DNA of 64,000 nucleotides from a phage, in sequence record PQ724393.1. One strand, given 5' to 3'. The translations under genes and the position numbers were made by a program. How positions within the stretch are numbered: position 1 is the stretch's first letter; every line of letters begins with the position of its first letter. Below the pieces are notes generated by a model. It was not told where the DNA came from. It made no database searches and saw nothing but the letters and a program-made list of their open reading frames with translations. This document shows positions 1 through 64,000 of this stretch, in pieces.

Positions 1-72
1 GAAAGTCTTTAAAGAAGAACTTAGATTTAGTCGAGTTTTTAACCAGGGCCATCAAGTTATCATATAATTCAA

Positions 73-486
73 TCATTGCTTTATCCTATGTTGGGTATTC
101 CAAGGTGGATTAAATTTCTTTATGAACATTGGCTCTTCAAGAGACATGGTCTCAACTGACATAGTTCCAAGTTCGTTAGTCATCGACAGATTAAAGCACT
201 GTCTAGCATAGAACTCTACCTTTTTACCAGCCATTAATGCTTCATGAATCAGAATGGACTTGGTCGAATCCGACGTTTGGTCCTTACGATTAATAGCGGT
301 TCGGTAGTAGTTGATGCGCTTACGAAGATTTTTAGTCTTCCCGATGTAGACTAGTATATCATCAACCGCTATAGCATATATGACATTTTGTTTATTTGGT
401 ACTGTGAGTGGAGCTATGGTGGCGTCATCTTGGAGCTCCAGTGTAACGTACTTGATAAAGCTAAATTCATCTGCGATTTCTTTCAT
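73..486 (-). CDS. denA: Endonuclease II (DenA), GIY-YIG nuclease; track ORF extends to 510 but the extension overlaps a hairpin, so start placed at MKEIADEF
   Basis: GIY-YIG motif (VIYAIAVDD...LVYIGKT...RINYY); position directly downstream of nrdB as in T4. Confidence 0.6.
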   Translation of the reverse strand: MKEIADEFSFIKYVTLELQDDATIAPLTVPNKQNVIYAIAVDDILVYIGKTKNLRKRINYYRTAINRKDQTSDSTKSILIHEALMAGKKVEFYARQCFNLSMTNELGTMSVETMSLEEPMFIKKFNPPWNTQHRIKQ

Positions 487-494
487 AGCAATAA

Positions 495-508
495 GGGGCC
501 GAAGCCCC
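495..508 (-). other. Stem-loop GGGGC-UUCG-GCCCC (as read on minus-strand RNA) between nrdB and denA
   Basis: Perfect 5-bp GC stem with tetraloop seen directly; no strong U tract. Confidence 0.35.
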
Positions 509-513
509 ATTCC

Positions 514-1683
514 TTAAAAATATTTCTTGTATGACGCCATTACTTTTTCATCGACATCATTATCAATTTGTGCTACAAGGTAAGAACTGATTTCCACTTC
601 CTGAGGAGCCGCCTGTACAGCATCAGAGTTCAGGTATTCGCGAATCCAAGGATAAGGATGGCGAGTAGGAGCATCAGTAATAGGACACGGTAAGCCACAT
701 TGCTTCATACGAGAAACTGTCAGGTAATCGACAAAAGCACCCATGTTCTGAGTATTTAATCCAGGGCAAGTACCATCTTTGAACAGGTGAGCAGCCCATT
801 CTTTTTCTTGACGGTTAACTTCCATGAAAATATCAACTGCTTCTTGTTCACACTCTTGAGCAATTTTAACCCATTCATCACCATCTGTACCAAGCTGGAG
901 TTGACGGATAATGTACTGGGTGCCTTTAAGGTGAAGCTGTTCATCACGTGCAATGAACTTCATAATCTTAGCATTACCTTCCATGATTTCCATGTTTTTA
1001 TGGAAGTTAAAGGTGCATGCGAAAGATACATAAAAACGAATAGCTTCCAATGCGTTGATTACATGCAGGCAGAGGTAAAGAGAGCGCATTAGTTCGTATT
1101 TAGCGGTTTTAAGACCTTCACTGAACTCATGGTATTCTTCTAAAGCATTTTGGTATTTACGTGTTTTTTCAATAACGTCATCGTAATAACGACCAATAGA
1201 TTCGGCACGTTTCATGATAGCGTCGTCCAACAGAATTTCATCAAATACCTTAGATGGGTCTGTATAGAGGTTACGCATGATATGGGTATATGAACGAGAG
1301 TGAATGGTTTCACTAAATGTCCATGTTGCCACCCAAGTATCAAGGCTAGGGTCGGAAATCAAGGCTTGAAGTGCAGCAGAAGGAGCACGACCTTGAATAC
1401 TATCCAGAAGTGATTGATACTTCAGATTATTGGTAAAAATATTTTGCTGGAATTGTGGAAGCTTATTAAACTGGGCAGCATCCATCATCAAGTTGACTTC
1501 TTCTGGACGCCAGAAAAAACTCAACTGCTTCTCACAAAGCTCTTCGAATACTTTATGGCGTTGGATATCATATCGAGCAATACCCAATCCTGAACCAAAG
1601 AACATCGGTTCGACTAAAACATCAACTGGGGTAGTATTAAAAACTGTAGACATGTTATTCTCATTTGTTAGTGACTCATCCAT
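514..1683 (-). CDS. nrdB: Ribonucleotide reductase beta subunit, uninterrupted (no intron)
   Basis: 389 aa ORF with class I RNR small-subunit features; adjacent to nrdA. Confidence 0.9.
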   Translation of the reverse strand: MDESLTNENNMSTVFNTTPVDVLVEPMFFGSGLGIARYDIQRHKVFEELCEKQLSFFWRPEEVNLMMDAAQFNKLPQFQQNIFTNNLKYQSLLDSIQGRAPSAALQALISDPSLDTWVATWTFSETIHSRSYTHIMRNLYTDPSKVFDEILLDDAIMKRAESIGRYYDDVIEKTRKYQNALEEYHEFSEGLKTAKYELMRSLYLCLHVINALEAIRFYVSFACTFNFHKNMEIMEGNAKIMKFIARDEQLHLKGTQYIIRQLQLGTDGDEWVKIAQECEQEAVDIFMEVNRQEKEWAAHLFKDGTCPGLNTQNMGAFVDYLTVSRMKQCGLPCPITDAPTRHPYPWIREYLNSDAVQAAPQEVEISSYLVAQIDNDVDEKVMASYKKYF

Positions 1684-1705
1684 GAGTCAATTATAATCAG
1701 ATTTA

Positions 1706-3961
1706 TTAAAGCTTACAAGCTGCACAATCGTCGGCTTTAGGAGTTTCGATTTCGTAATCGTCTGTACCAGAGCCATCACGGGTATTGTGGTAGTAAAAAT
1801 TCTTGAGCCCATAATACCATCCGTACAGCAGGTCATCAAGCATTACGGACATCGGAACTTTTCCTTTCTCATAGTTCTGAGGGTCGTAATACGTATTCGC
1901 TGACGCCGATTGGCAAACCCATTTCAACATAATTGCTACTTGGGTAAGATAAGGTTTATTACCTTTCTTAGCGAGGCTCCAAGCGTAATCATAGAGGCCT
2001 TGGTTATGTTCTACATTAGGAACTACCTGACGGAAGTTACCTTCTTTAGATTCTTTAATACTTACCGGCCCACGCGGAGGTTCGATACCGTTGGTAGAGT
2101 TGGAAACTTGGCTGCTTGACTCGCATGGCATAAGTGCTGATAATGTGCTATTACGGATGCCATGTTTAGCCAGGTCTTCCCGCAACGACGACCAGTCACA
2201 AACATAGTTTGGGGCTGCGATTTGGTCAATCTTTTTATTGTACCAGTCGATAGGAAGCTCGCCTCGAGACCACTTAGTGTCTGAATAATACTCGCAAGGT
2301 CCTTTTTCTTCGGCCAACTTGATTGATGCTCGGATAAGTCCATATTGTAATCTCTCAAACAGTTCATGAGTTAAATCGTTTGCGTCTTCATAAGAAGCAA
2401 AGTTGCTTGCCAACCATGCAGCGTAGTTGGTAACACCTACACCCAAGTTACGACGTTTCTTAGCCTTCAAAGCTTCAGGAACAGGATAGCTTTGATAATC
2501 TAATAGGTTATCAAGTGCACGTACCTGTACTTCAGCGAGTTCGTTGATTTTGTCTTGGTCTTGCCAATCAAAGTTATCCAACACGAATGCAGACAGCGTA
2601 CACAATCCGATTTCAGCGTCCGGACTATTCACATCGGTAGTCGGGATAGCAATTTCACAACACAGGTTACTCTGGCGAATAGGAGCCTTTTCACGAATAA
2701 ATGGGGTGAAGTTGTTAGTGTTATCAACAAACTGAGGATAAATTCGTGCAGTGCCTGAACGTTCGGTCATAAACAATTCGAAGAGGTCGCGTGCTTTAAT
2801 ACGTTTCTTACGAATACTAGAGTCTTTTTCAGCCGCTTCATACAATTCACGGAAACGTTCTTGGTCTTCAAAATAAGAATAATAAAGCTCACCACCCATT
2901 TCATGAGGACTGAACAGCGTGATGTAATCATTTTTACCGAAACGTTCCATCATAAGGTCGTTCAACTGGATTCCGTAGTCCATATGGCGAATACGGTTCT
3001 CGTCGACACCTTTGTTGTTTTTCAGAACGAGCAGATTTTCAACTTCCAAATGCCAAATAGGATAATAAGCAGTAGCAGCGCCGCCACGGATTCCACCTTG
3101 TGAACATGATTTAACAGCAGTCTGGAAATGTTTCCAGAATGGAATAACGCCTGTATGTTTGACTTCACCCATGCCAATACGAGAACCTTCAGCACGAATC
3201 ATACCAACGTTGATACCAATACCTGCACGTTTAGAAATGTATTCAATTATTGAGTTAGCAGTTTTGTTAATAGATTTCAGTGAGTCGCCTGCTTCAATAA
3301 CCACACAAGAACTAAATTGACGGGTTGGTGTACGTGCCCCAGCCATAATAGGAGTTGGTAATGAAACCTGACGGGTACTTACAGCATCATAAAAACGAAT
3401 AATATGGGCTAAACGGTTCCCTGGCTCGTCTTGGTGTAAGGCCATGCCAATACACATGATAGCGAACTGAGGGGTTTCATAGATTTTACCGGTTGTTTTA
3501 TCTTTAACCAGATATTTCTCTTTAAGCTGCATTGCGCCAGCGTAAGTCAATTCAAAGTCACGTTCATGCTTGATATGAGATTCTAAGAAAGTAATTTCTT
3601 CTGCAGAATATCGAGACAGCAATTCTGGGTCATATTTACCTTCGTTAACACAATAGGAAATATGGTCAATAAAACTACGCGGTTCAAACTGGCCATAAAC
3701 TTCTTTACGCAGGGCAAACATCAATTGCTTTGCAGCAACATACTGATAATCAGGCTCTTCAACCGAGATAAGGTTGGCCGCGACCTTAACAGTCAAATTC
3801 TGGATATCTTTGGTAGTCATACCATCACGAAGGTGGGATTTGATTTCTTCGTATAATTCGTAGGGATCGATTTGGGTTCCTTCACAACCCCAAGTCAGAA
3901 CTTTAATAATTTTTTGTGCGTCAAAATCTTGGGATACACCACTACTCTTTTGTACTTGCAT
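1706..3961 (-). CDS. nrdA: Ribonucleotide reductase alpha subunit
   Basis: 751 aa ORF, class Ia RNR large subunit with C-terminal CxxC tail; synteny with nrdB/td. Confidence 0.9.
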   Translation of the reverse strand: MQVQKSSGVSQDFDAQKIIKVLTWGCEGTQIDPYELYEEIKSHLRDGMTTKDIQNLTVKVAANLISVEEPDYQYVAAKQLMFALRKEVYGQFEPRSFIDHISYCVNEGKYDPELLSRYSAEEITFLESHIKHERDFELTYAGAMQLKEKYLVKDKTTGKIYETPQFAIMCIGMALHQDEPGNRLAHIIRFYDAVSTRQVSLPTPIMAGARTPTRQFSSCVVIEAGDSLKSINKTANSIIEYISKRAGIGINVGMIRAEGSRIGMGEVKHTGVIPFWKHFQTAVKSCSQGGIRGGAATAYYPIWHLEVENLLVLKNNKGVDENRIRHMDYGIQLNDLMMERFGKNDYITLFSPHEMGGELYYSYFEDQERFRELYEAAEKDSSIRKKRIKARDLFELFMTERSGTARIYPQFVDNTNNFTPFIREKAPIRQSNLCCEIAIPTTDVNSPDAEIGLCTLSAFVLDNFDWQDQDKINELAEVQVRALDNLLDYQSYPVPEALKAKKRRNLGVGVTNYAAWLASNFASYEDANDLTHELFERLQYGLIRASIKLAEEKGPCEYYSDTKWSRGELPIDWYNKKIDQIAAPNYVCDWSSLREDLAKHGIRNSTLSALMPCESSSQVSNSTNGIEPPRGPVSIKESKEGNFRQVVPNVEHNQGLYDYAWSLAKKGNKPYLTQVAIMLKWVCQSASANTYYDPQNYEKGKVPMSVMLDDLLYGWYYGLKNFYYHNTRDGSGTDDYEIETPKADDCAACKL

Positions 3962-4089
3962 AATTTCCTCAATATGTTAGGTTCTACATCTATAATAACA
4001 TAGAACCTGTTAAGCATGGACTGATATTTATAGAATGAAATTCAGTCCGACCATAATAACCAAAAACAGAGTACAGATTATTTGAATTT

Positions 4090-5744
<1,655 letters not shown>

Positions 5745-5767
<23 letters not shown>

Positions 5768-6101
5768 AATTAGACCGTAGCTTTTTAATGGCAGTAAAAT
5801 CTTTGCGAATATCGAGAACCAATTTGTAAAGATGTTTAATTGTATCTGTATCAAAATATGATACCGCGCAACGTGATTGGCGAATATCTTCTAATGAATA
5901 TTTGCTTTCGCAAGACCCGTATCCAATGATACCACTAATGCACTTGTCATTAAGCGTATATTTCTGTGGGCCATCAATATTATTTTTAGGATAGATATAA
6001 AGGCTCCAATCAAATTTTTGTTCAAGCGTATTAACCTTAACTTCAAGAATCAGTTCAGGATGGGCATCATCTTTAGCAAAGCAAGTGTATTCAGTAAGCA
6101 T
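5745..6101 (-). CDS. Hypothetical protein
   Basis: 118 aa ORF, SD-like GAGGTG upstream, stop/start overlap with upstream gene. Confidence 0.45.
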
Positions 6102-6346
6102 TATAGCACCTCAACATGTGTGATATCGTTTGGCCAAATGATGTCATGATGGTTATAATAGGAAATATCGCCCTTAACAAAACGATAATTATTACCACGG
6201 CCTTGCTCCCAGGCCAAAGATACCTTATGGAGGTTTTCATAACGGTCCCTGACCCAAAAGGATTCGTCATATGCTGTATTATTATAAAGTCTATCCAATT
6301 CTGCTTCGGTACCAGTAAACTCTTTTAAATTGATAGTAATTTGCAT
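6101..6346 (-). CDS. Hypothetical protein, 81 aa (track ORF 6101-6583 trimmed to internal Met)
   Basis: Strong SD GAGGAAAA 6 nt before internal ATG; longer reading overlaps neighbouring gene. Confidence 0.4.
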   Translation of the reverse strand: MQITINLKEFTGTEAELDRLYNNTAYDESFWVRDRYENLHKVSLAWEQGRGNNYRFVKGDISYYNHHDIIWPNDITHVEVL

Positions 6347-6356
6347 TATATTTTCC

Positions 6357-6596
6357 TCACGCTTTCTTAGCGATTTTCCAGTCAGCTTTAAATTGGTCGA
6401 CATCAGAGTGGTGAATCCAGAAACCAGACGAGCTACCATCTTCATAAAGAGGACAACCATCACACTCATCTTTCCAACCCATCGCGCATAAAGCTTGTTC
6501 AGCTTTTTCCAGAGCTTCCGGGTTATTACCTTGGATTGTGAAGTACCATTTGCCTTTAACTTCAGAATCGTTGATTGATTCACGTTGTAATTTCAT
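6357..6596 (-). CDS. Hypothetical protein, 79 aa
   Basis: SD AAGGAGAA before ATG at 6596; early promoter just upstream. Confidence 0.45.
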   Translation of the reverse strand: MKLQRESINDSEVKGKWYFTIQGNNPEALEKAEQALCAMGWKDECDGCPLYEDGSSSGFWIHHSDVDQFKADWKIAKKA

Positions 6597-6620
6597 TTTA
6601 TTCTCCTTAGTTGACAAGGC

Positions 6621-6651
6621 TATAGTATCACTACCATAGCCTGATGTAAAC
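6621..6651 (-). promoter_or_regulatory. T4-type early promoter (GTTTAC -35, 18 nt spacer, TG-extended TACTAT -10)
   Basis: Minus-strand GTTTAC at 6646-6651 and the conserved TGATACTATAG block. Confidence 0.5.
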
Positions 6652-6879
6652 TTATTTTTGAATTAAGCCCATATAAAATTTAGTGTCTTCCGGGTGCATA
6701 CCGTCGCAATACTCGTCAGCCATAAAGCGGGTAAGGTCTTCAAGAGGACCTTGGACTTCAATTTGCATACTACAGAATTGAGTATCTTTAATATGGGTCA
6801 CAACTAAAGAAGGATAACGATTACGGATAACTTCGTAAGTGTATTCAAAATCAACGATATCAATATTAACCTTAGCCAT
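6652..6879 (-). CDS. Hypothetical protein, 75 aa (start moved to MAKVNID)
   Basis: SD GAGGAAAA before the internal ATG; upstream ATG lies in the leader. Confidence 0.45.
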
Positions 6880-6910
6880 TTTATTTTCCTCACTCATTAG
6901 TTGATAGGTC

Positions 6911-6940
6911 TATAGTATCATGTTTAAAGGCGTTGTAAAC
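6911..6940 (-). promoter_or_regulatory. T4-type early promoter
   Basis: GTTTAC (6935-6940), 17 nt spacer, TGATACTATAGACCTATCAACT block. Confidence 0.55.
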
Positions 6941-6942
6941 AT

Positions 6943-7215
6943 TTATTTTTGAATTTTATCAAGCCATTTACCAAGTTTAATCATTTCTTTGGTAGCTTTT
7001 TCCATACTTCTGAATTTAACCAGTAAAGGTTGTGAATCAACACCCATAACTAAGGTGGTTACAAGACTATGTTCACCTACAAGCCATAATGAATAAGTTT
7101 GGATATCGAGCCCGTAATTTCGGTCTTTATGAACTCGTACGCCCATAACTTCAAACTGTTCGCTGGCTTTTTCTACGGCATCCAGGAAATCATCTTTAGT
7201 CATGTTAAATTCCAA
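6943..7215 (-). CDS. Hypothetical protein
   Basis: 90 aa ORF, overlaps upstream gene by 11 nt (coupled). Confidence 0.45.
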   Translation of the reverse strand: MEFNMTKDDFLDAVEKASEQFEVMGVRVHKDRNYGLDIQTYSLWLVGEHSLVTTLVMGVDSQPLLVKFRSMEKATKEMIKLGKWLDKIQK

Positions 7216-7567
7216 AGGTAGCTTTAATCAAGGCAACAACTTCTGCCGCATTTTTATGATTGACTTGTACATGAATGGTTTGGGTATCTATTACAGGGGT
7301 ATCATCTACTTCTATGAAGTGTTTGAATTCCCATTCAGCGAGTTCAAAATATTCATCAGCATTATCTAGGCTATCTAAGATAGTACCGTCTTTCATTTCA
7401 ACTTTTTCAACAAAATAATCACCGTCGATATAACACATATCCAGGACTTTAAAGGAACCACCGTGTTGTTCCATCAGTTTGACCATACGTGAGTTATCGT
7501 CAGGACTACCCTCAATGAATTTTCTTTTAGAAGAAGGGTCTAATGCGTAAGTTTTACCAGTTTCCAT
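7205..7567 (-). CDS. Hypothetical protein
   Basis: 120 aa ORF, SD GAGGAAAT upstream, downstream of an early promoter. Confidence 0.45.
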   Translation of the reverse strand: METGKTYALDPSSKRKFIEGSPDDNSRMVKLMEQHGGSFKVLDMCYIDGDYFVEKVEMKDGTILDSLDNADEYFELAEWEFKHFIEVDDTPVIDTQTIHVQVNHKNAAEVVALIKATFGI

Positions 7568-7594
7568 TTTTATTTCCTCATGTAGTTGATAAGT

Positions 7595-7625
7595 CTATAG
7601 TATCATGTTTAAAGGCATTGTAAAC
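7595..7625 (-). promoter_or_regulatory. T4-type early promoter
   Basis: GTTTAC (7620-7625) plus TGATACTATAGACTTATCAACTAC block. Confidence 0.55.
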
Positions 7626-7641
7626 CATTAAATGCCAAAAA

Positions 7642-7661
7642 GGGAAGACCGAAGTCTTCCC
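7642..7661 (-). terminator. Hairpin GGGAAGAC-UUCG-GUCUUCCC downstream of gene 32
   Basis: 8-bp stem with UUCG tetraloop immediately 3-prime of the gp32 stop, followed by a U-rich stretch. Confidence 0.5.
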
Positions 7662-7677
7662 ATTATAAATCAATAAC

Positions 7678-8583
7678 TTATAGACCAGCTAACAAATCGT
7701 CCAGACCGTCGTCATCAGAAGGACTTACTGACGGCTCAGGAGTAGTGGAACGAGCAGGTGTAGACGGTTTGGAATCATATGCATCAAGGTCTGCACTGAA
7801 TGCGTCCAGGTCATCACCAATCTTATCAGCGGCTGCAGAAGCTTTAGCGGCAGCACCACCAAGAGCAGCTGTACCAACAACTTTCTTAAACTTGGCTTCG
7901 TTAGTTTCGAATGATTTGAAATCGAGCAGTTTAGAAAGGTCGTGCATTTCTTCCATCAATTTAGCTTGGTAAGCTTCGTCATTGATGTTAGGAATTTCAG
8001 ACTGACCCATGAATTTGGAATCGTCGTAGTTTTTGAAGTCGCCAACTTTCTTAGATTTCAGTACGAAGTTCGCACCATCAAACGGACATGTTACGTCAAC
8101 CGGCACTTCACCAATATCAGTATCAACTTCAACCATCTGGTTGATTTTATCCATAATTTTCTGACCGAAACGGAATTTAAACACTTTACCTTCGTTAGCA
8201 GGCACTGCACTATCCTTAATAACAAGGATGTTAGCCCAGAAGGAAGTTTTACGTTTCATCAGTTTGTATTCGGCATTATTAGTATTAAAAGTATCGTTCT
8301 GGTTCATGTATTTACATACAGGACAAGAATCGAAATCACCGTGAGTAGACGTACAGTTTTCAATATACCATTGACCATTTTTCTTAAAGCCGTGGTTAAC
8401 GAGCTTAATGAATGGAGATGGATTTTCTTCGTTTTTCGAAGGTAGGAAACGAATTACCGCAGTACCAACACCATTGTCATCTTTCAATTTCCATTCAGCT
8501 TTATCATCGGAAGAGAAAGAAGAACCACCTTTCATTGCAGACAGTTGAGCAGCCAGTTGGGAAGGGTCTTTACGTTTAAACAT
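7678..8583 (-). CDS. 32: Single-stranded DNA-binding protein gp32
   Basis: 301 aa, Zn-binding Cys/His region and acidic Asp/Ser-rich C-terminus typical of gp32; synteny 32-59-33. Confidence 0.9.
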
Positions 8584-8672
8584 ATTATTTACCTTAGCAG
8601 ATTTATCAGTTGTATTTTATTGACAGTTTTTAACAGATTGAGTTAGTATATTAACACAGTTGATTTGAAGCA

Positions 8673-9326
8673 TTAAAACTTGCAAGATTTGATAGTTTCA
8701 ATGAACAATTTACGAGCTTCTAAATTATCGATTATAAGAATTTTCTTATAAGCATTTAATTTAGTCGAATACTTAGACCACACTAAATCGTTGGTCTGTT
8801 CATCATGTTTATTTATTATATCCATAAATGAATCAAGCAAAATAAACGTTTCGAACGAAATAACATTCGATTGAAGGAGCTTAAAAATATAGCTCGAGTT
8901 AACTTTTTTATTATACTCAAAAATTTCAGAAAGCGCTTGAACTTCCACTTTCTTACTAAAATAATAAATGTTTTTGATATCATCCTCAAAAACTTGTTTT
9001 ATTCTTTTAAGTCTACCGATATATTCTCGGTAAAAGACTAAGGCGTCAGCATCACTGATGTCGCCAATCCATGCGTCTTGGTTAGCCACCAAGTTACTCA
9101 TGAAGATAAGAGCAAGCTCTTTCAAAGTGTATTTATCACTCAATTTCTCGAAGAAATATTTGTCACGACGTTTTTGGTAAGCCGTATCAGAGATTCGCAT
9201 GACCCAGTTATATTTTATAACGTCGTATTTGGCATTGAAGTGATGTTTGAGCATTAAGTATAGTGAATATACGCTCTTACCATTCACCATACGGTTATTG
9301 TTTGGTGGCATGCGAATCTTAATCAT
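8673..9326 (-). CDS. 59: Helicase loader gp59
   Basis: 217 aa, same length and position as T4 gp59. Confidence 0.75.
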   Translation of the reverse strand: MIKIRMPPNNNRMVNGKSVYSLYLMLKHHFNAKYDVIKYNWVMRISDTAYQKRRDKYFFEKLSDKYTLKELALIFMSNLVANQDAWIGDISDADALVFYREYIGRLKRIKQVFEDDIKNIYYFSKKVEVQALSEIFEYNKKVNSSYIFKLLQSNVISFETFILLDSFMDIINKHDEQTNDLVWSKYSTKLNAYKKILIIDNLEARKLFIETIKSCKF

Positions 9327-9625
9327 AACAAGAAATCCAAGGTATTAGTTTTTTGCGTTCGTGCCATTGAAGGACGAAGCAAGTTATCATCAATGGCTTC
9401 GTTCATAATTTTATCAATAATTCCTGCAGGCAAATAACGAGCAAAGTTACCTTCAGGGATGCTGTTCTCTTCCAACCATGCGGTAGCCGCTTCGAGGTAA
9501 CTACAACCTTCAGCCTCAACAAAGGCCTCAATATCAAGGCCATTCTGTTGTTTATTTACCAATACATGGACAGGTTCAGAAGCGGTATTAACCGCTCCAT
9601 CAAAATCATTCAAAGATTGTGTCAT
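9323..9625 (-). CDS. 33: Late transcription co-activator gp33
   Basis: 100 aa acidic protein in the T4 gene 33 position. Confidence 0.55.
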   Translation of the reverse strand: MTQSLNDFDGAVNTASEPVHVLVNKQQNGLDIEAFVEAEGCSYLEAATAWLEENSIPEGNFARYLPAGIIDKIMNEAIDDNLLRPSMARTQKTNTLDFLL

Positions 9626-9884
9626 ACAGTTCTACCACTTCAGTTTTTTCGTCTTCGAAACGTTCACGAGTGCCTTTATGATACAGTGAGAACAGCTGGT
9701 TAAACATTTTACCGTCGACACCAAGTTCAGTCTTAGCACGGTCTTTGATATCTTTAATTTCATCGCCATAGGCTTCCATTTTTAATTTAGTATCGGAAGC
9801 AGACTTAATCAGTTGTGCCAATGTGTTACCATGTTCTTCTTGATTGAATTCAACTTTCACTTTTTCTTTAGCCATTATATTCAC
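9606..9884 (-). CDS. dsbA: dsDNA-binding protein DsbA
   Basis: 92 aa, position between 33 and rnh. Confidence 0.5.
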   Translation of the reverse strand: MNIMAKEKVKVEFNQEEHGNTLAQLIKSASDTKLKMEAYGDEIKDIKDRAKTELGVDGKMFNQLFSLYHKGTRERFEDEKTEVVELYDTIFE

Positions 9885-9885
9885 C

Positions 9886-10833
9886 TTAATAAAAATCAGC
9901 TACCGTAGCAGTTAGTTTAGACAAACCAGATTTAACGAAATAAGGATAGACTTTAGATTTCGAAGGTTTGTTATACGTATTATATCTTTCGGTAATTAAA
10001 GCAACAATATCATCTGGAATAAAGTCCATATCAATTAAGATTTGGTTTTCACAGAAACGTTCATATTGTTCCTCAGTAAGAAGTGTTTTAATTATATCAT
10101 GGTCATAATAATTCAGAGCAATTGCTTCAAGTTCCTTGGCACGAGTGCTAGGAGTACGTTCGCCTTCAACCATAGTCAACCAATAATCACCACGAACTTT
10201 AATACTTGCAACGTTATCCTTGCGGTCGCCTTTAACAACCTTAGTTACACAATCAAGCAAGGCATCACCGGATTTTGTTTTGACGAATTTTTTCTGCATT
10301 GGAGACCATTGTTTTACACCAGGGAATTTATGAAGTTGGGTAAAGTCACCATCCGAAGAACCGATCATAACAGGATGACCTAAAGCCGTAAGGATACGAG
10401 TCAATACAGCAATATGGTCATCAGCCTCGATTGTATCGATATTCATAACAATATAAGGCATATTATGTTCAAGCTCATCAACAATAATATGCATTGCCGT
10501 GAATAAACCTTCCCAATCAAATGGTGATTCATCACGTGCCTTAGCACGGTTTTTCTTATAATAAGAGGAATAACGACGGCGCCAATAACCTGATTTAGAG
10601 TTATCAACACAAATGATTAGTTGGTTGTAACCTTGTTTACGGAAGTCTTTAATGTTTTTCTTAATTGAATTCAACACGAGGTGTCGAAGCATTGCTGTGG
10701 TTACTTTAGGAAATCCAGCGTTTTCACCAAATTCTTGGAAGGCCGCCGCCATAATGATTTGGCTGAAATCCAGGAGTAAAAATCCGTCTTTTTGTTGGTC
10801 TTCTTCAGGAAGTAAAAAATCTAAATCGTTCAT
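9886..10833 (-). CDS. rnh: RNase H / 5-prime-3-prime flap exonuclease (start set at MNDLDFLL; track ORF extends to 10866)
   Basis: FEN-like acidic motifs (CVDNSKSGYWRR, IGSSDGDFTQL); SD AGAGG before internal ATG. Confidence 0.8.
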   Translation of the reverse strand: MNDLDFLLPEEDQQKDGFLLLDFSQIIMAAAFQEFGENAGFPKVTTAMLRHLVLNSIKKNIKDFRKQGYNQLIICVDNSKSGYWRRRYSSYYKKNRAKARDESPFDWEGLFTAMHIIVDELEHNMPYIVMNIDTIEADDHIAVLTRILTALGHPVMIGSSDGDFTQLHKFPGVKQWSPMQKKFVKTKSGDALLDCVTKVVKGDRKDNVASIKVRGDYWLTMVEGERTPSTRAKELEAIALNYYDHDIIKTLLTEEQYERFCENQILIDMDFIPDDIVALITERYNTYNKPSKSKVYPYFVKSGLSKLTATVADFY

Positions 10834-10864
10834 ATGAACCTCTGTCCAATTAGTGTAGAGGTTC

Positions 10865-10893
10865 ATTATATCATGACCCTAGAAGAAGTAAAC
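10865..10893 (-). promoter_or_regulatory. Early promoter for rnh (GTTTAC -35, 17 nt, TATAAT -10)
   Basis: Minus-strand GTTTAC and exact TATAAT with canonical spacing. Confidence 0.5.
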
Positions 10894-10900
10894 ACTTTGC

Positions 10901-10908
10901 TATAAATA
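10901..10908 (+). promoter_or_regulatory. T4 late promoter TATAAATA upstream of gene 34
   Basis: Exact octamer about 32 nt before the gp34 ATG. Confidence 0.6.
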
Positions 10909-10940
10909 GTTCTATACCCTGAAAACGAAAAGGAAATAAA

Positions 10941-13900
10941 ATGGCCGATATTTTAAAACCTGCATTCCGTGCTACATCCGGACTCGATGCTGCGGGCGAG
11001 AAAGTTATCAATGTTGCCAAAGCCGATTACAATGTATTAGATGATGGCGTCAACGTTGAATTCTTTATAGATGAGAACACCATCCAGGCGTACGACGAGA
11101 CGCGCGGATATAAGAATGGGTTTGCCGTAATCCATGACCAACGTATCTGGGTTGCTCAACGTGATATCGCTGCACCAGCCGGAACTTTTGTACCTGGTTA
11201 TTGGACCGCTACCCGTACCGACCCTAAATGGATTACCGTAGCGTCTCCTACACGCCAGCTGGCTTCCGGTGAATATATTGCGGTGGATTCTGCTGCTAGC
11301 TTTACTACATTTACCCTGCCTCCGAACCCTACTGACGGTGATACAATCGTAATCAAGGATATTGGTGGTCGTGTAGGTTATAATGAAATTAAGCTCCAGT
11401 CTAGTTCTGCTCCAGGCGGCGGTAATCAGAAAATTGTTCGTTTTGGTAATCAGTTCACTGAGACCTTAATTACGAAGCCTTTTTCTTATAATATGATTAT
11501 CTTTGCCAACCGTTTATGGCATTTCTGGGAAGCAGCTAATGAAGAACGTGGTATTCGTGTAGAACCGAACACCGCTCAGTTCCAATCACAAGCGGGTGAT
11601 AACGTTTTGCGCCGTTATACTTCAGGTGCAGTAATTAAGTTTACTCTTCCTAAGTATGCGAACCAAGGTGATATTATTAAAACCGTTGATATCGATGGTT
11701 TAGGAAGTAAGTTCCACTTAATTGTAGAAACGTTTGATGCTTCGTCTGCATTAGGTAAACCTGGGCAGCATAGTATGGAATTCCGTACCTCCGGCGATGG
11801 ATTCTTTGTTTATAACTCTACCGAAAAATTATGGTATGTTTGGGACGGTGATCGTCAAACTCGTTTACGCGTAATTCGTGACGATGTTGAACTCTTGGCT
11901 AACGAAAGCGTTATTGTTTTTGGTCCTAATAACACGACACCACAGACAATTAATATCACATTACCTACAGGCGTAGCCCAGGGTGATGTAGTCAAGATTG
12001 CTCTGAACTATCTCCGTAAAGCTCAGACGGTAAATATTAAGGCCGCTGTAGGAGATAAAATAGCTTCTTCGGTTCAATTGCTCCAGTTCCCTAAACGTTC
12101 TGAATATCCGCCAGATACTGAATGGGTATTGAATGATGTATTGACCTTCAATGGTAACTTAAGTTATACTCCGGTTATTGAACTGAGTTATATTGAAGAC
12201 TCCACTACAGGTGGCAAATATTGGGTTGTTGCTCAGAACGTTCCTACTGTAGAACGTGTAGATTCTAAAGATGATTTAACCCGTGCTCGTCTTGGTGTTA
12301 TTGCTCTGGCGTCTCAGACCCAAGCAAACGTCGACCATGAAAATAATCCTGAAAAAGAACTGGCTATCACCCCACAGACTTTAGCCAATCGTGTAGCTAC
12401 CGAATCACGTCGTGGTATTGCTCGTATTGCTACTACTGCTCAGGTAAACCAGAACACAACTTTCGCGTTCCAGGACGATTTGATTATTTCTCCTAAGAAA
12501 TTAAACGAACGTACTGCAACCGAAACTCGTCGTGGTGTTGCTGAAATTGCTACGCAAGTTGAAACTGATGCCGGTGTTGATGATACAACCATTATCACTC
12601 CTAAGAAGCTACAGACGCGCCAGGGAACTGAAAGCCTGTCTGGTATAGTAAAATATGTATCTACCACAGGAACCACTCCTGCGACTTCTAGAGCAACTGT
12701 AGGTACTAACGTTTATAATAAGAACACAACTACTTTAGTTATTTCTCCTAAAGCTTTAGACCAATATAAAGCCGATCAAAATAACCAAGGTGCTGTATAT
12801 CTTGCTACGCAAGCCGAAGTTAATGCGGGTGCTACTAACCCAGGTTTTAGTAACTCGGTTGTCACACCTGAAACATTGGGTGCTCGTCGTGCTACTGATA
12901 CTAATCATGGTTTAATTGAAATTGCTACGCAAGCAGAGACTGATACTGGAACTGATTATACTCGTGCGGTAACGCCTAAGACGTTAAATGACAGGAATGC
13001 TACTCAAACACTTACTGGTATTGCTCGTATTGGTACTCAAGTAGAATTTGATGCAGGTGTATTAGATAATGTTATTTCAACTCCGTTGAAAGTTAAAACA
13101 AGATTTAATGATACTGCTAGAACTTCTGTCTCAGCAGCCAGTGGTTTGATTGAATCAGGAACCTTATGGAACCATTATACACTAGATATCCGTGAAGCAA
13201 GTAATACTCAACGTGGTACAGCTCGTTTGGCGACCCAAACTGAAGTTAATACTGGTACCGATGATAAAACAATCATCACTCCGCTTAAGCTTCAAGCTAA
13301 AAAGGCTACCGAAAACGCTGAAGGTATTATCCAACTCGCTACTCAGGCCGAAGTTATTGCGGGTACGATAAGTAATAAAGCGTTTAGTCCCAAGCATTAC
13401 AAATATGTCGTCCAACAGGAAAAATCCTGGGAAGCTACTTCTGCTCGTAGAGGATATGTTAAATTAACCACAGGTACCGCCACTTGGGAAGGCGATGATA
13501 CTAATGGCTCTGTTGCTAACCTGGCTAAATTTGAAGACGATGGTTTTGCTATTTCACCACTTCAGATGAACACCGCATTAACTCACTATCTTCCTATTAA
13601 AGGTAAGGCTTTTGACTCCGATAAATTGGACAACCTGGATAGCTCTCAGTTCGTCAGGAGAGATATCGACCAAATAGTTGAAGGAACATTAACCCTTCGT
13701 AAAAACATCAGAATCGATGGCCAGTTAACTACAGGTGGTACAGGTGAGTTTGGTGGTTCTTTAGCTGCTAATTCTACATTTACTATTCGTAATACAGGTG
13801 CTTCAACTCGTTTGGTATTTGAAAAAGGACCACAAACTGGAAATAACCCGTTTCAAACCATGAATATCCGAGTATGGGGTAACCAGTTTAGCGGTGGAAG

Positions 13901-14840
13901 TAATACAAGTCGTTCTACTATATTTGAAGTTGGTGATGAAACGTCTAATCACTTCTATTCACAGCGTAACGACGCTGGTAATATTACTTTTAGTATCAAC
14001 GGCACAGTTCAACCGATTAACGTTGATGCATCCGGAACATTGAATGCTAATGGTGCGGCGACATTTGGACGTTCAGTGACTGCACAGGGTGAATTCACAT
14101 CTTATAGTTCAAACGCATTTAGAGCAATTAACGGTAATTATGGTTTTATTATTCGTAATGCCGGTAATGACACCTATTTTATGCTCACCGCGGCGGGTGA
14201 ACAGACCGGTGGATTTAATGGATTACGTCCATTAATAATTAATAACCAATCGGGCCAAGTAACTATTGGTGAAAGCTTAATCATTGCCAAAGGTGCTACT
14301 ATAAATTTGGGTGGTTTAACAGTTAACTCGAGAATTCGTTCGCAGGGTACTAAACCTGCTGACCTTTATTCGAGAAAACCTAATGCCGATAATACAGGCT
14401 TCTGGTCCGTTGAAGTTAATGATTCAGCTACATATAATCAGTTCCCTGGTTATTTTGAAATGGTCGAAAAAGTTAACGAAGTAACAGGATTGCCTTACTT
14501 AGAACGTGGTGCAGAGATTAAATCCCCTGGCACATTGACCCAGTTTGGTAATACCCTGAATTCGTTATACCAAGATTGGATTACTTATCCTGCTAATGCC
14601 AACGCACGTACTACTCGTTGGACCCGTACATGGCAGCAAAGTAAAAATGCATGGTCGGGTTTTGTTCAGGTGTTTGATGGCGGTAACCCTCCTCAACCTT
14701 CTGATATCGGCGCCCTTCCGGCGGATAACGCTTCGATGAGTAACTTGACCATTCGTGACTGGTTACGTATTGGTAACGTTCGTATAGTTCCTGACCCGGT
14801 AACTCGTTCTGTTAAATTCGAATGGATTGATACACCATAA
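10941..14840 (+). CDS. 34: Long tail fiber proximal subunit gp34
   Basis: 1299 aa, repeated beta-rich fibre motifs, first gene of the 34-38 late block. Confidence 0.85.
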   Translation: MADILKPAFRATSGLDAAGEKVINVAKADYNVLDDGVNVEFFIDENTIQAYDETRGYKNGFAVIHDQRIWVAQRDIAAPAGTFVPGYWTATRTDPKWITVASPTRQLASGEYIAVDSAASFTTFTLPPNPTDGDTIVIKDIGGRVGYNEIKLQSSSAPGGGNQKIVRFGNQFTETLITKPFSYNMIIFANRLWHFWEAANEERGIRVEPNTAQFQSQAGDNVLRRYTSGAVIKFTLPKYANQGDIIKTVDIDGLGSKFHLIVETFDASSALGKPGQHSMEFRTSGDGFFVYNSTEKLWYVWDGDRQTRLRVIRDDVELLANESVIVFGPNNTTPQTINITLPTGVAQGDVVKIALNYLRKAQTVNIKAAVGDKIASSVQLLQFPKRSEYPPDTEWVLNDVLTFNGNLSYTPVIELSYIEDSTTGGKYWVVAQNVPTVERVDSKDDLTRARLGVIALASQTQANVDHENNPEKELAITPQTLANRVATESRRGIARIATTAQVNQNTTFAFQDDLIISPKKLNERTATETRRGVAEIATQVETDAGVDDTTIITPKKLQTRQGTESLSGIVKYVSTTGTTPATSRATVGTNVYNKNTTTLVISPKALDQYKADQNNQGAVYLATQAEVNAGATNPGFSNSVVTPETLGARRATDTNHGLIEIATQAETDTGTDYTRAVTPKTLNDRNATQTLTGIARIGTQVEFDAGVLDNVISTPLKVKTRFNDTARTSVSAASGLIESGTLWNHYTLDIREASNTQRGTARLATQTEVNTGTDDKTIITPLKLQAKKATENAEGIIQLATQAEVIAGTISNKAFSPKHYKYVVQQEKSWEATSARRGYVKLTTGTATWEGDDTNGSVANLAKFEDDGFAISPLQMNTALTHYLPIKGKAFDSDKLDNLDSSQFVRRDIDQIVEGTLTLRKNIRIDGQLTTGGTGEFGGSLAANSTFTIRNTGASTRLVFEKGPQTGNNPFQTMNIRVWGNQFSGGSNTSRSTIFEVGDETSNHFYSQRNDAGNITFSINGTVQPINVDASGTLNANGAATFGRSVTAQGEFTSYSSNAFRAINGNYGFIIRNAGNDTYFMLTAAGEQTGGFNGLRPLIINNQSGQVTIGESLIIAKGATINLGGLTVNSRIRSQGTKPADLYSRKPNADNTGFWSVEVNDSATYNQFPGYFEMVEKVNEVTGLPYLERGAEIKSPGTLTQFGNTLNSLYQDWITYPANANARTTRWTRTWQQSKNAWSGFVQVFDGGNPPQPSDIGALPADNASMSNLTIRDWLRIGNVRIVPDPVTRSVKFEWIDTP

Positions 14841-14848
14841 GAGGTAAT

Positions 14849-15973
14849 ATGGAAAGATTTATGGCTGAATTTGGACAAGATTACGTTCAAATTCCTGTAC
14901 TATCTGAAAATAATGCCGTTAGTTATAAACTTAGTATAGCAGGGAGCTGTACTAAGTCTACTAAAAAGGCTTATATCAAATTTCAAGATGAGGACTTCGG
15001 TCCTCAGAATTTCCAATCCGGCCTAAATTTGGTTGAAATAGACCCGACAAATAACACAATAGTAACTACAAAATCATACTCATTTACCAAAGACCATGAT
15101 GTTATTTCCCAAGCGTTTATAACTTATATTTCATCTATACCTGCTGGTAGAATTGTTTGCATTATTTCTTCCGGCAAATTAAACGCCTCACAAGTATTAA
15201 TTGATTGGTTTAGGGCTTCCGGTTCTACAGCATTTCCGGATAAATGGCTTATTGATAAAGTGGATACTTCTTATTCAGCTTTTTATGTTTCAGGAAGAAA
15301 TGCTATTGTAATGGAACATGTGCTTTATAACGATGGCGTTTTGGTAGAAGATGTTTCCACTCCATTAGAAGTCGTTTATGATAACTTTAATGATGTAGGT
15401 GGGACCGGGTTCCCTGTTAGAGTCATTGAAGATGAAAATACTTACTATAGCGGAGCTACTCAAGAAATTAAAAGGTTTCCTACCAATTCCGCCATAACTC
15501 CTTGTGCCGGTTATAATATGGTCCCTGGAGATTTCTTTTATCTTAAATTCCAAATGACCTATGACCAGGCTTTAAAAGATTTGGGGACGACTCAGATGTC
15601 CATACGATTTTTTAATGGCCAAGAAATGCTTCAATCCACTGATATCAATATTCCTGTAGGAGCAGGCTCTCCACCGGCAGGCGCATGGATGACTTTTGAG
15701 CGCGTAATAGAAGTTCCGCCAAATGCCAATGGTTTTACATTATATTGTAGAAAAACTGTCTCAGGCGGAGTAGGAGGTGTTAGGAATGTTATGTTTGGTG
15801 AAATAGCTAGACCTGAAGATACCCCTAAATCCGCTGAAATCGGTGTTAATGGTATTCGTATGAGCTATGGTACCGAAACCCGTTCAATGGGTAATGTTAT
15901 TGCACAATTGAATGACAAATCATCTGGTAACGCAGGTAAAGTATTTGTTCAAGAATTTAAAGAAAAATATTAA
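14849..15973 (+). CDS. 35: Long tail fiber hinge protein gp35
   Basis: 374 aa, size and synteny. Confidence 0.7.
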   Translation: MERFMAEFGQDYVQIPVLSENNAVSYKLSIAGSCTKSTKKAYIKFQDEDFGPQNFQSGLNLVEIDPTNNTIVTTKSYSFTKDHDVISQAFITYISSIPAGRIVCIISSGKLNASQVLIDWFRASGSTAFPDKWLIDKVDTSYSAFYVSGRNAIVMEHVLYNDGVLVEDVSTPLEVVYDNFNDVGGTGFPVRVIEDENTYYSGATQEIKRFPTNSAITPCAGYNMVPGDFFYLKFQMTYDQALKDLGTTQMSIRFFNGQEMLQSTDINIPVGAGSPPAGAWMTFERVIEVPPNANGFTLYCRKTVSGGVGGVRNVMFGEIARPEDTPKSAEIGVNGIRMSYGTETRSMGNVIAQLNDKSSGNAGKVFVQEFKEKY

Positions 15974-15994
15974 GGGACCGTAAGGTCCCTTTTT
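15974..15994 (+). terminator. Intrinsic terminator GGGACC-GUAA-GGUCCC + UUUUU after gene 35
   Basis: GC stem, GNRA loop and T-run seen directly right after the gp35 stop. Confidence 0.65.
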
Positions 15995-15996
15995 GC

Positions 15997-16004
15997 TATA
16001 AATA
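15997..16004 (+). promoter_or_regulatory. T4 late promoter TATAAATA upstream of gene 36
   Basis: Exact octamer about 26 nt before the gp36 ATG. Confidence 0.6.
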
Positions 16005-16029
16005 CGTTATCTAATAAAGAGGAATAACT

Positions 16030-16677
16030 ATGGCTGATTTAAAATTAGGCTCAACCGCCGGAGGTTCCGTTATATGGCACCAAGGCAACTTTCCGCTGAC
16101 GCCGGTATCAAATGATATTTTATATAAAACCTACAAAATCTATACCGAATTTAATAAGCCTCAAGCTACAGATAACGACTTTGTTTCTAAGGCAGCCGGA
16201 GGTACATATAAAGGTACTGTTAATTTTGAAAAAGGTATAACTTTTAACGACTCTGCCGGGTATGCTATTAAATTGGGTGCCAGAGAAGGCGGGCAACCTT
16301 TTACCGCTTCATTTAAGATTAAAGGGTCTTTTGGCCTTGAAACTGAAACGGGGACCCCATTTGTAATCTTCAACCCGAGCACTACAGTAGGAGCTAACCG
16401 TCTTACAGTAATGGGTGATATCCTTGGTCGTCAAATTAAAGACGAATCAGGCCGAGTGTTTTCTCCAGGGAATGCTCCGACAAAAGCCCAGGTAGGATTA
16501 AGTGATGTGGATAACGCAAAACAGGTCCAAATAAATAATAGTAACATACAATCCATGGCTGGTGTTCTTTCAGCCCCAAATTTCATATCTAGGAACCCAG
16601 GTACATTGAACGAACACGTTCCTCGTATTGACCAGGTTGTTCTTAGAGGTACATCTGAAGATTTTGGATATTATTAA
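16030..16677 (+). CDS. 36: Long tail fiber distal connector gp36
   Basis: 215 aa, size and synteny. Confidence 0.7.
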   Translation: MADLKLGSTAGGSVIWHQGNFPLTPVSNDILYKTYKIYTEFNKPQATDNDFVSKAAGGTYKGTVNFEKGITFNDSAGYAIKLGAREGGQPFTASFKIKGSFGLETETGTPFVIFNPSTTVGANRLTVMGDILGRQIKDESGRVFSPGNAPTKAQVGLSDVDNAKQVQINNSNIQSMAGVLSAPNFISRNPGTLNEHVPRIDQVVLRGTSEDFGYY

Positions 16678-16685
16678 GAGGCATT

Positions 16686-19600
16686 ATGGCTACTTTAAAA
16701 TCGATACAATTTAAAAGAAGTAAAATAGCAGGAGCCAAGCCTACTGCAGCCCAGTTAGATGAAGGTGAACTGGCTATTAACTTGCGTGACCGTACCATTT
16801 TTACTAAGTCAGACCAGGGACAGATTATTGACCTTGGTTTTGCAAAGGGTGGTACTGTCGATGGCGATGTAACTATTAATGGGACCCTGAATTTAAACGG
16901 TCCTGAAATTGTTGCCTCTGGTGGTTATATAGAATTTAACTATCGTACGACAGGTAGTGGCTCTTGGGCAGGCCAGCACAGGGCCAAAGCTCCTATTTTT
17001 GCTGATTTAAGTGCGGCTGCATCTACTTCAGAATACAACCCACTGATTAAACAACGCTTTAAAGATGGAACATTTTCAGCAGGCACATTAGTTTCGGAAG
17101 GTAGTTTTAAATTCCACTATATTAATGAAGCTGGTGATTCAAAATATTGGACCTTTAATCGTAATGGTAATTTTCAAGTTGATACCGGTAGTTTAATGGT
17201 ATCAGCAGGTAATATTTCTGCATCAGGCAACATAAATTCGGCTAATGGTATTATCACCGGTCCTGAAATTGTTACCAAAAATATTAATTTCAGTACAAAA
17301 TCATTTGTAGCTAATGCAAATATAGGATACGACTGGGTTTCATTACCTACCTGGGTTTATAATCCTCCTGCTGATGGTTCTGATGATACTACTAACGGTT
17401 TAAACTATTTGCGTAAATTGCGTGCATCAAGTGCATCAAGTATTTTCCATGAAATTGCTGATTGTCGCAAAGGTAAACCACAAGAAATTTCTTGGTGGAC
17501 CGGCGTAGGACCATCGTCTTTCCAATGGGCTTTTGATAACTCTGGACGTATTACCGCAGGTAAATCAATTTCTGTAGGTCTTCCTGATAATGGTACAAAT
17601 GGTCGTTACCCACTAGATTCAGCAATTTCTATTGGTATTGCAATTGGTGATAATGACACCGGTATTAAATGGGTTCGTGACGGCGTTATTGATTTCATGG
17701 CTAACAGTATTTCAACCGCTACCATTTTGAATAACGGTATTAACAGTACTAAAAAATTGACGGTCGGTTATAGCCGTGATTCCGGCTCTACTTGGGATTT
17801 CCCAAATAACAACCAGGCAATGTTTACTGCTCGTACCGATATTGATGGTAATAATAATGGTGACGGTCAGACTCATATCGGTTATAGCAGCAATGCCAAG
17901 ATGTATCACTATTTCCGTGGCACAGGTCGTATGTCTGTTAGTATGGGTGATGGACTTCTTGTTGAACCGGGTATTTTAGATATTAAAACCGGTTCAAATT
18001 CATTAAATTTACGTGCTGACGGTACTGTTGCTTCAACGAAAAGAATTAAACTTGATAATGGATTGGTTCTTACCGGTTCTAGACCTGATGGTATTCAACT
18101 TGATGCACCCACATCAGTAGATGGCACTAAATCTATTTTGTGGGCTGGTGGTACTCGCGCAGGTCAGAATAAAAACTATGTAACTATTAAAGCATGGGGT
18201 AATGCATTCAACTCAACTGGTGATAAAACCCGTGAAACCGTATTTGAAGTTGGAGATGGACAAGGATACCATTTTTATTCACAGCGCATATCCCCTACCG
18301 GAGTTGAAACAGTTGGCCCTGTGATTATTCAAATGGCAGGTAGTTTATTGGCTCGTGGTACGTTAAACACTGATGGCAATCTTTATGTGAAAGGATTAAG
18401 TACACATGAAGGTACTGTGACCATGAATAATGGCCTTCGTTTAACTGGCGGCGCTAATATAAGCGGCCAGGTTAAAATTGGTGGTGTTAACGATGCATTG
18501 AGAATTTGGAACGACCGATATGGTGCTATTTTCCGTCGCTCAGAAACATCATTACATATTATCCCGACCAATGAAAATGAAGGTGAAAACGGTCCGATAA
18601 GCAACCTTCGCCCGTTTAGTATTGAATTAGGTACTGGTGCCATTAATATGGGCCATTCTTTAATGATAGGCAACTCGGCCCGCGGTGATGGCCTGCTGAA
18701 TATTGATACCAAAGCATTCTTGATTACAATTAACAGTCATTCGAAAATTAAACCTAATTATCGTATGGACTTAGAAAACGGTGCTTATATAAATGCTTTA
18801 ATGGATGCAAACGGTCGTTCAGCTGGCGCAGGTTCATTCGCGTCCCAGAATAATGAAAACGTCCGCGCTCCATTCTACATGAATATCGACCGTGATGATA
18901 CCAGCACTTATGTTCCAATGATAAAGCAACGTTATGTTCAGGGTAATGGATGTTTTTCAATAGGTACTTTGTTGAATAATGGCAACTTCCGCGTCCATTA
19001 TCACGCTGGTGGTGACGGTGGTTCGACTGGTGCTCAGATTGCAGATTACGGTTGGGAATTCACTAAATCCGGTGATTTTGTATCTCCACGACGTGTCTCG
19101 GCAGGTGGTTCGGTTTATCTAGGTACGGATGGTAATATCACTGGTGGTTCTGGTAATTTCTCTAACCTGAATACTACTTTAGACCGCAAAGTTACCACGG
19201 GGTGGATTAACTATTCTTCTGAAAGTGGCTGGTATAAATTGGCAACAGTAAATATGCCTCAAGGTGCAGCTACGGTCCAATTTAAAATAACAGGCGGTTC
19301 CGGTTTTAACGTTGGTATTTTTAGACAAGCAACAATTAATGAAATTGTATTGCGTTCCGGTAATAATACACCTAAAGGAATTAACGGTGTTTTATGGCAG
19401 CGCGAAACTGATGCTATTAAAGACATTGCATATATTAATACCTCAGACGATGAGTATGATGTTTATATTAATTGTGGTACTTATTTAAATAGACTTACCC
19501 TAGAATATAGCACTTCAGAAAACGCTTCGGTAGTAGTTTATGGATTATATGGGCCTACGCAATCACCGGTAGAAGAGCTTCCTGTAGATATTGTTAAAGG

Positions 19601-20663
19601 TCGTGTTTTTAAACTTCTTAATAATAGCTCAGATGTTTTTGACGCTGGTAGTTCTAATATTTCTACAAATGCCACCTTTGTTGCTAATACAACTGTAGGT
19701 TTCCGCCATAAATCCAATGGTGATGAAAGTGGTTCTGCCGCTACTCTGTTTTATAATGATGGTACTACGTTCCATATATTATTAACAGATAAGAACACCG
19801 ACACAGATAAAACTAAAGCCTCTGGTTCTAACAACAGTTTAAGGCCTTTTTCTATCAATATTGCTTCTGGTAAAGTAACTATTTCAAACTCTATGAGTGT
19901 TTCTGGTGTTGCAGAGTTTTATAACGGTCTTAATATCAAAAACAATGGAAGCATTAATTTTGATAAGTCTGGTGCGAACCCGAGAAACATGCGTATATTC
20001 CATGCCGGTGATGCTTCACGTGGAAACCGTATTGAAGTTGCGGATGAGTCTAATTACTTAGTTTATTGGGAAAAAACTCCGGGCGGCGCAAACCGTTCTT
20101 CATATAACCAATGTGAAGTTAATGGTATAACTACTCTTAACGTTAATACTAAAGTGAACACCCCACAAATTGGAGCATTTGGTGTTAACACAACTAATGG
20201 ATTTGGTGGTAACTCAATTGTAATAGGTGATACCGATACAGGTTTCAGACAAGTTGGCGATGGACTTTTAGAAGTTTGGACCAATGCCGTTCGCCGGATG
20301 CGATTCCAGAGTGGTGACACTTATTCTGATATGAATATAAATGCTCCAAACGTTTATATTCGTTCGGATATCAGATTGAAATCTAACTTCAAACCTATTG
20401 AAAATGCTCTTGAAAAGGTTGAACAGCTCGACGGTTTAATCTATGATAAAGCTGATTATATTGGTGGAGAGGTTGTTCACACTGAAGCAGGTGTTATTGC
20501 ACAGAGCCTGGAAAAAGTATTACCTGAAGCTATTCGTGAAGTTGAAGATATCAAAGGTAATAAAGTTCTGACCGTTTCGACTCAGGCCCAAGTGGCGCTG
20601 TTACTTGAAGCGGTTAAAACCCTGTCGGCTAAAGTTAGAGAACTTGAAGCTAAATTAAATTAA
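16686..20663 (+). CDS. 37: Long tail fiber distal subunit gp37 with C-terminal intramolecular chaperone-like domain
   Basis: 1325 aa; C-terminal ~110 aa carries SDIRLK (S74-type autoproteolysis signature) and a coiled-coil tail. Confidence 0.85.
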   Translation: MATLKSIQFKRSKIAGAKPTAAQLDEGELAINLRDRTIFTKSDQGQIIDLGFAKGGTVDGDVTINGTLNLNGPEIVASGGYIEFNYRTTGSGSWAGQHRAKAPIFADLSAAASTSEYNPLIKQRFKDGTFSAGTLVSEGSFKFHYINEAGDSKYWTFNRNGNFQVDTGSLMVSAGNISASGNINSANGIITGPEIVTKNINFSTKSFVANANIGYDWVSLPTWVYNPPADGSDDTTNGLNYLRKLRASSASSIFHEIADCRKGKPQEISWWTGVGPSSFQWAFDNSGRITAGKSISVGLPDNGTNGRYPLDSAISIGIAIGDNDTGIKWVRDGVIDFMANSISTATILNNGINSTKKLTVGYSRDSGSTWDFPNNNQAMFTARTDIDGNNNGDGQTHIGYSSNAKMYHYFRGTGRMSVSMGDGLLVEPGILDIKTGSNSLNLRADGTVASTKRIKLDNGLVLTGSRPDGIQLDAPTSVDGTKSILWAGGTRAGQNKNYVTIKAWGNAFNSTGDKTRETVFEVGDGQGYHFYSQRISPTGVETVGPVIIQMAGSLLARGTLNTDGNLYVKGLSTHEGTVTMNNGLRLTGGANISGQVKIGGVNDALRIWNDRYGAIFRRSETSLHIIPTNENEGENGPISNLRPFSIELGTGAINMGHSLMIGNSARGDGLLNIDTKAFLITINSHSKIKPNYRMDLENGAYINALMDANGRSAGAGSFASQNNENVRAPFYMNIDRDDTSTYVPMIKQRYVQGNGCFSIGTLLNNGNFRVHYHAGGDGGSTGAQIADYGWEFTKSGDFVSPRRVSAGGSVYLGTDGNITGGSGNFSNLNTTLDRKVTTGWINYSSESGWYKLATVNMPQGAATVQFKITGGSGFNVGIFRQATINEIVLRSGNNTPKGINGVLWQRETDAIKDIAYINTSDDEYDVYINCGTYLNRLTLEYSTSENASVVVYGLYGPTQSPVEELPVDIVKGRVFKLLNNSSDVFDAGSSNISTNATFVANTTVGFRHKSNGDESGSAATLFYNDGTTFHILLTDKNTDTDKTKASGSNNSLRPFSINIASGKVTISNSMSVSGVAEFYNGLNIKNNGSINFDKSGANPRNMRIFHAGDASRGNRIEVADESNYLVYWEKTPGGANRSSYNQCEVNGITTLNVNTKVNTPQIGAFGVNTTNGFGGNSIVIGDTDTGFRQVGDGLLEVWTNAVRRMRFQSGDTYSDMNINAPNVYIRSDIRLKSNFKPIENALEKVEQLDGLIYDKADYIGGEVVHTEAGVIAQSLEKVLPEAIREVEDIKGNKVLTVSTQAQVALLLEAVKTLSAKVRELEAKLN

Positions 20664-20668
20664 GAAAA

Positions 20669-20682
20669 GGGCCTTCGGGCCC
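20669..20682 (+). other. Hairpin GGGCC-UUCG-GGCCC in the 37-38 spacer, abutting the gp38 SD
   Basis: Perfect stem and tetraloop seen; no U tract. Confidence 0.4.
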
Positions 20683-20694
20683 TAAGGATTTATT

Positions 20695-21495
20695 ATGGCA
20701 ATCGTAGGATTACCCGGTTGGGTCGGCCAATCTGCAGTTGACGAAACAGGTCAACGTTGGATGGATGCAGCAATGCGTGATGTTCGTGTAGCTGTTCCGG
20801 GTTGGATGGGTTCGATGGCTAACCAATCAAAAGAAATTTACTTATCTATAGGGGCTAATCATAACTATGATAGGAATACCCTTATAAACTGGATGAGAGC
20901 ACAAGGTGGTGCGCCTGTGGTTATTACAATTACCGGCGACTTGGTATCAAATAGCCGCGGAAACCCTTGCCTGGAATTCCCTAGCAATCTTCCTAACGCA
21001 TATATTCAACTTACCATTAATAGCGGTGTGACTGTTTATGGCCGAGGAGGCCGAGGAGGCTGGACCCATAGCAACGGCAATGGTAATGGTGAGGCCGGCG
21101 GAATAGCCATACAAAACAATGCCGGAACTAAACTTCGTATCCGTAATAATGGCGCTATAGCCGGTGGTGGTGGCGGTGGCGGTGGCATCGCGTATAGGCC
21201 CCATTCAGGTGCTAACTGGCAAGATATAGGCGCTGGCGGCGGTAGACCATTTGGTGCAGCTGGTGGCGGAGGATACTCCGGTGGGGCGGCATCTCTTACC
21301 GGAGCAGGTGGTGGTTATAATTATGGTAACGCGCATTCCGGTGCTGGTGGGAATGTCGGTGCTAAAGGCCAAAACGCTTGGAATGATGGAGGTAAAGTGC
21401 TTAAAGTTGGCGCTGGTGGTAATGCTGGGGCAGCAGTCGCCGGTAATGCTCCTAACTGGCAAAACGTTGGTACGATATACGGAAGCAGAGTATAA
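20695..21495 (+). CDS. 38: T2-type receptor-binding adhesin gp38 with glycine-rich motifs
   Basis: N-terminus MAIVGLPGWVGQSAVDETGQRW, poly-Gly blocks, C-terminal WQNVGTIYGSRV. Confidence 0.8.
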   Translation: MAIVGLPGWVGQSAVDETGQRWMDAAMRDVRVAVPGWMGSMANQSKEIYLSIGANHNYDRNTLINWMRAQGGAPVVITITGDLVSNSRGNPCLEFPSNLPNAYIQLTINSGVTVYGRGGRGGWTHSNGNGNGEAGGIAIQNNAGTKLRIRNNGAIAGGGGGGGGIAYRPHSGANWQDIGAGGGRPFGAAGGGGYSGGAASLTGAGGGYNYGNAHSGAGGNVGAKGQNAWNDGGKVLKVGAGGNAGAAVAGNAPNWQNVGTIYGSRV

Positions 21496-21505
21496 TACCC
21501 CATAT

Positions 21506-21513
21506 TATAAATA
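21506..21513 (+). promoter_or_regulatory. T4 late promoter TATAAATA upstream of holin t
   Basis: Exact octamer followed by AAGGAG SD and ATG. Confidence 0.6.
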
Positions 21514-21531
21514 TCTTTAAAGGAGAAAAGT

Positions 21532-22185
21532 ATGGAACCAAAAGTAGGATTTTCATTATCAGACCTACTTTTTGGACTTCTTGATAGAATTTTTAAAGAT
21601 ACTTCTTCCGGGAAAGTAGTTTTTTCCCGGGTCCTAGTCGTAATATTATTGTTCTTTATGGCACTGGTTTGGTATAAAGGCGAGTATATTCTAAACTTTT
21701 ACAAAGAGACAACTTATGCCTCTTATACTGAAATGATTAGACAAGACCAGGACAATAGATTTAAAATTGCGGCTATCGAGCAGCTCCGAATAGTGCATTC
21801 TTCTTCAGGCGCGGACTTCACAGCAATATATTCTTTTAGACCAACCAACATGAATTATTTTGTGGATATGGTTGCTTACGAGGGTAAATTACCGGAAACG
21901 GTAGACGCAAAAAATACGGGAGGGTTTCCAATTGACAAAACGTCAGTAGAATATATGGCGGGAGTTAACGGGAACTATTTTGAATCAAGTACCGAAACTG
22001 TATTCCTTCCTACAAAGAAGAAAACACAATTCACATATATGTTTTCATGCCCGTTTTTTAATTTGGATAACGTCTACGCCGGCTCGATATCGTTGTACTG
22101 GTACGATATCAAACCGGATTTAGGATTTCCTAGACTTTCGTCTATGTGTGGTCAAGCCGGGAGGACATTAGGTCGAACACGTTAG
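21532..22185 (+). CDS. t: Holin T
   Basis: 217 aa, N-terminal TM segment plus large periplasmic domain, T-holin-like; after gene 38 as in T4. Confidence 0.8.
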   Translation: MEPKVGFSLSDLLFGLLDRIFKDTSSGKVVFSRVLVVILLFFMALVWYKGEYILNFYKETTYASYTEMIRQDQDNRFKIAAIEQLRIVHSSSGADFTAIYSFRPTNMNYFVDMVAYEGKLPETVDAKNTGGFPIDKTSVEYMAGVNGNYFESSTETVFLPTKKKTQFTYMFSCPFFNLDNVYAGSISLYWYDIKPDLGFPRLSSMCGQAGRTLGRTR

Positions 22186-22457
22186 AAATTGGAGGTATAC
22201 ATCATTAAATAACGGTGTATATCTTCATATCCTTCATTAAATTGCTCTATAAGAGTATCACGTTCATCTTCAGTTAAAGACTTAAATAATTTGTTATAAG
22301 ACAAACCATTAAGTTCCTTTCCATGTTCATTACGAATACCTAACTCATTCAAAAAGGCAATAAACTCATCACGACGTTGCATGATGTCTTCACAATCCGT
22401 TTTAATCAAAATGGAAACAATAGTAGCAATTTCGGAAACGATTTCAATTTTAGTCAT
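22182..22457 (-). CDS. asiA: Anti-sigma-70 factor AsiA
   Basis: 91 aa; IASILIK...FIAFLNE...FNEG...YRYL pattern as in T4 AsiA. Confidence 0.75.
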   Translation of the reverse strand: MTKIEIVSEIATIVSILIKTDCEDIMQRRDEFIAFLNELGIRNEHGKELNGLSYNKLFKSLTEDERDTLIEQFNEGYEDIHRYLMMYTSNF

Positions 22458-22498
22458 AATATTCTCTTCAATTCAGTACGACATCATCTGATAGGGCT

Positions 22499-22527
22499 AT
22501 ACTAACATATCCTTAGGGATTGTAAAC
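22499..22527 (-). promoter_or_regulatory. T4-type early promoter upstream of asiA
   Basis: GTTTAC (22522-22527), 17 nt spacer, TAGTAT -10. Confidence 0.5.
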
Positions 22528-22671
22528 ATGTTCTTCGTTCTTTTTAACATATTCCTGATACATCTCTTCTATTGGTTCCTGGAACTTAAAATCAGCTCCC
22601 AGGAATTCCTCAAAGCACTCCTGCTCACGTGTACGCATGCCTGTTACGGTATTCTCTAAGTTATGACTCAT
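22513..22671 (-). CDS. Small hypothetical ORF, 52 aa
   Basis: Hand-translated; ATGA-coupled to upstream small ORF. Confidence 0.25.
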   Translation of the reverse strand: MSHNLENTVTGMRTREQECFEEFLGADFKFQEPIEEMYQEYVKKNEEHVYNP

Positions 22672-22780
22672 AGCCTTTACCCTTATGTTTCTGTTTACGT
22701 TTAGACTCTTTAAGATTTTTCTTCTTGTCCTTATGGACAGAAGCCTTATTGAAATCGTGCTTAGCTACCAGATTGTTCAT
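22661..22780 (-). CDS. Small basic hypothetical ORF, 39 aa
   Basis: Hand-translated lysine-rich ORF. Confidence 0.2.
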   Translation of the reverse strand: MNNLVAKHDFNKASVHKDKKKNLKESKRKQKHKGKGYES

Positions 22781-23045
22781 CACGTAATTTCCTTAATTGA
22801 TATTCAAGAGAGCTAATAATTTCTTTATTAGTCGCAATATACATATCACGTAGGAATGGCTTCAACCCTTCCATATTCCCATGAATTGTCTTGGAACTAA
22901 TATTCTTTATATATTCATGGTCTAATGCATCCCAAGCCGGTTGGTTGACATAAGTTCCCCAGTTGTCTTCCACCATGACATTCAGTCGTTTAATATGATT
23001 AATATGGGCTTCGATTGCATCAATCTGGAGTTGTTTAAGATTCAT
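22761..23045 (-). CDS. Hypothetical protein (asiA-motA interval)
   Basis: 94 aa ORF. Confidence 0.45.
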   Translation of the reverse strand: MNLKQLQIDAIEAHINHIKRLNVMVEDNWGTYVNQPAWDALDHEYIKNISSKTIHGNMEGLKPFLRDMYIATNKEIISSLEYQLRKLRDEQSGS

Positions 23046-23533
23046 TAGTAAAGGTCCTCAGAGTAAAGTTCTTTTTCACTACCACCACGTTCAATACGAA
23101 CTTGATTAGCATATGTTGCAATTACCATTGCTTCTTCGCGAGTCCAATAGTTTGAGTATTGGTCGATAAATCCTTGGTCATCACCACAGACGTGCTCGGA
23201 TACAAGTTTATCACTTACCTGGTCAAGCACTTCTGCCATATCTTTAGAATAATGACGAGCTCCTGGAATAACCAATGTCCCACCGTCTTTTAACTTAAAA
23301 CGGTTGGCCGCGCATACAATTCGACGTTGGTATTTTTCATTGTTGTTCCAATAGGCAATCTGCCAACAGATTTCTGGGACTTCATTCAAAACATCCTCTT
23401 CTGTATATTCGGTGTAATCGCCATAGGCCTGTAATTTAGCTGCTAGACTTTCAGGCGTCTCGCGAGAAAGAGCTTTATCTAACAAGGCCATTCGGTCTTT
23501 GAAGGATAATTCTTTACCTTTTAATGGATTCAT
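23045..23533 (-). CDS. Hypothetical protein
   Basis: 162 aa ORF, coupled to neighbours. Confidence 0.45.
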
Positions 23534-23889
23534 TTAACAATTACCTTATAGCCTTTAACTTTAGAAAATGATTGGATTTTGGAACCGGTTTCTATTAACA
23601 TATCTTCATTAGAAGAAGATAGCATGATATCCACGATTTGACCTTTACCGTATGGGTTGATAGAAACTTCTTCCTTGGCAATCATAGCTAAAAATCTATT
23701 TAACTGCATACCAAATTCAAGACTCACTTCATGAATACGAAGGTTAAGCTGGTATACTTTCTTAACACCGTTAACTAAGGAAGCCATTTCATTCCATGCA
23801 TTACGTTGTTCTTCGCGAGGCTCTTCAATCAATTTAAGGGAGTGGCCTTCGCCGTCCCAGTTAAGTTCCATCGGAATCATTTGAACCAT
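23530..23889 (-). CDS. Hypothetical protein
   Basis: 119 aa ORF. Confidence 0.45.
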
Positions 23890-24206
23890 CCTTTAACACG
23901 TTGCCAGAGGCTTTTCTGTTGGGCTTTATTAACACCAATTGAACGAATAACCGGCTGTGATTCCTGGTATTCTTTGTAGTCGGCTTTATAGACTTCATAA
24001 GCGGCTGGAACAAAGGTGCTGATTGCTGCCATAAAGTTCTTACGAATTCCCATAGAAGCTTCAGAACCGCCACGGATGATTAAGTATTTACCTGCTTTAA
24101 TCTTAACAATAGTGCCGAGATAAGCACCATGGTACCAAATGTCCCAACCTTCTTGAGTAGGTTCTGCACAACGACGAAGTTCATTAACAATATTCAGCTT
24201 GTTCAT
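23877..24206 (-). CDS. Hypothetical protein
   Basis: 109 aa ORF immediately downstream of motA. Confidence 0.45.
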   Translation of the reverse strand: MNKLNIVNELRRCAEPTQEGWDIWYHGAYLGTIVKIKAGKYLIIRGGSEASMGIRKNFMAAISTFVPAAYEVYKADYKEYQESQPVIRSIGVNKAQQKSLWQRVKGWFK

Positions 24207-24224
24207 AATAATTTCCTCAGTCAG

Positions 24225-24857
24225 TTAAATTGCGTTGGTTACGGTTTTGATAACTTCAGATGATACGTTTTGGAAGTCGATATAAGTATTCTTACCACCA
24301 GTCTTAATCTTAACATCAAGGTTCAAGGAAGTAAACACTTGTTTTTCTTTATCAGTCATATTATAACCGAAGATACGCATCATTCCATCACGACGGACTT
24401 CGATTTGACGAATACCATTGGTGCGTTTAGCGAATCGAACTTCAAGGTTGCTACGGTTTTCAGCAATTTCACGAATCTCGATACGGTCTTCCAACAAAGA
24501 TTTAACTTCATCAGCCAATACCACCATTTCAGGAGTAACACCACGTGAGCTACGCGTTTTACGTTTTTCCAACATCTCTGGAGCATTTTCAGAAGCGAAC
24601 AGGTCGGCAGCTTTTTGAACTAGGTCCATTGCTTCACCTGTAGCCACCAGTCCATCACCAGATTTTTCGATGAATCCTTTCTTAATCAATACACCGATGT
24701 TAGAGTTAACTACCGCAGCACTAAATTGCTCACTCAGGGCTTCACGGACTTCGCCTGAAGTGATGAAGTTATTCTTGATGATATGTACTAAGATAGAAGC
24801 GGTTTTTTCATTCAGGACGTCTTCAGAAGCTTTGATGATGTAAGTAATTTTAGACAT
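24225..24857 (-). CDS. motA: Middle transcription activator MotA
   Basis: 210 aa; MSKITYIIKAS...VNSNIGVLIKKGFIEKSGDGL...RTNGIR...MRIFGY resembles T4 MotA. Confidence 0.8.
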   Translation of the reverse strand: MSKITYIIKASEDVLNEKTASILVHIIKNNFITSGEVREALSEQFSAAVVNSNIGVLIKKGFIEKSGDGLVATGEAMDLVQKAADLFASENAPEMLEKRKTRSSRGVTPEMVVLADEVKSLLEDRIEIREIAENRSNLEVRFAKRTNGIRQIEVRRDGMMRIFGYNMTDKEKQVFTSLNLDVKIKTGGKNTYIDFQNVSSEVIKTVTNAI

Positions 24858-24889
24858 TTTGTATCTCCGATAACCATTTATTTGATAGG

Positions 24890-24921
24890 TCTATAGTATC
24901 ACGTTTAAAGCAGAAGTAAAC
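24890..24921 (-). promoter_or_regulatory. T4-type early promoter upstream of motA
   Basis: GTTTAC (24916-24921) plus TGATACTATAGACCTATCAAAT block. Confidence 0.55.
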
Positions 24922-24944
24922 ACCTTTTTGCACTAAACCAAAAA

Positions 24945-24962
24945 AGGAACCCTAAGGTTCCT
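24945..24962 (-). terminator. Intrinsic terminator AGGAACC-UUAG-GGUUCCU + U5
   Basis: Stem-loop followed by U-run on the minus-strand transcript. Confidence 0.55.
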
Positions 24963-25066
24963 TACTTTTTAAAGTGGGCTGCTATTAAACCTATAGCTAA
25001 GCCTGTCGCCAGGCCTAGGATAACAGCAAAGATACAGAGTAACAAGAACTCGACTCCAAGGCTCAT
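24962..25066 (-). CDS. Small hydrophobic membrane peptide, 34 aa
   Basis: Hand-translated ORF with ATGA overlap to gene 52 stop. Confidence 0.3.
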   Translation of the reverse strand: MSLGVEFLLLCIFAVILGLATGLAIGLIAAHFKK

Positions 25067-26442
25067 AGAGCCTCCAAATCTTTAACATACTCGGTTACAA
25101 CATCAGTGGTTTTCCAATATTGATGCTCTTCTTTCTTAGCCTTGGCTTCTAAGGCCAATTTCTTAGCTTCATCTGATGTGATATGGAAAATGTTCATGGC
25201 TACTAGTTTATCAGCATACTCGCCGTAGACTTTATTACTAGCCAATTCTTCGGTTAAAACCTTACGAGTCTTACCTTGGATAACCACTACGCCATCAATA
25301 ACATCTTTGATAAATGTGGCTTTAGCCAATGCCAGTTTGAAAGCTTCTTCAGTTTCGATGATTTTACCATCAATACGTTTCTGTACAAAGGTCTTACGGA
25401 CCTCAACGAAATCACGAATCAGTTCAACTGCATCTTCGTAAACCTTAAGTTTACCTTTCTCATTAATGACAGTCAGGTTTTGTGAACGGCGTTCGATTAA
25501 CCCGAAGTCCTTCATGATTTTTTCATGCTTCTTGTTTTCTTCGGTAGGCAATTCATATTCTTTACGAATCTTAACCTTGAAGCCGAAACCGTTCTCGTCA
25601 CAGTCATCGTCATACGTGATATACCCTTTGTCTTCTAAAGGGTCTAATACCTTGGCCACGTACGTTTCACGATCATATTTGTATGGGATTTCCGTGATAT
25701 GCATTTGGGTTCGAGATGTGAACTTATAGGTCCCACGAATCTCATAACTACCTGGTTCAGTCTCAACAACATCACCACGGAATTCAGGATAAGCCACTTT
25801 AGGCTTGGTTACACGTTTTTCCTGAAGAACTTGTAATACAGCTTTCTTAACAGAATCAAAACTATGAGGAAGAATATTAGTTGCATAACCAGTTGCAATA
25901 CCGGAAACGCCATTAAGAAGAACAGTAGGAATAATAGGCAGATAAAAAGCCGGTGGCTTATGTTCGACATCCGCATGAACCGGAGCATATTCTGTGTCCT
26001 TATAAACTTTTGCAAAGTTACTTCCAATACGAGCAAAAATATAACGAGAGGCCGCCGCCTTTTGAACCAAACGAGAACCAAAGTTACCCTGGCCATCCAA
26101 CAGTGGGAAGTTGTTGTTCCATGTGTTAGCCATCAAAGCCCCTGCTTCCTGAGCAGAACCTTCACCATGATGATATCCAAGGTCGGCTACGCCACCAGCG
26201 ATAGAAGCCAGTTTGTGGAATTTTTCTTTATTACCACGAGCCATATCAAGACAACGAGCAACTACAAAACGTTGTACAGGTTTAAAGCCGTCAATCATAT
26301 TTGGAATGGCACGGTTTTCGACAGTATACATTGCATAAGCCAATGCTTCGTTGTCGATAATACTTTTTAAGTCGCGAGGAGTAAAAGTATCGTCGTAAAC
26401 ATCTAAAGCCTGTTTAAAAAGGGTATCAATTACATCAGCCAT
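25063..26442 (-). CDS. 52: DNA topoisomerase II medium subunit gp52 (GyrA-like)
   Basis: 459 aa; GyrA N-terminal motifs (GFKPVQRFVV, active-site Tyr region). Confidence 0.85.
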   Translation of the reverse strand: MADVIDTLFKQALDVYDDTFTPRDLKSIIDNEALAYAMYTVENRAIPNMIDGFKPVQRFVVARCLDMARGNKEKFHKLASIAGGVADLGYHHGEGSAQEAGALMANTWNNNFPLLDGQGNFGSRLVQKAAASRYIFARIGSNFAKVYKDTEYAPVHADVEHKPPAFYLPIIPTVLLNGVSGIATGYATNILPHSFDSVKKAVLQVLQEKRVTKPKVAYPEFRGDVVETEPGSYEIRGTYKFTSRTQMHITEIPYKYDRETYVAKVLDPLEDKGYITYDDDCDENGFGFKVKIRKEYELPTEENKKHEKIMKDFGLIERRSQNLTVINEKGKLKVYEDAVELIRDFVEVRKTFVQKRIDGKIIETEEAFKLALAKATFIKDVIDGVVVIQGKTRKVLTEELASNKVYGEYADKLVAMNIFHITSDEAKKLALEAKAKKEEHQYWKTTDVVTEYVKDLEAL

Positions 26443-26446
26443 AATT

Positions 26447-26587
26447 TTACCATACTAGTGAATGAATAGCCATAATAACATCGGAAATAAAAAGCACAAC
26501 TTGGATAAGTCCGAACATTACTCCATAATACAGCGCTACTAATAAAGCAGCAAGGACTAACGAGTAGCCCAGGATTTGTTTAATCAT
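26447..26587 (-). CDS. Small hydrophobic membrane peptide, 46 aa (T4 ac position)
   Basis: Hand-translated; 5 nt upstream of gene 52. Confidence 0.3.
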   Translation of the reverse strand: MIKQILGYSLVLAALLVALYYGVMFGLIQVVLFISDVIMAIHSLVW

Positions 26588-26748
26588 TTCTTGACCAAGG
26601 CTTCCAGAAATTTAACGATTGCATCAATTACGAACCAAGTGCAAATAAATCCAACAGCGAAAGGACCTGGAACCCACACACCAGCAGCAAAAAGGGTTAC
26701 CCACACAATAACAATCACGAGCCAGATAAAAGTATAAATCGGTAGCAT
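26584..26748 (-). CDS. Small hydrophobic membrane peptide, 54 aa
   Basis: Hand-translated; ATGA overlap with next ORF. Confidence 0.3.
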   Translation of the reverse strand: MLPIYTFIWLVIVIVWVTLFAAGVWVPGPFAVGFICTWFVIDAIVKFLEALVKK

Positions 26749-26835
26749 ATTTTCCTCATTAGCGTCCGAAGACGCCTTTAGTTTTAAGATTGTTACGATA
26801 GAACTGCATCACATGTTCGTTATGGAAATTACTCA

Positions 26836-27285
26836 TTAGTAAGCCTGCAGAACGAATTTGAAGTTATCAGCCAACATACGGTTCATTTCTTCCAGGGTCT
26901 GGAGATCTGAACTATGGTTGCGAGTGAAAGCCATTGCAATTTGTCCTTTACCAAAACCTGTAGTCAGAGGTTTCATTTTAGAAGCCGGTACATAAAGAAC
27001 TTCATACAGGATACTGTTAGTTTTCATGGTACGGTTGGCTTGAGAACGAGCTGAACGAATATTCTTAAGAACACCATCCAGACCTTGTCCTGAACGCTGA
27101 TTACCTACATAGAAGCGAGCAGCTACGATGCGGTTTTCGCCAACACCTTTAACAAAGAAATAGAAGCCTGGCTGGGCAGAGATTTCTTTAGAAGGCTTAC
27201 CGTTTTGGTATTCACCATTCTTAACATAAGCAACAGTAGTAGCACCTGCAGACAGAACGTTACGGCGAGTCATATAAGTATTCAT
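26836..27285 (-). CDS. ndd: Nucleoid disruption protein Ndd
   Basis: 149 aa, T4 Ndd-like size and position; C-terminus [16 protein letters not shown] recalled as Ndd-like. Confidence 0.5.
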
Positions 27286-27362
27286 ATCAATTTCCTCAGT
27301 AGATTAATGTTTTGTTATCCAGTCAACGAGAACCATTATAACATGATTCTCGAGGTTGTAAA

Positions 27363-27731
27363 CTATTTTTGTAGCTGTTCTAAAATAAATCCGCTCGTAT
27401 AAAAGGAAGCATTATAAACCTTATTCAGTGGGTGCAAAGCACGTCCGTATGTATCACGTAGTTCTTTGATAACATTTTCATAGCTCACATAGTAAGCACT
27501 ACGATAGTCCGGGTCCATGCTCATACGGAATTTGATGAACCGATAAAAGCCTGTTTCCGGATCTTGAACGAAAACGAAATCCGCGCTTGCCATAGTTTTT
27601 GGATTTACGCCTGGAATCATACTTTGATTGAATGATACCGTTGCCTCCTGAAGGCTGAGTTGTTTAAAGAACATAACTTTAGAGTTACCAAAAAATACTT
27701 TAGACATGATATTTTCCTTATTCAGCGTCAA
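27363..27731 (-). CDS. Hypothetical protein
   Basis: 122 aa ORF. Confidence 0.45.
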   Translation of the reverse strand: MTLNKENIMSKVFFGNSKVMFFKQLSLQEATVSFNQSMIPGVNPKTMASADFVFVQDPETGFYRFIKFRMSMDPDYRSAYYVSYENVIKELRDTYGRALHPLNKVYNASFYTSGFILEQLQK

Positions 27732-27930
27732 CAGAAATAGCCATCAGTTCATCAACGGTAAGACATTGTACACTTGGCCCTACACAAAAGCGCTTAGTTG
27801 AATCATAGAGGTCTGTAGCATTTACAGGCTGCAATTCAGTACCAACTTGCAAAGGAGAAATGCGAATCAGTTGTTGGCCGTTATGTAATACAAAGCTCTC
27901 ACCAACTGCGACATCTTTAAAAAGTTTCAT
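27718..27930 (-). CDS. Hypothetical protein, 70 aa (start at MKLFKD; track ORF to 27972)
   Basis: SD GAGGAAAA before internal ATG. Confidence 0.4.
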   Translation of the reverse strand: MKLFKDVAVGESFVLHNGQQLIRISPLQVGTELQPVNATDLYDSTKRFCVGPSVQCLTVDELMAISVDAE

Positions 27931-28074
27931 AATATTTTCCTCAGAAGTTAAAGAATACACGTACATGGTCAATCATAAAAACGATTGGGAAAATGCTCAA
28001 TACTACTAACAACACAAACATGTTCCAAATTGCTTTAAGTAAGTTTTTCATAATCATCTCCATTAGTTGATAGG

Positions 28075-28106
28075 TCTATAATATCATGTCTAATGGAGAT
28101 GTAAAC
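28075..28106 (-). promoter_or_regulatory. T4-type early promoter
   Basis: GTTTAC (28101-28106) plus TGATATTATAGACCTATCAACT block. Confidence 0.5.
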
Positions 28107-28196
28107 TGATTTATGCCAATTTCCACAACAATAAACTAAAACATACACAAATCACCGGGATACAGGTCAACCAAATAAGGCACCACATTTTGCTGC

Positions 28197-28454
28197 TCAT
28201 AATTCCACCTCAATGATTTCAATCTTCTTGGCTTTGATAGCTTTCTTCAAATCCGGGTAAACTTGAGTACAGTAAGAATTATTCAACTCGCCATTCACCA
28301 AACGTTGAATCTCTTCATGGGTGGTCAGATAAGGTTGGTCCGTCTCATATTTAGATAAATCCAGTCCGGTAATGCAAAAATCTTCTCCATCCGAAAAGGT
28401 TGAAAACGATACAAACTCACGGGTAATTTTATGTTTAGCGTAATAGAATTTCAT
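28197..28454 (-). CDS. Hypothetical protein
   Basis: 85 aa, SD GAGGAGAAA upstream. Confidence 0.45.
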   Translation of the reverse strand: MKFYYAKHKITREFVSFSTFSDGEDFCITGLDLSKYETDQPYLTTHEEIQRLVNGELNNSYCTQVYPDLKKAIKAKKIEIIEVEL

Positions 28455-28484
28455 TTTTGTTTCTCCTCATAAGTTGATAGGAAG

Positions 28485-28514
28485 ATAGTAACACCGTCCT
28501 TGGTGTATGTAAAC
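28485..28514 (-). promoter_or_regulatory. T4-type early promoter (variant with CAAGGA...GTGGTA spacer)
   Basis: GTTTAC (28509-28514), TACTAT -10. Confidence 0.45.
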
Positions 28515-28530
28515 TGTTTTGTGGAAAAAA

Positions 28531-29115
28531 TTATAAGGCGAGATACCAGCCGCTAAAATTACTCTTACGGACTAGCTTTTTGATGGCTTCTCTATCACCA
28601 GAGAATTTAGGAGTGAACAGGACGTCGCCTGCCTCATTTACTGAAGTGTTGAATATAATTATACAGTCTGCAACTTTATGATTCAGGAGTGGGCCTAGGT
28701 TAATCCCTGTTCCATAAGGGAAGTCACCGGAGTATCCTGTAGTACAGGAAATCCACTTAGAATCCGACTGATGGGTCTTGACCTCTACACGAAGTCCACA
28801 ATACATAGGATGGGCTAAAACATCCCATGCATAGGTATAAGGGTCGTCATGGTCTTCCAGACCGCTGTTAACATATCCTTTCAACCAATCCGCCACCATA
28901 TACTCGGCATACGTTGCAATGACACACCGAGTCAATACTTCTTTCTTATCTTGGGACGGGTCTTGACTTAAGGAATACAGTACAGTATCCTTAATCTTAA
29001 CCTTCATTTCGCCTGTTAAACCAGATGTCTTCAGGGTAAATGTCGGCATCGCTGCCAATCGGAGTAGTCCCGGGTTCGTCTTCACCATAAATGCCTCGAA
29101 TATGAAGTTCACCAT
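28531..29115 (-). CDS. Hypothetical protein in the T4 denB position; start uncertain (alternatives near 29049 or 29007)
   Basis: 194 aa ORF; its 5-prime part overlaps the upstream ORF. Confidence 0.35.
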   Translation of the reverse strand: MVNFIFEAFMVKTNPGLLRLAAMPTFTLKTSGLTGEMKVKIKDTVLYSLSQDPSQDKKEVLTRCVIATYAEYMVADWLKGYVNSGLEDHDDPYTYAWDVLAHPMYCGLRVEVKTHQSDSKWISCTTGYSGDFPYGTGINLGPLLNHKVADCIIIFNTSVNEAGDVLFTPKFSGDREAIKKLVRKSNFSGWYLAL

Positions 29116-29329
29116 AATAAATTCGGTCGTTAGGCTCTAAAGTATCGGAATCTACTAAAGGAAACTCGCCTTCAACCACCTCATCACATTCTAGAAAAGC
29201 GTAATGAACATCACCAGGGTGTTTAACGAGCTTAGCACAATAAACAGTGCCTGCTTTATGGAACCCACGCAAATTAGAAATCTTGATATCGCGTTCACCT
29301 ACATTCAGGTAATTAATCATTTTACTCAC
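28997..29329 (-). CDS. Hypothetical protein
   Basis: 110 aa ORF downstream of rIIB. Confidence 0.4.
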   Translation of the reverse strand: MSKMINYLNVGERDIKISNLRGFHKAGTVYCAKLVKHPGDVHYAFLECDEVVEGEFPLVDSDTLEPNDRIYYGELHIRGIYGEDEPGTTPIGSDADIYPEDIWFNRRNEG

Positions 29330-29519
29330 CGAAATAAGAAATACGAACCTCTAAACAATGAGCATAAGCACCCATCGCATCCAGTTGTGAAATAAGTAAC
29401 CCTTGTTGACGGATATCGAGAGTTTCAAAAACACCGCCTTTAATAAAGGTTTCTAGTGTATTAATTTTAAGAACCAACTGGTCGTATTCTTCAACTACAC
29501 GTGCTTGGTAACCTAACAT
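29322..29519 (-). CDS. Hypothetical protein
   Basis: 65 aa ORF, SD AAGAGGAAA upstream. Confidence 0.35.
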   Translation of the reverse strand: MLGYQARVVEEYDQLVLKINTLETFIKGGVFETLDIRQQGLLISQLDAMGAYAHCLEVRISYFGE

Positions 29520-29531
29520 AATTTCCTCTTA

Positions 29532-29547
29532 GGAGGCCGAAGCCTCC
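29532..29547 (-). other. Hairpin GGAGGC-UUCG-GCCUCC between rIIB and the next gene
   Basis: Perfect 6-bp stem and tetraloop; no U tract. Confidence 0.4.
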
Positions 29548-29554
29548 AATTAGT

Positions 29555-30586
29555 TTATTTGTATTCGTTTGCAAACTGTTCAGTGACGTCTTCCAGAACT
29601 TCATAATAACATACACGCATTTTAGCATCACCGTAATCGACTGGGATACTAACAACATCACGCGGGTTAACTTTACATGAAACTACTTTACAGTTTGAGC
29701 TACCAAAATGTCTGATATAGCTACGAGAGCAAACATGCAGACCTGTTGAACAAGTTACTTCGTCGTCATCATTTACACGCGAACGAGGCATTTTAACTGG
29801 TTTGCCTGGCGAGTTATCAAACGTACCGGTACGACAGTCGGTGTAATCGGAGTTAACTACCTTCCATGTAATAAAGTGGCCATCTTCAGTGATTTTGATA
29901 TCGTTTGCAACCAGGAAGTCGAACAGACGCTGTACAGCTTTTTCGCTTGGGTTTTCTAACAGATTCTCAAGGAACGGCAGGTAGAATTCGAAGTCTTCAC
30001 CATTTTCCATTGAGGTGATAATACGGTCAATCAACCCTGAACGCAATTCGATACCTTGATAAACCAGACGTCCACCTTCAATACGAACGTTACCTTTAAC
30101 GAAAGCCTTAACAGCTTCTTTAATGGAAATCAGTTTAATCGCATCATCGAAACGAGATTCTTTAAGAGCCTGTACGATGGCATCGAAATGTTTGTTCTTA
30201 TTAGTGGTGTTCCATACTGTACGGCCTTCAGTGATGGATACGAATTTAGAACTCGCGTTCCAAATAATTTCAGGACGAGAACCACCAATAGTAGCTTCAA
30301 CAGGAACTACACGAGGCTCGTTAGGAACTGTTACTTTGATATTTCCGGTAATAACCACTTCTGCCGGGGCATTAAGAGGTACAGTAGGTGCTTTTTTAAG
30401 AGATTCGGCTAATTCTTTAGCTACTTGCGAACGTTTAGCTTCTTCAGCATTTTTCAGGACTTTACGAATGGTATCAACCGAAACACCATACCAGTCAGCT
30501 AGTTCTTGCTGAGTATAATTACCAGATTTATAGAGGGAAACTACTTTCTCTTGTTCAGATTTAGCCAGGCACTTAATATTGTACAT
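29555..30586 (-). CDS. rIIB: rIIB membrane-associated protein
   Basis: 343 aa, T4 rIIB-like; directly downstream of rIIA. Confidence 0.8.
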   Translation of the reverse strand: MYNIKCLAKSEQEKVVSLYKSGNYTQQELADWYGVSVDTIRKVLKNAEEAKRSQVAKELAESLKKAPTVPLNAPAEVVITGNIKVTVPNEPRVVPVEATIGGSRPEIIWNASSKFVSITEGRTVWNTTNKNKHFDAIVQALKESRFDDAIKLISIKEAVKAFVKGNVRIEGGRLVYQGIELRSGLIDRIITSMENGEDFEFYLPFLENLLENPSEKAVQRLFDFLVANDIKITEDGHFITWKVVNSDYTDCRTGTFDNSPGKPVKMPRSRVNDDDEVTCSTGLHVCSRSYIRHFGSSNCKVVSCKVNPRDVVSIPVDYGDAKMRVCYYEVLEDVTEQFANEYK

Positions 30587-30600
30587 AATATTTCCTTAGA

Positions 30601-32811
30601 TTAAGCCGCTTCCACGGCTTTCATGAATTTAACGATTTGAGCTACAGAAGCCTCGGTAATGGATGTTCCACGACGATACATGTAGTCCGAAACTAAATGG
30701 TAATCAGATTCAAACTGTACAGTCATTTTATCATTGTTACTTGAAGCATTATTGGTTAGCGTATTGAACGTCGTGTTACAGATTTTCTTGATAACGGAAA
30801 GCTTATCATCAGTGATATAACCATGGAAATTCATATAACGGAATATATCATAGAAATTACTCAGACGAGTATATGCTTCAGACACCGGCTTGTCACTGAA
30901 ATACTTAGTCATGAAACCAAGCTCAGGGAACTTAGCAATGATTTCAAGGTAATACCTTGCACGGGTATTACTACCAATGTAGTCATCAATATCTACCGCA
31001 TCCAATGCTTCGGCATAAGCTTCTAATGTAGCTTCCATCAGGCATTCACATTGGCCTAACTTTTTAATCTTTTTGGCAATCTGAGGGCGAATGATATGGA
31101 ATTCGGTAGCACCAATCAAATTAGCCATACGACACATGGTAGTGGTGTTGATGTCAAAGATACCATAAGCTTCATCCATTCCCATGATATCAGAACGACT
31201 ACCAAACAGAACATAACCGGTAATTTCTTCTGCTTCAGCTGCGGTCAAATACATGGTCTCTTGTTGCCAGCGCCCGTCTTTAATGAACCAACGATAAGCA
31301 CTTGGTGTTTTAGGACGCGGTTCTGATGAACGGACAGTAACCGGAATCCATGGCTTAACAATTTTATTCAGTTCAGAGACTTTATAAAAATGAATTGTGT
31401 CACCTTTAAAAAGTTCTTTAACCTTTTCAAGTTGTTGCATTTGCAACATTGAATTCGGGTCGACGAAAATAAGGTCGGTCCCGGATTTAGGAATATTGTT
31501 CTCTTTAACAATTTTCTTGGCCGAAGCACTGTTGTCCATTGCTAAGGCCCAAAGTCCTCGAACTAATGGCACACGGCCCTTTTCATCGTCATAAACAATA
31601 TGGATTTCTTTATTATTAATGCCTAATAGGCCACTAAGTCCTGCTACCGAAGAAGTATTACTACTCGGCTTAATTCGTCTCAAACGTGGGTCCATACAAA
31701 CTTCGTAAACAACACCCAAATTAATAAGGTCGTTTTGAAGTGTATAACGTTGGTATAATTTCTCATATGTCAATTTTTCTGTAGTAAACAGGCTAGTCCC
31801 ACCTTTTTTGGTAAGATAGTCACGAGCACTGTAACCAAGGTTAGAAAGGTCACGATAAACATGGCGTGGATTATCAGATTCAACCCATTCCTGTGTATCG
31901 TTTTTAAAGACCAATGCATCCAAGGCTTCGATACGAGTTGCAATATTTTCCATTGTGCGTTTATCAAGAGACAACACTTCACGAGATGGAGCAATATCCA
32001 GCGAGCCCATAGGGAACTTAATATAAACTACATCATGGCGAGTACGCATCCATGTGCCTTTAATATAAGCCGAATCCAATGGATAAACAATACCACCATA
32101 AACGGCATAAAGTCCTGAACGTTCAAAATCTCTGTAACCGGTATCAGTTACAGCATAGTAGTCTTCGAATTCAGGGAAATAATCAACTTCGGCCCCATCA
32201 ACATCACCGAGTCCAATGAACGGTCGCATGATATAACGAACTTCAGTTTCAAACTTACGGAAATCTTCTTCATCAACAGGAACCGTGATTTCTATACCGG
32301 TTTTGTCACCTGGATTCATAGGTTCAACGAAAGTAGGTTTAATCTGAGGTCCATCACCATCCATATAAGCTACATAACCGCGAACTTCACCATTATGCCA
32401 CGAGGTAATATTAAACGTTTCGGTATAACTGAACGGAGATTTTGAACCAAGGCCAAAGCCACCGATGAAATCGTTAGAAGCTGTTTTGGATGATGCGAAA
32501 TAAGAGTTATACAAACCTGTTTCGTTTTCATCACCACGAATTTGGAAATCACTCATGCCTGGCCCGAAGTCACGGCATACAAAACGAGGGTCCAGTTTAC
32601 CAGGAACCTGTACTTTCCAACGTTCTTTATTACCATTCAGAATATGAGCATCAATCATATTGGTAATTAGTTCACGAACTACAGCACGCACCTTATTACT
32701 ATAAAGGTCTGATGAAAGAATTTTAAAGACCTTAGGCGAGGCCTGGATAGTAAAGCCTGTGGACTTAGCGCCATTACCAATGATTTGTTCTTTTTCGGTT
32801 TCAATAATCAT
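30601..32811 (-). CDS. rIIA: rIIA protein (GHKL ATPase-like N-terminal domain)
   Basis: 736 aa, T4 rIIA-like size and N-terminal ATPase-like motifs (GFGLGSKS). Confidence 0.85.
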   Translation of the reverse strand: MIIETEKEQIIGNGAKSTGFTIQASPKVFKILSSDLYSNKVRAVVRELITNMIDAHILNGNKERWKVQVPGKLDPRFVCRDFGPGMSDFQIRGDENETGLYNSYFASSKTASNDFIGGFGLGSKSPFSYTETFNITSWHNGEVRGYVAYMDGDGPQIKPTFVEPMNPGDKTGIEITVPVDEEDFRKFETEVRYIMRPFIGLGDVDGAEVDYFPEFEDYYAVTDTGYRDFERSGLYAVYGGIVYPLDSAYIKGTWMRTRHDVVYIKFPMGSLDIAPSREVLSLDKRTMENIATRIEALDALVFKNDTQEWVESDNPRHVYRDLSNLGYSARDYLTKKGGTSLFTTEKLTYEKLYQRYTLQNDLINLGVVYEVCMDPRLRRIKPSSNTSSVAGLSGLLGINNKEIHIVYDDEKGRVPLVRGLWALAMDNSASAKKIVKENNIPKSGTDLIFVDPNSMLQMQQLEKVKELFKGDTIHFYKVSELNKIVKPWIPVTVRSSEPRPKTPSAYRWFIKDGRWQQETMYLTAAEAEEITGYVLFGSRSDIMGMDEAYGIFDINTTTMCRMANLIGATEFHIIRPQIAKKIKKLGQCECLMEATLEAYAEALDAVDIDDYIGSNTRARYYLEIIAKFPELGFMTKYFSDKPVSEAYTRLSNFYDIFRYMNFHGYITDDKLSVIKKICNTTFNTLTNNASSNNDKMTVQFESDYHLVSDYMYRRGTSITEASVAQIVKFMKAVEAA

Positions 32812-32818
32812 ATTTTTC

Positions 32819-33022
32819 TCAATTCAGGTTACGTTTAAAAAGGTCTGCTACTTCAAGGAGCTCGTCCTTAGTAGCGATGTCGTTGAGTATTTTATATCTG
32901 ATTTCTTTAAAGCGTTCTTTAAAATCCTCAGCTGCATTGATATCAAAAAATCGTTGGATTAACCGGAATTCTTTATGGACGGCTTTATCGAACAAATCAA
33001 TATTCACTTTAAAGTTTGTCAT
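32819..33022 (-). CDS. Hypothetical protein
   Basis: 67 aa ORF. Confidence 0.4.
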   Translation of the reverse strand: MTNFKVNIDLFDKAVHKEFRLIQRFFDINAAEDFKERFKEIRYKILNDIATKDELLEVADLFKRNLN

Positions 33023-33359
33023 TTTTAACTACCTCATGTTGAACATATTCTCTGGTAGAACCGAGTTCAGCCAGAATTCTTCTCATAGAACCCATTGTAC
33101 TTTTGTGCTCTCTGTGGCGATACAATATCTCCAGAACCTTTTCCTGGACAACAGGAGAGAGCGCCTGGTTATCTTTAATCTTTAAGGCAATAGATTTTAC
33201 AGCCTTAAGATATTCTAGCCCCTTACCGCTTGTAATCACTACTCCTTCATCTTTACAGTTACGAATAGCGGTTTCCATAAAGGATAAAGCCAGGTTGTCA
33301 GTGTTCACTATACTGTTATCTTGCATAATCATATTCTCACCTCTAGATAATCCTATCAC
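33009..33359 (-). CDS. Hypothetical protein
   Basis: 116 aa ORF. Confidence 0.4.
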   Translation of the reverse strand: MIGLSRGENMIMQDNSIVNTDNLALSFMETAIRNCKDEGVVITSGKGLEYLKAVKSIALKIKDNQALSPVVQEKVLEILYRHREHKSTMGSMRRILAELGSTREYVQHEVVKNDKL

Positions 33360-33383
33360 AGTTTTGTTATGTTGTAAACCCCG

Positions 33384-33401
33384 AAAAGGGCCTTGCGGCC
33401 C
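33384..33401 (-). terminator. Intrinsic terminator GGGCC-GCAA-GGCCC + U4
   Basis: GC stem, tetraloop and U run on the minus-strand transcript. Confidence 0.5.
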
Positions 33402-33405
33402 TTAA

Positions 33406-33558
33406 TTATTCAATTTTGTAGACTTGTCCTCGAACTTGATAAAATTCGCCTTCCCAGGTTTCTACCATAATGGTCACATACTCTGCGAACAAAGGTCTCT
33501 TCTCGGCCCAGAGATATCCAAATTCACCGGTGGCTAGCGTTATCCAGTACTTTCTCAT
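33406..33558 (-). CDS. Hypothetical small protein, 50 aa (track ORF trimmed)
   Basis: SD AGGAG before internal ATG just downstream of gene 39 stop. Confidence 0.35.
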   Translation of the reverse strand: MRKYWITLATGEFGYLWAEKRPLFAEYVTIMVETWEGEFYQVRGQVYKIE

Positions 33559-33601
33559 AAAGTCTCCTAATTGTATGGCACTCATGTACCATACATATTT
33601 A

Positions 33602-35419
33602 TTACGACATCCAGGCCTTACGGAGTTGAGGGTCGTTCCCGAGGAGCATTTCGAACTGTTCTTTCCAATCTTCAGGCAATTGAACCACATCAAATTTAGG
33701 GTCTTGAATCATTCGACGGTATTCAGCCTTCTCAAGAGAACCTAAACCTTTAATATATCGAATAGAATGTTTTGGTAGAGAGTCCTTGGCTTTGGTATAA
33801 CTAGGAACATCATAAAACCATTCCTGTTCTTTACCAATCTGAGCAATAATCACCGGAGTTTTACAGAATCGTACTCGGCCTTGTTCGAATAATTCAGGCC
33901 ATTGGCTAAAGAAGGCTAGCAATGACGGATAAATCGAGCCTGTACCATCCACATCGGCATCAGTCATAATAGCGATATTACGATAGTTAGTTTTATCTGC
34001 AGGTTCGCCAATAACCAGTCCAGTGATTGCACAGATATCAAACAATTCTTTGTTCTTCATGATATCAACTGCAGGCATACCCCAGGTATTCATAACCTTA
34101 CCACGCAATGGATAACCGCCTTGAAGGTCTTTATTACGTACTTCAATGAAAGGACCCATTGCTGAATCACCTTCAGTCAAGAACAGAGTTGTATCGGCAT
34201 CTTTACCATACATATTGGCTTTAATATGCTTATGGACCTTAGCTTTCAAAGCTTTCTTAGCGGCTTTTGTTTCTGCTGCTTTTTCGGCTGCTAATTTACG
34301 TGCTAAAGCAGCTTCGACGATAGGCATAATCAACCCATCGACCTTAAGAATCATCGATGCAATTTTCTTAGCATCAATTTGGATATGGCTACGAATCTCG
34401 CCAAACGGGGAGGTCAAACGCTCTTTAGTCTGGGAATCAAAACGCATATTACTCATATCACGAATGAACATTACCATCGTAAGGCATTCTTTAACACGAG
34501 CCTTAGTTACTTCAATTCCACGATATTTCTTTTTAATACCAGGCAGAAGGTGCTCACAAATGTCATCGAATACACATTCAACGTGGTGGCCACCATTCTT
34601 GGTATGGATATTATTTACATACGTCAGTTGACGGAACCCATCCGGAGAAGGAGTAAATGCCATCGAAACATTATCAGTTTCTTGGATTACAAAGTCATCA
34701 CCAAATTGCTTAGCATACTTTTTAAAGTTGCCATCTACTTTTTTACCATTAAAAGTAAATTGAATATCAGGATAAATTACGGCCAGTGTTTGAAGACGGT
34801 CTAATGTAATATCCAGATAAATTTGGGTCAGGCTATTTTCTTCGAAATGGTTAAAGTCTGGGGTGAATATAACCGAAGTACCCTTACCTTTAGATTTCTT
34901 AGTAGTCCAACCTTTGTTTTCCATTCCGTTAGAACAGTTAACAGTAATCTCATTCTCGCCATCAGAGGTGATGCCTGTGAACAAAACAGAGAAGATATTA
35001 GTTAAACTACTACCGACACCATTCATGCCACCTGTCTTACGCTCTGAGTCATCTCCAAAGTTACCACCGGCCTTTGGAATAGTCCATGCAGCTACAGGAC
35101 CCGGAATTTGTTCGCCATTTTGGTCAGTAACCATTGCTTGTGGAATACCACGGCCATTATCGGAAACTGAAACCTGATTATTCTTAATTCGGACATCAAT
35201 TTTGTTTGCGAATTTAAAATTAGTACGAATAGCTTCATCGACAGAGTTATCAATGATTTCGTCAATTAATTTAACCAGTCCAGGAACATAGTTCACCTGG
35301 GTAAAATTACCAAACAGGAATCGACCGTGAGCTTCATTAGCACTTGAGCCAATATACATCCCACTACGTTTTTTGATATGTTCAATGTCGGACAGTACTT
35401 TAATTTCATTCTTAATCAT
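33602..35419 (-). CDS. 39: DNA topoisomerase II large subunit gp39, full-length GyrB-like
   Basis: 605 aa single ORF with ATPase and TOPRIM motifs; not split as T4 39 + 60. Confidence 0.85.
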   Translation of the reverse strand: MIKNEIKVLSDIEHIKKRSGMYIGSSANEAHGRFLFGNFTQVNYVPGLVKLIDEIIDNSVDEAIRTNFKFANKIDVRIKNNQVSVSDNGRGIPQAMVTDQNGEQIPGPVAAWTIPKAGGNFGDDSERKTGGMNGVGSSLTNIFSVLFTGITSDGENEITVNCSNGMENKGWTTKKSKGKGTSVIFTPDFNHFEENSLTQIYLDITLDRLQTLAVIYPDIQFTFNGKKVDGNFKKYAKQFGDDFVIQETDNVSMAFTPSPDGFRQLTYVNNIHTKNGGHHVECVFDDICEHLLPGIKKKYRGIEVTKARVKECLTMVMFIRDMSNMRFDSQTKERLTSPFGEIRSHIQIDAKKIASMILKVDGLIMPIVEAALARKLAAEKAAETKAAKKALKAKVHKHIKANMYGKDADTTLFLTEGDSAMGPFIEVRNKDLQGGYPLRGKVMNTWGMPAVDIMKNKELFDICAITGLVIGEPADKTNYRNIAIMTDADVDGTGSIYPSLLAFFSQWPELFEQGRVRFCKTPVIIAQIGKEQEWFYDVPSYTKAKDSLPKHSIRYIKGLGSLEKAEYRRMIQDPKFDVVQLPEDWKEQFEMLLGNDPQLRKAWMS

Positions 35420-35470
35420 GTTATTTCCTCATGTAGTAGGAGAATATTATCCCATTTCACTTAAAGCATA

Positions 35471-35485
35471 AAAGGGCCGAAGCCC
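35471..35485 (-). terminator. Hairpin GGGC-UUCG-GCCC + U-rich tail
   Basis: Short GC stem with tetraloop followed by UUUAUGCUUU. Confidence 0.4.
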
Positions 35486-35746
35486 TTAATCAAATCGAAT
35501 GGTCGACTTTTTAAAGAATAACCCAGAACAAACTGTTCCTTCAACCCTTTTACCTGTCGGCCCTACAGCAATAAAGCCTGTACGCTGGAAATCATCTTCA
35601 GAACAGCCGAATAAGTTGTATCCTGTGATTTGGATTTGTTCGTAGCCATTTGCATCCAATACACGGGTAGCATTATCGGCATCAGTACAACCAACCAACG
35701 AAACTGCTAGTACAAGAGCCGCAATAGAACGATTAACATATTTCAT
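35486..35746 (-). CDS. Putative lipoprotein, 86 aa
   Basis: Signal peptide with lipobox LVGC at residues 17-20. Confidence 0.5.
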   Translation of the reverse strand: MKYVNRSIAALVLAVSLVGCTDADNATRVLDANGYEQIQITGYNLFGCSEDDFQRTGFIAVGPTGKRVEGTVCSGLFFKKSTIRFD

Positions 35747-35752
35747 AATTTC

Positions 35753-35929
35753 TCACTTAGTTAGCAGGTCATAGAACCCGCCGTTAACATGTTTAGGAGC
35801 TGAAACTAACCGAACAGCCAGCCGATGGCAATCAGGGCAAACATCATTATCTCTTTCAGAGATTTTCTTGATTTTTTCGTATTCTTTTGCACAGTCTTCG
35901 GATTGGCATTTGTAATCATAAAGTGGCAT
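35753..35929 (-). CDS. Small zinc-ribbon protein, 58 aa
   Basis: Hand-translated; two CxxC pairs (CQSEDC ... CPDC). Confidence 0.35.
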   Translation of the reverse strand: MPLYDYKCQSEDCAKEYEKIKKISERDNDVCPDCHRLAVRLVSAPKHVNGGFYDLLTK

Positions 35930-35930
35930 A

Positions 35931-36317
35931 TTATTCCTTAAAGTGGGCTTTCAACATCTGGTAAACGGTCCAGGCTTCAGAATTATTGGAGATAGTGATT
36001 TTGGTCAAAGGGAAATCACTTGGTTCATATGGGGCTACATCTTCAGACTGGTCTTCGTCTTCACTGTCAACTTCAACCATTTCTGTAAAGAATTTACGCT
36101 CACTCGCGTATATAACCATATCTTTATTATCACCGTAAACCAGGTCGAAGTTGATTATGCATCCATTTGAAATTTTAACCGGAGAAAAACCTTCACCTTC
36201 AATAATAACATCGGCTACAATATTATTGATATCTCTACGACGGAATTCAGCTTCTGCCGCGTCATCTTTAAAATAGTACCATTTACCTTTTTCAAATTCG
36301 AGTTCTTGATTAAGCAT
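35931..36317 (-). CDS. Hypothetical acidic protein, 128 aa (track ORF trimmed)
   Basis: SD GGAAGGAAA before internal ATG. Confidence 0.4.
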   Translation of the reverse strand: MLNQELEFEKGKWYYFKDDAAEAEFRRRDINNIVADVIIEGEGFSPVKISNGCIINFDLVYGDNKDMVIYASERKFFTEMVEVDSEDEDQSEDVAPYEPSDFPLTKITISNNSEAWTVYQMLKAHFKE

Positions 36318-36549
36318 TGTAAGTTTCCTTCCAGAAGTCGGTGCCTTCAGCAGTGATTTCACGGAACACTGCGTAGATAGGATTTTTATCACCTTGATTT
36401 TCATATACATAAACCGACGATAAATGAGAAAACGTATCAGAATGTTCCTTTTGAACCACGATTAAATCAGGGTTGAACAAAACATCTTCAAATTCTTCAC
36501 GAGTCGAGTTTGCAGTGATTTTAGTAGTCATTTTAAATCTCCTTAACAA
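36310..36549 (-). CDS. Hypothetical protein
   Basis: 79 aa ORF, SD AAGGAG upstream. Confidence 0.4.
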   Translation of the reverse strand: MLRRFKMTTKITANSTREEFEDVLFNPDLIVVQKEHSDTFSHLSSVYVYENQGDKNPIYAVFREITAEGTDFWKETYNA

Positions 36550-36692
36550 GCTTTAATTAAAAGATACAGACAGATAACGATAACTGCAATCATAATATAA
36601 GGTGCAAACATTTTTATTCTCCATTTCACTCATTTGTTTTGATAGGGTAATCTTATCACTACCCTACCGTATTGTATACTGTTTTTTAAACT

Positions 36693-37259
36693 TTATGCAC
36701 GGTGAATGTTAGCATATTCAACAATAAAGCTTTCAGGAACAACCTTAAAGGTTCCAAGGAACACGATGTTATAGAGCTTAACGCCACCTTCAACCCACTG
36801 GTCTGTGATGTAACCAGACATGCTACTGGTTTCGTAAGTACCAAAAGGTTCGTCAACATATTTGAACGGTTTAGGAGTATTAAAACACACTCCTCGACCT
36901 AATTTCCATTTGAAATCAACGCCTACATGAGATTGGTCAATAGTTTCAACGTCTTGAGCTACTACGCCACGGATATCATTGCTTTCACATACATACCCAT
37001 CATGAGATTCAACTTCTTCAACTACAGGAGCGATGTATCCGGTAAATTCAGTCGATTCCAGGAATTTAGCGCGCACATAGCCGAATTGGGTTTCAGTCTG
37101 GCGATTTTTAGGAATGATACGAACTTTTACTTCATAATTTTCTTCACTGACACCTTCTTTAAGTTGGATGCTAACAACTTCAACTAAACTGCCCGCAGCT
37201 TTTGAACGAGACTTTTTGGATACACGAACGATACTGCCGATATCGGAAATAGTAATCAT
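36693..37259 (-). CDS. Hypothetical protein, paralog A of tandem pair
   Basis: 188 aa; C-terminal GYITDQWVEGGVKLYNIVFLGTFKVVP shared with the adjacent gene. Confidence 0.5.
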   Translation of the reverse strand: MITISDIGSIVRVSKKSRSKAAGSLVEVVSIQLKEGVSEENYEVKVRIIPKNRQTETQFGYVRAKFLESTEFTGYIAPVVEEVESHDGYVCESNDIRGVVAQDVETIDQSHVGVDFKWKLGRGVCFNTPKPFKYVDEPFGTYETSSMSGYITDQWVEGGVKLYNIVFLGTFKVVPESFIVEYANIHRA

Positions 37260-37332
37260 AATTTTTCTCTCTTGGTTAAAGGTTTATTCTCCATGAGAGC
37301 CATTATAACATGGCCCTCGATAAAGTAAACTA

Positions 37333-37884
37333 TTAATTCAATACGTTAACCACTGCACTACGAGGTACTACACTAAAATCACCAGCATGGACAACGTTCA
37401 GGAGTTCAACACCATCTTCAATCCACTGGTCTGTTACCCAACCGCAGATAGGGTTATCAAAAGGACGACGGATAGCCACAGCAGCACACAGAAGGTCGGT
37501 AGGGTCTTGTTCGACTTCGACTTCACGGAAAAGCCCAAATTCAGCTTCATAGACTAGGATTTTCTCTACTTTGTTATTATCTAACCGGCGGCCATGTATT
37601 ACGTAAGATTTAGTAAACCAGTCACTTTTGGCGAATTCTTCAACAATAAATTCGCCTTCGCCAAAAACATCAGTCAGAGTTTTATAACCGGAAATCAAGG
37701 CCTTAGTTTTAATTTCAGGTTCAACCAGTTTGTAGGTTTTGCCGATTTCGATAGTCTGAGTAGTCATAGCGGTTTCCTTAATTTCCAGTGGTTTAACAGG
37801 GCATACATAAGTGCTTAAAACATCAAAATCAATCAGTTTAGCTGCCGGATTCGGGGTGTATTTAGGGTTGTAATTAAATTTCAT
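37333..37884 (-). CDS. Hypothetical protein, paralog B of tandem pair
   Basis: 183 aa; C-terminal GWVTDQWIEDGVELLNVVHAGDFSVVP. Confidence 0.5.
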   Translation of the reverse strand: MKFNYNPKYTPNPAAKLIDFDVLSTYVCPVKPLEIKETAMTTQTIEIGKTYKLVEPEIKTKALISGYKTLTDVFGEGEFIVEEFAKSDWFTKSYVIHGRRLDNNKVEKILVYEAEFGLFREVEVEQDPTDLLCAAVAIRRPFDNPICGWVTDQWIEDGVELLNVVHAGDFSVVPRSAVVNVLN

Positions 37885-38390
37885 AATTTTCTCATTTCAA
37901 TAAAATCTACGAGTTCGGCATAGGATTTGCGGAACATTACTTGGCGGCCACCAATGACAACCTCATCTTCAGGTATTTCGTAAACAGCAAGGTAGAATCC
38001 TTTAGAAGATAATTCTTCGCGCTCTTCACGAGTGAACCAGCGCATCATATCATACTCACTGGCAAAAGCAAAATGGTAGAGGTTAACAAACCAGCCTGGA
38101 ATATAATCGTCGCAGCCTTCATAATCAGGCCGTTTCCACTTAGTTCTAATGGTTTTATTAGAATTTTCTACCAGCAACGTATCTTGACTTGGTAGTGGGA
38201 TATTTTTATTAATGCTATGATGATGTCTAAAAATAGGTCTGTCTAAACCTACTTCTAATAACCAGCCTTCACTCCACGAGTCTGTTGTACTTCTATACGG
38301 GGTCATTTGAGTACAGAGGTCTCGTCGTATTGTGATAGCGTTTCCATCATCTAAGATACTGAACGATGACTCAACTCGATAAATTTTCAT
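37881..38390 (-). CDS. Hypothetical protein (T4 motB position)
   Basis: 169 aa ORF downstream of an early promoter. Confidence 0.4.
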   Translation of the reverse strand: MKIYRVESSFSILDDGNAITIRRDLCTQMTPYRSTTDSWSEGWLLEVGLDRPIFRHHHSINKNIPLPSQDTLLVENSNKTIRTKWKRPDYEGCDDYIPGWFVNLYHFAFASEYDMMRWFTREEREELSSKGFYLAVYEIPEDEVVIGGRQVMFRKSYAELVDFIEMRKL

Positions 38391-38414
38391 TTTGTTCTCC
38401 TCATGTTGATAGGG

Positions 38415-38445
38415 TTATAGTATCATGCCATGAGGAGAAGTAAAC
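38415..38445 (-). promoter_or_regulatory. T4-type early promoter
   Basis: GTTTAC (38440-38445) plus TGATACTATAACCCTATCAAC block. Confidence 0.5.
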
Positions 38446-38449
38446 ACTT

Positions 38450-39124
38450 TTATCGATTTTTTACACTTAATGGGTCTGGATTCTCAGGAACATCTTCCAG
38501 GTTTAAAGCATATCGTTGGGCATATTTAAGCATCAAGATATCCTTAGCACAGTCATGGATAGAGTCATGAGCAACAAAGCCATTCAAGGTTCCGTTAGGC
38601 AGAGGGCACATGCTCAATCCGCGCGTTAGTGAGTACGCTTCAACGGCCGTACGGATATCGCGTTGGTTCCAGAATTTAACCGGTTCTAATTTACTGGTAT
38701 CAATTTCATTCTCAGGAACACCTTCAGAACGATAAGCATCGCGAATAAGGTCGACTAAGATAGGAAAGTCAAATGACATTCCACGACACCACATCTGTGA
38801 TTTCCACTGGTCTACATCATTTTTACGGCAATATTCTAAGAAGTTGCCGATGCCGATAGAAGTGCTCACATCCATTTCGGACGGCGCCAGGTTTTTACGT
38901 GCTTCGGGCCCTTGTTCTTTCCACCACTGTAAAGTGCTTTTAGAAAACAGTCGTTTATCACGTTGAGAAGCTAGGTCAAATTTAATACGAAGGCCTCGTT
39001 GAGTAAGCTCTTCAAACGTTTCTACTACCTCTGGATTTGGGTCGTAAGCAATTACGGCTAGGTCAATAACCGCCGCATTTTGGGTAGTGGCAAAGGTTTC
39101 GAAGTCAATAATTACATCTTTCAT
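38450..39124 (-). CDS. dexA: Exonuclease A (DnaQ-like 3-prime-5-prime exonuclease)
   Basis: 224 aa; Exo I motif IIDFETF; position next to dda. Confidence 0.75.
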   Translation of the reverse strand: MKDVIIDFETFATTQNAAVIDLAVIAYDPNPEVVETFEELTQRGLRIKFDLASQRDKRLFSKSTLQWWKEQGPEARKNLAPSEMDVSTSIGIGNFLEYCRKNDVDQWKSQMWCRGMSFDFPILVDLIRDAYRSEGVPENEIDTSKLEPVKFWNQRDIRTAVEAYSLTRGLSMCPLPNGTLNGFVAHDSIHDCAKDILMLKYAQRYALNLEDVPENPDPLSVKNR

Positions 39125-39411
39125 TTAACGTACCTCATAAGGTCACGGATTTGACCAACGGTGTAGTCTTCAATATAAACTGAAGAGATATTGTCGTCCA
39201 TTAGACGCTGTATTGCGATAAAATCACTTTCAATCTCTTTAAGAGAATGCAAGACCTTATGAGCCTTGCCACGGATATTTGTATCGTCTTGGTTGACCTT
39301 AATAATATATTCTGTTTCAAATTTCAACTTATAAAATTGGTCTTTAGTTACTTTAATCATATTTTCCTCAAACATAGTAGGCATCAGTACGAGCACGAGT
39401 AATACTAACAT
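39121..39411 (-). CDS. Hypothetical protein
   Basis: 96 aa ORF between dda and dexA. Confidence 0.4.
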   Translation of the reverse strand: MLVLLVLVLMPTMFEENMIKVTKDQFYKLKFETEYIIKVNQDDTNIRGKAHKVLHSLKEIESDFIAIQRLMDDNISSVYIEDYTVGQIRDLMRYVK

Positions 39412-40699
39412 AAGCTAGCTGTGAAGCTAAATTCGCATCAGCCATGTGCATACATGGGGTATAGATGAAACTGTTCCGGACAGTAAGACCCTGTGATTTA
39501 TGGACGGTACTCACCGGAAGAGCCCGAACCTTAGTGAACATTCGCTTGGCTTTCCAGAAATCAGCCCACTTAGGTTTCTTACCTGTTCCACGCATAGCTT
39601 TGTACTCTGTAGCAACCTTAGCCAAGAAATAATGGAACTTCTCAACTGAAGCCTCATCGATAACCTTTAAATGCTCTACATAGTACTCGTCGTCTTCATC
39701 AACAGATTCTACTTGTAGGTCCCAGTAATTAATCATTTGACGAGTGCCTACGTCCTTAGCAGACAAGAACAATGAGGTATGATTCACATCCAGAATACGA
39801 ACCATTTGCCCGTTATTAAAAATGGTTTCAGAGAATTTCTTACCGTCGTATTCGAGCTCCTTCATAAAAGGCTCTTGCATCACGAGGATTTCACCCTTGA
39901 TATAAGGTGCATCAGTTTCATAAAGCTTTTTACGAATAATGCTATTCAGCTTTTCAACCGATTTATTTGTATAAGCAAACATCCTATTTTCAAATAAGGC
40001 ATCCGCGTCTTTTACGATGGAAAAATAATTCATCATAAAATCTTTTAAAGCCGTTTGAGATTTAAAACCATGGACCCCGTGACCTTCGAATATACAATCT
40101 CGGAACCATCCACCATTACGGATTTCAGTAGCAACCTCAATGATAGGGGCATTACTACGCATTACTTCAGTAAGGTGCAGCTGTTTAATTTTAGGATGAG
40201 TAAAGAACGGAGATAACTGCGGACTACCATCACTTCCAGGTTCTACCGGTTGTAGCTGAGCTCTGTCGCCAATCCCTAATACAGTGCACCATGGTGGCAC
40301 GGAGGATTCAATAATCTTAAACAGCTTACCGTCAATCATCGAGCCTTCATCAACAACTAACACATTGCATTTGCTCAAGTCAGGAGCTTCGCGTTGTTCA
40401 AAGATATCCTGGTCCTCGTATGTAGTAGGGTTAATCTTTAAGATTCGGTGGATTGTTGATGCTTCTTGGCCTGCGAGTTTCGACAATACCTTCTTGGCCG
40501 CATGTGTAGGGGCGGTCAAAATAACTCCGAGTTCACCGTTCTTGACTAAGTGGTCAAGGATAAATTTAGTAAGGGTCGTTTTACCTGTACCCGCAGGACC
40601 ATTCAATGTAATCCATTCGCCCTTACGTCGTTTAATAGCTTCAATGATTTCTTTAAAGGCCGTCCGTTGCCCAATATTCAAGTCTTCAAATGTAATCAT
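39368..40699 (-). CDS. dda: DNA helicase Dda (SF1B)
   Basis: 443 aa; Walker A GPAGTGKTT, motif II VDEGSM, strong resemblance to T4 Dda. Confidence 0.85.
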   Translation of the reverse strand: MITFEDLNIGQRTAFKEIIEAIKRRKGEWITLNGPAGTGKTTLTKFILDHLVKNGELGVILTAPTHAAKKVLSKLAGQEASTIHRILKINPTTYEDQDIFEQREAPDLSKCNVLVVDEGSMIDGKLFKIIESSVPPWCTVLGIGDRAQLQPVEPGSDGSPQLSPFFTHPKIKQLHLTEVMRSNAPIIEVATEIRNGGWFRDCIFEGHGVHGFKSQTALKDFMMNYFSIVKDADALFENRMFAYTNKSVEKLNSIIRKKLYETDAPYIKGEILVMQEPFMKELEYDGKKFSETIFNNGQMVRILDVNHTSLFLSAKDVGTRQMINYWDLQVESVDEDDEYYVEHLKVIDEASVEKFHYFLAKVATEYKAMRGTGKKPKWADFWKAKRMFTKVRALPVSTVHKSQGLTVRNSFIYTPCMHMADANLASQLAYVSITRARTDAYYV

Positions 40700-40995
40700 G
40701 CCAATTTTACTCGCTTAACATATAAAGTGTCTAAAATCAATTTTAATTCTCGGGCCCGTTCTTTGGTAGGAAAAACTGTTTTAGTTTCCCACTTATCAAA
40801 CCACCATTTTCTTGGCGTGCACACTGTTTCAAGGCGTCCAAGCCGAAGATATCTTTTTGTTGAGATTTCATAAGCCTCTAAAGCAGTGTCGGCTCCAATC
40901 TTTGACGAATACAAAGTCACTTCACCGGCATCTTCTAATGGAATTTCATACCCGTCTTTGTCCTTGTGAACTAATACATATGCATAGTACATCAC
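40696..40995 (-). CDS. Hypothetical protein
   Basis: 99 aa ORF, ATGA-coupled. Confidence 0.45.
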   Translation of the reverse strand: MMYYAYVLVHKDKDGYEIPLEDAGEVTLYSSKIGADTALEAYEISTKRYLRLGRLETVCTPRKWWFDKWETKTVFPTKERARELKLILDTLYVKRVKLA

Positions 40996-40996
40996 G

Positions 40997-41746
40997 TTAA
41001 CCTCTAATCAGTGAAAAAATTGAAGCATTCAGCGGAAGACCTTTTTTCAACTTCAATTTGTCAATAAAAGAAAGGTGTTCTAAACGCTCCAGACCTTGGA
41101 TAATTTTATCATACATATCGTAACGCGTTTCTGCTTCAGACAATTTAAACTTGACGCGCCAATCGGGTCCACCAATTAAAGATTTAAGGCCTTTTTCCAT
41201 AGTACCGATTGAAGCGTTAGAACCATGGATACGAGCCTTAACCGCGATGACAGAAGGGGTCTTATCAGTAGCTCCTGATTTAATAAGGTCCTTAAGACGT
41301 TTTTCACGCTTTTTAAGGCCTCTTTGAGTATCTTTAATATTTTTAACTATTTTACGAATTTTATAATAGTTATCGGGGGTTACTTTAAAACTATTAGGCA
41401 TTTTAGAACTACCTGAAATACGGACCGCTAAACGGGTTTGTGCGCGTTTCAATTCGTCTAGAGACAAATCGGCACGTAAGCTGTTGTACTTAACTTTAAC
41501 CGGGATTACATTACCTTCAATATAACCGATATCATTATTAAAACGTTCAAATGAAATCTTATCACTAACTGAATTCTCATCAAAGCGCTCGCCTGAATAA
41601 GCACACACCTTTTGTTCGAGAAGTCTACGAACATACTTACTAGACAGGTTGAAGTCCTTACCACGTTTTTTGGCGGAAGCTTTAGTGTGTTCGCGACGTT
41701 TATAAACCTTTAATTCAAATTCATCGTTAGTTTTAATAGCAGGCAT
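40997..41746 (-). CDS. Hypothetical basic protein (T4 srd position)
   Basis: 249 aa Lys/Arg-rich ORF. Confidence 0.4.
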   Translation of the reverse strand: MPAIKTNDEFELKVYKRREHTKASAKKRGKDFNLSSKYVRRLLEQKVCAYSGERFDENSVSDKISFERFNNDIGYIEGNVIPVKVKYNSLRADLSLDELKRAQTRLAVRISGSSKMPNSFKVTPDNYYKIRKIVKNIKDTQRGLKKREKRLKDLIKSGATDKTPSVIAVKARIHGSNASIGTMEKGLKSLIGGPDWRVKFKLSEAETRYDMYDKIIQGLERLEHLSFIDKLKLKKGLPLNASIFSLIRG

Positions 41747-41784
41747 AATATTTTTCTCATCTTACGGACGATTAGTTGATATGT

Positions 41785-41815
41785 CTATAGTATCATGTTG
41801 TTTGGTAAAGTAAAC
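41785..41815 (-). promoter_or_regulatory. T4-type early promoter
   Basis: GTTTAC (41810-41815) plus TGATACTATAGACATATCAACT block. Confidence 0.5.
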
Positions 41816-41884
41816 ACTTTTTTGCTTTAAATTTTCGACGGTATAATGAATCAAGGACTTTGCCTTTCAATTAAACCGGGTGGT

Positions 41885-42499
41885 TCAGTAAGAAAGAACG
41901 GAAAGATTCCAAATGGTGTAATTATTCCATTTAGGATTTCTCTCAATAGAGTCTACGCGCAGCGTAGTTCCCGCAGGGAACATCATCTCATCTTCATCAT
42001 TGATTAATTGTAAGTTTGCTACACGGGTAGATTCAGGAAATGCACCTGGGAACTCTTCAGGGGGTGCAGCACATAACATTTTAAAGATTTCTTCCTGATA
42101 ATTGTATACAAATGGGGCATCATTAATACAAAAGATATTAAATGTTCCATAGAAGTTATAAGATGCAAAATTCCTTGCCACGTTGAAGTCTTTAGAGAAG
42201 CTCATTACTCGGTCGAATTCAATTACGGCACCTACACACATTGTGGACTCTAGGTACTTCATAGTCTTTTTAGATATACCGCGATAGAGCTTATCAGGCA
42301 CTACAGAAGTCAGGTTCTTACGGATGATTTTGTTCAGAGTTTCCTGGATACAGTCCGGTTTATTTTCCATACACTGCCAGAGGGTACTCTGTTCTAAATC
42401 AGAATACACCTCATCAATTTCTATCTGAGTATTCTCACGGAAATCATCGCATTTAGCGTTGTTGATAAATTCTGCTAATTTATGGCTTGGATATAACAT
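41885..42499 (-). CDS. modA: ADP-ribosyltransferase, ModA-like
   Basis: R-S-E ART triad: YRG, SFS, acidic DEDE motif; 204 aa. Confidence 0.55.
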   Translation of the reverse strand: MLYPSHKLAEFINNAKCDDFRENTQIEIDEVYSDLEQSTLWQCMENKPDCIQETLNKIIRKNLTSVVPDKLYRGISKKTMKYLESTMCVGAVIEFDRVMSFSKDFNVARNFASYNFYGTFNIFCINDAPFVYNYQEEIFKMLCAAPPEEFPGAFPESTRVANLQLINDEDEMMFPAGTTLRVDSIERNPKWNNYTIWNLSVLSY

Positions 42500-42524
42500 A
42501 TTATTCTCCTCAGTCGATAGAAAG

Positions 42525-42554
42525 ATAGTACCACAAGATTCCTTGCCTGTAAAC
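42525..42554 (-). promoter_or_regulatory. T4-type early promoter (variant family)
   Basis: GTTTAC (42549-42554), TACTAT -10. Confidence 0.45.
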
Positions 42555-43126
42555 TAAAAATCCAACATTTTTAAATGAATTGTTTTGTACTCGATTTCAT
42601 ACGGGTCTCTTTTGATAGTTTCGATTGCAACAATCTCAAATCGTGATAGGCTAGAGACCATGAACTCACATTCGGTTTCGACCATGTCATAGAGGTCGAT
42701 ACGTGTCTCGTTGATTCCATTGTCTTCTACATTACCTGCAAGAACAAGGTCGATAGCATGGTTGTAGTAATCGAAAATGAATGGCGCATTTCTGAGGCTT
42801 AAAATGGTTTTGGTTCCGTATTCCCATGCACCGGCGAATTGACGGGCTTGTGAGTACTGCGTGCTAAAAGAAGTAACACGCCCAGGAGACCATTGACAAC
42901 CTACCGTAAGAAATCTTAACTGTCTTAGTTCTTCTTGGGTAATCCCACGATACAACTCTACAGGAACAGCAGAAGTCATATGCTTACGAACCAGCTTGTC
43001 GAGGTCGTAATGGAAATTAGGGTCTTCTTTAGAATTCAGACATTTCTCTAACAACGCTTGTTCAGATTTTGAGAATTTGGAATTGATTCGGTCTTGATAA
43101 AGACACATTTCTTGTTCGATGTTCAT
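42554..43126 (-). CDS. modB: ADP-ribosyltransferase, ModB-like
   Basis: R-S-E ART triad: YRG, SFS, ECE; 190 aa; paralog of adjacent modA. Confidence 0.55.
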   Translation of the reverse strand: MNIEQEMCLYQDRINSKFSKSEQALLEKCLNSKEDPNFHYDLDKLVRKHMTSAVPVELYRGITQEELRQLRFLTVGCQWSPGRVTSFSTQYSQARQFAGAWEYGTKTILSLRNAPFIFDYYNHAIDLVLAGNVEDNGINETRIDLYDMVETECEFMVSSLSRFEIVAIETIKRDPYEIEYKTIHLKMLDF

Positions 43127-43150
43127 ATGACCTCCAGTGATTTAGAGGTC

Positions 43151-43179
43151 ATTATAACATGAAGGGAGGAGGTGTAAAC
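43151..43179 (-). promoter_or_regulatory. T4-type early promoter (GTTTAC, 17 nt, TATAAT)
   Basis: Exact GTTTAC and TATAAT hexamers on the minus strand. Confidence 0.5.
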
Positions 43180-43433
43180 TACTTAAACACACCAAGTGGG
43201 ACGCCAAACACTGCAATGTCAGCAGCTTGGCCTGTTAAGGATTGGGTATATGAAGTATAAGAGCTTTTTGGTTGATAAGAGCTTTTTATTTCCTGCGCCT
43301 TGGCTGTAATCTTAGGAGCTTTTGCCTGAATATTTTTTTGCTCGATTTCCTTATGAGCTTGTTTACGGTCGATATCTAATGCCGATGTAGGTATATTTGT
43401 TAGCCAATTCATTATTTTACCCAAGGTGCCCAT
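43179..43433 (-). CDS. Hypothetical protein
   Basis: 84 aa ORF. Confidence 0.4.
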   Translation of the reverse strand: MGTLGKIMNWLTNIPTSALDIDRKQAHKEIEQKNIQAKAPKITAKAQEIKSSYQPKSSYTSYTQSLTGQAADIAVFGVPLGVFK

Positions 43434-43600
43434 GGTGGAGGGTCTTGATAGTAAGAAGCAAGGTCAGCCAGGGCATCTTTAGGCAACTTAAAACCGTGCT
43501 TCTGTATAATCATATCAAGTTCATTGACAAGGTCAATAGGCGGCTCCTGAGTTGTTTCAGGCTCAGGATCCGGAATGACGAACATATCAAATAAGTCCAT
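43412..43600 (-). CDS. Hypothetical protein
   Basis: 62 aa ORF. Confidence 0.35.
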   Translation of the reverse strand: MDLFDMFVIPDPEPETTQEPPIDLVNELDMIIQKHGFKLPKDALADLASYYQDPPPWAPWVK

Positions 43601-44091
43601 TAGTAACCACCGATAGGACCATAACCATACATACGAGCTCGTAACTTAGCATCACGAATAGCTTCTTCGGTCGGGGTAAAACGCAAACCAATATCAAAGT
43701 GTTTCCAAATCTGACATTCTACCTCCGTCAGGTCTTCGACGGTAGAAATCAAATACGTACGGCCTTTAAGACGTTCATTGGACATTCTATCAGTATCTTT
43801 ATAGAAAATATCCATGGTTCCTTCGGCATACGGGTCTGCCGGGTAACGATAGCCTTTGATATGCAAGGCTTGAGCCACGCTAAAAGGGCATCCCTCAGCG
43901 ACATCAACATTTTTGTTATGGTAAGCCTTCATCAGAATATTTTCTGGCAGCTTAATATCTTTTAATCGTGTTTCTAACTGGGTTATAGAATTCATACCAT
44001 TGTCGACAAAGATAAGACACGCCGTAGCATCATAAGGACGCGTTTGGCCTGATGAATCACGTACACGGAATTCGAGTTCATAGACTTTCAT
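43600..44091 (-). CDS. Hypothetical protein
   Basis: 163 aa ORF. Confidence 0.45.
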
Positions 44092-44241
44092 TATGTTTTC
44101 CTCTTTTTAGTTTACCTACTAAAGGACCATCCGGAATATTATTTTCTCGGATGTATTTCTCGTTTTCTTCCATCATTTTACTACCAATTTTAAGAAGCAA
44201 ATCCAATGCCTCTTTAGCTTGTTTTTCGGCCTCTTCAGTAG

Positions 44242-44442
44242 TCATGATTTATCCCCATAGATGTCACGCATAATTCTAAGAGCTTCGCGTTCTAATTTCT
44301 TTTCGCGTTCTTCACGGATACCTTTAAGAATCCATTCTTCGGAGTCGCGTTTCATTTCTGCATTGGCTTGGTCTAACCACCCGTCATCAAGATAATCGCC
44401 AGGACGGTCTAGCCAATCTTTAAGCCATGATAAAGGTTTCAT
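44242..44442 (-). CDS. Hypothetical protein
   Basis: 66 aa ORF. Confidence 0.4.
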
Positions 44443-44777
44443 TAATCACACGAGCCGGACGATGAGTCACAGCTTCCTGAGTCATAAGACGAATAAGAAG
44501 AATCACCAGTCCAAGAACTGACAGCCGCCGCAACCATAATAGGAGTGGTATCAATATGGCTTGTGCGACGAGCTTCTAGATGTTCTTTTAACTTTTTAGA
44601 ATTCAATGGAAGAGCGCCAGGCCCCACATTACCTGCTTTTTCAGGTTGACGGATAACTTCTTCCATCATACCATCGCCTACATAAACATATTCCCTTAAC
44701 TTAACGTCTGATGGACTAATAGGAACCGGACCTTCGCCTGGGGTAATTTTGAATAAATTCTTAAGCCACTGAATCAT
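44442..44777 (-). CDS. Hypothetical protein with Ser/Asp/Cys-rich tail
   Basis: 111 aa ORF. Confidence 0.4.
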   Translation of the reverse strand: MIQWLKNLFKITPGEGPVPISPSDVKLREYVYVGDGMMEEVIRQPEKAGNVGPGALPLNSKKLKEHLEARRTSHIDTTPIMVAAAVSSWTGDSSYSSYDSGSCDSSSGSCD

Positions 44778-45007
44778 AGGAAACCTCTCACAAATTTTAC
44801 ATCGCCATTGTCTAAGCGGATTTCTGCATTAAATTCTACAGAATTATCTTCATACATCATAAAAGAATGCGTAATAACATCGTCATGATACCCTAACCCG
44901 TATTTAAGCGAAACTTCTTGAGCAATCAAAGCACCTACTGCATTATTAGGTTTAATCCAACGATTTAACATAGTGTTCTCCTCTATAAGATAAAACCATC
45001 TTATCAC
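44774..45007 (-). CDS. Hypothetical protein
   Basis: 77 aa ORF, SD GAGGAG upstream. Confidence 0.4.
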   Translation of the reverse strand: MIRWFYLIEENTMLNRWIKPNNAVGALIAQEVSLKYGLGYHDDVITHSFMMYEDNSVEFNAEIRLDNGDVKFVRGFL

Positions 45008-45027
45008 AGTCTGCTCGTAAAGTAAAC
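44998..45027 (-). promoter_or_regulatory. Early promoter (GTTTAC -35, TAAGAT -10)
   Basis: GTTTAC (45022-45027) with 18 nt spacer. Confidence 0.4.
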
Positions 45028-45036
45028 TGCTAAAAC

Positions 45037-45060
45037 GAAAAAAGGAACCCGAAGGTTCCT
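45037..45060 (-). terminator. Intrinsic terminator AGGAACC-UUCG-GGUUCCU + U6 downstream of soc
   Basis: 7-bp stem, UUCG loop, U-run on the minus-strand transcript. Confidence 0.6.
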
Positions 45061-45065
45061 TATAA

Positions 45066-45299
45066 TTAAACTACTGGGGTCGGTGTGAACATTGCTGCGT
45101 TCTTGGTCTTCCAGTCAGCAGCATCAGTCACTACAGTAGTATAGGCTGCAACGGCCGAAGGGAAAGTCTGATAATGAGAATCTGCAATACGGTGCTCGTT
45201 TGAATAAATCTCAAACGGGACAGACACTTCAACACCTTTAACTTCTTTACCTTCACCAGCTGGATGCGTAAAGGTTTTGATATTAACGAAACCACCCAT
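45066..45299 (-). CDS. soc: Small outer capsid protein Soc
   Basis: 77 aa; VNIKTF and HYQTFPS motifs as in T4 Soc. Confidence 0.75.
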   Translation of the reverse strand: MGGFVNIKTFTHPAGEGKEVKGVEVSVPFEIYSNEHRIADSHYQTFPSAVAAYTTVVTDAADWKTKNAAMFTPTPVV

Positions 45300-45330
45300 A
45301 ATAAACTCCTTTGTTGTTTAATTACAGGTG

Positions 45331-45338
45331 TATTTATA
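45331..45338 (-). promoter_or_regulatory. T4 late promoter TATAAATA upstream of soc
   Basis: Exact octamer on minus strand about 32 nt before the soc ATG. Confidence 0.55.
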
Positions 45339-45340
45339 AC

Positions 45341-45880
45341 TTAATAACCTCGGTCTTGACGAGCAAAGTTCTCGGCATTTTTCAGATAATACAGTTTAAA
45401 GATTTCTTCAGCAGTCAGACCAAGACCTTGGAACATATTCAGAACAAAGTGCAGAATATCAATCATTTCGAATTTAATTTCGAGCTGGTCTTCAGGAGAG
45501 AGTTCGTCAATACGACGATTACGGAATTCGGCATGTTGTGCCTTCCACGGCTTCCACACACTGGATGCGGCTTTCTCACCATTACTCATACCGCCAAGAG
45601 AAGTCAGAAGTTCACGGAATTCATCATCAATATAATCTTTCTGGTTGCGAAGCCAATCAACAACTTGACCTGCTGTAGCTAGTTCATCAGGATTGGTGTT
45701 GAATTCTGATTTTTCAGTAGCCAAACGAACCTGTAATGATTTCTGCATATCAAGCATAACCTGCAGAGGGTCTTTATCTTCGTGAATCAGAGCATTAAAA
45801 TAAGCTTCTTCAGCTTTATCAACACCTGCAATAAGTTGTGAGCATTCGTTAAAGTGTGCCATTATATTTTTCCTTTTCAA
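45341..45880 (-). CDS. 56: dCTP pyrophosphatase gp56 (MazG-like)
   Basis: 179 aa, T4 gene 56 position next to soc. Confidence 0.6.
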   Translation of the reverse strand: MKRKNIMAHFNECSQLIAGVDKAEEAYFNALIHEDKDPLQVMLDMQKSLQVRLATEKSEFNTNPDELATAGQVVDWLRNQKDYIDDEFRELLTSLGGMSNGEKAASSVWKPWKAQHAEFRNRRIDELSPEDQLEIKFEMIDILHFVLNMFQGLGLTAEEIFKLYYLKNAENFARQDRGY

Positions 45881-45952
45881 TTCATTAGTAAGTTAGATAA
45901 TTATAAACTGTTAGATTAAAGCGAATAAATATTAATTTAACAGGAGGATAAC

Positions 45953-46153
45953 ATGGGTAGTATTTTTTACCAAATCTGGAAATTGGCCGAAAAGAAAGAC
46001 AAGAAAATGATGTTAGGTTTTCTTGCGCTAGACGTATTCCTTTGGAATCTTTTAGTAGTCCCTGTAGCCGCTAGCCAAGGGATAATTTTACCAGCGGTTA
46101 CAATGGAACACGTATTAAGCATAATTGGATTCTTTAGCGGAGTTCCTGCCTAA
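45953..46153 (+). CDS. Small membrane protein, 66 aa, opposite strand to its neighbours
   Basis: Strong SD AGGAGG 7 nt before ATG; two hydrophobic segments. Confidence 0.45.
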   Translation: MGSIFYQIWKLAEKKDKKMMLGFLALDVFLWNLLVVPVAASQGIILPAVTMEHVLSIIGFFSGVPA

Positions 46154-47178
46154 ATTTTGGAATATTTAGAAAGTCTCATTTTGGCCATTAGACCTTGGGC
46201 TATATTAGCTTTCATATATGTCAGTACATCATTTATATCAGCTTTATCTTTCATAATCATATCATTTATATCTTTAGAAGGCCATGGAGCCTTGTCCCAG
46301 AATAGAACCCTTTCGCCAGCATCAACTAATCGTTGCATACGCTTAATTGTGTCAGGATGGCGGGGTTCATTGTCCATTACCCAGGCACGAGTTTCTTTAC
46401 ATGGAACTATAGCCAAATCTAACGACCCGCCAGTAATTGCTATTGCATTCGGTACGAATAATGAATCGATAGGACCTTCCATTACCCAGACCAATTGACG
46501 TTCGTCGACTGTATCCATTCCATATATTTTTGTAGCTTGGTCATGAGCTTTTATTGTAATATATTTTTGTGGAGCATCTTTACGCAAGGCTCGACCCTGA
46601 AAACTTTCTATTTGTTTATCCTTATTGAAAATAGGAATAACCAAACGAGGCTCAGGCATTTCTTTAGAATAGGTCCCTGGATTCACAGAGTTCACCAATG
46701 CCGGCCATTCTTTAGTAAACCACAGCCGGTTCCATTTGTTTTCAGGAATGCAACGTAGTGTTACATATTTGATAATAGGATGGTCCTTCGGCATTCTATC
46801 TAATCGTTCACAGAAATTAAGCTTTTCGATGACAGGCATCTTAGCTTTAATTTTTTCAGATATCTCCACCTTAGGTGCAGCTTGTCTCCCGAACGATTGC
46901 TCTTTATGTTTCTCAAGAATATATTCTCGATATAAATCCGGCTCATATTCGTATAGATACTTCTTAATTCCTGCTGAATAGTCGCAGTTAAAACAGTGCA
47001 GCATTACGGAGCCATCATTAGCCGGATAGGCCCAAAAACGAGCTTTGTTCTCATCTTTTTGGGAGTCGCCACATACACGACAACGACAGTTTAATTTAAA
47101 ATCACTACCGGTTACTTGTCTGAATTTAGGTTGGTAATTCAAGGCACGTACAGCAAATTCTCTATCGACATATGACAT
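46150..47178 (-). CDS. 61: DNA primase gp61
   Basis: 342 aa; N-terminal zinc ribbon (CRCRVCGD...CFNC) and TOPRIM-like region. Confidence 0.85.
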   Translation of the reverse strand: MSYVDREFAVRALNYQPKFRQVTGSDFKLNCRCRVCGDSQKDENKARFWAYPANDGSVMLHCFNCDYSAGIKKYLYEYEPDLYREYILEKHKEQSFGRQAAPKVEISEKIKAKMPVIEKLNFCERLDRMPKDHPIIKYVTLRCIPENKWNRLWFTKEWPALVNSVNPGTYSKEMPEPRLVIPIFNKDKQIESFQGRALRKDAPQKYITIKAHDQATKIYGMDTVDERQLVWVMEGPIDSLFVPNAIAITGGSLDLAIVPCKETRAWVMDNEPRHPDTIKRMQRLVDAGERVLFWDKAPWPSKDINDMIMKDKADINDVLTYMKANIAQGLMAKMRLSKYSKI

Positions 47179-47216
47179 TATTTTTCCTTGGGCTCTAAAT
47201 TAATAGAGCCATTATA

Positions 47217-47378
47217 TCATTCGTTTTCGGATTTTTCTTTACGCTTTTTAGATGGGATTTGTTCAGGCCCTTTGTTGACGACTGCGCCTGAGGTAGTTCC
47301 GGAGGCAATATTAGATGGATTTCCACCAGCATCGCCTGCGACCATATCTTCGTTCATAACTTCTTTAAAAGATTTCAT
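47217..47378 (-). CDS. Small Gly/Lys-rich hypothetical ORF, 53 aa
   Basis: Hand-translated; SD AGGAG upstream; TATAAATA octamer at 47392-47399 (minus). Confidence 0.25.
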   Translation of the reverse strand: MKSFKEVMNEDMVAGDAGGNPSNIASGTTSGAVVNKGPEQIPSKKRKEKSENE

Positions 47379-47394
47379 AGGCTCCTGGCCTTAT

Positions 47395-47586
47395 TTATAT
47401 TACGAAAATAGCTTTATCACCATTTGCATCAGTGACTTCATAGGTATCTTCGTGGTAAAGTGGGATAATCCAAGTCACACCATCACCAGCAATAATATGG
47501 ATAGCTTCTTGGTCTTTTGATACGATTTCATATTCTTCGAACAATTCGAATACAGAAATCTTAGAGCCCGTACACATTGCACTCAT
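47395..47586 (-). CDS. Hypothetical protein
   Basis: 63 aa ORF. Confidence 0.35.
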   Translation of the reverse strand: MSAMCTGSKISVFELFEEYEIVSKDQEAIHIIAGDGVTWIIPLYHEDTYEVTDANGDKAIFVI

Positions 47587-47782
47587 ATTGTTCCCTTCTT
47601 TTAATCAGTTGACGATGAGCCTTTTTAAGTTTACGAAGCTGGCGCTTAGTCGGCCGTGCAACATAAGCTTGAGTAGTTACTCGTCCAAAAACACCATACT
47701 TAGGTGAAGGAGAATCAATAAAGACTTCCCACTGGCAGGAGTATCCGTATACCGCTTTAGAGAATTGAGTTAAGACAAACAT
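47561..47782 (-). CDS. Hypothetical small basic protein, PTKRQ-motif family member 1
   Basis: 73 aa; ARPTKRQLRKLKK motif shared with ORF 48573-48812. Confidence 0.4.
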   Translation of the reverse strand: MFVLTQFSKAVYGYSCQWEVFIDSPSPKYGVFGRVTTQAYVARPTKRQLRKLKKAHRQLIKRREQYECNVYGL

Positions 47783-47783
47783 A

Positions 47784-48218
47784 TTAACCTCGATTCATAA
47801 AGGCATTAAAAATCTGGTCGTCAATTGAATAAACTGGAGCTTCCAGAATTTTCAACAGACTGTTTTTGATATACTTGCTAGGGATATCCATATTAACGCG
47901 GTCGTTCAATTCGTTGTCCGGGTGGATATCTTTAAATTCGAATCCTTCAAATTCAACCTTGTCCGGAAACCCGTCAGCGAAAAAATAAACCAATTGGTGC
48001 ATTGCATTGAGCGAAAATAATTTAGACTTAACAGCAATAAGTTCTTGCCAATGGTTTAATTCTCTGTTAAGAAGTTTATGAGCGAATACAATTCTATCGT
48101 CGCTATCAACAATAAAATAACCTAGGTACTGATGGTCGTCGCTCCAAAACATCCTGTATGCTTGTGCATTCGGATTTTTACAACGAAGCTTTTTAATAAC
48201 CAAAGTTCTGTTAATCAT
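47784..48218 (-). CDS. Hypothetical protein, 144 aa (track ORF trimmed to MINRTL)
   Basis: Longer reading would overlap sp. Confidence 0.4.
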   Translation of the reverse strand: MINRTLVIKKLRCKNPNAQAYRMFWSDDHQYLGYFIVDSDDRIVFAHKLLNRELNHWQELIAVKSKLFSLNAMHQLVYFFADGFPDKVEFEGFEFKDIHPDNELNDRVNMDIPSKYIKNSLLKILEAPVYSIDDQIFNAFMNRG

Positions 48219-48219
48219 T

Positions 48220-48513
48220 TTACTCACCTGTAACCTCTTTAACGATGTTTTTGTTATCGAAATTAGCGTCACAATACAAAACATAGTTGTACTGCATAAC
48301 ACCGGTTGAAGCTAATTGGTCGGACACTTCTTTAACCATGTCAGGACGGTCACGTTTAGTGATGTTCATGATATCGGCATAAATCTGATGTTCAACATCA
48401 GTTTGGTCGGCAGTCATAGACCACTCACAAAGGTCTTTATCCAATCCGGCCGTTACTGGAGCTGTACCACATGATGCTACGGTAATAATTGCTGCGATTA
48501 ATAACTTTTTCAT
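48220..48513 (-). CDS. sp: Periplasmic superinfection-exclusion protein Spackle
   Basis: 97 aa; signal peptide then DKDLCEWSMTADQT...VMQYNYVLYCD as in T4 Sp. Confidence 0.7.
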   Translation of the reverse strand: MKKLLIAAIITVASCGTAPVTAGLDKDLCEWSMTADQTDVEHQIYADIMNITKRDRPDMVKEVSDQLASTGVMQYNYVLYCDANFDNKNIVKEVTGE

Positions 48514-48540
48514 TTCAATCTCCTCGTTAGTTGATAGGTC

Positions 48541-48571
48541 TATAGTATCACCACCATAGACCGTTGTAAAC
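48541..48571 (-). promoter_or_regulatory. T4-type early promoter upstream of sp
   Basis: GTTTAC (48566-48571) plus TGATACTATAGACCTATCAACTAAC block. Confidence 0.55.
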
Positions 48572-48572
48572 T

Positions 48573-48812
48573 TTATTTTAACGAATCTTCCAAATAAATT
48601 TTACGGAATTTACGTTTTGTCTGACGAATCTGACGTTTAGTAGGCTTCACAGGAAATTCGAAGAACTCCACGTATTCCTGTTCATAATCATTATGACCTA
48701 CTGAAAGAACTAGTTCCCAGCTGCTTACGGTGCGTTGGATAAACATATTATGCTTACCAAAAGATTTATTCCAAAAAGAACTAGGAGTTGGCTTCATTAG
48801 TACAATATTCAT
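48573..48812 (-). CDS. Hypothetical small basic protein, PTKRQ-motif family member 2
   Basis: 79 aa; VKPTKRQIRQTKRKFRK motif. Confidence 0.4.
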   Translation of the reverse strand: MNIVLMKPTPSSFWNKSFGKHNMFIQRTVSSWELVLSVGHNDYEQEYVEFFEFPVKPTKRQIRQTKRKFRKIYLEDSLK

Positions 48813-48953
48813 TTATTCCTCGCCTTCATGTTTATGAGCAAATTCTTCTAATTCACGGTCACAATCTAAACAGGTTGCATTATCCCAAGCATCAAATACT
48901 GCTCGGTCTTCACTTACTGAACAACCACACACTTCACATTCAACTTCTTCCAT
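48813..48953 (-). CDS. Small zinc-ribbon protein, 46 aa
   Basis: Hand-translated; CxxC ... CxxC (CEVCGC ... CLDC). Confidence 0.3.
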   Translation of the reverse strand: MEEVECEVCGCSVSEDRAVFDAWDNATCLDCDRELEEFAHKHEGEE

Positions 48954-49157
48954 TTAGATTTCCTCAATGCGGGCATCATATTCAAAAACTTTATTGTCAT
49001 TAACAAAGGCTTTCACCAGTGCATTATTCACTTCTGCATACTGCACTGTAACCCATTCAATCATTTTTTGGTCACTAACATCCAGCGCAGTTTCTTTGGT
49101 AAACATATTACCGTTTTCAAACCAACCAATAAATACTACGATCTCTAATTTAAACAT
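48954..49157 (-). CDS. Hypothetical protein
   Basis: 67 aa ORF. Confidence 0.4.
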   Translation of the reverse strand: MFKLEIVVFIGWFENGNMFTKETALDVSDQKMIEWVTVQYAEVNNALVKAFVNDNKVFEYDARIEEI

Positions 49158-49487
49158 TTAGATTTCCTCGCAGAAGGCCCATTCAGCATGATAAACCGTA
49201 GCGCCTTTAGTATCATTTAAACAAACCACATCTACCGGAGCAATTACACGATAAAGACGGGGTTCTCCTCCCACTGAACGAGCTGCACGTCCAGCATAAA
49301 TCTTAGCCAAACCGATATCTTCAGTAAAGAACACTCGATTCAGGTTTTTCTTACGACCGGTTTCAGACAAAACTCCTGTTTCCTCAGGAGGACAAAGCAT
49401 ATTACCGATATTAGCAACACTACAACTTCCATGGTAATACACTTTATATTCTGCTTTACAGTCGATGGTTTTCATTTTGTTCTCCAA
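49158..49487 (-). CDS. Hypothetical protein with HGS ... Y ... E pattern
   Basis: 109 aa ORF downstream of an early promoter. Confidence 0.45.
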   Translation of the reverse strand: MENKMKTIDCKAEYKVYYHGSCSVANIGNMLCPPEETGVLSETGRKKNLNRVFFTEDIGLAKIYAGRAARSVGGEPRLYRVIAPVDVVCLNDTKGATVYHAEWAFCEEI

Positions 49488-49496
49488 GTTGATAGG

Positions 49497-49528
49497 CCTA
49501 TAGTATCATGCCTATAGGAGATGTAAAC
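49497..49528 (-). promoter_or_regulatory. T4-type early promoter
   Basis: GTTTAC (49523-49528) plus TGATACTATAGGCCTATCAACT block. Confidence 0.55.
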
Positions 49529-49536
49529 CCTTAAAA

Positions 49537-49557
49537 CAAAAAAGGAGCCGAAGCTCC
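49537..49557 (-). terminator. Intrinsic terminator GGAGC-UUCG-GCUCC + U6 downstream of gene 41
   Basis: Stem-loop immediately after gp41 stop, followed by U-run. Confidence 0.6.
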
Positions 49558-50997
49558 TTAAAATTTGATAGATGCTGCTAAATCGTCTAAATCGCTTCTA
49601 TTAACACGCGACTGGCGATTGACCTCGGCTTGACGATTCATCTCACCTGTAGCCTCACGAACGGTGTTCACTGGGCCTGGGTTAGAATCATCTTCAACTT
49701 CGTACCAACGTTGATTTCCTTTCTTAACACCAATCTTAAATTTGTTGTAGTAGCTCTTATCGCCATAACGAGATTTAAGCTGCTTAACCATCTGCATACC
49801 CATCTGAGCAAACTCTTCTGTCTCGACCACGCCTAACATGAAGTCTGCAGTATGTGCAATACCAAAGGATTCAGCGATATCAGCCATATCGATTTCGGCT
49901 GCAACGTTCGCGCCACGAGTAGTCTGGGCCGCGGTCCACAGCAATAATTTCTTCTCTACTGCAAGGCCACGTAGTTCTTCGGCAACCATCTTAATCAATC
50001 CGTAACTGTTTTCAGAGAAAACTTTCGTACGAGACGATGCACAGATAGCCAAGTAGTCAACGATAACAACCTGAGGGACAAAGTTTTGTTTGAGCTTGTA
50101 TTCGTTTAATAATGCACGGAAGGTATCAGCATTAGCACCACCAGTAGGATACTGTTTAATCTTTAAACGACCTAAAGTAGCAGTTGAACGCCATTTATCC
50201 ATCTTAGCTTTATATTCGGGCCACGAGACATGACCATCATCGATATCATCCAGTGATACGTCCAGAAGGTTGGCATCAATACGCTTAGCACATACTTCCT
50301 CTGCCATCTCCATGGAGATATAAAGAACATCGTAACCGGATTGAAGGTAATCAGCAGCCAATGAACAAAGACCAAGAGACTTACCTACGTTTGTTCCTGC
50401 CAACAATACGTTTTCAGTACCAAACTCGGCACCGCCCTTGGTAATCTTATTCAGAATATTAAGTCGGAATGGAACTTTACGTGCTTTATCGGAATAACTT
50501 TTGAATCGTTCTTCATAGTCATCCATCCAGTCATGACCTAATTCAGAATCGAAACAAATCGATAATGCATCACGCATGATATCTGGAATAGCACCGATAC
50601 CTGGAAGTTTTCTATTTTGTTGCTCAACCGGAAGGTCGGCATTAGTTTGGATTTCAATGATTTTTGAAGTTGCATTATACATCGCTGCTTTCTGAACGTA
50701 TTTCTCCGTCTCTTTAACCAACCATTCTTGGTCTTCAGGTCCGGCATTCAGCGAACTTAAAAGCTCTTTAGCGCCTTGGTGTTCAACTTCCGAAAGCGTA
50801 CTGTTATCTAATGCAATGCTCAGCGCGTTCTTAGAAGGCACTGCATTATATTCATTGACATGTTTTTTAATTTCTTTGAAAAGGGTCTTTGCAGGACCCT
50901 GGTCAAAATAAGAATCATTCATATAAGGCCAGACCTTAGTGAAATAATCACTATTGCCTAGCAGTTGAGCCAAAATAGTTTCTACCACTTCCACCAC
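49558..50997 (-). CDS. 41: Replicative DNA helicase gp41 (DnaB-like)
   Basis: 479 aa; Walker A GTNVGKS and DnaB-family motifs. Confidence 0.9.
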   Translation of the reverse strand: MVEVVETILAQLLGNSDYFTKVWPYMNDSYFDQGPAKTLFKEIKKHVNEYNAVPSKNALSIALDNSTLSEVEHQGAKELLSSLNAGPEDQEWLVKETEKYVQKAAMYNATSKIIEIQTNADLPVEQQNRKLPGIGAIPDIMRDALSICFDSELGHDWMDDYEERFKSYSDKARKVPFRLNILNKITKGGAEFGTENVLLAGTNVGKSLGLCSLAADYLQSGYDVLYISMEMAEEVCAKRIDANLLDVSLDDIDDGHVSWPEYKAKMDKWRSTATLGRLKIKQYPTGGANADTFRALLNEYKLKQNFVPQVVIVDYLAICASSRTKVFSENSYGLIKMVAEELRGLAVEKKLLLWTAAQTTRGANVAAEIDMADIAESFGIAHTADFMLGVVETEEFAQMGMQMVKQLKSRYGDKSYYNKFKIGVKKGNQRWYEVEDDSNPGPVNTVREATGEMNRQAEVNRQSRVNRSDLDDLAASIKF

Positions 50998-51311
50998 CTC
51001 TTAGATTTAATTTTATCCAGTTCTTCTTGTATTTGCATTGTAACACATTTTTCTACATGAAGCGCTAGCTCTTCTTTTCGGTCTTCGGAAGGTGTTCCGA
51101 AATCAACCGACACTTTTCCATCTTTCTCAATAACAATATTCATCACATAAACGATGTGAGCAGTGCCATCGGGTAAAGTAAGCATAATTTCCTGCTTAAC
51201 CGAACCCATTGACTTACGGATTATATCTAATGATTTCTCATAATAACGAGGGTCACTAGGACCCTCTTCGGTATCTTTAACAAAATTATCTAAATCAGAT
51301 AAATCAGTCAT
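50982..51311 (-). CDS. 40: Hypothetical protein in the T4 gene 40 position
   Basis: 109 aa ORF between uvsX and 41. Confidence 0.4.
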   Translation of the reverse strand: MTDLSDLDNFVKDTEEGPSDPRYYEKSLDIIRKSMGSVKQEIMLTLPDGTAHIVYVMNIVIEKDGKVSVDFGTPSEDRKEELALHVEKCVTMQIQEELDKIKSKRWWKW

Positions 51312-52485
51312 GGTCGCTCACAAAATTCATATTTTCTAAATCGTTTTCTATATCAGCGGCGCTTTGGGTATTTCCACCTAATTTAACAGCAACGTTCTTA
51401 GAGACACGAGAGTTAATAAGGTCGTTCACCGCATCGTCAACTTCTTTAATAGAATTAATTGCACCGAGCTTATACTTATTCTCGATTGCTTCACGGAACG
51501 GAGCATGTTTAAACAGCGGTCCCCAGAACTCGACACAATCGGTAGCTTTAGCACGCCATGATTTTTCTTCTTGAACCATTTCACCTGTGGTTTCGTCAAG
51601 GAATGCACGATTATACCAACCAGCTTTAGGTTTCACAACAAAGCCAATATCAGTAGCCATTTCAAGCAATCCACTGAATGGGTCGATACCACCTTCAAAG
51701 TTCACAGTAATTGGGAACGTTGATTTCTCTTTAACAGTACGAGATTTTTCGGCCTTCAGGGTGAAGTCATAACCAGTGAGCTCGGTGCCATCTTTAACCT
51801 GACGTTTAGAGATAAAGAATACGGTAGAAGCAGAGTACAGAATACCGGTACCGCCACCCATAATCTCTTTAGGATACATTCCACCAATTTCCATAGCCGT
51901 ATGGTTAATTGCTACACAAGGGATATCCTTGATGGTCAGATAAGGTGTTACGATACGGAACAGAGATTTCAGTGACTTAGCACGGGTCATATCACCTACA
52001 ACTTTCTCGTTCAAAGCATCTTCGGTTTCTTTCTTAGAAGCGGTGTTACCGATGGAGTCGATAAAGATAATAACCTTTTCACCACGAGTAATTTCTTCTA
52101 ATTGGTTGGTCATGTCAACCTTCAGTTGTTCAACTGACTGGATTGGCGTATGAACCACACGTTCCAGGTCAACACCCATTGAACGGAAATAAGATTCTGA
52201 AGCACCGAACTCAGAGTCATAGAACAAGCAAATTGCGTCTGGATATTTCTTCATATATGCCGCAACCATAGTTAATCCAAACAACGTTTTAAAGTGTTTA
52301 GACGGCGCAGCAAAGATTGTCAAACCTGATTGTAAGCCTGCATTCAACGCACCACCCAATGCAATATTAAGCATAGGAATACGAGTAGGAACTTCGTCAC
52401 GACCATTAAACAATTTAGATTTGGTCAGGTCGGCAGTCATTTTAGAAGTAGAAGCTTTAATCAAACGGGATTTTAAATCAGACAT
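51304..52485 (-). CDS. uvsX: Recombinase UvsX (RecA-like)
   Basis: 393 aa; RecA core motifs, strong resemblance to T4 UvsX. Confidence 0.9.
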   Translation of the reverse strand: MSDLKSRLIKASTSKMTADLTKSKLFNGRDEVPTRIPMLNIALGGALNAGLQSGLTIFAAPSKHFKTLFGLTMVAAYMKKYPDAICLFYDSEFGASESYFRSMGVDLERVVHTPIQSVEQLKVDMTNQLEEITRGEKVIIFIDSIGNTASKKETEDALNEKVVGDMTRAKSLKSLFRIVTPYLTIKDIPCVAINHTAMEIGGMYPKEIMGGGTGILYSASTVFFISKRQVKDGTELTGYDFTLKAEKSRTVKEKSTFPITVNFEGGIDPFSGLLEMATDIGFVVKPKAGWYNRAFLDETTGEMVQEEKSWRAKATDCVEFWGPLFKHAPFREAIENKYKLGAINSIKEVDDAVNDLINSRVSKNVAVKLGGNTQSAADIENDLENMNFVSDHD

Positions 52486-52562
52486 TATATTTTTCCATAG
52501 GCATCATTATATTTTACTCACGTTTTAAGATAGGGTAATTATATCACTTCACATTTACAGCG

Positions 52563-53456
52563 TTAAAGGACCACGTCCTCATAACTTGGCATTTCGTGCC
52601 CAGAATGGATATGGGCACCGAAATAAATGAATTCAGCCAGACCAGGATGGAATACTAAACCTGGGTTCTCATGATAAATGATATGCGGTCTTGATTTCAG
52701 AATCTGATAATACTCAACCTTACTCGGTTTGAATTTAACAATCTCTACATCAGGACGATAGTCTTCACGCTTAAATGAATCATTAGGGTTGGTGATATAA
52801 AGACGAGCACCTTCAGCCGCAGCTTGGTCTACAACTCTTTCGAATTGATAGCACTTATCCGAAATACGGAATGGATGGAAAATACCATCAATTTTAATAG
52901 GCGCTAGACCTTCAGAGTAACGCTCAATTACTGCAGGATTAATTACCTTTTGGTCTACAAAAATCTTATCAGAGGATGCACCTCGTGACACCAGGACGTC
53001 TTTCTGGCATTGATTCAGGACTGTAGTATAAAGTGAACGTTCAACTGAAGCCACATCAATATCAATGAACTCGTCGATATAATAACGAGGAACTTCAGGG
53101 TCCATTGTGATATTAAAGTTGAATTGTACAGTATGAGCACCATCATAACCTGTGATATCGGTTACCAGTCCTGAGCAATCATAGTATTCGATTAGTGAAT
53201 CGACTACAAACTCATTTTCAGACCAGAAATGTTTACGGGTTTCATAAGCATTTTCTTTATACCAAAGTGGTACGAAATTCAGTTCTGGGAATAATTCAAT
53301 GCATTCTTTGATATCGCTCGAATTTCTAGGATAAGCCAGATAATCACCTGGACGAGCACGATTTAAATGGAGTTGAAAATTGCCGTCCTTAAGGACGGCA
53401 TATTCACCTGTTTCGTAACTACGCATACTGAAAATAGGAACGATAAACAAACTCAT
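52563..53456 (-). CDS. Unrecognised protein in the T4 beta-glucosyltransferase position; candidate DNA glycosyltransferase
   Basis: 297 aa, ATGA-coupled to gene 42; no resemblance to T4 Bgt that I can recognise; possible DxD-like FIDIDV. Confidence 0.35.
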   Translation of the reverse strand: MSLFIVPIFSMRSYETGEYAVLKDGNFQLHLNRARPGDYLAYPRNSSDIKECIELFPELNFVPLWYKENAYETRKHFWSENEFVVDSLIEYYDCSGLVTDITGYDGAHTVQFNFNITMDPEVPRYYIDEFIDIDVASVERSLYTTVLNQCQKDVLVSRGASSDKIFVDQKVINPAVIERYSEGLAPIKIDGIFHPFRISDKCYQFERVVDQAAAEGARLYITNPNDSFKREDYRPDVEIVKFKPSKVEYYQILKSRPHIIYHENPGLVFHPGLAEFIYFGAHIHSGHEMPSYEDVVL

Positions 53457-54151
53457 TTCAGGAAACCTCGGACGTAGTCAAAATCACGTTCAAACACGTG
53501 TGCACTTACCATGGTGTGGGAATACGTACCTAAACCAACACCACACTGTTCAGCAATAAATGCCATCAGTTTACCCTGCAGATAGAAATCCAGCTGCATA
53601 ACAACAGCGCAGTTTTGTGAACGCATATGGGTGTGTGCATACAAACGCCCGTCACGAATATAATACGTTACCGAATCGGTGCAAGGGTATTCTAAGGATT
53701 CGTCAGAATCAAGGAGGGCTTGGTCTTGTTCTTGGAGAATCTGGAACACAACTCTTCGCGAGTTGGCCTTTTCTTTAAGCTCTTTAAGTAGGGCTGGGAG
53801 TTGGGCCGCAATTCGAGGTCCATAGAAAGTGTTGAAGTTTGCAGGCAATACGTCACTTTTCGGCTTATCAATGAACTTAGCAACATTAGGGTATTCCTTA
53901 AATGCTTCGGCAGCGTCAGTACCACCAGAAATCATAAATTTCCAAAAGGATTCGGCATATTCATAACTGATACGATTGATACGTGGGTCGGTGAATTTAT
54001 AGGTGCTGACATCCAGTACTTCTATAGAAGCAGAACCAATTTCATAACAACGTCCGATACGAGAATCAACTGCAAACTGTGGAGCTTCCAGGATTTCTTC
54101 GTTCATTTGTTTAAATGCATTTTCAAAACTAACAGCGGTAATGTGTTTCAT
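53453..54151 (-). CDS. 42: dCMP hydroxymethylase gp42 (thymidylate-synthase fold)
   Basis: 232 aa; SRRVVFQI and CTDSVTYYIRDGRLYAHTHMRSQN regions align with T4 gp42 motifs. Confidence 0.7.
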   Translation of the reverse strand: MKHITAVSFENAFKQMNEEILEAPQFAVDSRIGRCYEIGSASIEVLDVSTYKFTDPRINRISYEYAESFWKFMISGGTDAAEAFKEYPNVAKFIDKPKSDVLPANFNTFYGPRIAAQLPALLKELKEKANSRRVVFQILQEQDQALLDSDESLEYPCTDSVTYYIRDGRLYAHTHMRSQNCAVVMQLDFYLQGKLMAFIAEQCGVGLGTYSHTMVSAHVFERDFDYVRGFLK

Positions 54152-54684
54152 TTATTCACCTTATTTTCAATATATTCGTTCAGACGTTTTAATTCTACCA
54201 TATCAACATTAAGCAAATTATTATGGCCGTCATGATTTAAGATTTTAAACACGTTTTCAAAACATGTTTCGTATTGCTGGATAGTTAGGTTGAACTCATC
54301 TTTGGTTAATTTAATAAGGTCATCTTCGAAGTCTTCGTCTAATGGGTTGCGAGTTAAAATAACTTCGATAACGTTAAATTCAGATTTAAACCCTTTCCAA
54401 TCTTCCAGTTCTACATAAGGGTCCATTTCACCACGAAGGAATCCCGAGTAAACAATATTACTAGGATACCCACGGTCTAAGATGTAGACAAAATTAGGGT
54501 CTAAAAACTTATACAGAGTTTCAACTAAAGCCTTGTCATTATCAGTCCCTAATGAAATGCATTTGCCATTAATCTTTTTAGGGAAATCAATAAGACGATA
54601 TTTCTTATCAGATAAAAGTGATTCAATTAAAGTAGACTTCCCGGAATTATCCGGGCCGTCGATAACAATGATTTTTGGTTTCAC
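54148..54684 (-). CDS. Thymidylate-kinase-like P-loop kinase
   Basis: Walker A IIVIDGPDNSGKST; TMPK-like DRG...SNIVYSG region; ATGA-coupled both sides. Confidence 0.6.
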   Translation of the reverse strand: MKPKIIVIDGPDNSGKSTLIESLLSDKKYRLIDFPKKINGKCISLGTDNDKALVETLYKFLDPNFVYILDRGYPSNIVYSGFLRGEMDPYVELEDWKGFKSEFNVIEVILTRNPLDEDFEDDLIKLTKDEFNLTIQQYETCFENVFKILNHDGHNNLLNVDMVELKRLNEYIENKVNK

Positions 54685-55079
54685 GGATGATATGCCTTAT
54701 AACTATCAAGAGTTCCTTCACGAACCAATTCTTTAAAGTGGTCTGGACGGATTGCTCGGTCATCGATGATAAAAGTATAACTCGGCTTGTGTGTAAGCAA
54801 ATTGTGATATTTCAATCCAATTTTTTCAAGGTTCTTAACCAATGCAGGAACTACTTCAACCAAGATTCGACCTGGGCCACATGAAGTCATGCCACGGGCA
54901 GTGAATAATGTAATCTCGTACCCTTCATCATAAAGCTTATTAATCATGGACACCATTTCGGTGTCCGGTTTAAAGTTCTCATAATCACGGTCATGGTTCC
55001 AAATCGTGATTGTGTTATCGATATCAAAACATAAATGTGGCTTATTTTCTACTCGATGCGACATTAAATTTTCTTCCAT
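54681..55079 (-). CDS. Small HAD-superfamily phosphatase
   Basis: HAD motif I FDIDNTIT, motif II LFTAR, Lys in THKP, motif IV FIIDD. Confidence 0.6.
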   Translation of the reverse strand: MEENLMSHRVENKPHLCFDIDNTITIWNHDRDYENFKPDTEMVSMINKLYDEGYEITLFTARGMTSCGPGRILVEVVPALVKNLEKIGLKYHNLLTHKPSYTFIIDDRAIRPDHFKELVREGTLDSYKAYHP

Positions 55080-56767
55080 TGTTTGTGGAGTTCAGTAGAA
55101 CCTGTAGGTTTATATTTTACACCAGTTTCCTGGTCAAGCAAAACCCACTTATCAGGACAACGAGTAATAATTTGAGCCGTGATAGGGTCACGAACTTCAT
55201 CGACAAATTCACCAGTAATAAGCTTACGCTTACGAGGATGCCGCTTCAGCAGCACACTCAGTTGGTACAAACCGTTATAATAAGCACCCAGAGCTTTCAG
55301 AGGGTTATTCTTAAAGTAACCTGCCAGAGCCATCCAAATAACAGCAATCCAGAGCTTGTGCTTAAATGTGCACATAGGAATATCGTCTAAAGGCATAACC
55401 TTTTCAATATCAACGAATACACGAGTTCCATTACGAGTTAATCCACCCCATAGAGGGTCTGAGTTAAATTTGTCATAGCCATCGATAGAATAAAGCACCT
55501 TAGCTTCATCATAAATCGCAGGGCCTTTAGAACTATTACCGAAATAACCACGTGGGTCGATGATTTTAATATCACCTTCGTCCGACAGCATAATATTACT
55601 GTAGTGCGGGTCGCCATGAATAAGTTGGTACGGCTCTTTATGTTCAGACAGAATTTCTAGTGCGTGGCGGAGAAGTTTTTCAGGGTCGCCTACTTTGAAA
55701 TCGTTAACATGGGTAATGCCTTGTGGAGCAAAGCCTTCAATCAATCCAGCAATAGAAGCATTACGAATAAGGACCTTGTCCAATACTTCTTTCTTAACAT
55801 CAGAATACCATTGCTCATCGGACGGATTATCGATAGTTCCACCAAATGAACGTAATGCACTAATGACCTTATAAACCATGAGGACTTTAGTTTCTTTAGA
55901 CATAAACCGGTAGGCATCTGCCATGGTGCGACCAAAGATACGTTCCATTTTAATGAATTCGCCTGGAGCAAAGTCTACAATGCTCGGAACAAATTCAGAA
56001 TCAATAGAATTATACCAATTGATTTCTTTAGATTGGATTTCTTTACCTAATTCGTTGGTAGGTACTTTAATAGCCAGATTCTCAGTGAACTCTAATTTAT
56101 TAAATTCACGGTTAATTTCAGAATCTTCATGGGCCCTAGCCAGTTTCAATTTGTCACCGACATCAACCACAAAGTCCAGCTTACGTTCAGTCAAATGGAC
56201 CATCGAATCCAGGTTGTCTGCAAGGTCTTCGCCATAATTAGAACGGTCGAAACCTGTCCAATTAGCCACCTGATACAAACCAACCACACCACCGCCAGTA
56301 CCAATTTCACGCAAGTACGGTTCTTCAAATGTAAAACGACAGTCGGTCCCATAGGTATAACAGTAGTCGTTATCCCACTCAACTTTATGACCTTCAGGAA
56401 TAATATCACACCAGTTAAACAAGACATTATGCCCGATGATATCTTCGGCAATGCAATCGATAGCATGAGCTGAACCGTTGGCCACATCTACGTTACGAAT
56501 AGTGAATTTAGGCTTATCACTGGTAATCATGTTAATGGATTTAATGTAACCCTTAACGAGGTCATTAAATTTGCTGTGAATAACCAGAATAATTTCATCT
56601 GATTGGTTACTATACAAATCATACAAATGTTTTAGTACTGTATGCTGTTTGTAGTTAACCAATACCTTCGGGATTTCGTTAGTAATTGGATACAACCGTG
56701 AGCCAAGACCCGCGCCTAAAATAACAACCTTTTTCATTATCTGTTCCTCAAGTGAATGTAGGTACAT
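55064..56767 (-). CDS. Bifunctional sugar-1-phosphate nucleotidyltransferase / APH-like sugar kinase (start may be at the internal MKKVV)
   Basis: N-terminal RmlA-like ILGAGLGSRLYPITNEIPK; C-terminal kinase Brenner-type motif LIHGDPHYSNIM and IIDPRG. Confidence 0.65.
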   Translation of the reverse strand: MYLHSLEEQIMKKVVILGAGLGSRLYPITNEIPKVLVNYKQHTVLKHLYDLYSNQSDEIILVIHSKFNDLVKGYIKSINMITSDKPKFTIRNVDVANGSAHAIDCIAEDIIGHNVLFNWCDIIPEGHKVEWDNDYCYTYGTDCRFTFEEPYLREIGTGGGVVGLYQVANWTGFDRSNYGEDLADNLDSMVHLTERKLDFVVDVGDKLKLARAHEDSEINREFNKLEFTENLAIKVPTNELGKEIQSKEINWYNSIDSEFVPSIVDFAPGEFIKMERIFGRTMADAYRFMSKETKVLMVYKVISALRSFGGTIDNPSDEQWYSDVKKEVLDKVLIRNASIAGLIEGFAPQGITHVNDFKVGDPEKLLRHALEILSEHKEPYQLIHGDPHYSNIMLSDEGDIKIIDPRGYFGNSSKGPAIYDEAKVLYSIDGYDKFNSDPLWGGLTRNGTRVFVDIEKVMPLDDIPMCTFKHKLWIAVIWMALAGYFKNNPLKALGAYYNGLYQLSVLLKRHPRKRKLITGEFVDEVRDPITAQIITRCPDKWVLLDQETGVKYKPTGSTELHKQWKKI

Positions 56768-56797
56768 TATACACTATTTTTAATAAATTGGTATTGC

Positions 56798-57298
56798 TTA
56801 AATCTTATCTTTACCGATTTCAATACACCGTTCTATTGCCGCCGGTACTTTGGTCTTGAGCTTATTGATTTGTTTCTTATAATCACGGGCTTTATCGAAG
56901 CTCTCGGTTTCGAGCATTTCGTAATAACGAGCCTCGTGGATGGAAATCTGTAGATTGATATGGTTTACGCACATCGCATACAGTTTCTGCTTTTTGTACA
57001 AATCATCTTGACGCTTCATTTCTGCCTGGTGTTTGGCTAGTACCGCTTCACGCTTAGACTCTTGTTCACGTTGGAATTCGATTTCCCTTTGAGCATATTT
57101 TGCACAGTTATTACCGCATTGATTATTAGCTCGGGTATACACAAGCCCAGAACCAGCACGGAATTTCATTTCACCGTCATATTGTTTCTGTTCAGCTGCG
57201 ATACGAGCTTTACCAACTTCATCAGCCGAAACTGCATCGCCATATTGGACCGCGCAACCTGATAGGAGCATACTCATTGCGATAATTAACTTTTTCAT
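56798..57298 (-). CDS. Putative lipoprotein with coiled-coil region
   Basis: Signal peptide with lipobox LLSGC; charged helical region. Confidence 0.5.
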   Translation of the reverse strand: MKKLIIAMSMLLSGCAVQYGDAVSADEVGKARIAAEQKQYDGEMKFRAGSGLVYTRANNQCGNNCAKYAQREIEFQREQESKREAVLAKHQAEMKRQDDLYKKQKLYAMCVNHINLQISIHEARYYEMLETESFDKARDYKKQINKLKTKVPAAIERCIEIGKDKI

Positions 57299-57307
57299 GG
57301 AATTCCC

Positions 57308-57544
57308 TTACTGTTTAACAATAATGATTTGTGCATTTGATTTACGTTCAGCGACGATGGCCCAGATTAAAGCCACTACCCAACCAATCATCGTCCAACC
57401 CAACAGGAGGTTTAGGAAGAAAATTCCGACATTACTACGAGTGCCTCGCAGAAGAGCCAGAATCCATGGTAAAAAGTAACCGATGAACATAATAACCAGA
57501 GAACCGAATCCTAAAACACCAGCACTAACGATTAAAGCTTCCAT
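57308..57544 (-). CDS. imm: Superinfection immunity membrane protein Imm
   Basis: 78 aa, two TM segments, NLLLGWTMIGWVVALIWA motif; position next to gene 43. Confidence 0.55.
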   Translation of the reverse strand: MEALIVSAGVLGFGSLVIMFIGYFLPWILALLRGTRSNVGIFFLNLLLGWTMIGWVVALIWAIVAERKSNAQIIIVKQ

Positions 57545-57574
57545 TGTAATTTCCTCATGTAGTTGATAGGAAGG

Positions 57575-57604
57575 ATACTACCACGTTCCTTGTGGTATGT
57601 AAAC
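57575..57604 (-). promoter_or_regulatory. T4-type early promoter upstream of imm (variant family)
   Basis: GTTTAC (57599-57604), 18 nt spacer, TAGTAT -10. Confidence 0.5.
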
Positions 57605-57606
57605 AC

Positions 57607-60318
57607 TTAAAAGTCGAACATATCAAATAATGTTGCTTTTTTCTCGTAGTCGATTTTAGCAGACTCAGTAAAACCAGTCAGAGGCTTGATAAAGGTCTTT
57701 TGGAACAGTACGTTGTAGTCCATCCAACGGAGGACTTGGTCACGAATCTGAATCGGAAGTTCAATACCTGACGGCCATGCCATACAAGCTTCACCGAACG
57801 GGTTGCCTTCTTTAAGCGGCAGTACATATACCTTTTCACCATCAACGATACGAGGCATAGTCAAATCACCTGCAGAAGCACGCATGTAAGCTAAGCAACC
57901 TTTGATGTGGTACGGGCATTTAGAACCAGGGAATCCGCCTTCATTATATTTCTCGATGTTGTTAGCACTGGATACTGCTGCAATGCTTACATAGTTGAGT
58001 TCGTTAAATTCCTTATTAAACTGTTTGAAATATTCTTGCAAAGATGCCTCACCTTCCTGAAGCATACGACGGATACATTCCTTCAGAGCTTTCTGAACTG
58101 CTTTAGGTGTACTTGATTTCTGAGTTTCGAGGCCCATGATTTTCAAGTGTGGTTCGGCATAACGAGTACCTTCCATGTCCCAAACGTTCAGTGCATAACG
58201 TTTCTTACCTGTCCAGAATCCACCAAGACCTTTAGAACCAAGTGGAGGACCTGCGATAGCTTCTCGGTCCATGAACATCAAGTGCTGTTTGTTGTTCATG
58301 TACTCGCACATCTCACGGAAGCCTGCATCAATAGCCGGTTCCATACGTTCACGTGCAAATTTATCTAAGAAGTCAACCCAGTGGTTAGTATCACGGAATT
58401 TGTCTTCGCCTACTTTATTGATGATTGCATCAGCCTTAACATAAATGGAGTCAGTATCACCATAGAGCACGAACTTCTGGTTTTCAGTCTTGCACACACC
58501 ATTCAGGTATTCGTTAACCTTACGTTCAATCCATTGGAGGGCCATTTGACCAAACAGTGTGATTGCAGTTGCGTTCCTGAGGTCGTAATAACGGAACCAT
58601 ACGTTACCAAGTGCACCATAAAGGGAGTTGATAAGCAACTTACGGTTAATCTGAGCAGTCATACCTGCAACTTCGGTACGTTCAGCTCTGAACAACATTT
58701 CTCTTAAAGAAGGTGCTGACAGCGTTTTAATCTTGGCTTTGATTTCGTCAGAGAAGTCAAAACGATAATCGATATCCAGTGGACTATCAGCCGAGAGATT
58801 AGGATTTTCTAATGCTTCTTTAATTAACTCACCATTACGTTGAGCTGCAAGCATATAACCTTTATGTTCTTTACGTTGTAAGAACACCTTAGTGATTTCT
58901 GTAGGAATAACACCATCGCGGTCTTTATAGTACATCATGCCGTTAGGAGAGCAACTGTAGACGTCGCTAGGACGCGGAGCTGTTCCGGCAATATATTCAT
59001 GTATCGGTGCGTTAGCGAATGTCCCTGCGATGGTCTCTGGGCTTATATTCACTTGTCGAATGATACTCGGGTACAGAGATGTAAGGTCGAAACTCATTAC
59101 ATATTTGTAAGCGTTAGGAATCGGTTCCTTAACGAAAGCACCAGGATAAGGTTGAACCACGTGTGAACGAGCTTGTGGAATTACCTTGCCTTGTTCTTTA
59201 AGGCTATTAAAGATAATAGCGTCCCAAGTCTTAATTGGACTAAACACCGACTGAATCTGCATCTTGGCATAATAACCCATGTCCAAACTCAGAAGAATGA
59301 ACTGACGCTTCATATCAATCTGCACTACACGATATACGTCGATAATGTTATAGGAAATATATCGTTGGTGGTTCGTCTCACGTAACTTAGAGATTGGACC
59401 ATCATATTTCAACTTACCCACTTTCAATTCATATTCAGAAACATAATCCAGAGAATAAGAAGGCTGGTTGGTGAAGCTGAATTTTTTATAGAGGTCGATA
59501 TAATCCAGAACAGAGATACCGAACAATGTAATGATTTCACGAGCACCGTACATGTTCTCAATAACTTTAACACGAGTTTTACGATGTGGGCTTAATCGCT
59601 TAGCAGTGTTCTCACCGAACAGATTTTTCAGACGGTTATAAACGTACGGTACGTCAAACGACTCAACGTTCCATCCAGTCAAAATCACAGGAGTTTTCTG
59701 TTGCCAGAAATTCAAGTACTCAAGCATCATTTCTTCTTCAGAATTAAACGGAAGATAAACGATTTTGTCAATGATTTCCTGTGGAACTTCGTCACCACCT
59801 TCGTCTTGGAGTTTCTCAGCGATTTTAATCGACCACTCTTCAACAGTACCATAAGGCGAAACTAAAAGGTCGAATACATAGAATTTATCGTCAATCGAGT
59901 CGTAGTGGGTAATGGCATCGATAGGATGTTTAGCCTGAGCTGGTTCAGGGAATCCATCAGGAGATGTTACCTCGATGTCGAAGTTAGCAATACGAATCTT
60001 AGAAGAATCATATTTGATTTCTTTACGATAGGTATCAGACAAATAGGCTAATTTATAGTCGTCCATACCCAGGGCTTCGAGACCCATATCATCCATACGT
60101 TTCATCCATTGGGATGCATCACGCATAGAATCGAATTCTTTCTTAACACAACCCTTACCATAGATATCAATGTATTTTACGGCTTGCTCTGGGTTAGCAT
60201 GCATAAACATTGTGGGCTTGTATGGAACTTCACGACTACGTTCGTTACCATTTTTATCGATGTAACGTTCGAGAATATTATCACCGATTTGTTCGACTGT
60301 CAAATAGAATTCTTGCAT
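57607..60318 (-). CDS. 43: DNA polymerase gp43 (family B), start at MQEFYLTVEQIG; track ORF extends to 60378
   Basis: Exo and Pol motifs (FDIEV, YGDTDS); close resemblance to RB69 gp43 along the whole length; SD AAGGAAA before ATG. Confidence 0.9.
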   Translation of the reverse strand: MQEFYLTVEQIGDNILERYIDKNGNERSREVPYKPTMFMHANPEQAVKYIDIYGKGCVKKEFDSMRDASQWMKRMDDMGLEALGMDDYKLAYLSDTYRKEIKYDSSKIRIANFDIEVTSPDGFPEPAQAKHPIDAITHYDSIDDKFYVFDLLVSPYGTVEEWSIKIAEKLQDEGGDEVPQEIIDKIVYLPFNSEEEMMLEYLNFWQQKTPVILTGWNVESFDVPYVYNRLKNLFGENTAKRLSPHRKTRVKVIENMYGAREIITLFGISVLDYIDLYKKFSFTNQPSYSLDYVSEYELKVGKLKYDGPISKLRETNHQRYISYNIIDVYRVVQIDMKRQFILLSLDMGYYAKMQIQSVFSPIKTWDAIIFNSLKEQGKVIPQARSHVVQPYPGAFVKEPIPNAYKYVMSFDLTSLYPSIIRQVNISPETIAGTFANAPIHEYIAGTAPRPSDVYSCSPNGMMYYKDRDGVIPTEITKVFLQRKEHKGYMLAAQRNGELIKEALENPNLSADSPLDIDYRFDFSDEIKAKIKTLSAPSLREMLFRAERTEVAGMTAQINRKLLINSLYGALGNVWFRYYDLRNATAITLFGQMALQWIERKVNEYLNGVCKTENQKFVLYGDTDSIYVKADAIINKVGEDKFRDTNHWVDFLDKFARERMEPAIDAGFREMCEYMNNKQHLMFMDREAIAGPPLGSKGLGGFWTGKKRYALNVWDMEGTRYAEPHLKIMGLETQKSSTPKAVQKALKECIRRMLQEGEASLQEYFKQFNKEFNELNYVSIAAVSSANNIEKYNEGGFPGSKCPYHIKGCLAYMRASAGDLTMPRIVDGEKVYVLPLKEGNPFGEACMAWPSGIELPIQIRDQVLRWMDYNVLFQKTFIKPLTGFTESAKIDYEKKATLFDMFDF

Positions 60319-60375
60319 TTCATTTCCTTTATAGACGAGTGATTGTCTTTTGTTTGTTGATGAATCATTATACTC

Positions 60376-60395
60376 CAAAAAGGGACCGAAGTCCC
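60376..60395 (-). terminator. Hairpin GGGAC-UUCG-GUCCC + U5, followed by TGGAGTATAAT
   Basis: Stem-loop and U-run seen; TATAAT hexamer immediately 3-prime. Confidence 0.5.
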
Positions 60396-60400
60396 TTTGC

Positions 60401-60616
60401 TTAAATTTCTATTGTTTGACGTTTAATGGTTGAATTACCATCTTCGTCTTTAGTTTTAATCATAGCCTGGAAGACTTTCTGACCTGGATGTAGCAACTTA
60501 TGGAGTTCTTTTTGAAATTCTAGTTGGAGCTCTTCGGAAAGGTCAAAAACAGTTTGAGTTGGTGAAAGTCCGTATACCTCTTTAAGACGTTCACACGTTT
60601 CAATTTCAAGAATCAT
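60401..60616 (-). CDS. Hypothetical protein, 71 aa (track ORF trimmed)
   Basis: ORF between regA and 43; longer reading overlaps regA. Confidence 0.35.
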   Translation of the reverse strand: MILEIETCERLKEVYGLSPTQTVFDLSEELQLEFQKELHKLLHPGQKVFQAMIKTKDEDGNSTIKRQTIEI

Positions 60617-60617
60617 A

Positions 60618-60980
60618 TTAATTACCAATGCTATACTTAGACAGTAGTTCCCAGTCATTTTTCTGTTTAAAGGAAATGACACGGAAATTATTAGTGATTT
60701 CGAACAGCTCAGAGTCGTCTACGATATCAATAAGTCCCCAATCCTTAAGAAGCTGGGCGATAGAATCGCGGCGTTGGTAGTCTTCACCATCGATATCTAC
60801 CTGGCGACCGTCCATACGCAACATCTCTTTAAAGTGGACAATATAATACCGTCCTTGCTTTTGCAAAATGTGGCAGGATTGATATAGTTTCTTTTCTTTA
60901 TTATTGGCGATACCCATACGAGTCAGGGTCTCTTTCACTTTTAGGAAGTCTTCAGGTTGCTTCAGAGTAATTTCAATCAT
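60618..60980 (-). CDS. regA: Translational repressor RegA
   Basis: 120 aa; MIEITLKQPEDFLKVKETLTRMGIANN...NNFRVISFKQK nearly as in T4 RegA. Confidence 0.85.
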   Translation of the reverse strand: MIEITLKQPEDFLKVKETLTRMGIANNKEKKLYQSCHILQKQGRYYIVHFKEMLRMDGRQVDIDGEDYQRRDSIAQLLKDWGLIDIVDDSELFEITNNFRVISFKQKNDWELLSKYSIGN

Positions 60981-60986
60981 TTTAAT

Positions 60987-61559
60987 TTACCATTCCAATG
61001 CTTTCTTTTTCAAGTCTTTTTGTTCTTTCACATTTTTGGTCACGGATTTCAAGAACTCGTCCGTAACCAACCCTTTCATCTTCTTAAGCATTGCCGGAAG
61101 ATGGCCTTTAATTTTATAAGTCTCGAGATAACGATAAGCGTCATCATTATTAATTGAATGGTATTTCATCAATAAACGAGTAATAAAAACTACACTAACT
61201 TCATCATCATGGGCCTTAGCCCATTTACCAAATCTCTTACCCTTAGGAACAGCATGTAAAAGATAGTTGAAGTGACTTTGGTCGTCAAGTTTAAGACAGT
61301 TAACCATCGCGGCTTGCATAATGCAATCTACGTGTTGGCTCAAACTATTATCTAGCCAAAATTGATTATAGTTTTCTGATTGGGCCAAGTTACGTTGTTT
61401 TTTACCGTATGTGATATCGTTCATAATGGCAAACAATTCGTTTTCAGCCTTTTCTTTAAATGAATCGGCTAAGGCTTGAATAGCAGCGTCGTTACGTTGT
61501 TTCCAAGCAACTTCATGTTCATTCAGTTCAACGTCATCATCAAAAAGACTTATAGCCAT
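60987..61559 (-). CDS. 62: Clamp loader small subunit gp62
   Basis: 190 aa; overlaps gene 44 stop; synteny 45-44-62-regA. Confidence 0.75.
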   Translation of the reverse strand: MAISLFDDDVELNEHEVAWKQRNDAAIQALADSFKEKAENELFAIMNDITYGKKQRNLAQSENYNQFWLDNSLSQHVDCIMQAAMVNCLKLDDQSHFNYLLHAVPKGKRFGKWAKAHDDEVSVVFITRLLMKYHSINNDDAYRYLETYKIKGHLPAMLKKMKGLVTDEFLKSVTKNVKEQKDLKKKALEW

Positions 61560-62509
61560 TGGAGCTCCAGAGCAAGTTGGATAAACAGATAAGTCAGGTG
61601 AATTTCTGGGTTAGCCGCAATACCATGGTATTGGTTATTTTCACCGACGATTTCATACATTCTAACAATGCTTGGCCCGGGCAATTTACCATAGAGTTCG
61701 TTAGCCAATGTCATAATAAAGTTGGCATAATCATTGACATGACGTGGAGCTAATGCACGGAGTTCTTTAAAGTTTTTATCTTTCAGTGCGGCCACTACTT
61801 CATCAATAGGCGAATTGGTATTCATTACAATACTCAAAATGCCTGTATCGATTTTACCACTTGAGGAATAACGGTCTAGTTGGTTAATTGTTTTACGGAA
61901 GTCAGGGAAGTTTTGTTTAACTAAAGCAGCAATAACTTTAAGGTCTTCGACTTCGATATTTTCGTTTTTACAAATTGCTACTGCACGATGAATCATTTCT
62001 TTCATCATGGCAGTTTGGTCAGCTGGAGTGGCTTCACCAAATTTAATTACACGGCAACGAGATTGAAGTGGACCGATAATACCATCAATATTGTTTGCTG
62101 TAATAATTACAGAACAGTTTGAGGAATAGGCCTCTAAGAATGAACGAAGGTGGCGTTGAGCTTCAGCAACACCAGCACGGTCGAATTCGTCAATAACAAT
62201 TACCTTACGTTTACCTTCGATAGATTTAGAAGATGCAAAACGAGTAAGTTCGTTACGAACGAAATCAATACGGCAGTCAGAACCGTTAACAAACAACATG
62301 TCTGAATTTGTATCAGCACACAATGCTTTAGCTACGGTAGTTTTACCTGTGCCTGGTGAAGCAGAGACTAGGATAATGTTAGGGATTAGGCCCTTATTAA
62401 CAATTGCTTGGAGAGTTTCTTTATCATGAGCAGGCAGAATACACTCAGATAAAGTACCTGGACGATATTTCTGTTCGAACATGAATTCATTATTGTTTAC
62501 TGTAAGCAT
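61550..62509 (-). CDS. 44: Clamp loader ATPase gp44 (AAA+)
   Basis: 319 aa; Walker A SPGTGKTT, DEFD Walker B, SRC motif. Confidence 0.9.
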   Translation of the reverse strand: MLTVNNNEFMFEQKYRPGTLSECILPAHDKETLQAIVNKGLIPNIILVSASPGTGKTTVAKALCADTNSDMLFVNGSDCRIDFVRNELTRFASSKSIEGKRKVIVIDEFDRAGVAEAQRHLRSFLEAYSSNCSVIITANNIDGIIGPLQSRCRVIKFGEATPADQTAMMKEMIHRAVAICKNENIEVEDLKVIAALVKQNFPDFRKTINQLDRYSSSGKIDTGILSIVMNTNSPIDEVVAALKDKNFKELRALAPRHVNDYANFIMTLANELYGKLPGPSIVRMYEIVGENNQYHGIAANPEIHLTYLFIQLALELQWL

Positions 62510-62547
62510 ATTAATTTCCTCAGGTTTGTTTTTACATTATACTCCAA

Positions 62548-62564
62548 GGGAGGAATATCCTCCC
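62548..62564 (-). other. Hairpin GGGAGGA-loop-UCCUCCC followed by TGGAGTATAAT upstream of gene 44
   Basis: 7-bp stem; same hairpin-then-TATAAT arrangement as upstream of gene 43. Confidence 0.4.
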
Positions 62565-62570
62565 TATGCT

Positions 62571-63269
62571 TTAGAACGAGTGGCTTGAGCCTGCTTCCAT
62601 GGCCAATACATAAGAAGCTTGTGAACCTTCAAACTTAGCTGCAAAACGAGCATCCTGACCTTCACCGCGGGCCCATAACAACACATGATAATCGGCTGGC
62701 ATCATTTTCATATTGGTTTTGTTAATGATGAACTTAAAGTCAGGACCATCATGGTCAGCTACTACCAAAGAATACAGTGGACGAGTTAATTCTTTATCGT
62801 CGACTTGTTTATAACCGTTGATAACAATTTTACCATCGTCTACAGTGATTGCAAATGTATCAATACTCAGACCAGAGGACACTCGCATCAGCTGCTGGTA
62901 ATCTTCGGCTTTAAGGTCGAAAATAACTTCAGCCACAGGGAACGGGATAGCTTTGCTTGGGAATGCGATTGTGCTTGGGTCAGCAATAGGCCACTTAATT
63001 GTTGAACGTTGGTCTTTAATAATTAATGTGGTTTGGTCTTCACTTACCGAAACTTCAGCACTTTCCGATACCAAAGACAGAATACTTAAGAAGCCATTCA
63101 AATCATAGATTGCTGCTTCGATATCGAAGGTGTCGCTTACAGTGGCTTCACCATAACTTGCACCGGTAACAGATCGGGTCAGAATGGTGTTACCCGGTTT
63201 AAGCATAATGCCTGGGTTAATACCGGAGAAGTTTTTAAGAATGTTCAGGGTTTCTTTAGAGAATTTCAT
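62571..63269 (-). CDS. 45: Sliding clamp gp45
   Basis: 232 aa; close to T4 gp45 (LNGFL, FNFIINKTNMKM regions). Confidence 0.85.
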   Translation of the reverse strand: MKFSKETLNILKNFSGINPGIMLKPGNTILTRSVTGASYGEATVSDTFDIEAAIYDLNGFLSILSLVSESAEVSVSEDQTTLIIKDQRSTIKWPIADPSTIAFPSKAIPFPVAEVIFDLKAEDYQQLMRVSSGLSIDTFAITVDDGKIVINGYKQVDDKELTRPLYSLVVADHDGPDFKFIINKTNMKMMPADYHVLLWARGEGQDARFAAKFEGSQASYVLAMEAGSSHSF

Positions 63270-63293
63270 AATGTTTCCTTATCAAGTCAAAAA

Positions 63294-63749
63294 TTAAGCA
63301 ATAACGATCATTTGTTTACGGATTGATTCAGGCAGAGATTCAATATACTCTGGAATCTGGGAAGCAACAATAGCGCCGGCTTCAAGCAACTGCTCATCAG
63401 GGTCGACGCAATAATCATCTTCTAAACGTTCAGAACCGTCGCGGTCGATAACAAGTTTAGCACCTGCAGCCAGTGAATCATTATAATGGCGACGCATAAT
63501 TTCTACCCACTTATCAGATACGTCGTTATCAATAATACCGTAGAGCATGAACTTAGTTTCTTGTGGAAGAGACTGCAATCGACGTGCGGAGTTGGTATCA
63601 ATATTCAGTACCCATGATTTACGGATACGGTTCTGATTATGTGGGTTGGAGTCAGTACGAATGGTTTTAACTTGGATATCTTTAACAGTAATAGCGTTAG
63701 CAAACATAATATTTTCTCTCATTTGGTTGGTAGATGTATTATAAATCAA
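63294..63749 (-). CDS. rpbA: Hypothetical protein in the T4 rpbA position (start may be internal)
   Basis: 151 aa ORF between 46 and 45. Confidence 0.4.
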   Translation of the reverse strand: MIYNTSTNQMRENIMFANAITVKDIQVKTIRTDSNPHNQNRIRKSWVLNIDTNSARRLQSLPQETKFMLYGIIDNDVSDKWVEIMRRHYNDSLAAGAKLVIDRDGSERLEDDYCVDPDEQLLEAGAIVASQIPEYIESLPESIRKQMIVIA

Positions 63750-63769
63750 TATTTTAAAGCACTTAACGT

Positions 63770-64000
63770 TTAATCAAAGTATTCATAAACGAACCAGGCA
63801 GGGTTCCTGTTCGACATGATTCTATCATACTCTGACTTAAAAGCATTTCGGAGATAATCTTCAGTAACAAGATGTTCGTCTCCAGAGAAGTTGTTAACTA
63901 AAACATACCGCTTTAGTTCAGGAACGGCCAACAAATGCTGGCCTGTTATAAAATCACTCATTCTATCACCGTGAATCGTCCAACTTTCTTCATTTGAAGA
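63770..64000 (-). CDS. 46: Partial CDS, probable 3-prime end of gene 46 (recombination nuclease subunit); continues beyond the window
   Basis: Reading frame stays open from 63961 to the window edge; position matches T4 46. Confidence 0.35.
   Translation of the reverse strand, partial: SSNEESWTIHGDRMSDFITGQHLLAVPELKRYVLVNNFSGDEHLVTEDYLRNAFKSEYDRIMSNRNPAWFVYEYFD

Follow-up and report, generated by a model that had tools for sequence, protein, structure and literature searches.

Two small basic proteins encoded in the window, a stretch of 64,000 nucleotides from a JS98-like Dhakavirus related to phage T4, can be firmly identified from their sequences as real, anciently diverged copies of TifA (T4 gp61.4, Pfam DUF7279). 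Both are found, like every gene of this region, on the minus strand, inside the gene 41 to gene 61 island, and the exact coordinates given for them in a previous sequence-only reading are borne out: tifA-A, of the JS98 orf29 type, encodes 73 residues (47561..47782), and tifA-B encodes 79 residues (48573..48812), the latter being the ortholog of T4 61.4/tifA by position and sequence. By analogy with characterised homologs, A and B are very probably RNA-binding counter-defence proteins of the TifA type, kept as two ancient paralogs in an anti-toxin island. The literature already covers this family with its motif and its function in RNA binding, as well as the near-identical proteins themselves, and since these proteins have been cloned and tested, the finding is correct but ordinary. 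The addition made here is a small one: two ancient tifA lineages lie in two putative early units of Dhakaviruses, with one slot conserved and the other exchangeable.

T4 61.4 is TifA, the ToxN inhibitory factor A, an early gene product of this phage (Srikant, Guegler & Laub 2022, PMC9391042). [quoted passage not shown] The T4 and RB69 proteins bind RNA, and also single- and double-stranded DNA in vitro, via a Pro-Thr-capped basic helix, with little sequence preference and an association with 16S rRNA (Guegler et al. 2023, PMC10853763). The Pro-Thr cap and the basic cluster form the conserved signature of the family, and either P53A/T54A or K55A/R56A/R59A leads to the loss of RNA co-purification, ToxN co-immunoprecipitation and rescue altogether (PMC10853763). 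ToxN is inert within the large ribonucleoprotein that it forms with TifA, and in which 16S rRNA is enriched; residue F41 of T4 TifA tunes the affinity for ToxN (PMC10853763). Simple RNA coating by T4/RB69 TifA is disfavoured by these authors, on the grounds that the inhibition is specific to the toxin and that single substitutions at the ToxN surface abolish it (PMC10853763).

Family membership and predicted fold

A matches the Pfam DUF7279 profile (PF23945) with an E-value of 9.5e-19 (67.5 bits, residues 9-59) and B with 8.6e-20 (70.8 bits, residues 23-73), for a cutoff of 24.5 bits, each covering 51-52 of the 53 profile positions. Their best-suited PHROG families are distinct, phrog_3272 for A (E 8.6e-25) and phrog_2375 for B (E 2.1e-35), and each ORF also matches the PHROG of the other. 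Comparison of the A clade with the B clade by hhalign gives a probability of 94.8% (E 5.5e-8), with residues 16-60 of A lying opposite residues 30-73 of B. The paralogy proposed from the letters alone is therefore well founded, given the single Pfam family, the reciprocal PHROG cross-matches, the hhalign alignment and the same predicted fold. At the pairwise level, BLASTP aligns A and B over the 20 residues of the basic helix (E 1e-4), and their identity outside this helix is about 19%. Not one of 5000 shuffles that preserve composition attains the Smith-Waterman score of 50 (shuffled scores, 23.0 ± 4.2). A purely compositional likeness is excluded by these shuffles together with hhalign; alignment and profile comparisons (shuffles, Pfam, hhalign) are indeed significant beyond composition.

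Both proteins can also be linked to T4 TifA directly (NP_049652). Smith-Waterman z-scores reach 19.2 for A and 22.7 for B against the T4 protein, and 10.7 and 12.6, respectively, against RB69 TifA. The N-terminal parts taken separately still score z = 7.7 (A) and 11.7 (B) against T4 TifA, a level that none of 5000 shuffles attained, and tblastn retrieves the Tequatrovirus 61.4 genes with E-values of 4e-5 (A) and 7e-9 (B).

The basic helix, a putative RNA-binding surface, extends over residues 44-62 in A (PTKRQLRKLKKAHRQLIKR, 47597..47653, minus strand) and over residues 57-78 in B (PTKRQIRQTKRKFRKIYLEDSL, 48579..48644, minus strand). Its Pro-Thr cap and basic residues are P44, T45, K46, R47 and R50 in A, and P57, T58, K59, R60 and R63 in B; the first 20 residues from the Pro-Thr pair include 10 Lys/Arg in A and eight in B, and the isoelectric points of the whole proteins are 10.1 and 9.9. 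The shared motif initially described holds for PTKRQ[LI]R and for the Lys/Arg-rich run that follows in both proteins; its final Lys is found in B only, with an Ala in A. Among 40 family members, the Thr and Arg are invariant, and the Pro, Lys and Gln nearly so. Nucleic-acid binding, as put forward in the sequence-only reading, gains support from the homology to the characterised T4 and RB69 proteins and from the preserved P-T-K-R-x-x-R pattern, by which A and B would be expected to bind in the same way. The similar W-E-[LV] core invoked alongside is not significant in pairwise comparison (z = -0.5 for the N-terminal halves) and emerges at the profile level, where hhalign places QWEV opposite SWEL. 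The Trp and Glu are invariant when A and B are aligned with the eight homologues nearest to them, and the Trp across the whole 40-sequence family alignment.

Structural models were computed with AF2 from this 40-sequence alignment, the T4 sequence being left out. The model of A (mean pLDDT 82) consists of strands 2-8, 17-24 and 34-40 and of helix 46-62, with block-mean pLDDT values of 95 and 91 over residues 41-60. The model of B (mean pLDDT 81) includes strands 2-6, 32-38 and 47-53 and helix 59-78, with block means of 93, 95 and 83 over residues 51-79, as well as a helix of lower confidence (residues 12-29) inserted between strands 1 and 2. The predicted architecture of both is that of published TifA, a three-stranded sheet followed by a C-terminal basic helix. 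In BFVD, the A model matches the TifA homologs of EcS1, PM2 and VR25, with TM values of 0.71-0.78. Solved structures in the PDB gave no match, either by sequence (best E 0.43, a basic stretch of a ribosomal protein) or by fold (best Foldseek E 0.75).

Besides the common DUF7279 domain, capped helix and WELVL strand, each paralog resembles T4 TifA in its own way. B has the nearly identical helix PTKRQIRQxKRxFRKI, the N-terminus MNIVLMKPTP for MHIVLFKPTP in T4, and the same map slot between dmd and sp; it differs by the predicted extra helix 12-29, by an acidic loop (NDYEQEY) in place of PPFGRV, and by its lack of a C-terminal extension. A shares with T4 TifA the FGRV loop (VFGRV for PFGRV in T4, where F41 is the specificity position) and a short Cys-containing C-terminal extension (...EQYECNVYGL), but its N-terminus and loop are shorter and its slot lies after sp-orf30. 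The most potent of the characterised ToxN inhibitors, RB69 TifA (68 aa), on which the RNA-binding work was done (PMC10853763), belongs to the same family, carries the P53 T54 K55 R56 R59 motif, and is devoid of a C-terminal extension, like B. At loop position 41 it has a His (PHGKV) where A has a Phe; B lacks a corresponding motif.

No third copy is present in the window: among 1241 six-frame ORF segments, A and B are the only ones with PT[KR][KR]Q and the only matches to the family HMM. A word-indexed protein search returned three close relatives of A and five of B, and an exhaustive profile search of 1.84 billion representatives returned 33 family clusters at E <= 1e-3, one of which is spurious (a 21-residue match within a 1932-aa protein). 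A literature search under the family name DUF7279 found nothing.

Gene order and expression context

The region is closely related to that of the Escherichia phages MN04 and JS98 (Dhakavirus, Tevenvirinae), with 96% identity over 2.5 kb around A and B. In T4, the gene 41 to gene 61 region, which holds dmd and adfA, is an anti-TA island according to Srikant et al. (PMC9391042). In the order of transcription, the gene 41 helicase is followed here by a terminator-like hairpin (49542-49559), a 109-aa ORF, dmd, a 46-aa ORF with a CxxC...CxxC pattern, and B; then come sp, a 144-aa orf30-type gene, A, a 63-aa ORF overlapping the 3' end of A by 26 nt, 61.1 and the gene 61 primase. A weak Arr-like match of the 109-aa ORF (E 0.029) falls under the cutoff and was not strengthened by follow-up.

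B thus occupies the same slot as in T4, with dmd upstream, one 46-aa ORF intervening, and sp downstream; its JS98 counterpart is annotated gp61.4. A occupies a second slot of the same island, after sp-orf30. The two paralogs had been described as flanking sp, which is accurate for B, directly upstream of it; A lies beyond the 144-aa gene, so that the pair flanks sp plus orf30. The spackle gene sp, between both paralogs, spans 48220..48513 on the minus strand (Pfam T4_Spackle, E 3.4e-42; phrog_1586). The orf30-type gene (47784..48218, minus strand, ATG at 48218; phrog_8539, E 2.5e-92; JS98 orf30) fills the slot held in T4 by adfA (61.2), and its identity to T4 AdfA is confined to the last 14 residues. 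The dmd gene, encoding the RnlA/LsoA antitoxin, is located at 48954..49157 on the minus strand (Pfam Dmd, E 5.1e-20; phrog_2102). Dmd (T4 61.5) is comparable to TifA as a small early phage protein of the same island that neutralises a host RNase toxin (RnlA or LsoA), but it is unrelated in sequence and family (Pfam Dmd), and it binds its toxin directly, with no RNA as a third partner (PMC10853763).

Two matches to an early-type promoter were detected on the minus strand, both as consensus matches. The first (TTTACA-16-TACTAT + TG, 49500..49527) comes just after the hairpin that follows gene 41, and the second (TTTACA-17-TACTAT + TG, 48542..48570) lies within the 59-nt gap between tifA-B and sp; they share GTTTACA...TGATACTATAGRCCTATCAACT. 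Promoter-like matches in the region overall are not above shuffles, which means that promoter function can only be inferred. The first promoter would drive orf109-dmd-orf46-tifA-B, with B as the last gene, and the second would drive sp-orf30-tifA-A-orf63-61.1; dmd and tifA-B would then share one operon. The assignment of A and B to an early small-gene block in the sequence-only reading agrees with these two T4-early-type matches and with the early expression of tifA in T4 (PMC9391042). At the translational level, GAGG is found 5-6 nt before both ATGs, within the end of the upstream gene, and each paralog has its own Shine-Dalgarno sequence.

Two slots, two lineages

Both copies are present in JS98, vB_EcoM_005, IME281, VR5, QL01 and further IMG/VR Dhakavirus genomes. 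T4 has a single copy, in the B slot. Kanagawavirus CIP9 and Marfavirus P545 also have a single copy, located just upstream of the 61.1-position ORF and the primase gene; this slot corresponds to the A slot, and the CIP9 copy follows sp plus one ORF, like A here. A is found without B in SP18 and in two other related contigs. Adjacent pairs of TifA-family genes were also seen in two unrelated viral contigs.

The two slots differ in their conservation. A recurs in 69 phage records with an identity of 90% or higher. The B slot holds the 79-aa JS98 type in some phages (48 records, with identities of at least 80%) and a 98-aa VR7 type of about 50% identity in others (11 records), or it is empty. A is thus the conserved copy and the B slot is exchangeable, with allele replacement or absence in relatives. 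A rough neighbour-joining tree (about 75 columns, no bootstrap) groups B with the TifA of VR7, T4 and RB69, and A with the Kanagawavirus and PM2 types. As read from these sequences, A and B are two old lineages. A recent tandem duplication was considered and rejected, since A and B are not mutual nearest relatives and phages with a single copy have it in either of the two slots.

Strong purifying selection maintains both genes. For A and B, pS ranges from 0.14 to 0.46 and pN from 0 to 0.06, and the pN/pS ratio of A is about 0-0.1 among seven phages. Compared with JS98, B shows eight synonymous and no nonsynonymous differences; compared with IME281, A shows seven synonymous and no nonsynonymous differences.

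These data bear on the suggestion that one of the two genes is a redundant or decaying duplicate without a function of its own, which we consider very unlikely. The absence of B from SP18 and the two related contigs does make it dispensable in some phages. However, both ORFs are intact in each Dhakavirus examined and under the selection just described, each has its own ribosome-binding site, and their divergence outside the helix and their different clades are not those of a recent duplicate.

Function and alternative explanations

Proteins identical or nearly identical to A and B have already been assayed. B is identical at 79 of 79 residues to the genomic translation of JS98 gp61.4, which was cloned as tifA-JS98 (PMC10853763), and A is identical at 71 of 73 residues (97%; differences G13S and L49I) to the protein listed as 'tifA vB_EcoM_005' in Table S2 of the same paper. 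The Table S2 text of tifA-JS98 deviates from the JS98 genomic translation, apparently through a transcription slip. In the work of Guegler et al. 2023 (PMC10853763), both genes were co-expressed with seven toxins, six of the ToxN family and a TenpN. Apart from the T2, T4, T6 and RB69 proteins, no TifA homolog neutralised any of the seven, E. coli ToxN included, and expression was confirmed for two non-rescuing homologs, among them the vB_EcoM_005 protein (PMC10853763). For the toxins tried, the result as to ToxN inhibition is therefore negative for A and B. That study handles tifA-JS98 and tifA-vB_EcoM_005 as homologs belonging to separate phages and separate clusters, whereas here and in vB_EcoM_005 a single genome encodes the A and B types next to each other; paralogs or two copies are mentioned neither there nor in the earlier article (PMC9391042).

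In the mechanism proposed here, the C-terminal Pro-Thr-capped Lys/Arg helix of A and B would bind RNA, as in T4/RB69 TifA, and the face formed by the sheet and loop would recognise an RNase toxin of the host, which in the systems characterised so far is ToxN-like. This toxin would be trapped on abundant cellular RNA as an inactive ribonucleoprotein, and phage transcripts would be spared. The shared helix may thus act as an RNA "glue", the divergent sheet/loop face picking the toxin. Between A and B, the helix is kept, and the loop region and the N- and C-terminal decorations are completely different. Since these are the parts tied to toxin specificity in published work (PMC10853763), A and B most likely cover different toxin variants. 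A more tentative possibility, suggested by the lack of rescue by an expressed homolog and by the purifying selection on both genes, is that the co-resident proteins may target RNase or other RNA-acting defence effectors outside the ToxN family, or one target jointly.

The same negative panel leaves some room, albeit limited, for the idea that A and B are TifA-fold RNA binders acting not as antitoxins but as early RNA chaperones or as modulators of mRNA protection or translation. Low sequence preference and 16S rRNA association of TifA would suit such a role, and so would neighbours that handle mRNA stability (dmd, and goF in SP18). This is nevertheless rather improbable: inhibition by T4/RB69 TifA is toxin-specific and sensitive to single ToxN surface substitutions, the locus is an anti-TA island with dmd and adfA, and replacement or loss at the B slot among close relatives is typical of arms-race genes and not of housekeeping chaperones. 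The decaying-duplicate alternative discussed above is less probable still. As for unrelated Lys/Arg-rich tails that merely look alike in composition, the short direct alignment and the non-significant pairwise score of the N-terminal halves are the points in their favour, and the probability is practically nil in view of the shuffles, of Pfam, PHROG and hhalign matches running through the β-sheet core, of the match of both N-terminal halves to that of T4 TifA, and of the same predicted folds.

Should A and B, on the more tentative reading, indeed act on such effectors outside the ToxN family or jointly on one target, the TifA fold would be a broadly usable inhibitor scaffold, an "RNA glue" whose specificity loops can be exchanged, and Dhakaviruses would carry a two-slot toolkit, with A conserved and B exchangeable. 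The Dhakavirus pair offers convenient probes with which E. coli could be searched for further RNase defences, ToxN-like or of other kinds, and would be useful for mapping the part of TifA that sets specificity. In terms of annotation, the TifA identity replaces two "hypothetical protein" labels and a wrong "nucleotidyltransferase" label carried by several GenBank records. In the VR5 GenBank record, both genes already bear the label "similar to T4 gp61.4".

Junction between the orf30-type gene and tifA-A

The position held by adfA (61.2) in T4 is occupied here by the orf30-type gene (47784-48218, minus strand). The last 14 residues of its product, SIDDQIFNAFMNRG, are identical (14/14) to the C-terminus of T4 AdfA, the remainder of the protein being unrelated to AdfA, and the Pfam AdfA match (E 0.008) is confined to this tail. 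The AdfA-like end corresponds to the last 45 nt of the gene (47784-47828, minus strand). The GAGG Shine-Dalgarno motif of the next gene, tifA-A, one of the two diverged TifA paralogs, sits inside the final orf30-type codons (..AAT CGA GGT TAA). From its sequence, the orf30 end/tifA-A start looks like a conserved junction where different cassettes swap into the anti-toxin island.

The next ORF after tifA-A (phrog_3249), 63 aa long, is read in another frame, and its start shares 26 nt with the 3' end of tifA-A (47561-47586, minus strand), an overlap that is kept in JS98, VR5, QL01 and SP18. Several GenBank records, including those of vB_EcoM_005 (L003, 3001-3222), AnYang and SHP1, label the A-type tifA as a "nucleotidyltransferase", an identity for which no support was found anywhere in the sequence.

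Copy number of tifA in other phages and viral contigs

In Shigella phage SP18 (contig L009, 1141-1696), sp directly follows dmd, both the B slot (the map position of tifA-B) and the adjacent 46-aa ORF are missing, and the sole tifA copy left is A. Two related contigs, L014 and L018, likewise lack the B copy. Two adjacent, divergent TifA-family genes are observed in each of two IMG/VR viral contigs, L030 (4941-5811) and L032 (4884-5674). These contigs are unrelated, which indicates that multi-copy tifA has more than one origin.

Small ORFs between gene 41 and tifA-B

The 46-aa ORF (48813-48953, minus strand), which matches phrog_13952 (E 3.7e-28), contains two CxxC pairs and is zinc-ribbon-like. 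It lies between dmd and tifA-B with no gap on either side, and is annotated in QL01 and IME281 and left unannotated in JS98 and VR5.

Gene 41 is followed by a terminator-like hairpin and a putative early promoter, and the first gene past these is an ORF of 109 aa (49158-49487, minus strand) matching phrog_2110 (E 1.7e-60). Its Pfam hit to Arr-ms, the rifampin ADP-ribosyltransferase (ART), is sub-threshold (E 0.029; 15 bits for a cutoff of 25), and a search of the PDB by sequence gave no match. The T4 anti-toxin island also counters the DarT ADP-ribosyltransferase. This ORF may encode a candidate small ART-like protein within the anti-toxin island. SP18 carries goF and one additional ORF between gene 41 and the homolog of this ORF.

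Follow-up and report, generated by a model that had tools for sequence, protein, structure and literature searches.

The closest described systems are those of the phages RB69 and HY126. The DNA modification of RB69 was reported as arabinosyl-hydroxymethylcytosine (ara-hmC) in Thomas 2018, but later NMR and MS work identified it as an ether to 5-hydroxycytosine; the earlier assignment was called erroneous. RB69 gp48 produced 5hodC in vivo, incorporated 18O2 and bound FMN, and a rule based on the replacement D169N predicted nine further active enzymes (Lee 2026). In HY126, AfhE converts arabinose-5-phosphate to arabinose-1,5-bisphosphate, AfhF strips one phosphate from this compound, and AfhE later makes UDP-arabinofuranose (He 2026, as related in Lee 2026). 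Dhakaviruses are named among the carriers of the pathway and listed among the predicted 5hodC producers (Lee 2026), and Thomas 2018, which had already flagged these RB69 genes, named gp43 of the Dhakavirus IME08 as a homolog of the nucleotidyltransferase/kinase fusion. The pathway was published in 2025-2026 (Mahler 2025; He 2026; Lee 2026), so a cassette of this kind is no longer new; the searchable literature yielded no chemical study of DNA from any Dhakavirus.

The window analysed here (the whole 64,000-nucleotide stretch of PQ724393.1) belongs to a Dhakavirus (JS98/JS10-like, 96% nucleotide identity) and contains five overlapping minus-strand genes at 52563-56767, all of whose ORFs were found where a first-pass annotation had placed them. 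They encode, from the upstream end: an AfhE-like nucleotidyltransferase/kinase fusion (55064..56737, 557 aa; ORF listed to 56767, 567 aa), a small AfhF-like HAD phosphatase (54681..55064, 127 aa; listed to 55079, 132 aa), a P-loop NMP kinase of the thymidylate-kinase (TMK) fold (54148..54684, 178 aa, GTG start), a predicted 5-hydroxy-dCMP synthase, i.e. a flavin-dependent hydroxylase of the thymidylate synthase (TS) superfamily (53453..54151, 232 aa), and a GT-B (GT4-like) glycosyltransferase (52563..53456, 297 aa), ortholog of RB69 gp46:47 and DLP3 gp79. Very probably, this cassette replaces the cytosine of the phage DNA by 5-O-arabinosyl-5-hydroxycytosine. The non-glucose cytosine hypermodification proposed by the first-pass annotation is supported, as is its link to RB69, where the same genes had been singled out (Thomas 2018); its domain calls also hold, the NTP_transferase/APH fusion, HAD and Thymidylat_synt matches all being recovered, and its comparison with the T4 slot is correct (T4 order uvsX-segA-bgt-42-imm-imm.1-43). 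Both the 297-aa protein and the fusion have homologs in about 350-370 phage genomes each, which argues that the cassette is not a product of chance.

The overlaps of 4-16 nt noted earlier were recovered as three 4-nt junctions (GTGA, ATGA and ATGA) and one of 16 nt between the fusion and HAD genes; the latter becomes 1 nt (TAATG) when the HAD protein starts at Met6. This start (55064, 127 aa), which matches those in phage dhaeg and RB69, is probably the right one, and the tight ATGA/GTGA/TAATG junctions suggest translational coupling of all five genes. For the fusion gene, the most likely start is 56737 (MKKVVILGAG), not 56767: a GAGGA lies at 56749-56745, 7 nt 5' of that ATG, the first ATG of the ORF (from 56767) overlaps a TATAAT box, and the annotations of dhaeg and RB69 use the shorter start. 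The TATAAT box (56771-56766) and the Shine-Dalgarno GAGGA (together 56745..56771, minus strand) were read from the sequence and are putative; the TATAAT lacks a convincing -35 hexamer or MotA box and was not flagged by a consensus scan. The genes imm and one for a 166-aa lipoprotein sit between the cassette and gene 43. A candidate T4-early-like promoter (GTTTACA-N17-TAGTAT; 57575..57603, minus strand), located 3' of gene 43 and 5' of imm, might account for transcription of imm, the 166-aa gene and the cassette. Of the early promoter that had been placed upstream, this consensus match and the lone TATAAT remain as tentative assignments, promoter-like matches in the region showing no enrichment relative to shuffles (17 found, 15.5 expected).

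The fusion protein combines an N-terminal sugar-1-phosphate nucleotidyltransferase with a C-terminal APH-like sugar kinase (Pfam NTP_transferase, 34 bits, cut-off 21.2; APH, 26.2 bits, cut-off 23.2) and shows the motifs GAGLGSRL (residue 8), HGDPHYSN (374) and IDPRG (393). It is 44% identical to RB69 gp53, 41% to gp52 and, over its full length, 42.5% to HY126 XAN60479 (AfhE). Its clade is separate from clade A (42-46% identity to all listed clade-A enzymes, among them those of HY126, RB69, LC53 and Acinetobacter) and also takes in the fusions from the two further clusters without an isomerase that were examined, those of Marfavirus (81%) and Providencia PSTCR6 (72%). With 41-44% identity to characterised enzymes and a separate clade, its substrate is therefore only inferred. 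The HAD protein matches PDB 9iqw (E 2.8e-54), is 62% identical to RB69 gp51 and 62.9% to the HY126 homolog, contains the motifs DIDNT (DxDxT), TARG, HKP and IDD, and is predicted to be an arabinose-1,5-bisphosphate 5-phosphatase; its match to the capsule biosynthesis phosphatase family TIGR01689 of NCBIfam (E 6e-15) falls under the family cut-off. The earlier suggestion that the phage makes its own NDP-pentose through kinase, phosphatase and nucleotidyltransferase agrees with the logic of AfhE and AfhF in HY126, the sugar being probably arabinose.

The 297-aa protein had been called unrecognised, and indeed no Pfam or NCBIfam match was found, but a structure model displayed a confident GT-B (GT4-like) glycosyltransferase fold. 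It is 66-67% identical to its Mosigvirus orthologs and 68% to that of Marfavirus, and since its ortholog in RB69, gp46:47, has been proposed as the first DNA arabinosyltransferase, it may have the same transfer activity. No activity was observed when single glycosyltransferases were combined with UDP-Ara and 5hoC DNA (Lee 2026); Thanatos has one ara-GT and mono-arabinosylated DNA. Homologs of the arabinose-5-phosphate isomerase (API), GT2 and U32 were detected neither in the 64-kb window nor, at E<=1, in the complete genome of Dhakavirus CLBP2, and no Dhakavirus was among the matches listed in a database-wide tblastn for API and GT2; the search for a second glycosyltransferase used known ones as tblastn queries, which an unrelated family could escape. 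Of the clusters examined, this one has the smallest gene set, lacking the isomerase, the U32-like gene and a second arabinosyltransferase. The enterobacterial host makes arabinose-5-phosphate through KdsD and GutQ. As there is no phage isomerase, arabinose-5-phosphate must come from host KdsD or GutQ, and because only one glycosyltransferase is present, the product is probably mono-arabinosylated; the gene content thus predicts a mono-arabinosyl-5-hydroxycytosine made from host arabinose-5-phosphate.

The 232-aa protein had first been regarded as gp42, a dCMP hydroxymethylase, and the modified base as hmC; as in the 2018 model, the sugar would then sit on hmC to give arabinosyl-hmC. The generic Pfam match (Thymidylat_synt), the label dCMP hydroxymethylase in many GenBank records, the report of ara-hmC for RB69 and the presence of L143E and N177D in both this protein and T4 gp42 are in line with such a reading. 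However, the protein is 80% identical to RB69 gp48 and likewise to the HY126 5-hydroxy-dCMP synthase, both experimentally proven, vs. only 25% to T4 gp42, and it matches the HY126 crystal structures PDB 9iqu, 9iqc and 9ir2 (E 1e-125), the sequence of 9iqu being exactly that of the HY126 protein. Its Cys157, Glu154, Asn180 and Asp188 correspond to ThyA C146, L143E, D169N and N177D, i.e. the catalytic Cys is kept together with the D169N, N177D and L143E signature, and the Asp-to-Asn change at ThyA position 169 is the diagnostic one. Together with the re-determined base of RB69, this makes a hydroxymethylase very unlikely and argues for 5-hydroxycytosine in place of hmC. In a complete Dhakavirus genome, the sole match to T4 gp42 was the TS homolog of the cassette (24.5% identity), and no beta-gt homolog was found.

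Other readings concern the sugar. On a 5-hydroxycytosine base, the fusion of the separate clade (clade B) could activate, e.g., ribose-5-phosphate and lead to a non-arabinose glycoside, which we consider unlikely: the sugar-recognising glycosyltransferase and phosphatase are 63-67% identical to the RB69/HY126 orthologs, the glycosyltransferase is no nearer to Marfavirus than to Mosigvirus, and the catalytic motifs of both fusion domains are conserved. What speaks for another sugar is the distance of the fusion from the listed clade A compared with the 72-81% identity to the fusions of Marfavirus and PSTCR6, whose clusters contain no isomerase, the galactose and glucose borne by 5hoC in RL38J1 (Lee 2026), and the absence of the isomerase from a whole Dhakavirus genome, although its loss requires no change of sugar if host KdsD/GutQ supply arabinose-5-phosphate. 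It is hardly conceivable that the sugar genes belong to a host-surface, capsule, LPS or choline-type pathway without any link to DNA and adjoin the TS gene by chance, since they are coupled to the TS homolog and glycosyltransferase within a replication gene block, other Straboviridae with arabinosylated DNA have the same genes in syntenic arrangement, and the HY126 orthologs were shown to make UDP-arabinose for DNA modification (He 2026, as related in Lee 2026). Such a pathway is suggested by the nearest non-phage matches (CTP:phosphocholine cytidylyltransferase, 1jyk, and 6-deoxy-heptose pathway proteins), the TIGR01689 match and database entries labelled, e.g., 'capsule biosynthesis protein' or 'phosphoheptose isomerase', but these matches have weak E values of 1e-4 to 1e-3 or fall under curated cut-offs.

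For arabinosyl-5-hydroxycytosine, the following route may be proposed. The TS homolog would hydroxylate dCMP at C5 with flavin and O2 to 5-hydroxy-dCMP, as judged from its 80%-identical orthologs; kinases, probably a gp1-type dNMP kinase and perhaps the TMK-like kinase of the cassette, would raise this to the triphosphate, and the phage polymerase would build it into DNA. In the sugar branch, for which the 42% (fusion) and 63% (HAD) identity to HY126 AfhE and AfhF served as the basis, the APH-like kinase domain would phosphorylate D-arabinose-5-phosphate at C1, the HAD phosphatase would take off the 5-phosphate, and the nucleotidyltransferase domain would form UDP-arabinofuranose from arabinofuranose-1-phosphate and UTP, whereupon the GT-B enzyme (52563-53456) would move arabinose onto the 5-hydroxyl group. 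The TMK-like kinase (38% identity to the RB69/HY126 counterpart), earlier assigned to the sugar branch, probably does not belong there: it accompanies the TS homolog and glycosyltransferase even where sugar-activation genes are not adjacent, and it is listed in a galactose-using Rhizobium phage (Lee 2026, Table 1). We infer that it acts on the modified nucleotide 5-hydroxy-dCMP, which in RB69 is already phosphorylated by the gp1-type dNMP kinase (Lee 2026). Outside the cassette, the product of 45341..45880 (minus strand; PHROG 173, E 1e-44), a candidate gp56-type dCTPase/NTP pyrophosphohydrolase, would, by the T4/RB69 paradigm (Lee 2026, Table 1), supply dCMP while removing dCTP.

In Mosigvirus, the cluster (RB69 gp45-gp55 and gp3; the Afh genes of HY126) occupies the same slot, from uvsX to gene 43, and includes orthologs of all five proteins (TS 80%, glycosyltransferase 66-67%, HAD 62-63%, fusion 42%, TMK-like kinase 38%). 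However, it also has the isomerase, the U32-like gene with a small neighbour and the second arabinosyltransferase, its fusion falls into another sequence clade, and its kinase gene adjoins uvsX instead of lying between the HAD and TS genes; in the Dhakavirus window, imm and the 166-aa lipoprotein gene separate the cassette from gene 43. Marfavirus (PhiKpNIH-6, Klebsiella) and Providencia PSTCR6, for which no description of the DNA chemistry was found, share the order fusion, HAD, kinase, TS and glycosyltransferase without an isomerase in the cluster, but still carry a U32-like gene (85-86% identical to RB69 gp50) and, between kinase and TS homolog, a small ORF, neither of which occurs in the Dhakavirus window. 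The analogy to ADP-heptose synthesis (HldE/GmhB) drawn previously is apt, as the logic is the same (sugar phosphate, 1,n-bisphosphate, sugar-1-phosphate, NDP-sugar) and a bifunctional kinase/nucleotidyltransferase acts with a separate HAD phosphatase; the families differ, the kinase being APH-like and the transferase RmlA/GlmU-like, with no PfkB or cytidylyltransferase-like match in a Pfam search, and the likeness is one of mechanism, not family membership. The glucosyl-hmC system of T4 (gp42, alpha-gt, beta-gt) lies in the same slot and likewise relies on a TS-superfamily dCMP enzyme before replication and a GT-B enzyme that adds the sugar, but T4 hydroxymethylates with folate, whereas the Dhakavirus cassette would hydroxylate with flavin and O2, so that the sugar ether would be placed directly at C5, and the sugar donor, host UDP-glucose in T4, would be made by the phage itself.

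The five minus-strand genes at 52563-56767 are assigned, by strong homology, to an arabinosyl-5-hydroxycytosine pathway, and they encode, in order, a nucleotidyltransferase/APH-like kinase fusion, a small HAD phosphatase, a thymidylate-kinase-like (TMK-like) kinase, a 232-aa thymidylate synthase (TS) homolog and a 297-aa protein. By sequence similarity the window is placed in Dhakavirus: the 4.5-kb region shows 96% nucleotide identity with JS10, JS98, CLB_P2 and dhaeg; in 52 phage records the coverage of this region reaches 80% or more. ORF calls recovered the five genes at exactly the coordinates of the first-pass annotation, whose positional comparison with T4 was also correct: the cassette is flanked downstream by uvsX and upstream by a 166-aa gene, imm (Pfam Imm_superinfect, E 5e-18) and the DNA polymerase gene, where T4 has the order uvsX-segA-bgt-42-imm-imm.1-43. 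Three of the cassette junctions (GTGA, ATGA and ATGA) are 4-nt overlaps, and the fourth measures 16 nt or, as TAATG, 1 nt, depending on the choice of start. The fusion gene almost certainly starts at 56737 (MKKVVILGAG, 557 aa) and not at 56767, with GAGGA lying 7 nt upstream of the ATG at 56737, the ATG at 56767 overlapping a TATAAT box, and the shorter start also being used in the annotation of dhaeg and RB69; the HAD gene probably starts at 55064. Mechanical ORF calling over-extends these 5' ends by 10 codons (56737-56767) and 5 codons (55064-55079), and public annotations of close relatives disagree at the same two places.

Upstream of imm the region has a consensus match of T4-early type, GTTTACA-N17-TAGTAT, and a single TATAAT precedes the cassette; no MotA-box middle promoter was seen by eye ahead of the cassette. 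As promoter-like matches in the consensus scan of the region were not enriched over shuffles, we make no firm promoter claim. The best match in the region (TTAACG-17-TATAAT with an upstream TG; 52538-52566, minus strand) overlaps the end of the glycosyltransferase gene and, because it lies just upstream of uvsX, may be a promoter of uvsX itself.

The 232-aa TS homolog had been read in the first-pass annotation as a gp42-type dCMP hydroxymethylase, a reading that its sequence does not bear out. It matched PDB entries 9iqu, 9iqc and 9ir2 at E 1e-125 in a PDB sequence search, as against E 3e-4 for the T4 dCMP hydroxymethylase (1b49), and the sequence of 9iqu is exactly that of the phage HY126 protein; identity is 80% to RB69 gp48 and 25% to T4 gp42. 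The window protein was aligned with ThyA (sequence identical to PDB 1aob), T4 gp42 and RB69 gp48, and its Cys157, Glu154, Asp188 and Asn180 (C146, L143E, N177D and D169N in ThyA numbering) supply the catalytic Cys, the acidic residue at 143, the Asp at 177 and the Asn at 169, that is, the full set that marks 5-hydroxy-dCMP synthases; T4 gp42 retains Asp at position 169. RB69 gp48 and DLP3 gp80 produce 5-hydroxy-dCMP, take 18O from O2 and bind FMN, and the Asn at position 169 (E. coli ThyA numbering) serves as the diagnostic residue, since 9 of 9 further D169N enzymes produced 5hodC (Lee et al., NAR 2026, PMC13326640). The TS homolog is thus predicted to be a cytosine hydroxylase and not a hydroxymethylase, and the D169N signature together with the similarity to proven synthases argues that the base made would be 5-hydroxycytosine rather than hmC. 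For RB69 itself, the arabinosyl-hmC assignment of 2018 has since been revised to ether-linked arabosyl-5-hydroxycytosine.

The gp42 reading would have been favoured by profile libraries taken alone, as Pfam, NCBIfam and PHROGs gave generic or misleading names for the cassette ("thymidylate synthase", "phosphoheptose isomerase", "capsule biosynthesis phosphatase"). We rejected a T4-type system, in which gp42 makes hmC that is then glucosylated, on the Asn at position 169, the low identity to gp42 and the lack of a beta-gt homolog, none having been found in the complete Dhakavirus genome (CLBP2); JS98 was described as devoid of glucosyltransferase genes (Petrov et al. 2010). Nor does that genome contain a second gp42-like gene: T4 gp42 matches only the cassette TS homolog, and the other ThyA homolog present is one thymidylate-synthase-like gene, 47.6% identical to ThyA. 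GenBank and RefSeq labels in the public records matched are inconsistent and often wrong for the cassette, with the hydroxylase called 'dCMP hydroxymethylase' or 'thymidylate synthase', the HAD protein 'phosphoheptose isomerase' or 'capsule biosynthesis protein', and the glycosyltransferase 'RNA polymerase binding protein' or 'hypothetical'.

The sugar branch is represented by the fusion (55064-56737) and the HAD phosphatase. In the fusion, Pfam NTP_transferase and APH domains were both above cut-off, the motifs GAGLGSRL...PK, HGDxxxxN and IDPRG are intact, and the protein is 42.5% identical over its full length to HY126 AfhE (E 4e-132 against that locus), sharing its architecture of an N-terminal NTP transferase and a C-terminal APH-like kinase; it is predicted to act as an arabinose-5-P 1-kinase/UDP-arabinose pyrophosphorylase. 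The HAD protein carries a DxDxT motif, matches PDB 9iqw at E 2.8e-54 and shows 62-63% identity to RB69 gp51 and the HY126 homolog, as expected of an AfhF. As Lee et al. (PMC13326640) summarise the work of He et al. (Nat Chem Biol 2026), arabinose-5-P is first converted to its 1,5-bisphosphate by HY126 AfhE; once AfhF has taken off one phosphate, AfhE goes on to make UDP-arabinofuranose. The sequence of kinase, phosphatase and nucleotidyltransferase from which the first-pass annotation had deduced an NDP-pentose donor matches these steps, and the arabinose link had likewise been drawn there from the raw sequence. The ADP-heptose pathway (HldE/GmhB) follows the same reaction logic with different protein families, and membership of the cassette proteins in those families was rejected, as Pfam gave NTP_transferase and APH with no PfkB or CTP_transf_like match. 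RB69 homologs had been flagged earlier, and gp43 of the Dhakavirus IME08 was named as a homolog of the fusion (Thomas et al. 2018).

Sequence searches were of little help for the transfer step: the 297-aa protein had no match in Pfam, NCBIfam, PHROGs or a PDB sequence search, and this last search gave the fusion only weak NTase matches, so a fold search was needed. The AlphaFold model of the 297-aa protein (pLDDT 95.5, pTM 0.90; 52-sequence alignment) was matched by Foldseek to UDP-sugar-binding GT-B proteins, including MshA (3c4q), and the same top structural matches are listed for RB69 gp46:47, "arabinosyltransferase 1" (Lee et al., PMC13326640). The protein, which had been left as unrecognised, is therefore recognisable through its modelled fold as a probable glycosyltransferase. 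Among its orthologs, those of Mosigvirus and HY126 share 66-67% identity with it and the Serratia LC53 protein 63%, and a predicted GT-B enzyme is encoded beside the synthase as in arabinosyl-5-hydroxycytosine clusters. Its activity as the first arabinosyltransferase (GT1) is putative, and single glycosyltransferases supplied with UDP-Ara and 5hoC DNA were inactive in the assays of Lee et al. (PMC13326640).

The TMK-like kinase (178 aa) has the motifs GPDNSGKS, DRG..SN..Y and DDLIK, invariant across 50 homologs, yet its role is still putative: it is called only "nucleotide kinase" by Lee et al. (PMC13326640), who also report that the RB69 gp1-type dNMP kinase already phosphorylates 5hodCMP. 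Distant homologs occur in two jumbo-phage-like metagenomic contigs of 340 kb and 201 kb (L008:3739-6546 and L010:3729-6507) as a four-gene run of a Flavodoxin_2-family protein, a TS homolog (55%, with MRSQN retained, a D169N-type motif), a GT1 homolog (38%) and the kinase, and no sugar-activation or sugar-nucleotide genes are adjacent to these runs. Because of this, and because the galactose-using Rhizobium phage RL38J1 has the same trio of TS, GT1 and kinase (Lee et al., Table 1, PMC13326640), we infer that the kinase may act on the nucleotide rather than on the sugar. The flavodoxin-like neighbour in the contigs would suit a hydroxylase that depends on flavin; this neighbour may be a dedicated flavin reductase.

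Several genes of the characterised clusters were not detected. [quoted passage not shown] Database-wide, homologs of GT1, the isomerase and GT2 were present in 353, 276 and 212 phage records, respectively; an even sample of 40 rows from the 276 isomerase records contained no Dhakavirus, and none occurred among the matches listed for GT2 (RB69 gp3, DLP3 gp76/77 type), which were either Mosigvirus-type (at least 95%) or from Acinetobacter phages (<60%).

The fusion homologs split into two deep clades by identity to the window protein, which is 81% identical to that of Klebsiella Marfavirus and 72% to that of Providencia PSTCR6, as against 42-46% for Mosigvirus (including HY126), Serratia, Acinetobacter, Edwardsiella and others among the matches listed, a split that is absent from the other proteins of the cassette. 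The clade split (also loci L005, L006 and L007) tracks the presence or absence of the phage isomerase, its presence within the 42-46% group being confirmed here for RB69 and HY126. It could be read as the mark of a functionally distinct pathway in the Dhakavirus/Marfavirus/PSTCR6 form, drawing on another host sugar phosphate and placing a non-arabinose pentose on 5-hydroxycytosine, which we consider improbable. In a weaker version, these phages may depend entirely on KdsD and GutQ, the host enzymes for the Kdo precursor, and, if so, this dependence would tie protection of phage DNA to host LPS metabolism. KdsD and GutQ are an established source of arabinose-5-phosphate in E. coli. In the preferred arabinose pathway, either enzyme is proposed to supply arabinose-5-phosphate (from E. 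coli biochemistry and Thomas et al. 2018), a host dependence that the cassette itself predicts, and, by analogy with Thanatos, the single glycosyltransferase would yield mono-arabinosyl-5-hydroxycytosine.

Two further features were noted. The 166-aa ORF (56798-57298, minus strand; PHROG 1754) between imm and the cassette has a lipoprotein-type N-terminus (MKKLIIAMSMLLSGC); it was rejected as a homolog of T4 imm.1 (no detectable similarity, E 7.9), and T4 imm.1, near the same spot, also begins with a lipobox-like signal. Two adjacent paralogous ORFs (41885-42499 and 42554-43126, minus strand; phrog_832, RNA polymerase ADP-ribosylase) are presumably modA/modB-like.

Earlier publications already describe the pathway together with its enzymes and distribution (Thomas 2018; Mahler 2025; He 2026; Lee 2026), so that our finding is a rediscovery, and Dhakaviruses were named among the genera with syntenic clusters, the modification being predicted from synteny (Lee et al., PMC13326640). 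No chemical study of Dhakavirus DNA turned up in the searchable literature, and the assignment therefore rests on strong homology. The question raised in 2010, whether JS98-type phages carry bare hmC or another modification, would thereby be answered inferentially. Phage DNA is protected by the modification against both restriction enzymes and CRISPR nucleases, and type IV restriction enzymes, BrxU among them, target the modification itself; knowing its carriers among T4-like therapeutic phages is relevant to host range, phage engineering and sequencing.

Compared with the known systems, the cassette is reduced. RB69 and HY126 have the order gp43, isomerase, small ORF, fusion, HAD, U32-like, small ORF, TS, GT1, kinase and uvsX, with a second glycosyltransferase additionally present near rIIA. 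The clusters of Marfavirus and PSTCR6 have the gene order of the window and still contain the U32-like gene but also lack the isomerase (a 199-aa ORF of PSTCR6, considered as a diverged isomerase, had no tblastn match), suggesting that the isomerase appears to be an accessory and not a defining part of the cluster. GT2 is not required for membership either, since Thanatos has a single glycosyltransferase and mono-arabinosylated DNA. The Dhakavirus cassette is the smallest version among the clusters examined, and its five genes suggest the smallest set that may suffice.

Follow-up and report, generated by a model that had tools for sequence, protein, structure and literature searches.

The 297-aa open reading frame at 52563..53456 on the minus strand of a 64,000-nucleotide stretch of phage DNA (sequence record PQ724393.1, hereafter the window) probably encodes a UDP-pentofuranose-dependent GT-B enzyme. 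This enzyme, which is probably retaining, would form the base-proximal sugar bond on 5-hydroxycytosine and leave a mono-glycosylated base in Dhakavirus. Directly supported here are the fold, the orthology, the synteny, the co-occurrence with partner genes and the gene fusions. The idea of a transferase, put forward in an earlier sequence-only reading of this DNA, is largely right and already published. New are the kinase and phosphatase fusions, the acidity of the family, a D223N substitution in this copy and the conflict with a published "UDP-xylose pyrophosphorylase" assay. The features referred to below are as follows:

52563..53456, minus strand: 297-aa ORF, predicted compact GT-B glycosyltransferase of PHROG 3891, predicted base-proximal pentosyl (arabinofuranosyl) transferase on 5-hydroxycytosine
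52788..52790, minus strand: codon 223 of this ORF, AAC (Asn), D223N, in the T-D-P-N motif after the second strand of the predicted C-terminal donor-binding domain
53052..53069, minus strand: FIDIDV (residues 130-135), the putative DxD of the sequence-only reading, not a conserved DxD
53453..53456, minus strand: ATGA overlap of the TS-homologue TGA and the transferase ATG (tcat on the plus strand, read directly)
53453..54151, minus strand: 232-aa TS homologue of the 5-hydroxy-dCMP synthase type (Pfam Thymidylat_synt), 'gene 42' of the sequence-only reading
54148..54684, minus strand: 178-aa P-loop thymidylate-kinase-like nucleotide kinase (phrog_761, E 5.5e-40), homologue of RB69 gp45 and Thanatos TH1_064
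54681..55079, minus strand: 132-aa HAD phosphatase, 62% identical to RB69 gp51, homologue of HY126 AfhF
55064..56767, minus strand: 567-aa bifunctional sugar-1-phosphate nucleotidyltransferase and APH-like kinase (Pfam NTP_transferase N-terminal, APH C-terminal; phrog_4098)

The ORF is a real gene under purifying selection, with a pN/pS of 0.04-0.17 against six other Dhakavirus copies. Its nucleotide sequence shares 98.5% identity with those of Dhakavirus phages CLB_P2 and dhaeg, and 97.9% with that of JS98. Its N-terminus, MSLFIVPI, agrees with the family consensus MxxLIVPI, which confirms the start codon. With respect to the TS homologue and uvsX, the gene occupies the slot of T4 b-gt (T4 order 43-imm.1-imm-42-b-gt-segA-uvsX), which bears out the sequence-only reading on this point. 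The same reading had coupled the ORF through ATGA to gene 42. The tcat at 53453-53456 is indeed there and suggests translational coupling of the TS homologue and the transferase, but the neighbour is not of the T4 type and the name gene 42 has to be given up.

First described as an orphan, the protein in fact matches phrog_3891 over residues 1-296 (E 9e-158), and tblastn finds homologues in 353 of 50,697 phage records (full-length in 349), with Klebsiella, Yersinia and Serratia phages among the carriers. The JS98 RefSeq record already annotates its copy as 'RB69 orf047c-like'. Identity amounts to 70% with RB69 gp47 (ORF047c) and 62% with gp46 (ORF046c), the two being halves of a single gene that is split by a frameshift in the RB69 record. 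For the Mosigvirus copies (JS09, HY126) it is 66-67% (tblastn), for TH1_063 of Shewanella phage Thanatos 51% over the full length, and for the copy of the Acinetobacter DLP-type phage DLP2 49%. On sequence grounds the ORF is assigned as the orthologue of RB69 gp47+gp46, DLP3 gp79 and Thanatos TH1_063. The family is small, since HMMER, run exhaustively over 1.84 billion cluster representatives, yields only 241 members (representatives at 50% identity); at 90% identity, 92 clusters are present in a collection of 5.8 billion proteins. Every member whose genome context was examined comes from phage DNA.

More distant homologues (38-40% identity) occur in jumbo-phage contigs of 356-383 kb. In two of these, L006 and L007, a kinase homologue lies directly downstream of the transferase homologue; a TS homologue lies directly upstream in L006, and upstream with one 200-aa gene in between in L007. 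The direct adjacency of TS homologue and transferase seen in L006 recurs in RB69, Thanatos and JS98. Genes for a SIS isomerase, an APH kinase and a flavodoxin-like protein are also seen near the transferase homologue in the jumbo-phage contigs.

The predicted structure is confidently that of a GT-B glycosyltransferase. AlphaFold2, run with a 59-sequence alignment, returns two Rossmann-like alpha/beta domains with an inter-domain cleft (pLDDT 95.7, pTM 0.90). The top 50 Foldseek matches in the PDB are all GT-B (MshA, HepE, BshA, sucrose-phosphate synthase and UDP-GlcNAc 2-epimerases), and in BFVD family members come first, followed by generic group-1 glycosyltransferases. No nucleotidyltransferase or GT-A structure is among the fold-search matches listed. 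The choice between GT-A and GT-B, which the sequence-only reading had left to structure prediction, thus falls on GT-B. A confident match to a non-transferase fold, which would have spoken against a transferase, was looked for and not found, but UDP-GlcNAc 2-epimerases, GT-B enzymes that are not transferases, are among the top Foldseek matches.

A DxD metal-binding motif is a hallmark of GT-A enzymes and is not used by the GT-B fold. The FIDIDV once taken as a DxD-like hint is present, but its D132 is Asp in only 15 of the 59 sequences and Glu in 21, with D128 conserved in 57/59 and D134 in 56/59; given this variability and the GT-B fold, the GT-A/DxD idea was rejected. Other family assignments were compared as well. 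The notion of a diverged T4 Bgt fails because the 59-sequence family profile, aligned to T4 b-gt with hhalign, reaches a probability of only 0.1%, in agreement with the initial impression that the ORF holds no T4 Bgt-like sequence. Membership of GT4 is contradicted by the absence of a PF00534 or PF13439 match and of an EX7E motif; the conserved acidic residues E263 and E275 lie 11 residues apart with the invariant H270 between them. A sugar-1-phosphate nucleotidyltransferase, expected to have a GT-A-like NTP_transferase fold with an N-terminal G-x-G-x-R-x-x-P loop, is not supported: the ORF has no Pfam NTP_transferase match and no such structure is listed among the fold matches. Scans of the ORF against Pfam (E<=0.1), NCBIfam and PADLOC gave no matches, and a PDB search with the family profile yielded no meaningful sequence hit.

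Conservation is concentrated in both domains. M11-R12 and D24-G25-N26 are invariant (S13 nearly so) and fall in the loop after the first strand and at the start of the first helix; R74, D100, N113 and N115 are also conserved in the N-terminal part. In the C-terminal domain the invariant residues are F193, P195-F196-R197, D200, Y203, T222-D-P-N225, K246 and H270-P-G. This pattern would fit a C-terminal domain that binds the donor and an acceptor site under tight constraint.

The gene directly upstream determines which base is expected to receive the sugar. A T4-type gene 42 was rejected here: the 232-aa product reaches only E 2.8e-4 with T4 dCMP hydroxymethylase (gp42, 1b49) against E 1e-125 with the HY126 TS-homologue structures 9iqu/9iqc, and it is 80% identical to RB69 gp48. 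Asn at the diagnostic Asp169 is plausible in 'MRSQNC', a place where BLAST against E. coli ThyA was gapped by 2 residues. Lee et al. (NAR 2026, PMC13326640) demonstrated formation of 5-hydroxy-dCMP by RB69 gp48 and DLP3 gp80, both of which contain flavin. NMR identified the cytosines of RB69 as beta-D-Araf-(1,3)-alpha-D-Araf-5-hydroxy-dC, in which the C5 oxygen links the sugar directly to the base (PMC13326640), and Mosigvirus NP shows the same 5-hydroxy-dC chemistry, an earlier hmC assignment being called erroneous (PMC13390438). Given that the neighbour is orthologous to experimentally verified 5-hydroxy-dCMP synthases, the acceptor base is almost certainly 5-hydroxycytosine and not hmC. Of the original proposal that the ORF puts the cassette's sugar onto hmC, the transferase role therefore survives (GT-B model, coupling and co-occurrence) and the hmC acceptor does not. 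Arabinosylation in Dhakavirus has been predicted by synteny only (PMC13326640); a chemical analysis of DNA from any Dhakavirus was not found in the literature searched.

Between the DNA polymerase gene and uvsX, five overlapping genes follow one another on the minus strand. The 178-aa kinase is 38-44% identical to RB69 gp45 and TH1_064, and its gene overlaps that of the TS homologue by 4 nt. The 132-aa HAD protein matches an NCBIfam capsule-biosynthesis phosphatase with E 6e-15, which is under the family's curated cut-off; its counterpart HY126 AfhF is an Araf-1,5-bisphosphate 5-phosphatase (role as cited in PMC13326640). The 567-aa enzyme, whose NTP_transferase domain has a Pfam E of 3e-8, is the homologue of RB69 gp53:52, HY126 AfhE and TH1_060 and is predicted to make the UDP-pentose donor. 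HY126 AfhE and AfhF convert arabinose-5-phosphate to UDP-D-arabinofuranose (as cited in PMC13326640). The AfhE homologue of Dhakavirus is an outlier: it is 42-44% identical to its RB69 and Thanatos counterparts, and these are 54% identical between themselves. Operon structure is read from the gene overlaps alone, because a promoter/terminator scan of the region gave counts not above those of shuffled sequence; within the five-gene chain the same scan, no better than for shuffled sequence, gave no convincing terminator.

Across the phage records, the transferase family is found in 353, the 5hodCMP-synthase-type TS in 346, AfhE-like proteins in 342 and the ORF003c-like second transferase in 212. 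The genus breakdowns of the first three match almost exactly (177/177/177 for Escherichia phages). The ORF003c-like transferase is absent from the Dhakavirus, Klebsiella, Serratia, Yersinia and Proteus phages of the collection. Given the near-equal counts of the first three families, and the occurrence of the ORF003c type in 212 records that do not include Dhakavirus, the family supplies the one transferase that is found throughout the module, and Dhakavirus has no other. Searches of the 64-kb window, the first 50 kb of JS98 and the Dhakavirus records of the collection gave no RB69 ORF003c homologue; in JS98 there is nothing between rIIA.1 and gene 39, and no a-gt. The window also lacks homologues of the arabinose-5-phosphate isomerase gp55 and of gp50 and gp49. 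The 297-aa protein is the sole glycosyltransferase-fold candidate in the minimal Dhakavirus cassette.

The transferase role is supported by four observations: the GT-B model, the coupling to a base-modifying enzyme, the near one-to-one co-occurrence with sugar-activation genes and the lack of a second glycosyltransferase-fold candidate in the minimal cassette. From here on we infer the identity of the donor, the stereochemistry, the form of the acceptor and the activity itself. In the proposed pathway the ATGA-coupled TS homologue would first hydroxylate dCMP to 5-hydroxy-dCMP, as shown for the 80%-identical RB69 gp48. The 567-aa enzyme and the HAD phosphatase would turn arabinose-5-phosphate into UDP-D-arabinofuranose, by analogy with HY126 AfhE/AfhF; the arabinose-5-phosphate is presumably supplied by the host, since there is no phage isomerase within the window. 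The UDP-sugar would then be bound in the C-terminal Rossmann domain (F193, P195, F196, R197, D200, T222-D-P-N225, K246, H270-P-G) while the N-terminal domain would hold 5-hydroxycytosine (M11-R12-S13, D24-G25-N26, R74, D100, N113, N115). Transfer of the pentose to the 5-OH would probably proceed with retention and give an alpha-linkage like the one described for RB69. By analogy with T-even glucosylation, 5hoC would most likely be modified in DNA that has already been replicated. The predicted product is a mono-glycosylated 5-hydroxycytosine, because no RB69 ORF003c homologue is present in the sequences searched (window, first 50 kb of JS98, Dhakavirus records).

Published work already infers a transferase role for this orthogroup (PMC13326640, PMC13390438), and RB69 gp46:47 and DLP3 gp79 have been predicted to be "arabinosyltransferase 1" (Lee et al., NAR 2026, PMC13326640). 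A demonstration of sugar transfer by a member of the orthogroup was not found in the literature, although He et al. 2026 (10.1038/s41589-026-02150-z) and Mahler et al. 2025 (10.1016/j.chom.2025.06.005) may hold such data. DLP3 gp79 was inactive on 5hoC DNA, and by its authors' account the data do not tell arabinosylation of a mononucleotide from arabinosylation after replication (PMC13326640). Also weighing against the main reading are the lack of xylose transfer to plasmid DNA by TH1_063 (PMC12838424), the missing Pfam, NCBIfam and PDB sequence matches and EX7E motif, the outlying AfhE homologue of Dhakavirus and the D223N change in this copy.

The inactivity of DLP3 gp79 is among the points that favour a different acceptor. 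The transferase might glycosylate 5-hydroxy-dCMP (or the di- or triphosphate), after which the cassette kinase would phosphorylate arabinosyl-5-hydroxy-dCMP and the polymerase would insert a pre-glycosylated dCTP. We regard this as doubtful, though it deserves attention. A TS homologue (which acts on dCMP), the transferase and an NMP-type kinase lie next to, or close to, one another in RB69, Thanatos, JS98 and the jumbo contigs. Moreover, a C-terminal kinase (motif EGFDRIGKD) is fused to the transferase in at least seven representatives from uncultured phages and one representative carries the kinase at the transferase N-terminus, so that fusions in both orders are seen in at least eight cluster representatives. 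In at least seven other representatives a HAD phosphatase (DxDG/GDD) is fused N-terminally. The fused domains were detected with small family profiles and hhalign (kinase extensions against the window kinase family 97.1%, E 7e-11; HAD extensions against the window HAD family 95%, E 4e-8), whereas phmmer with the window's own kinase and HAD missed them; the contigs encoding these fusion proteins are mostly 1.7-3.5 kb long. Fusion and synteny, however, point to membership of a shared pathway and not to consecutive steps.

The charge of the protein also bears on the form of the acceptor. The transferase family is acidic (median pI 5.2, net charge about -10), and the 297-aa protein has a pI of 5.03 and a charge of -15.6, against a pI of 9.05 for T4 beta-GT. 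Such acidity would be unusual for a DNA-binding enzyme, counts against the main reading and favours an acceptor at the nucleotide level, although net charge is a weak predictor of DNA binding. Acting on nucleotides would furthermore give the extra kinase a job, as the RB69 dNMP kinase gp159 is already sufficient to bring 5hodC into DNA (PMC13326640). On the other hand, the phage DNA glycosylations characterised so far are all post-replicative, and in vitro the subsequent arabinoses are attached to DNA (PMC13326640, Fig. 5). In the Thanatos work the assay for transfer from UDP-xylose was also run on dCMP, dCTP and cytosine, acceptors that lack the 5-OH (PMC12838424). If true, the nucleotide-level reading would provide the first natural glycosylated dNTP as a replication substrate and would explain why an orthologue is inactive on 5hoC DNA in vitro. 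Transfer to 5-hydroxycytosine in replicated DNA nonetheless remains our preferred reading.

A separate matter, whose probability is independent of the other readings, concerns the enzyme of this particular phage. Residue 223 is Asp in 58/58 other family representatives and in 7/7 other Dhakavirus copies (GAC or GAT), so that the AAC codon is private to an otherwise invariant position. In the predicted model residue 223 ends the second strand of the donor-binding Rossmann domain, and the end of this strand classically contacts the nucleotide ribose. D223N might therefore impair the enzyme or alter its specificity, for instance as a defence-escape variant, leaving the DNA under-glycosylated. We consider this improbable: the ORF is uninterrupted and strong purifying selection acts on the remainder of the gene, Asn is isosteric with Asp and can retain hydrogen bonds, and the change could also be a sequencing error or a neutral polymorphism.

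Two readings that deny the protein a transferase function altogether are unlikely. According to the first, to which we give very little credence, the 297-aa protein would be a UDP-pentose pyrophosphorylase (UTP + pentose-1-phosphate to UDP-pentose) with the transferase located elsewhere. The 51%-identical TH1_063, with UTP, xylose-1-phosphate and pyrophosphatase, is reported to yield a product whose m/z and MS/MS pattern are those of UDP-xylose and not to transfer xylose to plasmid DNA, and was named a pyrophosphorylase (PMC12838424). This claim is hard to square with the predicted GT-B fold and with a genuine nucleotidyltransferase domain encoded in the same cassette, whose orthologue HY126 AfhE is the protein credited with pyrophosphorylase-type activity (PMC13326640). 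Reverse glycosyl transfer could reconcile the assay with the fold. According to the second reading, the least credible of all, a GT-B protein that is not a transferase would remodel the donor as a UDP-sugar 2-epimerase or hydrolase; ribose and arabinose differ in configuration at C2.

The question matters because arabinosylated 5-hydroxycytosine shields T4-like phages from restriction enzymes, type I CRISPR-Cas and the glycosylase Brig1, and also sets which defence systems still detect the phage. This is relevant to the choice of therapeutic coliphages, many of which belong to Dhakavirus or Mosigvirus. Among the steps of the pathway, formation of the first base-sugar bond alone lacks biochemical proof, and the two published assays disagree on it. 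With five overlapping genes, one transferase and no isomerase, the minimal Dhakavirus cassette offers a clean system for the acceptor and kinase questions, and the acceptor question together with the kinase fusions are the parts most worth an experiment. Two annotations can be corrected: 'hypothetical protein' to 'putative 5-hydroxycytosine arabinosyltransferase', and 'dCMP hydroxymethylase / gene 42' to '5-hydroxy-dCMP synthase'.

The closest known systems include T4 beta-glucosyltransferase (GT63) and alpha-glucosyltransferase (GT72). The beta-enzyme shares no sequence homology with the window ORF; its hmC acceptor derives from a gp42-type enzyme, whereas the neighbour in the window is of the flavin-dependent hydroxylase type. 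Bacterial retaining GT4-type GT-B enzymes (6kih sucrose-phosphate synthase, 6n1x BshA, 8dqd PglA, 2gej PimA and 3c4q MshA) are only 7-14% identical. Unlike them, the window protein has no Glycos_transf_1 match or EX7E motif, a smaller N-terminal domain and a predicted nucleobase acceptor. RB69 ORF003c, Bas46 'Aat' and the HY126 glycosyltransferase (PDB 9iqz) belong to a different family (hhalign 0.4%). ORF003c, located between rIIA and gene 39, is the proposed second-arabinose transferase; its type is found in 212 of the roughly 350 phages that carry the module, none of them a Dhakavirus.

The closest relatives differ mainly in the arrangement of the cassette. The window has its kinase gene upstream of that for the TS homologue, whereas in RB69 (gp46:47) and DLP3 (gp79) it lies downstream of the transferase, and the window cassette does without the isomerase (gp55), the U32-like gp50, gp49 and the second transferase (gp3) of the RB69/DLP3 system. 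Their transferase has D223 where the window copy has D223N. Thanatos TH1_063 was published as a UDP-xylose pyrophosphorylase (PMC12838424), at odds with the GT-B fold and the later arabinosyltransferase assignment; it is the single GT-fold protein of a phage said to be mono-pentosylated. It is 51% identical to the window protein over the full length, and the grouping of TS homologue, glycosyltransferase and kinase is common to both phages.

Judged by gene content, the modification cassette at 52563..56767 is a minimal version. When searched with tblastn against the whole 64 kb, the second transferase of RB69 (ORF003c) finds no homologue, and the site considered for its absence is listed below. 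The same holds across the 64 kb for gp55 (arabinose-5-P isomerase), gp50 (U32-like) and gp49 of RB69. The lack of these four homologues implies that the DNA of this phage would be mono-glycosylated, and that arabinose-5-phosphate would have to be supplied by host KdsD/GutQ.

Features considered in the window
about 32811..33602, rIIA-39 junction, considered for the absence of ORF003c
52788..52790, codon 223 of the transferase gene (AAC), D223N inside its invariant T-D-P-N motif, private to this phage
52538..52566, minus strand, sigma-70-like promoter match (TTAACG, 17 nt, TG-TATAAT; 10/12)
4090..4950, minus strand, second thymidylate-synthase-family ORF (286 aa), weak tblastn match to RB69 gp48 (22% identity)

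Within the cassette the sugar-activating AfhE homologue (55064..56767) is the outlier: it shares 42-44% identity with both the RB69 and the Thanatos counterparts, which are 54% identical to each other. The other cassette proteins are much closer to RB69 (80% identity for the TS homologue, 67% for the transferase and 62% for the HAD phosphatase). This divergence could be a sign that sugar or nucleotide specificity differs in Dhakavirus. The transferase itself carries two changes private to this phage, D223N and E286G. Position 223 is Asp in all 58 other family representatives and in 7/7 other Dhakavirus copies; D223N may make this copy a hypomorph or mark an escape variant, or it may be neutral or an error of sequencing.

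The sigma-70-like match overlaps the transferase stop codon upstream of uvsX and suggests that uvsX may have its own promoter, to be read against a number of promoter-like sites that is overall not above chance. The 286-aa ORF is presumed to be the ordinary td thymidylate synthase, distinct from the hydroxylase-type homologue of the cassette.

Genes near the transferase locus in distant relatives
L006 6426..6932 and L007 1..523 (jumbo-phage contigs), Flavodoxin_2 (NAD(P)H:flavin reductase-like) genes
L008 9049..10125, L019 10179..11276 and L020 2681..3778, U32-peptidase-like genes

On both contigs Flavodoxin_2 is found upstream of a cluster of TS homologue, transferase and kinase, at a distance of a few genes, which fits the reported flavin dependence of 5-hydroxy-dCMP synthases; the cassette of the window holds no gene of this type. 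In the most distant relatives a U32-peptidase-like gene (a faint Pfam match) adjoins the transferase or a kinase-transferase fusion, and we take RB69 gp50 to be a member of the same Pfam family. No TS homologue is in view at L008, L019 and L020; dCMP deaminase genes are found near the transferase locus in the latter two, together with a dUTPase in L019. Since ho5C/ho5U formation in RNA requires U32-family proteins, the U32-peptidase-like neighbours may offer another way of making the hydroxylated base.

Among uncultured-phage relatives, the transferase and a thymidylate-kinase-like domain occur in one protein in either order (P0187, P0192, P0193, P0206, P0214, P0218, P0227 and P0194), and in others a HAD phosphatase is N-terminal to the transferase (P0108, P0123, P0130, P0152, P0155, P0132 and P0195). 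The fused kinase and HAD extensions are homologous to the separate cassette genes of the window (hhalign 97% and 95%, respectively).

Translation of the RB69 record shows that ORF046c/ORF047c (L001 2598..3498) is a single gene that a frameshift splits in two: frame 0 terminates at ...MQRLVV* and frame 1 carries on with ...DLAPIHLDGIFHPFRISD. This agrees with the sequencing error proposed for the split (PMC13326640); the RefSeq annotation still gives two hypothetical proteins. Published assignments of the Thanatos orthologue TH1_063 are in conflict. In PMC12838424 it is a 'UDP-xylose pyrophosphorylase' based on an in vitro assay, whereas the same orthogroup is named the 'single ara-GT' of Thanatos in PMC13326640. 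The reported pyrophosphorylase result may stem from reverse glycosyl transfer or a contaminant, and the GT-B fold predicted here favours the ara-GT over the pyrophosphorylase assignment.

Follow-up and report, generated by a model that had tools for sequence, protein, structure and literature searches.

The DNA analysed here, referred to below as the window, is a stretch of 64,000 nucleotides of the phage sequence record PQ724393.1 and belongs to a Dhakavirus, i.e., a JS98-like relative of T4 (96% identity to Dhakaviruses). Its minus strand carries a block of five translationally coupled genes, which code for an AfhE-like bifunctional nucleotidyltransferase/kinase of 567 aa (55064..56767), a cap-less phosphatase with the motifs of the HAD superfamily (54681..55079), a P-loop kinase of 178 aa with the fold of thymidylate kinases (TMPKs) and a GTG start (54148..54684), a homolog of thymidylate synthase (TS; 53453..54151) and the glycosyltransferase Aat1 (52563..53456). 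Stop and start codons overlap as GTGA between the HAD and kinase genes, and as ATGA both between the kinase and TS genes and between the TS and Aat1 genes. The initial annotation had described the 178-aa kinase and a 132-aa HAD open reading frame at these positions and strand and proposed that the two are coupled, and the overlapping frames bear this out. The HAD protein probably starts at Met6 (position 55064, 127 aa) rather than at the beginning of the 132-aa open reading frame; this start is the one given in the UP19 annotation, matches that of RB69 gp51 and places a TAATG at the junction to the preceding gene. Promoter and terminator scans returned scores at chance level, from which the boundary of the operon cannot be drawn. 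The genes td, frd, nrdA, and nrdB are also found in the window.

Judged by sequence, the five-gene block is the published arabinosyl-5-hydroxycytosine (ara-5hoC) cluster, an already known system described in 2025–2026, which the initial annotation did not recognize. All five proteins are orthologous to RB69 gp45-53, and the window brings together a TS homolog with the D169N signature, a bifunctional enzyme of the AfhE type, an AfhF-type HAD and an Aat1-type transferase. Dhakaviruses are indeed among the lineages listed as carriers of the ara-5hoC cluster (Lee et al., NAR, 2026). Two genes found in other lineages, coding for an arabinose-5-phosphate isomerase and a U32-like protein, are both absent from the window. 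The AfhE-like protein combines an N-terminal sugar-1-phosphate nucleotidyltransferase domain (Pfam NTP_transferase, 3e-08) with a C-terminal APH-type kinase domain (APH, 8e-06), and is 41–44% identical to RB69 gp52:53 and 71% identical to its ortholog in Providencia phage PSTCR6. AfhE is reported to convert arabinose-5-phosphate to arabinofuranose-1,5-bisphosphate, and arabinofuranose-1-phosphate to UDP-arabinofuranose (UDP-Araf) (Lee et al., 2026, citing He et al., 2026). A 563-aa protein encoded on contig L044, which also bears a homolog of the kinase, was considered as an AfhE-like candidate and rejected following a negative similarity search.

The neighboring TS homolog, initially taken for gene 42 and thus for a hydroxymethylase, turns out to be an ortholog of a flavin-dependent 5-hydroxy-dCMP synthase: it is 80% identical to RB69 gp48, matches PDB entries 9iqu and 9iqc (E 1e-125) and bears the D169N signature in the form MRSQN. 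RB69 gp48 is a proven 5-hydroxy-dCMP synthase, and activity has been shown for orthologs of the window protein (Lee et al., 2026). Together, the signature and this orthology imply a phage devoid of the hydroxymethyl group. The suggestion that the kinase phosphorylates a hydroxymethyl group on the nucleotide or on DNA thus started from a wrong premise and was rejected. Finally, Aat1 aligns with both halves of RB69 gp46:47 (70 and 62% identity) and matches phrog_3891 (9e-158); it is predicted to be the first, base-proximal arabinosyltransferase, a role proposed by Lee et al. (2026).

The four HAD motifs ascribed to the 132-aa protein are all present, namely motif I with D19-x-D21 (FDIDNT), motif II with T60 (FTAR), motif III with K98 (THKP) and motif IV with D106-D107 (IIDD). 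Each aligns with the same motif of the solved structures 9iqw (E 2.8e-54) and 1xpj (E 9e-12), placing the protein in the HAD superfamily. The protein is 62% identical over its full length to RB69 gp51 (AfhF; PDB 9iqw), matches a PHROG family (E 7.6e-42), has orthologs in 388 phage records, and its gene adjoins and overlaps that of the AfhE-like enzyme. AfhF is reported to remove the 5-phosphate of arabinofuranose-1,5-bisphosphate, thereby yielding the 1-phosphate (Lee et al., 2026, citing He et al., 2026); this Mg2+-dependent reaction is known for the HY126 enzyme only and is relayed second-hand in Lee et al. (2026). Full-length orthology and position support the prediction that the HAD of the window is an AfhF-type arabinofuranose-1,5-bisphosphate 5-phosphatase, and the idea that it trims a sugar bisphosphate in a GmhB-like step gains support from its 62%-identical ortholog. 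Membership in GmhB/HAD-IIIA itself was not found, as the protein scores 22.4 bits with TIGR01662 (cut-off 44.6 bits) and matches no GmhB model. The best curated model is TIGR01689 (E 6e-15), which describes the capsule biosynthesis phosphatases EcbF/BcbF; the score of 55.3 bits stays below its threshold of 162 bits, which suggests a related subfamily. In Acj9, the HAD gene stays with the isomerase and AfhE genes in a separate sugar module, and in cyanophages it lies beside separate genes for a carbohydrate kinase and a nucleotidyltransferase.

The adjacent kinase bears the Walker A motif G10-P-D-N-S-G-K16-S-T, and the stretch 'DRG...SNIVYSG', earlier likened to the DRY motif of TMPKs, corresponds to D70-R71-G...S75-N76..Y79. 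The likeness to TMPKs holds, with the residues of both motifs invariant in orthologs of merely 36–43% identity. The protein has a TMPK fold with a P-loop and a DR motif, along with TMPK-type features that include Asp12 in the P-loop, an FPK motif and DR...SN..Y, and it matches a PHROG family (E 5.5e-40). In TMPK structures, the matching residues touch a deoxypyrimidine nucleotide at its 3′-OH, phosphate, base N3 and 2′ position; the roles given here to residues of the kinase rest on motif alignment and on the TMPK literature. Curated TMPK thresholds are not reached (15.1 vs. 27 bits for PF02223 and 19 vs. 83 bits for TIGR00041). The catalytic Arg of TMPKs is found neither in the P-loop (class I), where Asn13 stands instead, nor in the LID (class II), which is acidic and reads PLDEDFEDDLIK, and the segment that follows the stacking Phe is devoid of the conserved Arg that contacts thymine O4 in TMPKs. 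The kinase is of the RB69 gp45 type: it is an ortholog, co-occurs with a D169N synthase and keeps the two motifs that are invariant in this group, F-x-DD-L-I and FPK. It is fast evolving, with 38% identity between Dhakavirus and Mosigvirus vs. 62–80% for the HAD and the TS homolog. Both the kinase and HAD genes are under strong purifying selection (dN/dS 0.06 and 0.05, respectively, each against a relative with unsaturated dS).

A tblastn search with the kinase as query (E ≤ 1e-3) recovered orthologs in 344 phage records, and every sampled row was a T4-like phage with a 5hoC cluster; phages that hypermodify thymidine (ViI-, M6-, SP10-, and PaMx11-type) were absent among the sampled rows. Genus counts for the kinase equal those for the synthase and the HAD. 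Since only 344 records contain the kinase, vs. 1470 Straboviridae records with gp1, the claim that T4 has neither the kinase nor the HAD gene at this locus is consistent with the distribution. The database annotation of the protein as a thymidylate kinase, its TMPK-like fold and the presence of td, frd, nrdA, and nrdB in the same window could be taken to mean that it is an ordinary dTMP kinase, or a broad dNMP kinase, that raises the supply of dTTP and is not specifically tied to modification. This is very unlikely, as the gene always lies inside the cluster in the sampled records, the protein is devoid of the thymine-O4 and catalytic arginines of TMPKs, and dTMP is, by annotation, already phosphorylated by gp1.

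Homologs of the kinase encoded in unrelated phages lie next to dCMP-type TS homologs, in MazG–kinase–TS arrangements with overlapping open reading frames as well as in PolB–kinase–TS arrangements, and one homolog is a kinase–TS fusion protein. A trio of genes for the TS homolog, a GT1 glycosyltransferase and the kinase recurs in Straboviridae, Pootjesviridae and PolA phages. Because the Pootjesviridae with this trio use galactose/glucose, not arabinose, the kinase follows the base, not the sugar. Among the contigs examined, kinases with the acidic F-x-[DE]D-x-I motif pair with D169N (5-hydroxy) synthases (the window, L046 and L049), whereas homologs devoid of this motif pair with D169 synthases (L037, L044, and P0131). 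In most lineages, the kinase is coupled to a glycosyltransferase, not to the synthase. This adjacency, the position of the kinase directly after the UDP-Araf-forming genes in the window and a presumably high demand for UDP-sugars during infection would suit an enzyme that rephosphorylates the UMP/UDP released by arabinosyltransferases, thereby keeping UDP-Araf synthesis going and relieving inhibition by the product. Such uridine recycling is nevertheless highly improbable: these steps are already covered by Ndk and PyrH of the host, homologs are also encoded beside TS and MazG in clusters that contain no sugar genes, and the kinase subfamily tracks the product type of the TS homolog. Moreover, the conserved Tyr79 matches a residue that, in TMPK structures, lies by the 2′ position and favors deoxynucleotides. 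A role as a sugar kinase of the arabinose branch was likewise rejected, since the kinase domain of AfhE suffices and homologs lie in clusters without sugar genes.

Close homologs of the kinase occur as fusions with an MBD4-like DNA-glycosylase domain (HhH-GPD), and in one the fusion partner is a UDG-like domain. Pairing a kinase with a glycosylase-like enzyme follows the logic of thymidine hypermodification, and an acidic LID and missing catalytic arginines are more typical of P-loop kinases that act on hydroxyl acceptors; hence the protein might phosphorylate 5hoC in DNA, like 5-hmdU DNA kinases, or act as a sugar or nucleoside kinase. We regard this as barely probable. The final linkage is reportedly a direct ether and the glycosyltransferase needs a free 5-OH, the system is devoid of the hydroxymethyl group, and the only sugar phosphorylation needed is already covered by the kinase domain of AfhE. 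The protein also falls outside the 5-hmdU DNA kinases (5-HMUDK) by its 5-hydroxy-type synthase and by the sampled tblastn rows. The MBD4-like domain is found neither in the window nor in the T4-like loci, for which reason the fusion was rejected as a sign of a DNA-level kinase. As MBD4-type enzymes excise deaminated 5-substituted cytosines, it is better explained as repair of these bases, i.e., as quality control of the same base and not joint catalysis.

From orthology, motifs, fold, synteny and selection, we consider it reasonably likely that the five-gene operon builds ara-5hoC DNA with the HAD as a phosphatase of the sugar branch and the kinase as, most likely, a 5-hydroxy-dCMP kinase; what AfhE, AfhF and the synthase do is known from the literature on HY126, RB69, and DLP3. 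On the one hand, the sugar branch would start from host arabinose-5-phosphate, whose use we infer; its likely source is E. coli KdsD/GutQ, as the phage lineage itself encodes no isomerase. The AfhE-like protein would phosphorylate C1 through its kinase domain, and the HAD (with Mg2+ and Asp19 as nucleophile) would take the 5-phosphate off arabinofuranose-1,5-bisphosphate. The AfhE-like protein would then act again and, through its nucleotidyltransferase domain, turn the resulting 1-phosphate into UDP-arabinofuranose. On the other hand, the TS homolog would convert dCMP to 5-hydroxy-dCMP in the base branch, the TMPK-fold kinase would most likely use ATP to take this 5-substituted dCMP to the diphosphate, thereby feeding 5hodCTP to the polymerase, and Aat1 would then add the first arabinose. 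We infer the substrate of the kinase from its context in several lineages, from the fusions and from the way in which its subfamilies track the synthase type. The earlier proposal that the kinase supplies the nucleotide partner is therefore plausible for the modified-dCMP branch, which the evidence favors, and not for the sugar nucleotide. Lee et al. (2026) label the kinase only 'nucleotide kinase', and no assay of the RB69 gp45-type family is reported in the literature covered; a paper on Thanatos, one on T4 glucosyltransferase, a transposon-mutagenesis preprint and an XNA preprint do not mention the kinase.

The proposed role looks redundant, since Dhakavirus JS98 has a dNMP kinase of the gp1 type, whose RB69 ortholog already converts 5hodCMP to the diphosphate (Lee et al., 2026). 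The kinase is nonetheless kept in all 344 genomes. Other points that weigh against a 5-hydroxy-dCMP kinase are the scores below the TMPK thresholds, the missing P-loop Arg and basic LID, the fast divergence and, in most lineages, the coupling to the glycosyltransferase instead of the synthase. The retention of the kinase in every ara-5hoC genome despite gp1 leaves room for the thought that Aat1 arabinosylates the free nucleotide and that the kinase phosphorylates 5-O-arabinosyl-dCMP, which would be too bulky for gp1, so that a glycosylated dCTP analogue is polymerized. The usual translational coupling of the kinase to Aat1 and the recurrence of the trio in Pootjesviridae and PolA phages agree with such a route, the acidic LID motif, invariant among the orthologs, could serve to bind the hydroxyls of a sugar, and single glycosyltransferases are reported as inactive on 5hoC-DNA with UDP-Araf or UDP-Arap; by the authors' own statement, their data do not distinguish whether the first arabinosylation takes place at the mononucleotide level (Lee et al., 2026). 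If true, this route would explain why a trio of D169N TS, GT1 and kinase occurs in at least three to four unrelated lineages with different sugars, as well as the inactivity of GT1 on 5hoC-DNA in vitro and the invariant acidic lid. It is unlikely all the same. The TS homolog and a gp1-type kinase alone suffice to place 5hodC in the DNA of E. coli, which means that 5hodCTP is both formed and polymerized; moreover, T4-type glycosylation is post-replicative, and the later arabinoses go onto DNA (Lee et al., 2026). The negative glycosyltransferase result, given there as 'data not shown', could have a technical cause. Phosphorylation of 5-hydroxy-dCMP stays the preferred reading for the kinase.

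T4-like phages gain protection from restriction enzymes and CRISPR through the ara-5hoC pathway, and the present finding mostly re-identifies that pathway. For the HAD, AfhF provides a biochemically characterized counterpart (Lee et al., 2026, citing He et al., 2026), which leaves the kinase as the only conserved member of the cluster without an assigned reaction. Its pairing with the first glycosyltransferase and its tracking of synthase type bear on the question raised by Lee et al. (2026), i.e., whether the first sugar is placed on the nucleotide or on DNA. As Dhakaviruses are devoid of a phage arabinose-5-phosphate isomerase, their modification should depend on host KdsD/GutQ, a dependence that could offer a host-range or engineering handle for therapeutic Dhakaviruses.

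Among known systems, the HAD is closest to AfhF of coliphage HY126, RB69 gp51 and DLP3 gp81, with which it shares a cap-less architecture of about 130 aa and all four motifs, and AfhF-type genes, like the HAD gene of the window, lie directly downstream of an AfhE-type bifunctional gene. In contrast to these systems, the HAD gene of the window is followed by the kinase gene, not by a U32-like gene or the synthase gene, and no phage arabinose-5-phosphate isomerase accompanies it. GmhB, the D-glycero-D-manno-heptose-1,7-bisphosphate 7-phosphatase, offers a shared logic in which a cap-less HAD strips the non-anomeric phosphate and the anomeric phosphate is then nucleotidylated; the predicted substrate of the HAD is, however, a pentofuranose, and the HAD is not a member of the GmhB family. 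For the kinase, the counterparts are the 'nucleotide kinases' RB69 gp45 and DLP3 gp78, which have the same invariant motifs and TMPK-like fold matches at 38% identity. Its gene follows that of the HAD in the window, Klebsiella Marfa-like phages and Providencia phage PSTCR6, and that of Aat1 in Mosigvirus, Winklervirus, Acinetobacter phages and Thanatos. Thymidylate kinases (PF02223/TIGR00041) have in common with it the fold, an Asp at position 3 of the P-loop, FP(K/R), and DR followed by S-N-x-x-Y, whereas the kinase of the window is shorter (178 aa), has an acidic LID and is devoid of the P-loop, LID and thymine-O4 arginines. The best solved relative at the sequence level is YorR of the Bacillus prophage SPbeta (PDB 2axp/3kb2; profile E 1.2e-6), which resembles the kinase in size and in its F-E and DR...SN..Y motifs, but is encoded in a replication module without TS or glycosyltransferase and has no F-x-DD-x-I motif. 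Searching the PDB with the central segment of the kinase alone yielded no informative match. The T4 gp1 dNMP kinase, which phosphorylates 5-substituted dCMP in T-even phages, is the candidate functional analogue of the kinase.

Two reading frames with the kinase and HAD motifs listed in the initial annotation are present, all motifs included: that of the P-loop kinase at window 54148-54684 (minus strand, 178 aa, GTG start) and that of the phosphatase at 54681-55079 (minus strand, 132 aa from Met1), which share four bases, GTGA. The start codon of the phosphatase is ambiguous: read from Met1, the frame shares 16 nt (55064-55079) with the upstream 567-aa gene, and read from Met6 (55064), it forms a TAATG junction with that gene. 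The annotation of phage UP19 uses Met6, which also matches the N-terminus of RB69 gp51, so the 127-aa form is the likelier product. ATGA overlaps join the kinase gene to that of a thymidylate synthase (TS) homolog (53453-54151, 232 aa), and the latter to the gene of a 297-aa protein. On the transcribed strand, the order runs from the DNA polymerase through the Imm superinfection immunity gene (57308-57544, minus strand, 78 aa, Pfam Imm_superinfect), a predicted lipoprotein (56798-57298, minus strand, 166 aa), the 567-aa protein with NTP_transferase and APH domains, the phosphatase, the kinase, the TS homolog and the 297-aa protein to UvsX. The Imm and lipoprotein genes thus separate the DNA polymerase from the modification operon; the lipoprotein bears a lipoprotein-type signal (MKKLIIAMSMLLSGC) and had no match in a Pfam search. 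Identity to Dhakaviruses (JS98, JS10, CLB_P2, fDHCT2, and others) is 94-96% across the 4.5-kb region, and comparison with one relative indicates strong purifying selection on the kinase (dN/dS 0.06, dS 0.63) and the phosphatase (dN/dS 0.05, dS 0.27).

The DNA of RB69 and of Acinetobacter phage DLP3 contains mono- to tri-arabinosylated 5-hydroxycytosine (ara-5hoC), in which the sugar is bound straight to C5 by an ether bond and 5-hydroxy-dCMP is supplied by a flavin-binding TS homolog; Dhakaviruses are among the lineages carrying a syntenic cluster (Lee et al., NAR 2026, PMC13326640). All five window proteins are orthologous to the RB69 set, namely the TS homolog to gp48 (80% identity), the 297-aa protein to the gp47 and gp46 halves of Aat1 (70% and 62%), the phosphatase to gp51 (62%), the 567-aa protein to gp52:53 (41-44%) and the kinase to gp45 (38%). 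Close PDB relatives of the synthase (9iqu, 9iqc, and 9ir2; E 1e-125) and of the phosphatase (9iqw; E 2.8e-54) are Mosigvirus-type sequences with neighboring entry codes, and the 9iqw alignment string is RB69 gp51, residue for residue across the aligned region. The window synthase reads MRSQN, the D169N signature that is diagnostic of the 5-hydroxy type (Lee et al., NAR 2026, PMC13326640). What had been called gene 42 is therefore a dCMP 5-hydroxylase, and the phage has no hydroxymethyl group. The overall interpretation offered initially holds for the phosphatase and for the thymidylate kinase (TMPK) likeness of its neighbor, but not for its hydroxymethylcytosine premise. Among the canonical nucleotide metabolism genes nrdB, nrdA, td, and frd (514-5528, minus strand), td (4090-4950) reads QRSVD and encodes a true thymidylate synthase, so that the phage possesses two TS-family enzymes of different chemistry.

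According to the account of He et al. (2026) given in PMC13326640, AfhE of HY126 converts arabinofuranose-5-P to the 1,5-bisphosphate and later makes UDP-Araf, and AfhF, an HAD enzyme that depends on Mg2+, takes off a phosphate to leave Araf-1-P. The window phosphatase is cap-less, and its four HAD motifs align with those of 9iqw and 1xpj. Among curated families, TIGR01689 (capsule biosynthesis phosphatase EcbF/BcbF) fits it best, with a score under the cut-off, and in the same search the protein fell outside the GmhB/HAD-IIIA models. Orthology to AfhF thus upholds the sugar-bisphosphate trimming proposed at the outset, but not membership in the GmhB family. Among the components of the sugar module, the phosphatase is the most portable. 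The cluster of Acinetobacter phage Acj9 (L008, 5396-10667) is divided by gene 40 into a sugar module (isomerase - AfhE - phosphatase) and a base module (synthase - Aat1 - kinase). In cyanophages, distant phosphatase homologs adjoin separate “carbohydrate kinase” and “nucleotidyltransferase” genes, a locus that looks like an unfused AfhE/AfhF sugar-activation module. The homologs of Synechococcus phage S-CAM1 (L009, 3075-4646) and of P-SSM2 are 33-38% identical, and a heptose epimerase gene also adjoins them. Unlike the cluster of most other ara-5hoC lineages, the window (1-64000, queried with RB69 gp55 and gp50) contains neither an arabinose-5-phosphate isomerase nor a U32-peptidase-like gene. 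In phage record counts, about 40 of the 177 Escherichia records lack the isomerase and Klebsiella is not among the counts listed, from which we infer that it is altogether absent from Dhakaviruses and Klebsiella Marfa-like phages. These isomerase-free lineages would then depend on host KdsD/GutQ for their sugar substrate.

The same Straboviridae carry the kinase, phosphatase, and synthase, and the three agree exactly in their counts per genus (Escherichia 177, Acinetobacter 57, Shigella 15, and others). The genes follow the order synthase - Aat1 - kinase, with overlaps, in Mosigvirus, Winklervirus, Acinetobacter phages, Acj9, and Shewanella phage Thanatos, and the order AfhE - HAD - kinase in Dhakavirus, Klebsiella Marfa-like phages, and Providencia phage PSTCR6. 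PSTCR6 bears two tandem kinase paralogs right after the phosphatase (L006, 7004-7564 and 7649-8248), which share 40% and 37% identity with the window kinase. The coupling of phosphatase and kinase, real in the window as the GTGA overlap, is therefore lineage-specific, since other lineages place the kinase after Aat1. In comparisons of the window with L002, L006, and L010, divergence is uneven across the operon: identity between Dhakavirus and Mosigvirus is 80% for the synthase, ~67% for Aat1, 62% for the HAD, 41-44% for AfhE, and 38% for the kinase, and the AfhE of PSTCR6 is 71% identical to the 567-aa protein, which together suggests that lineages ordered AfhE - HAD - kinase may have a distinct AfhE subtype.

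Orthologs of the kinase in RB69 (gp45) and DLP3 (gp78) are called no more than “nucleotide kinase”, on structural grounds (Lee et al., NAR 2026, PMC13326640); a 2021 comparative study placed the gene “presumably” in the pathway, and we found no assay of it in the accessible literature. A profile of the family matches YorR (E 1.2e-6) as well as the TMPK of vaccinia (E 5e-6). The kinase itself scores below curated TMPK thresholds. Across orthologs only 36-43% identical, the invariant residues are G10-P-D12, K16, F34-P35-K36, D70-R71, S75-N76, and Y79 in the N-terminal part and R112, F119, D121-D122-L123-I124, and F131-N132 in the C-terminal part. The P-loop Asp, FP(R/K), the Arg of DR, and S-N-x-x-Y would correspond to residues that hold a deoxypyrimidine nucleotide in TMPK structures, especially that of Mycobacterium tuberculosis, through contacts with its 3'-OH, its phosphate, base N3, and the 2' position; we treat this correspondence as a lead rather than a computed finding. 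In contrast to TMPK, the aligned kinase lacks the P-loop Arg (Asn13), the basic lid, and the Arg at the thymine-O4 position, its invariant lid being acidic (F-x-DD-L-I).

The kinase follows the modified base and not the sugar, because it accompanies hexose-using and arabinose-using systems as well as sugar-free TS/MazG modules, and because its subfamily changes with the synthase product. Pootjesviridae Rhizobium phages have 5hoC hexosylated with galactose and glucose (Lee et al., NAR 2026, PMC13326640). Downstream of their D169N synthase come an Aat1 homolog (23% identity over 300 aa) and then a P-loop protein, probably a remote kinase homolog (hhalign 85%, E 7e-6); they also carry a separate dNMP kinase. 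More distant homologs adjoin dCMP-type TS homologs in a PolA phage contig (MazG-like pyrophosphatase - kinase - TS, overlapping; kinase hhalign 98%) and in a T4-like contig (PolB - kinase - TS - ... - beta-glucosyltransferase-like). In the contigs examined, kinases with acidic F-x-[DE]D-x-I accompany D169N synthases (Straboviridae and the L046 and L049 fusions described below), and homologs without this motif accompany D169 synthases (L037, L044, and P0131). A distant homolog also lies in a T4-like cluster with QueF, amidoligase, dCTP deaminase, phosphoribosyltransferase, and radical-SAM genes (L043, 3301-8466), a setting that resembles deazaguanine modification.

The simplest mechanism, and our best guess, is that the kinase would phosphorylate the 5-substituted dCMP made by the adjoining synthase. 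Redundancy is a difficulty here, since a gp1-type dNMP kinase is present in Dhakavirus JS98 and all Straboviridae, and the gp1 ortholog of RB69 accepts 5hodCMP and yields its diphosphate (Lee et al., NAR 2026, PMC13326640). Still, that all 344 genomes retain a second, fast-evolving kinase speaks for a task that gp1 performs less well. Such a task might be the handling of a glycosylated nucleotide, a more novel proposal that we consider improbable beside phosphorylation of 5-substituted dCMP; it is kept open by the recurrence of the synthase - first glycosyltransferase - kinase trio, by the inactivity of single glycosyltransferases on 5hoC-DNA, and by experiments that do not settle if the mononucleotide is what receives the first arabinose (Lee et al., NAR 2026, PMC13326640).

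An exhaustive kinase profile search (439 representatives, E<=1e-3) recovered fusions of the kinase to a TS domain (P0131), to a UDG-like domain (P0139), and, in a group of proteins of ~320 aa, to a domain with homology to MBD4 glycosylase (E 5e-9) that keeps the HhH motif and catalytic Asp. The last fusion could be taken as a sign that the kinase acts on DNA, a weaker reading; the MBD4-like domain is absent from all T4-like loci. MBD4-type enzymes excise deaminated 5-substituted cytosines opposite G, and for this reason quality control of that same base is the better reading of the fusion.

The ara-5hoC system is already known, its presence in the genus Dhakavirus included, and two kinase::MBD4-like fusions lie in further 5hoC-type clusters. 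On a 47-kb contig (GCA_034680565.1; L046, 3129-10144), the fusion accompanies dCMP deaminase, dUTPase/DCD, a D169N synthase extended by ~150 aa at its N-terminus, an FMN reductase that possibly supplies reduced flavin to the hydroxylase, arabinose-5-P isomerase, and an AfhE-like protein: a 5hoC/arabinose-type cluster with a gene order unlike that of T4-like loci. PolA-type contigs (L049, 4552-9377, with PolA as well; L047, 127-2138) combine a D169N synthase and the fusion with a GT-B glycosyltransferase and a radical-SAM enzyme, and may represent a further, undescribed glycosyl-5hoC variant.
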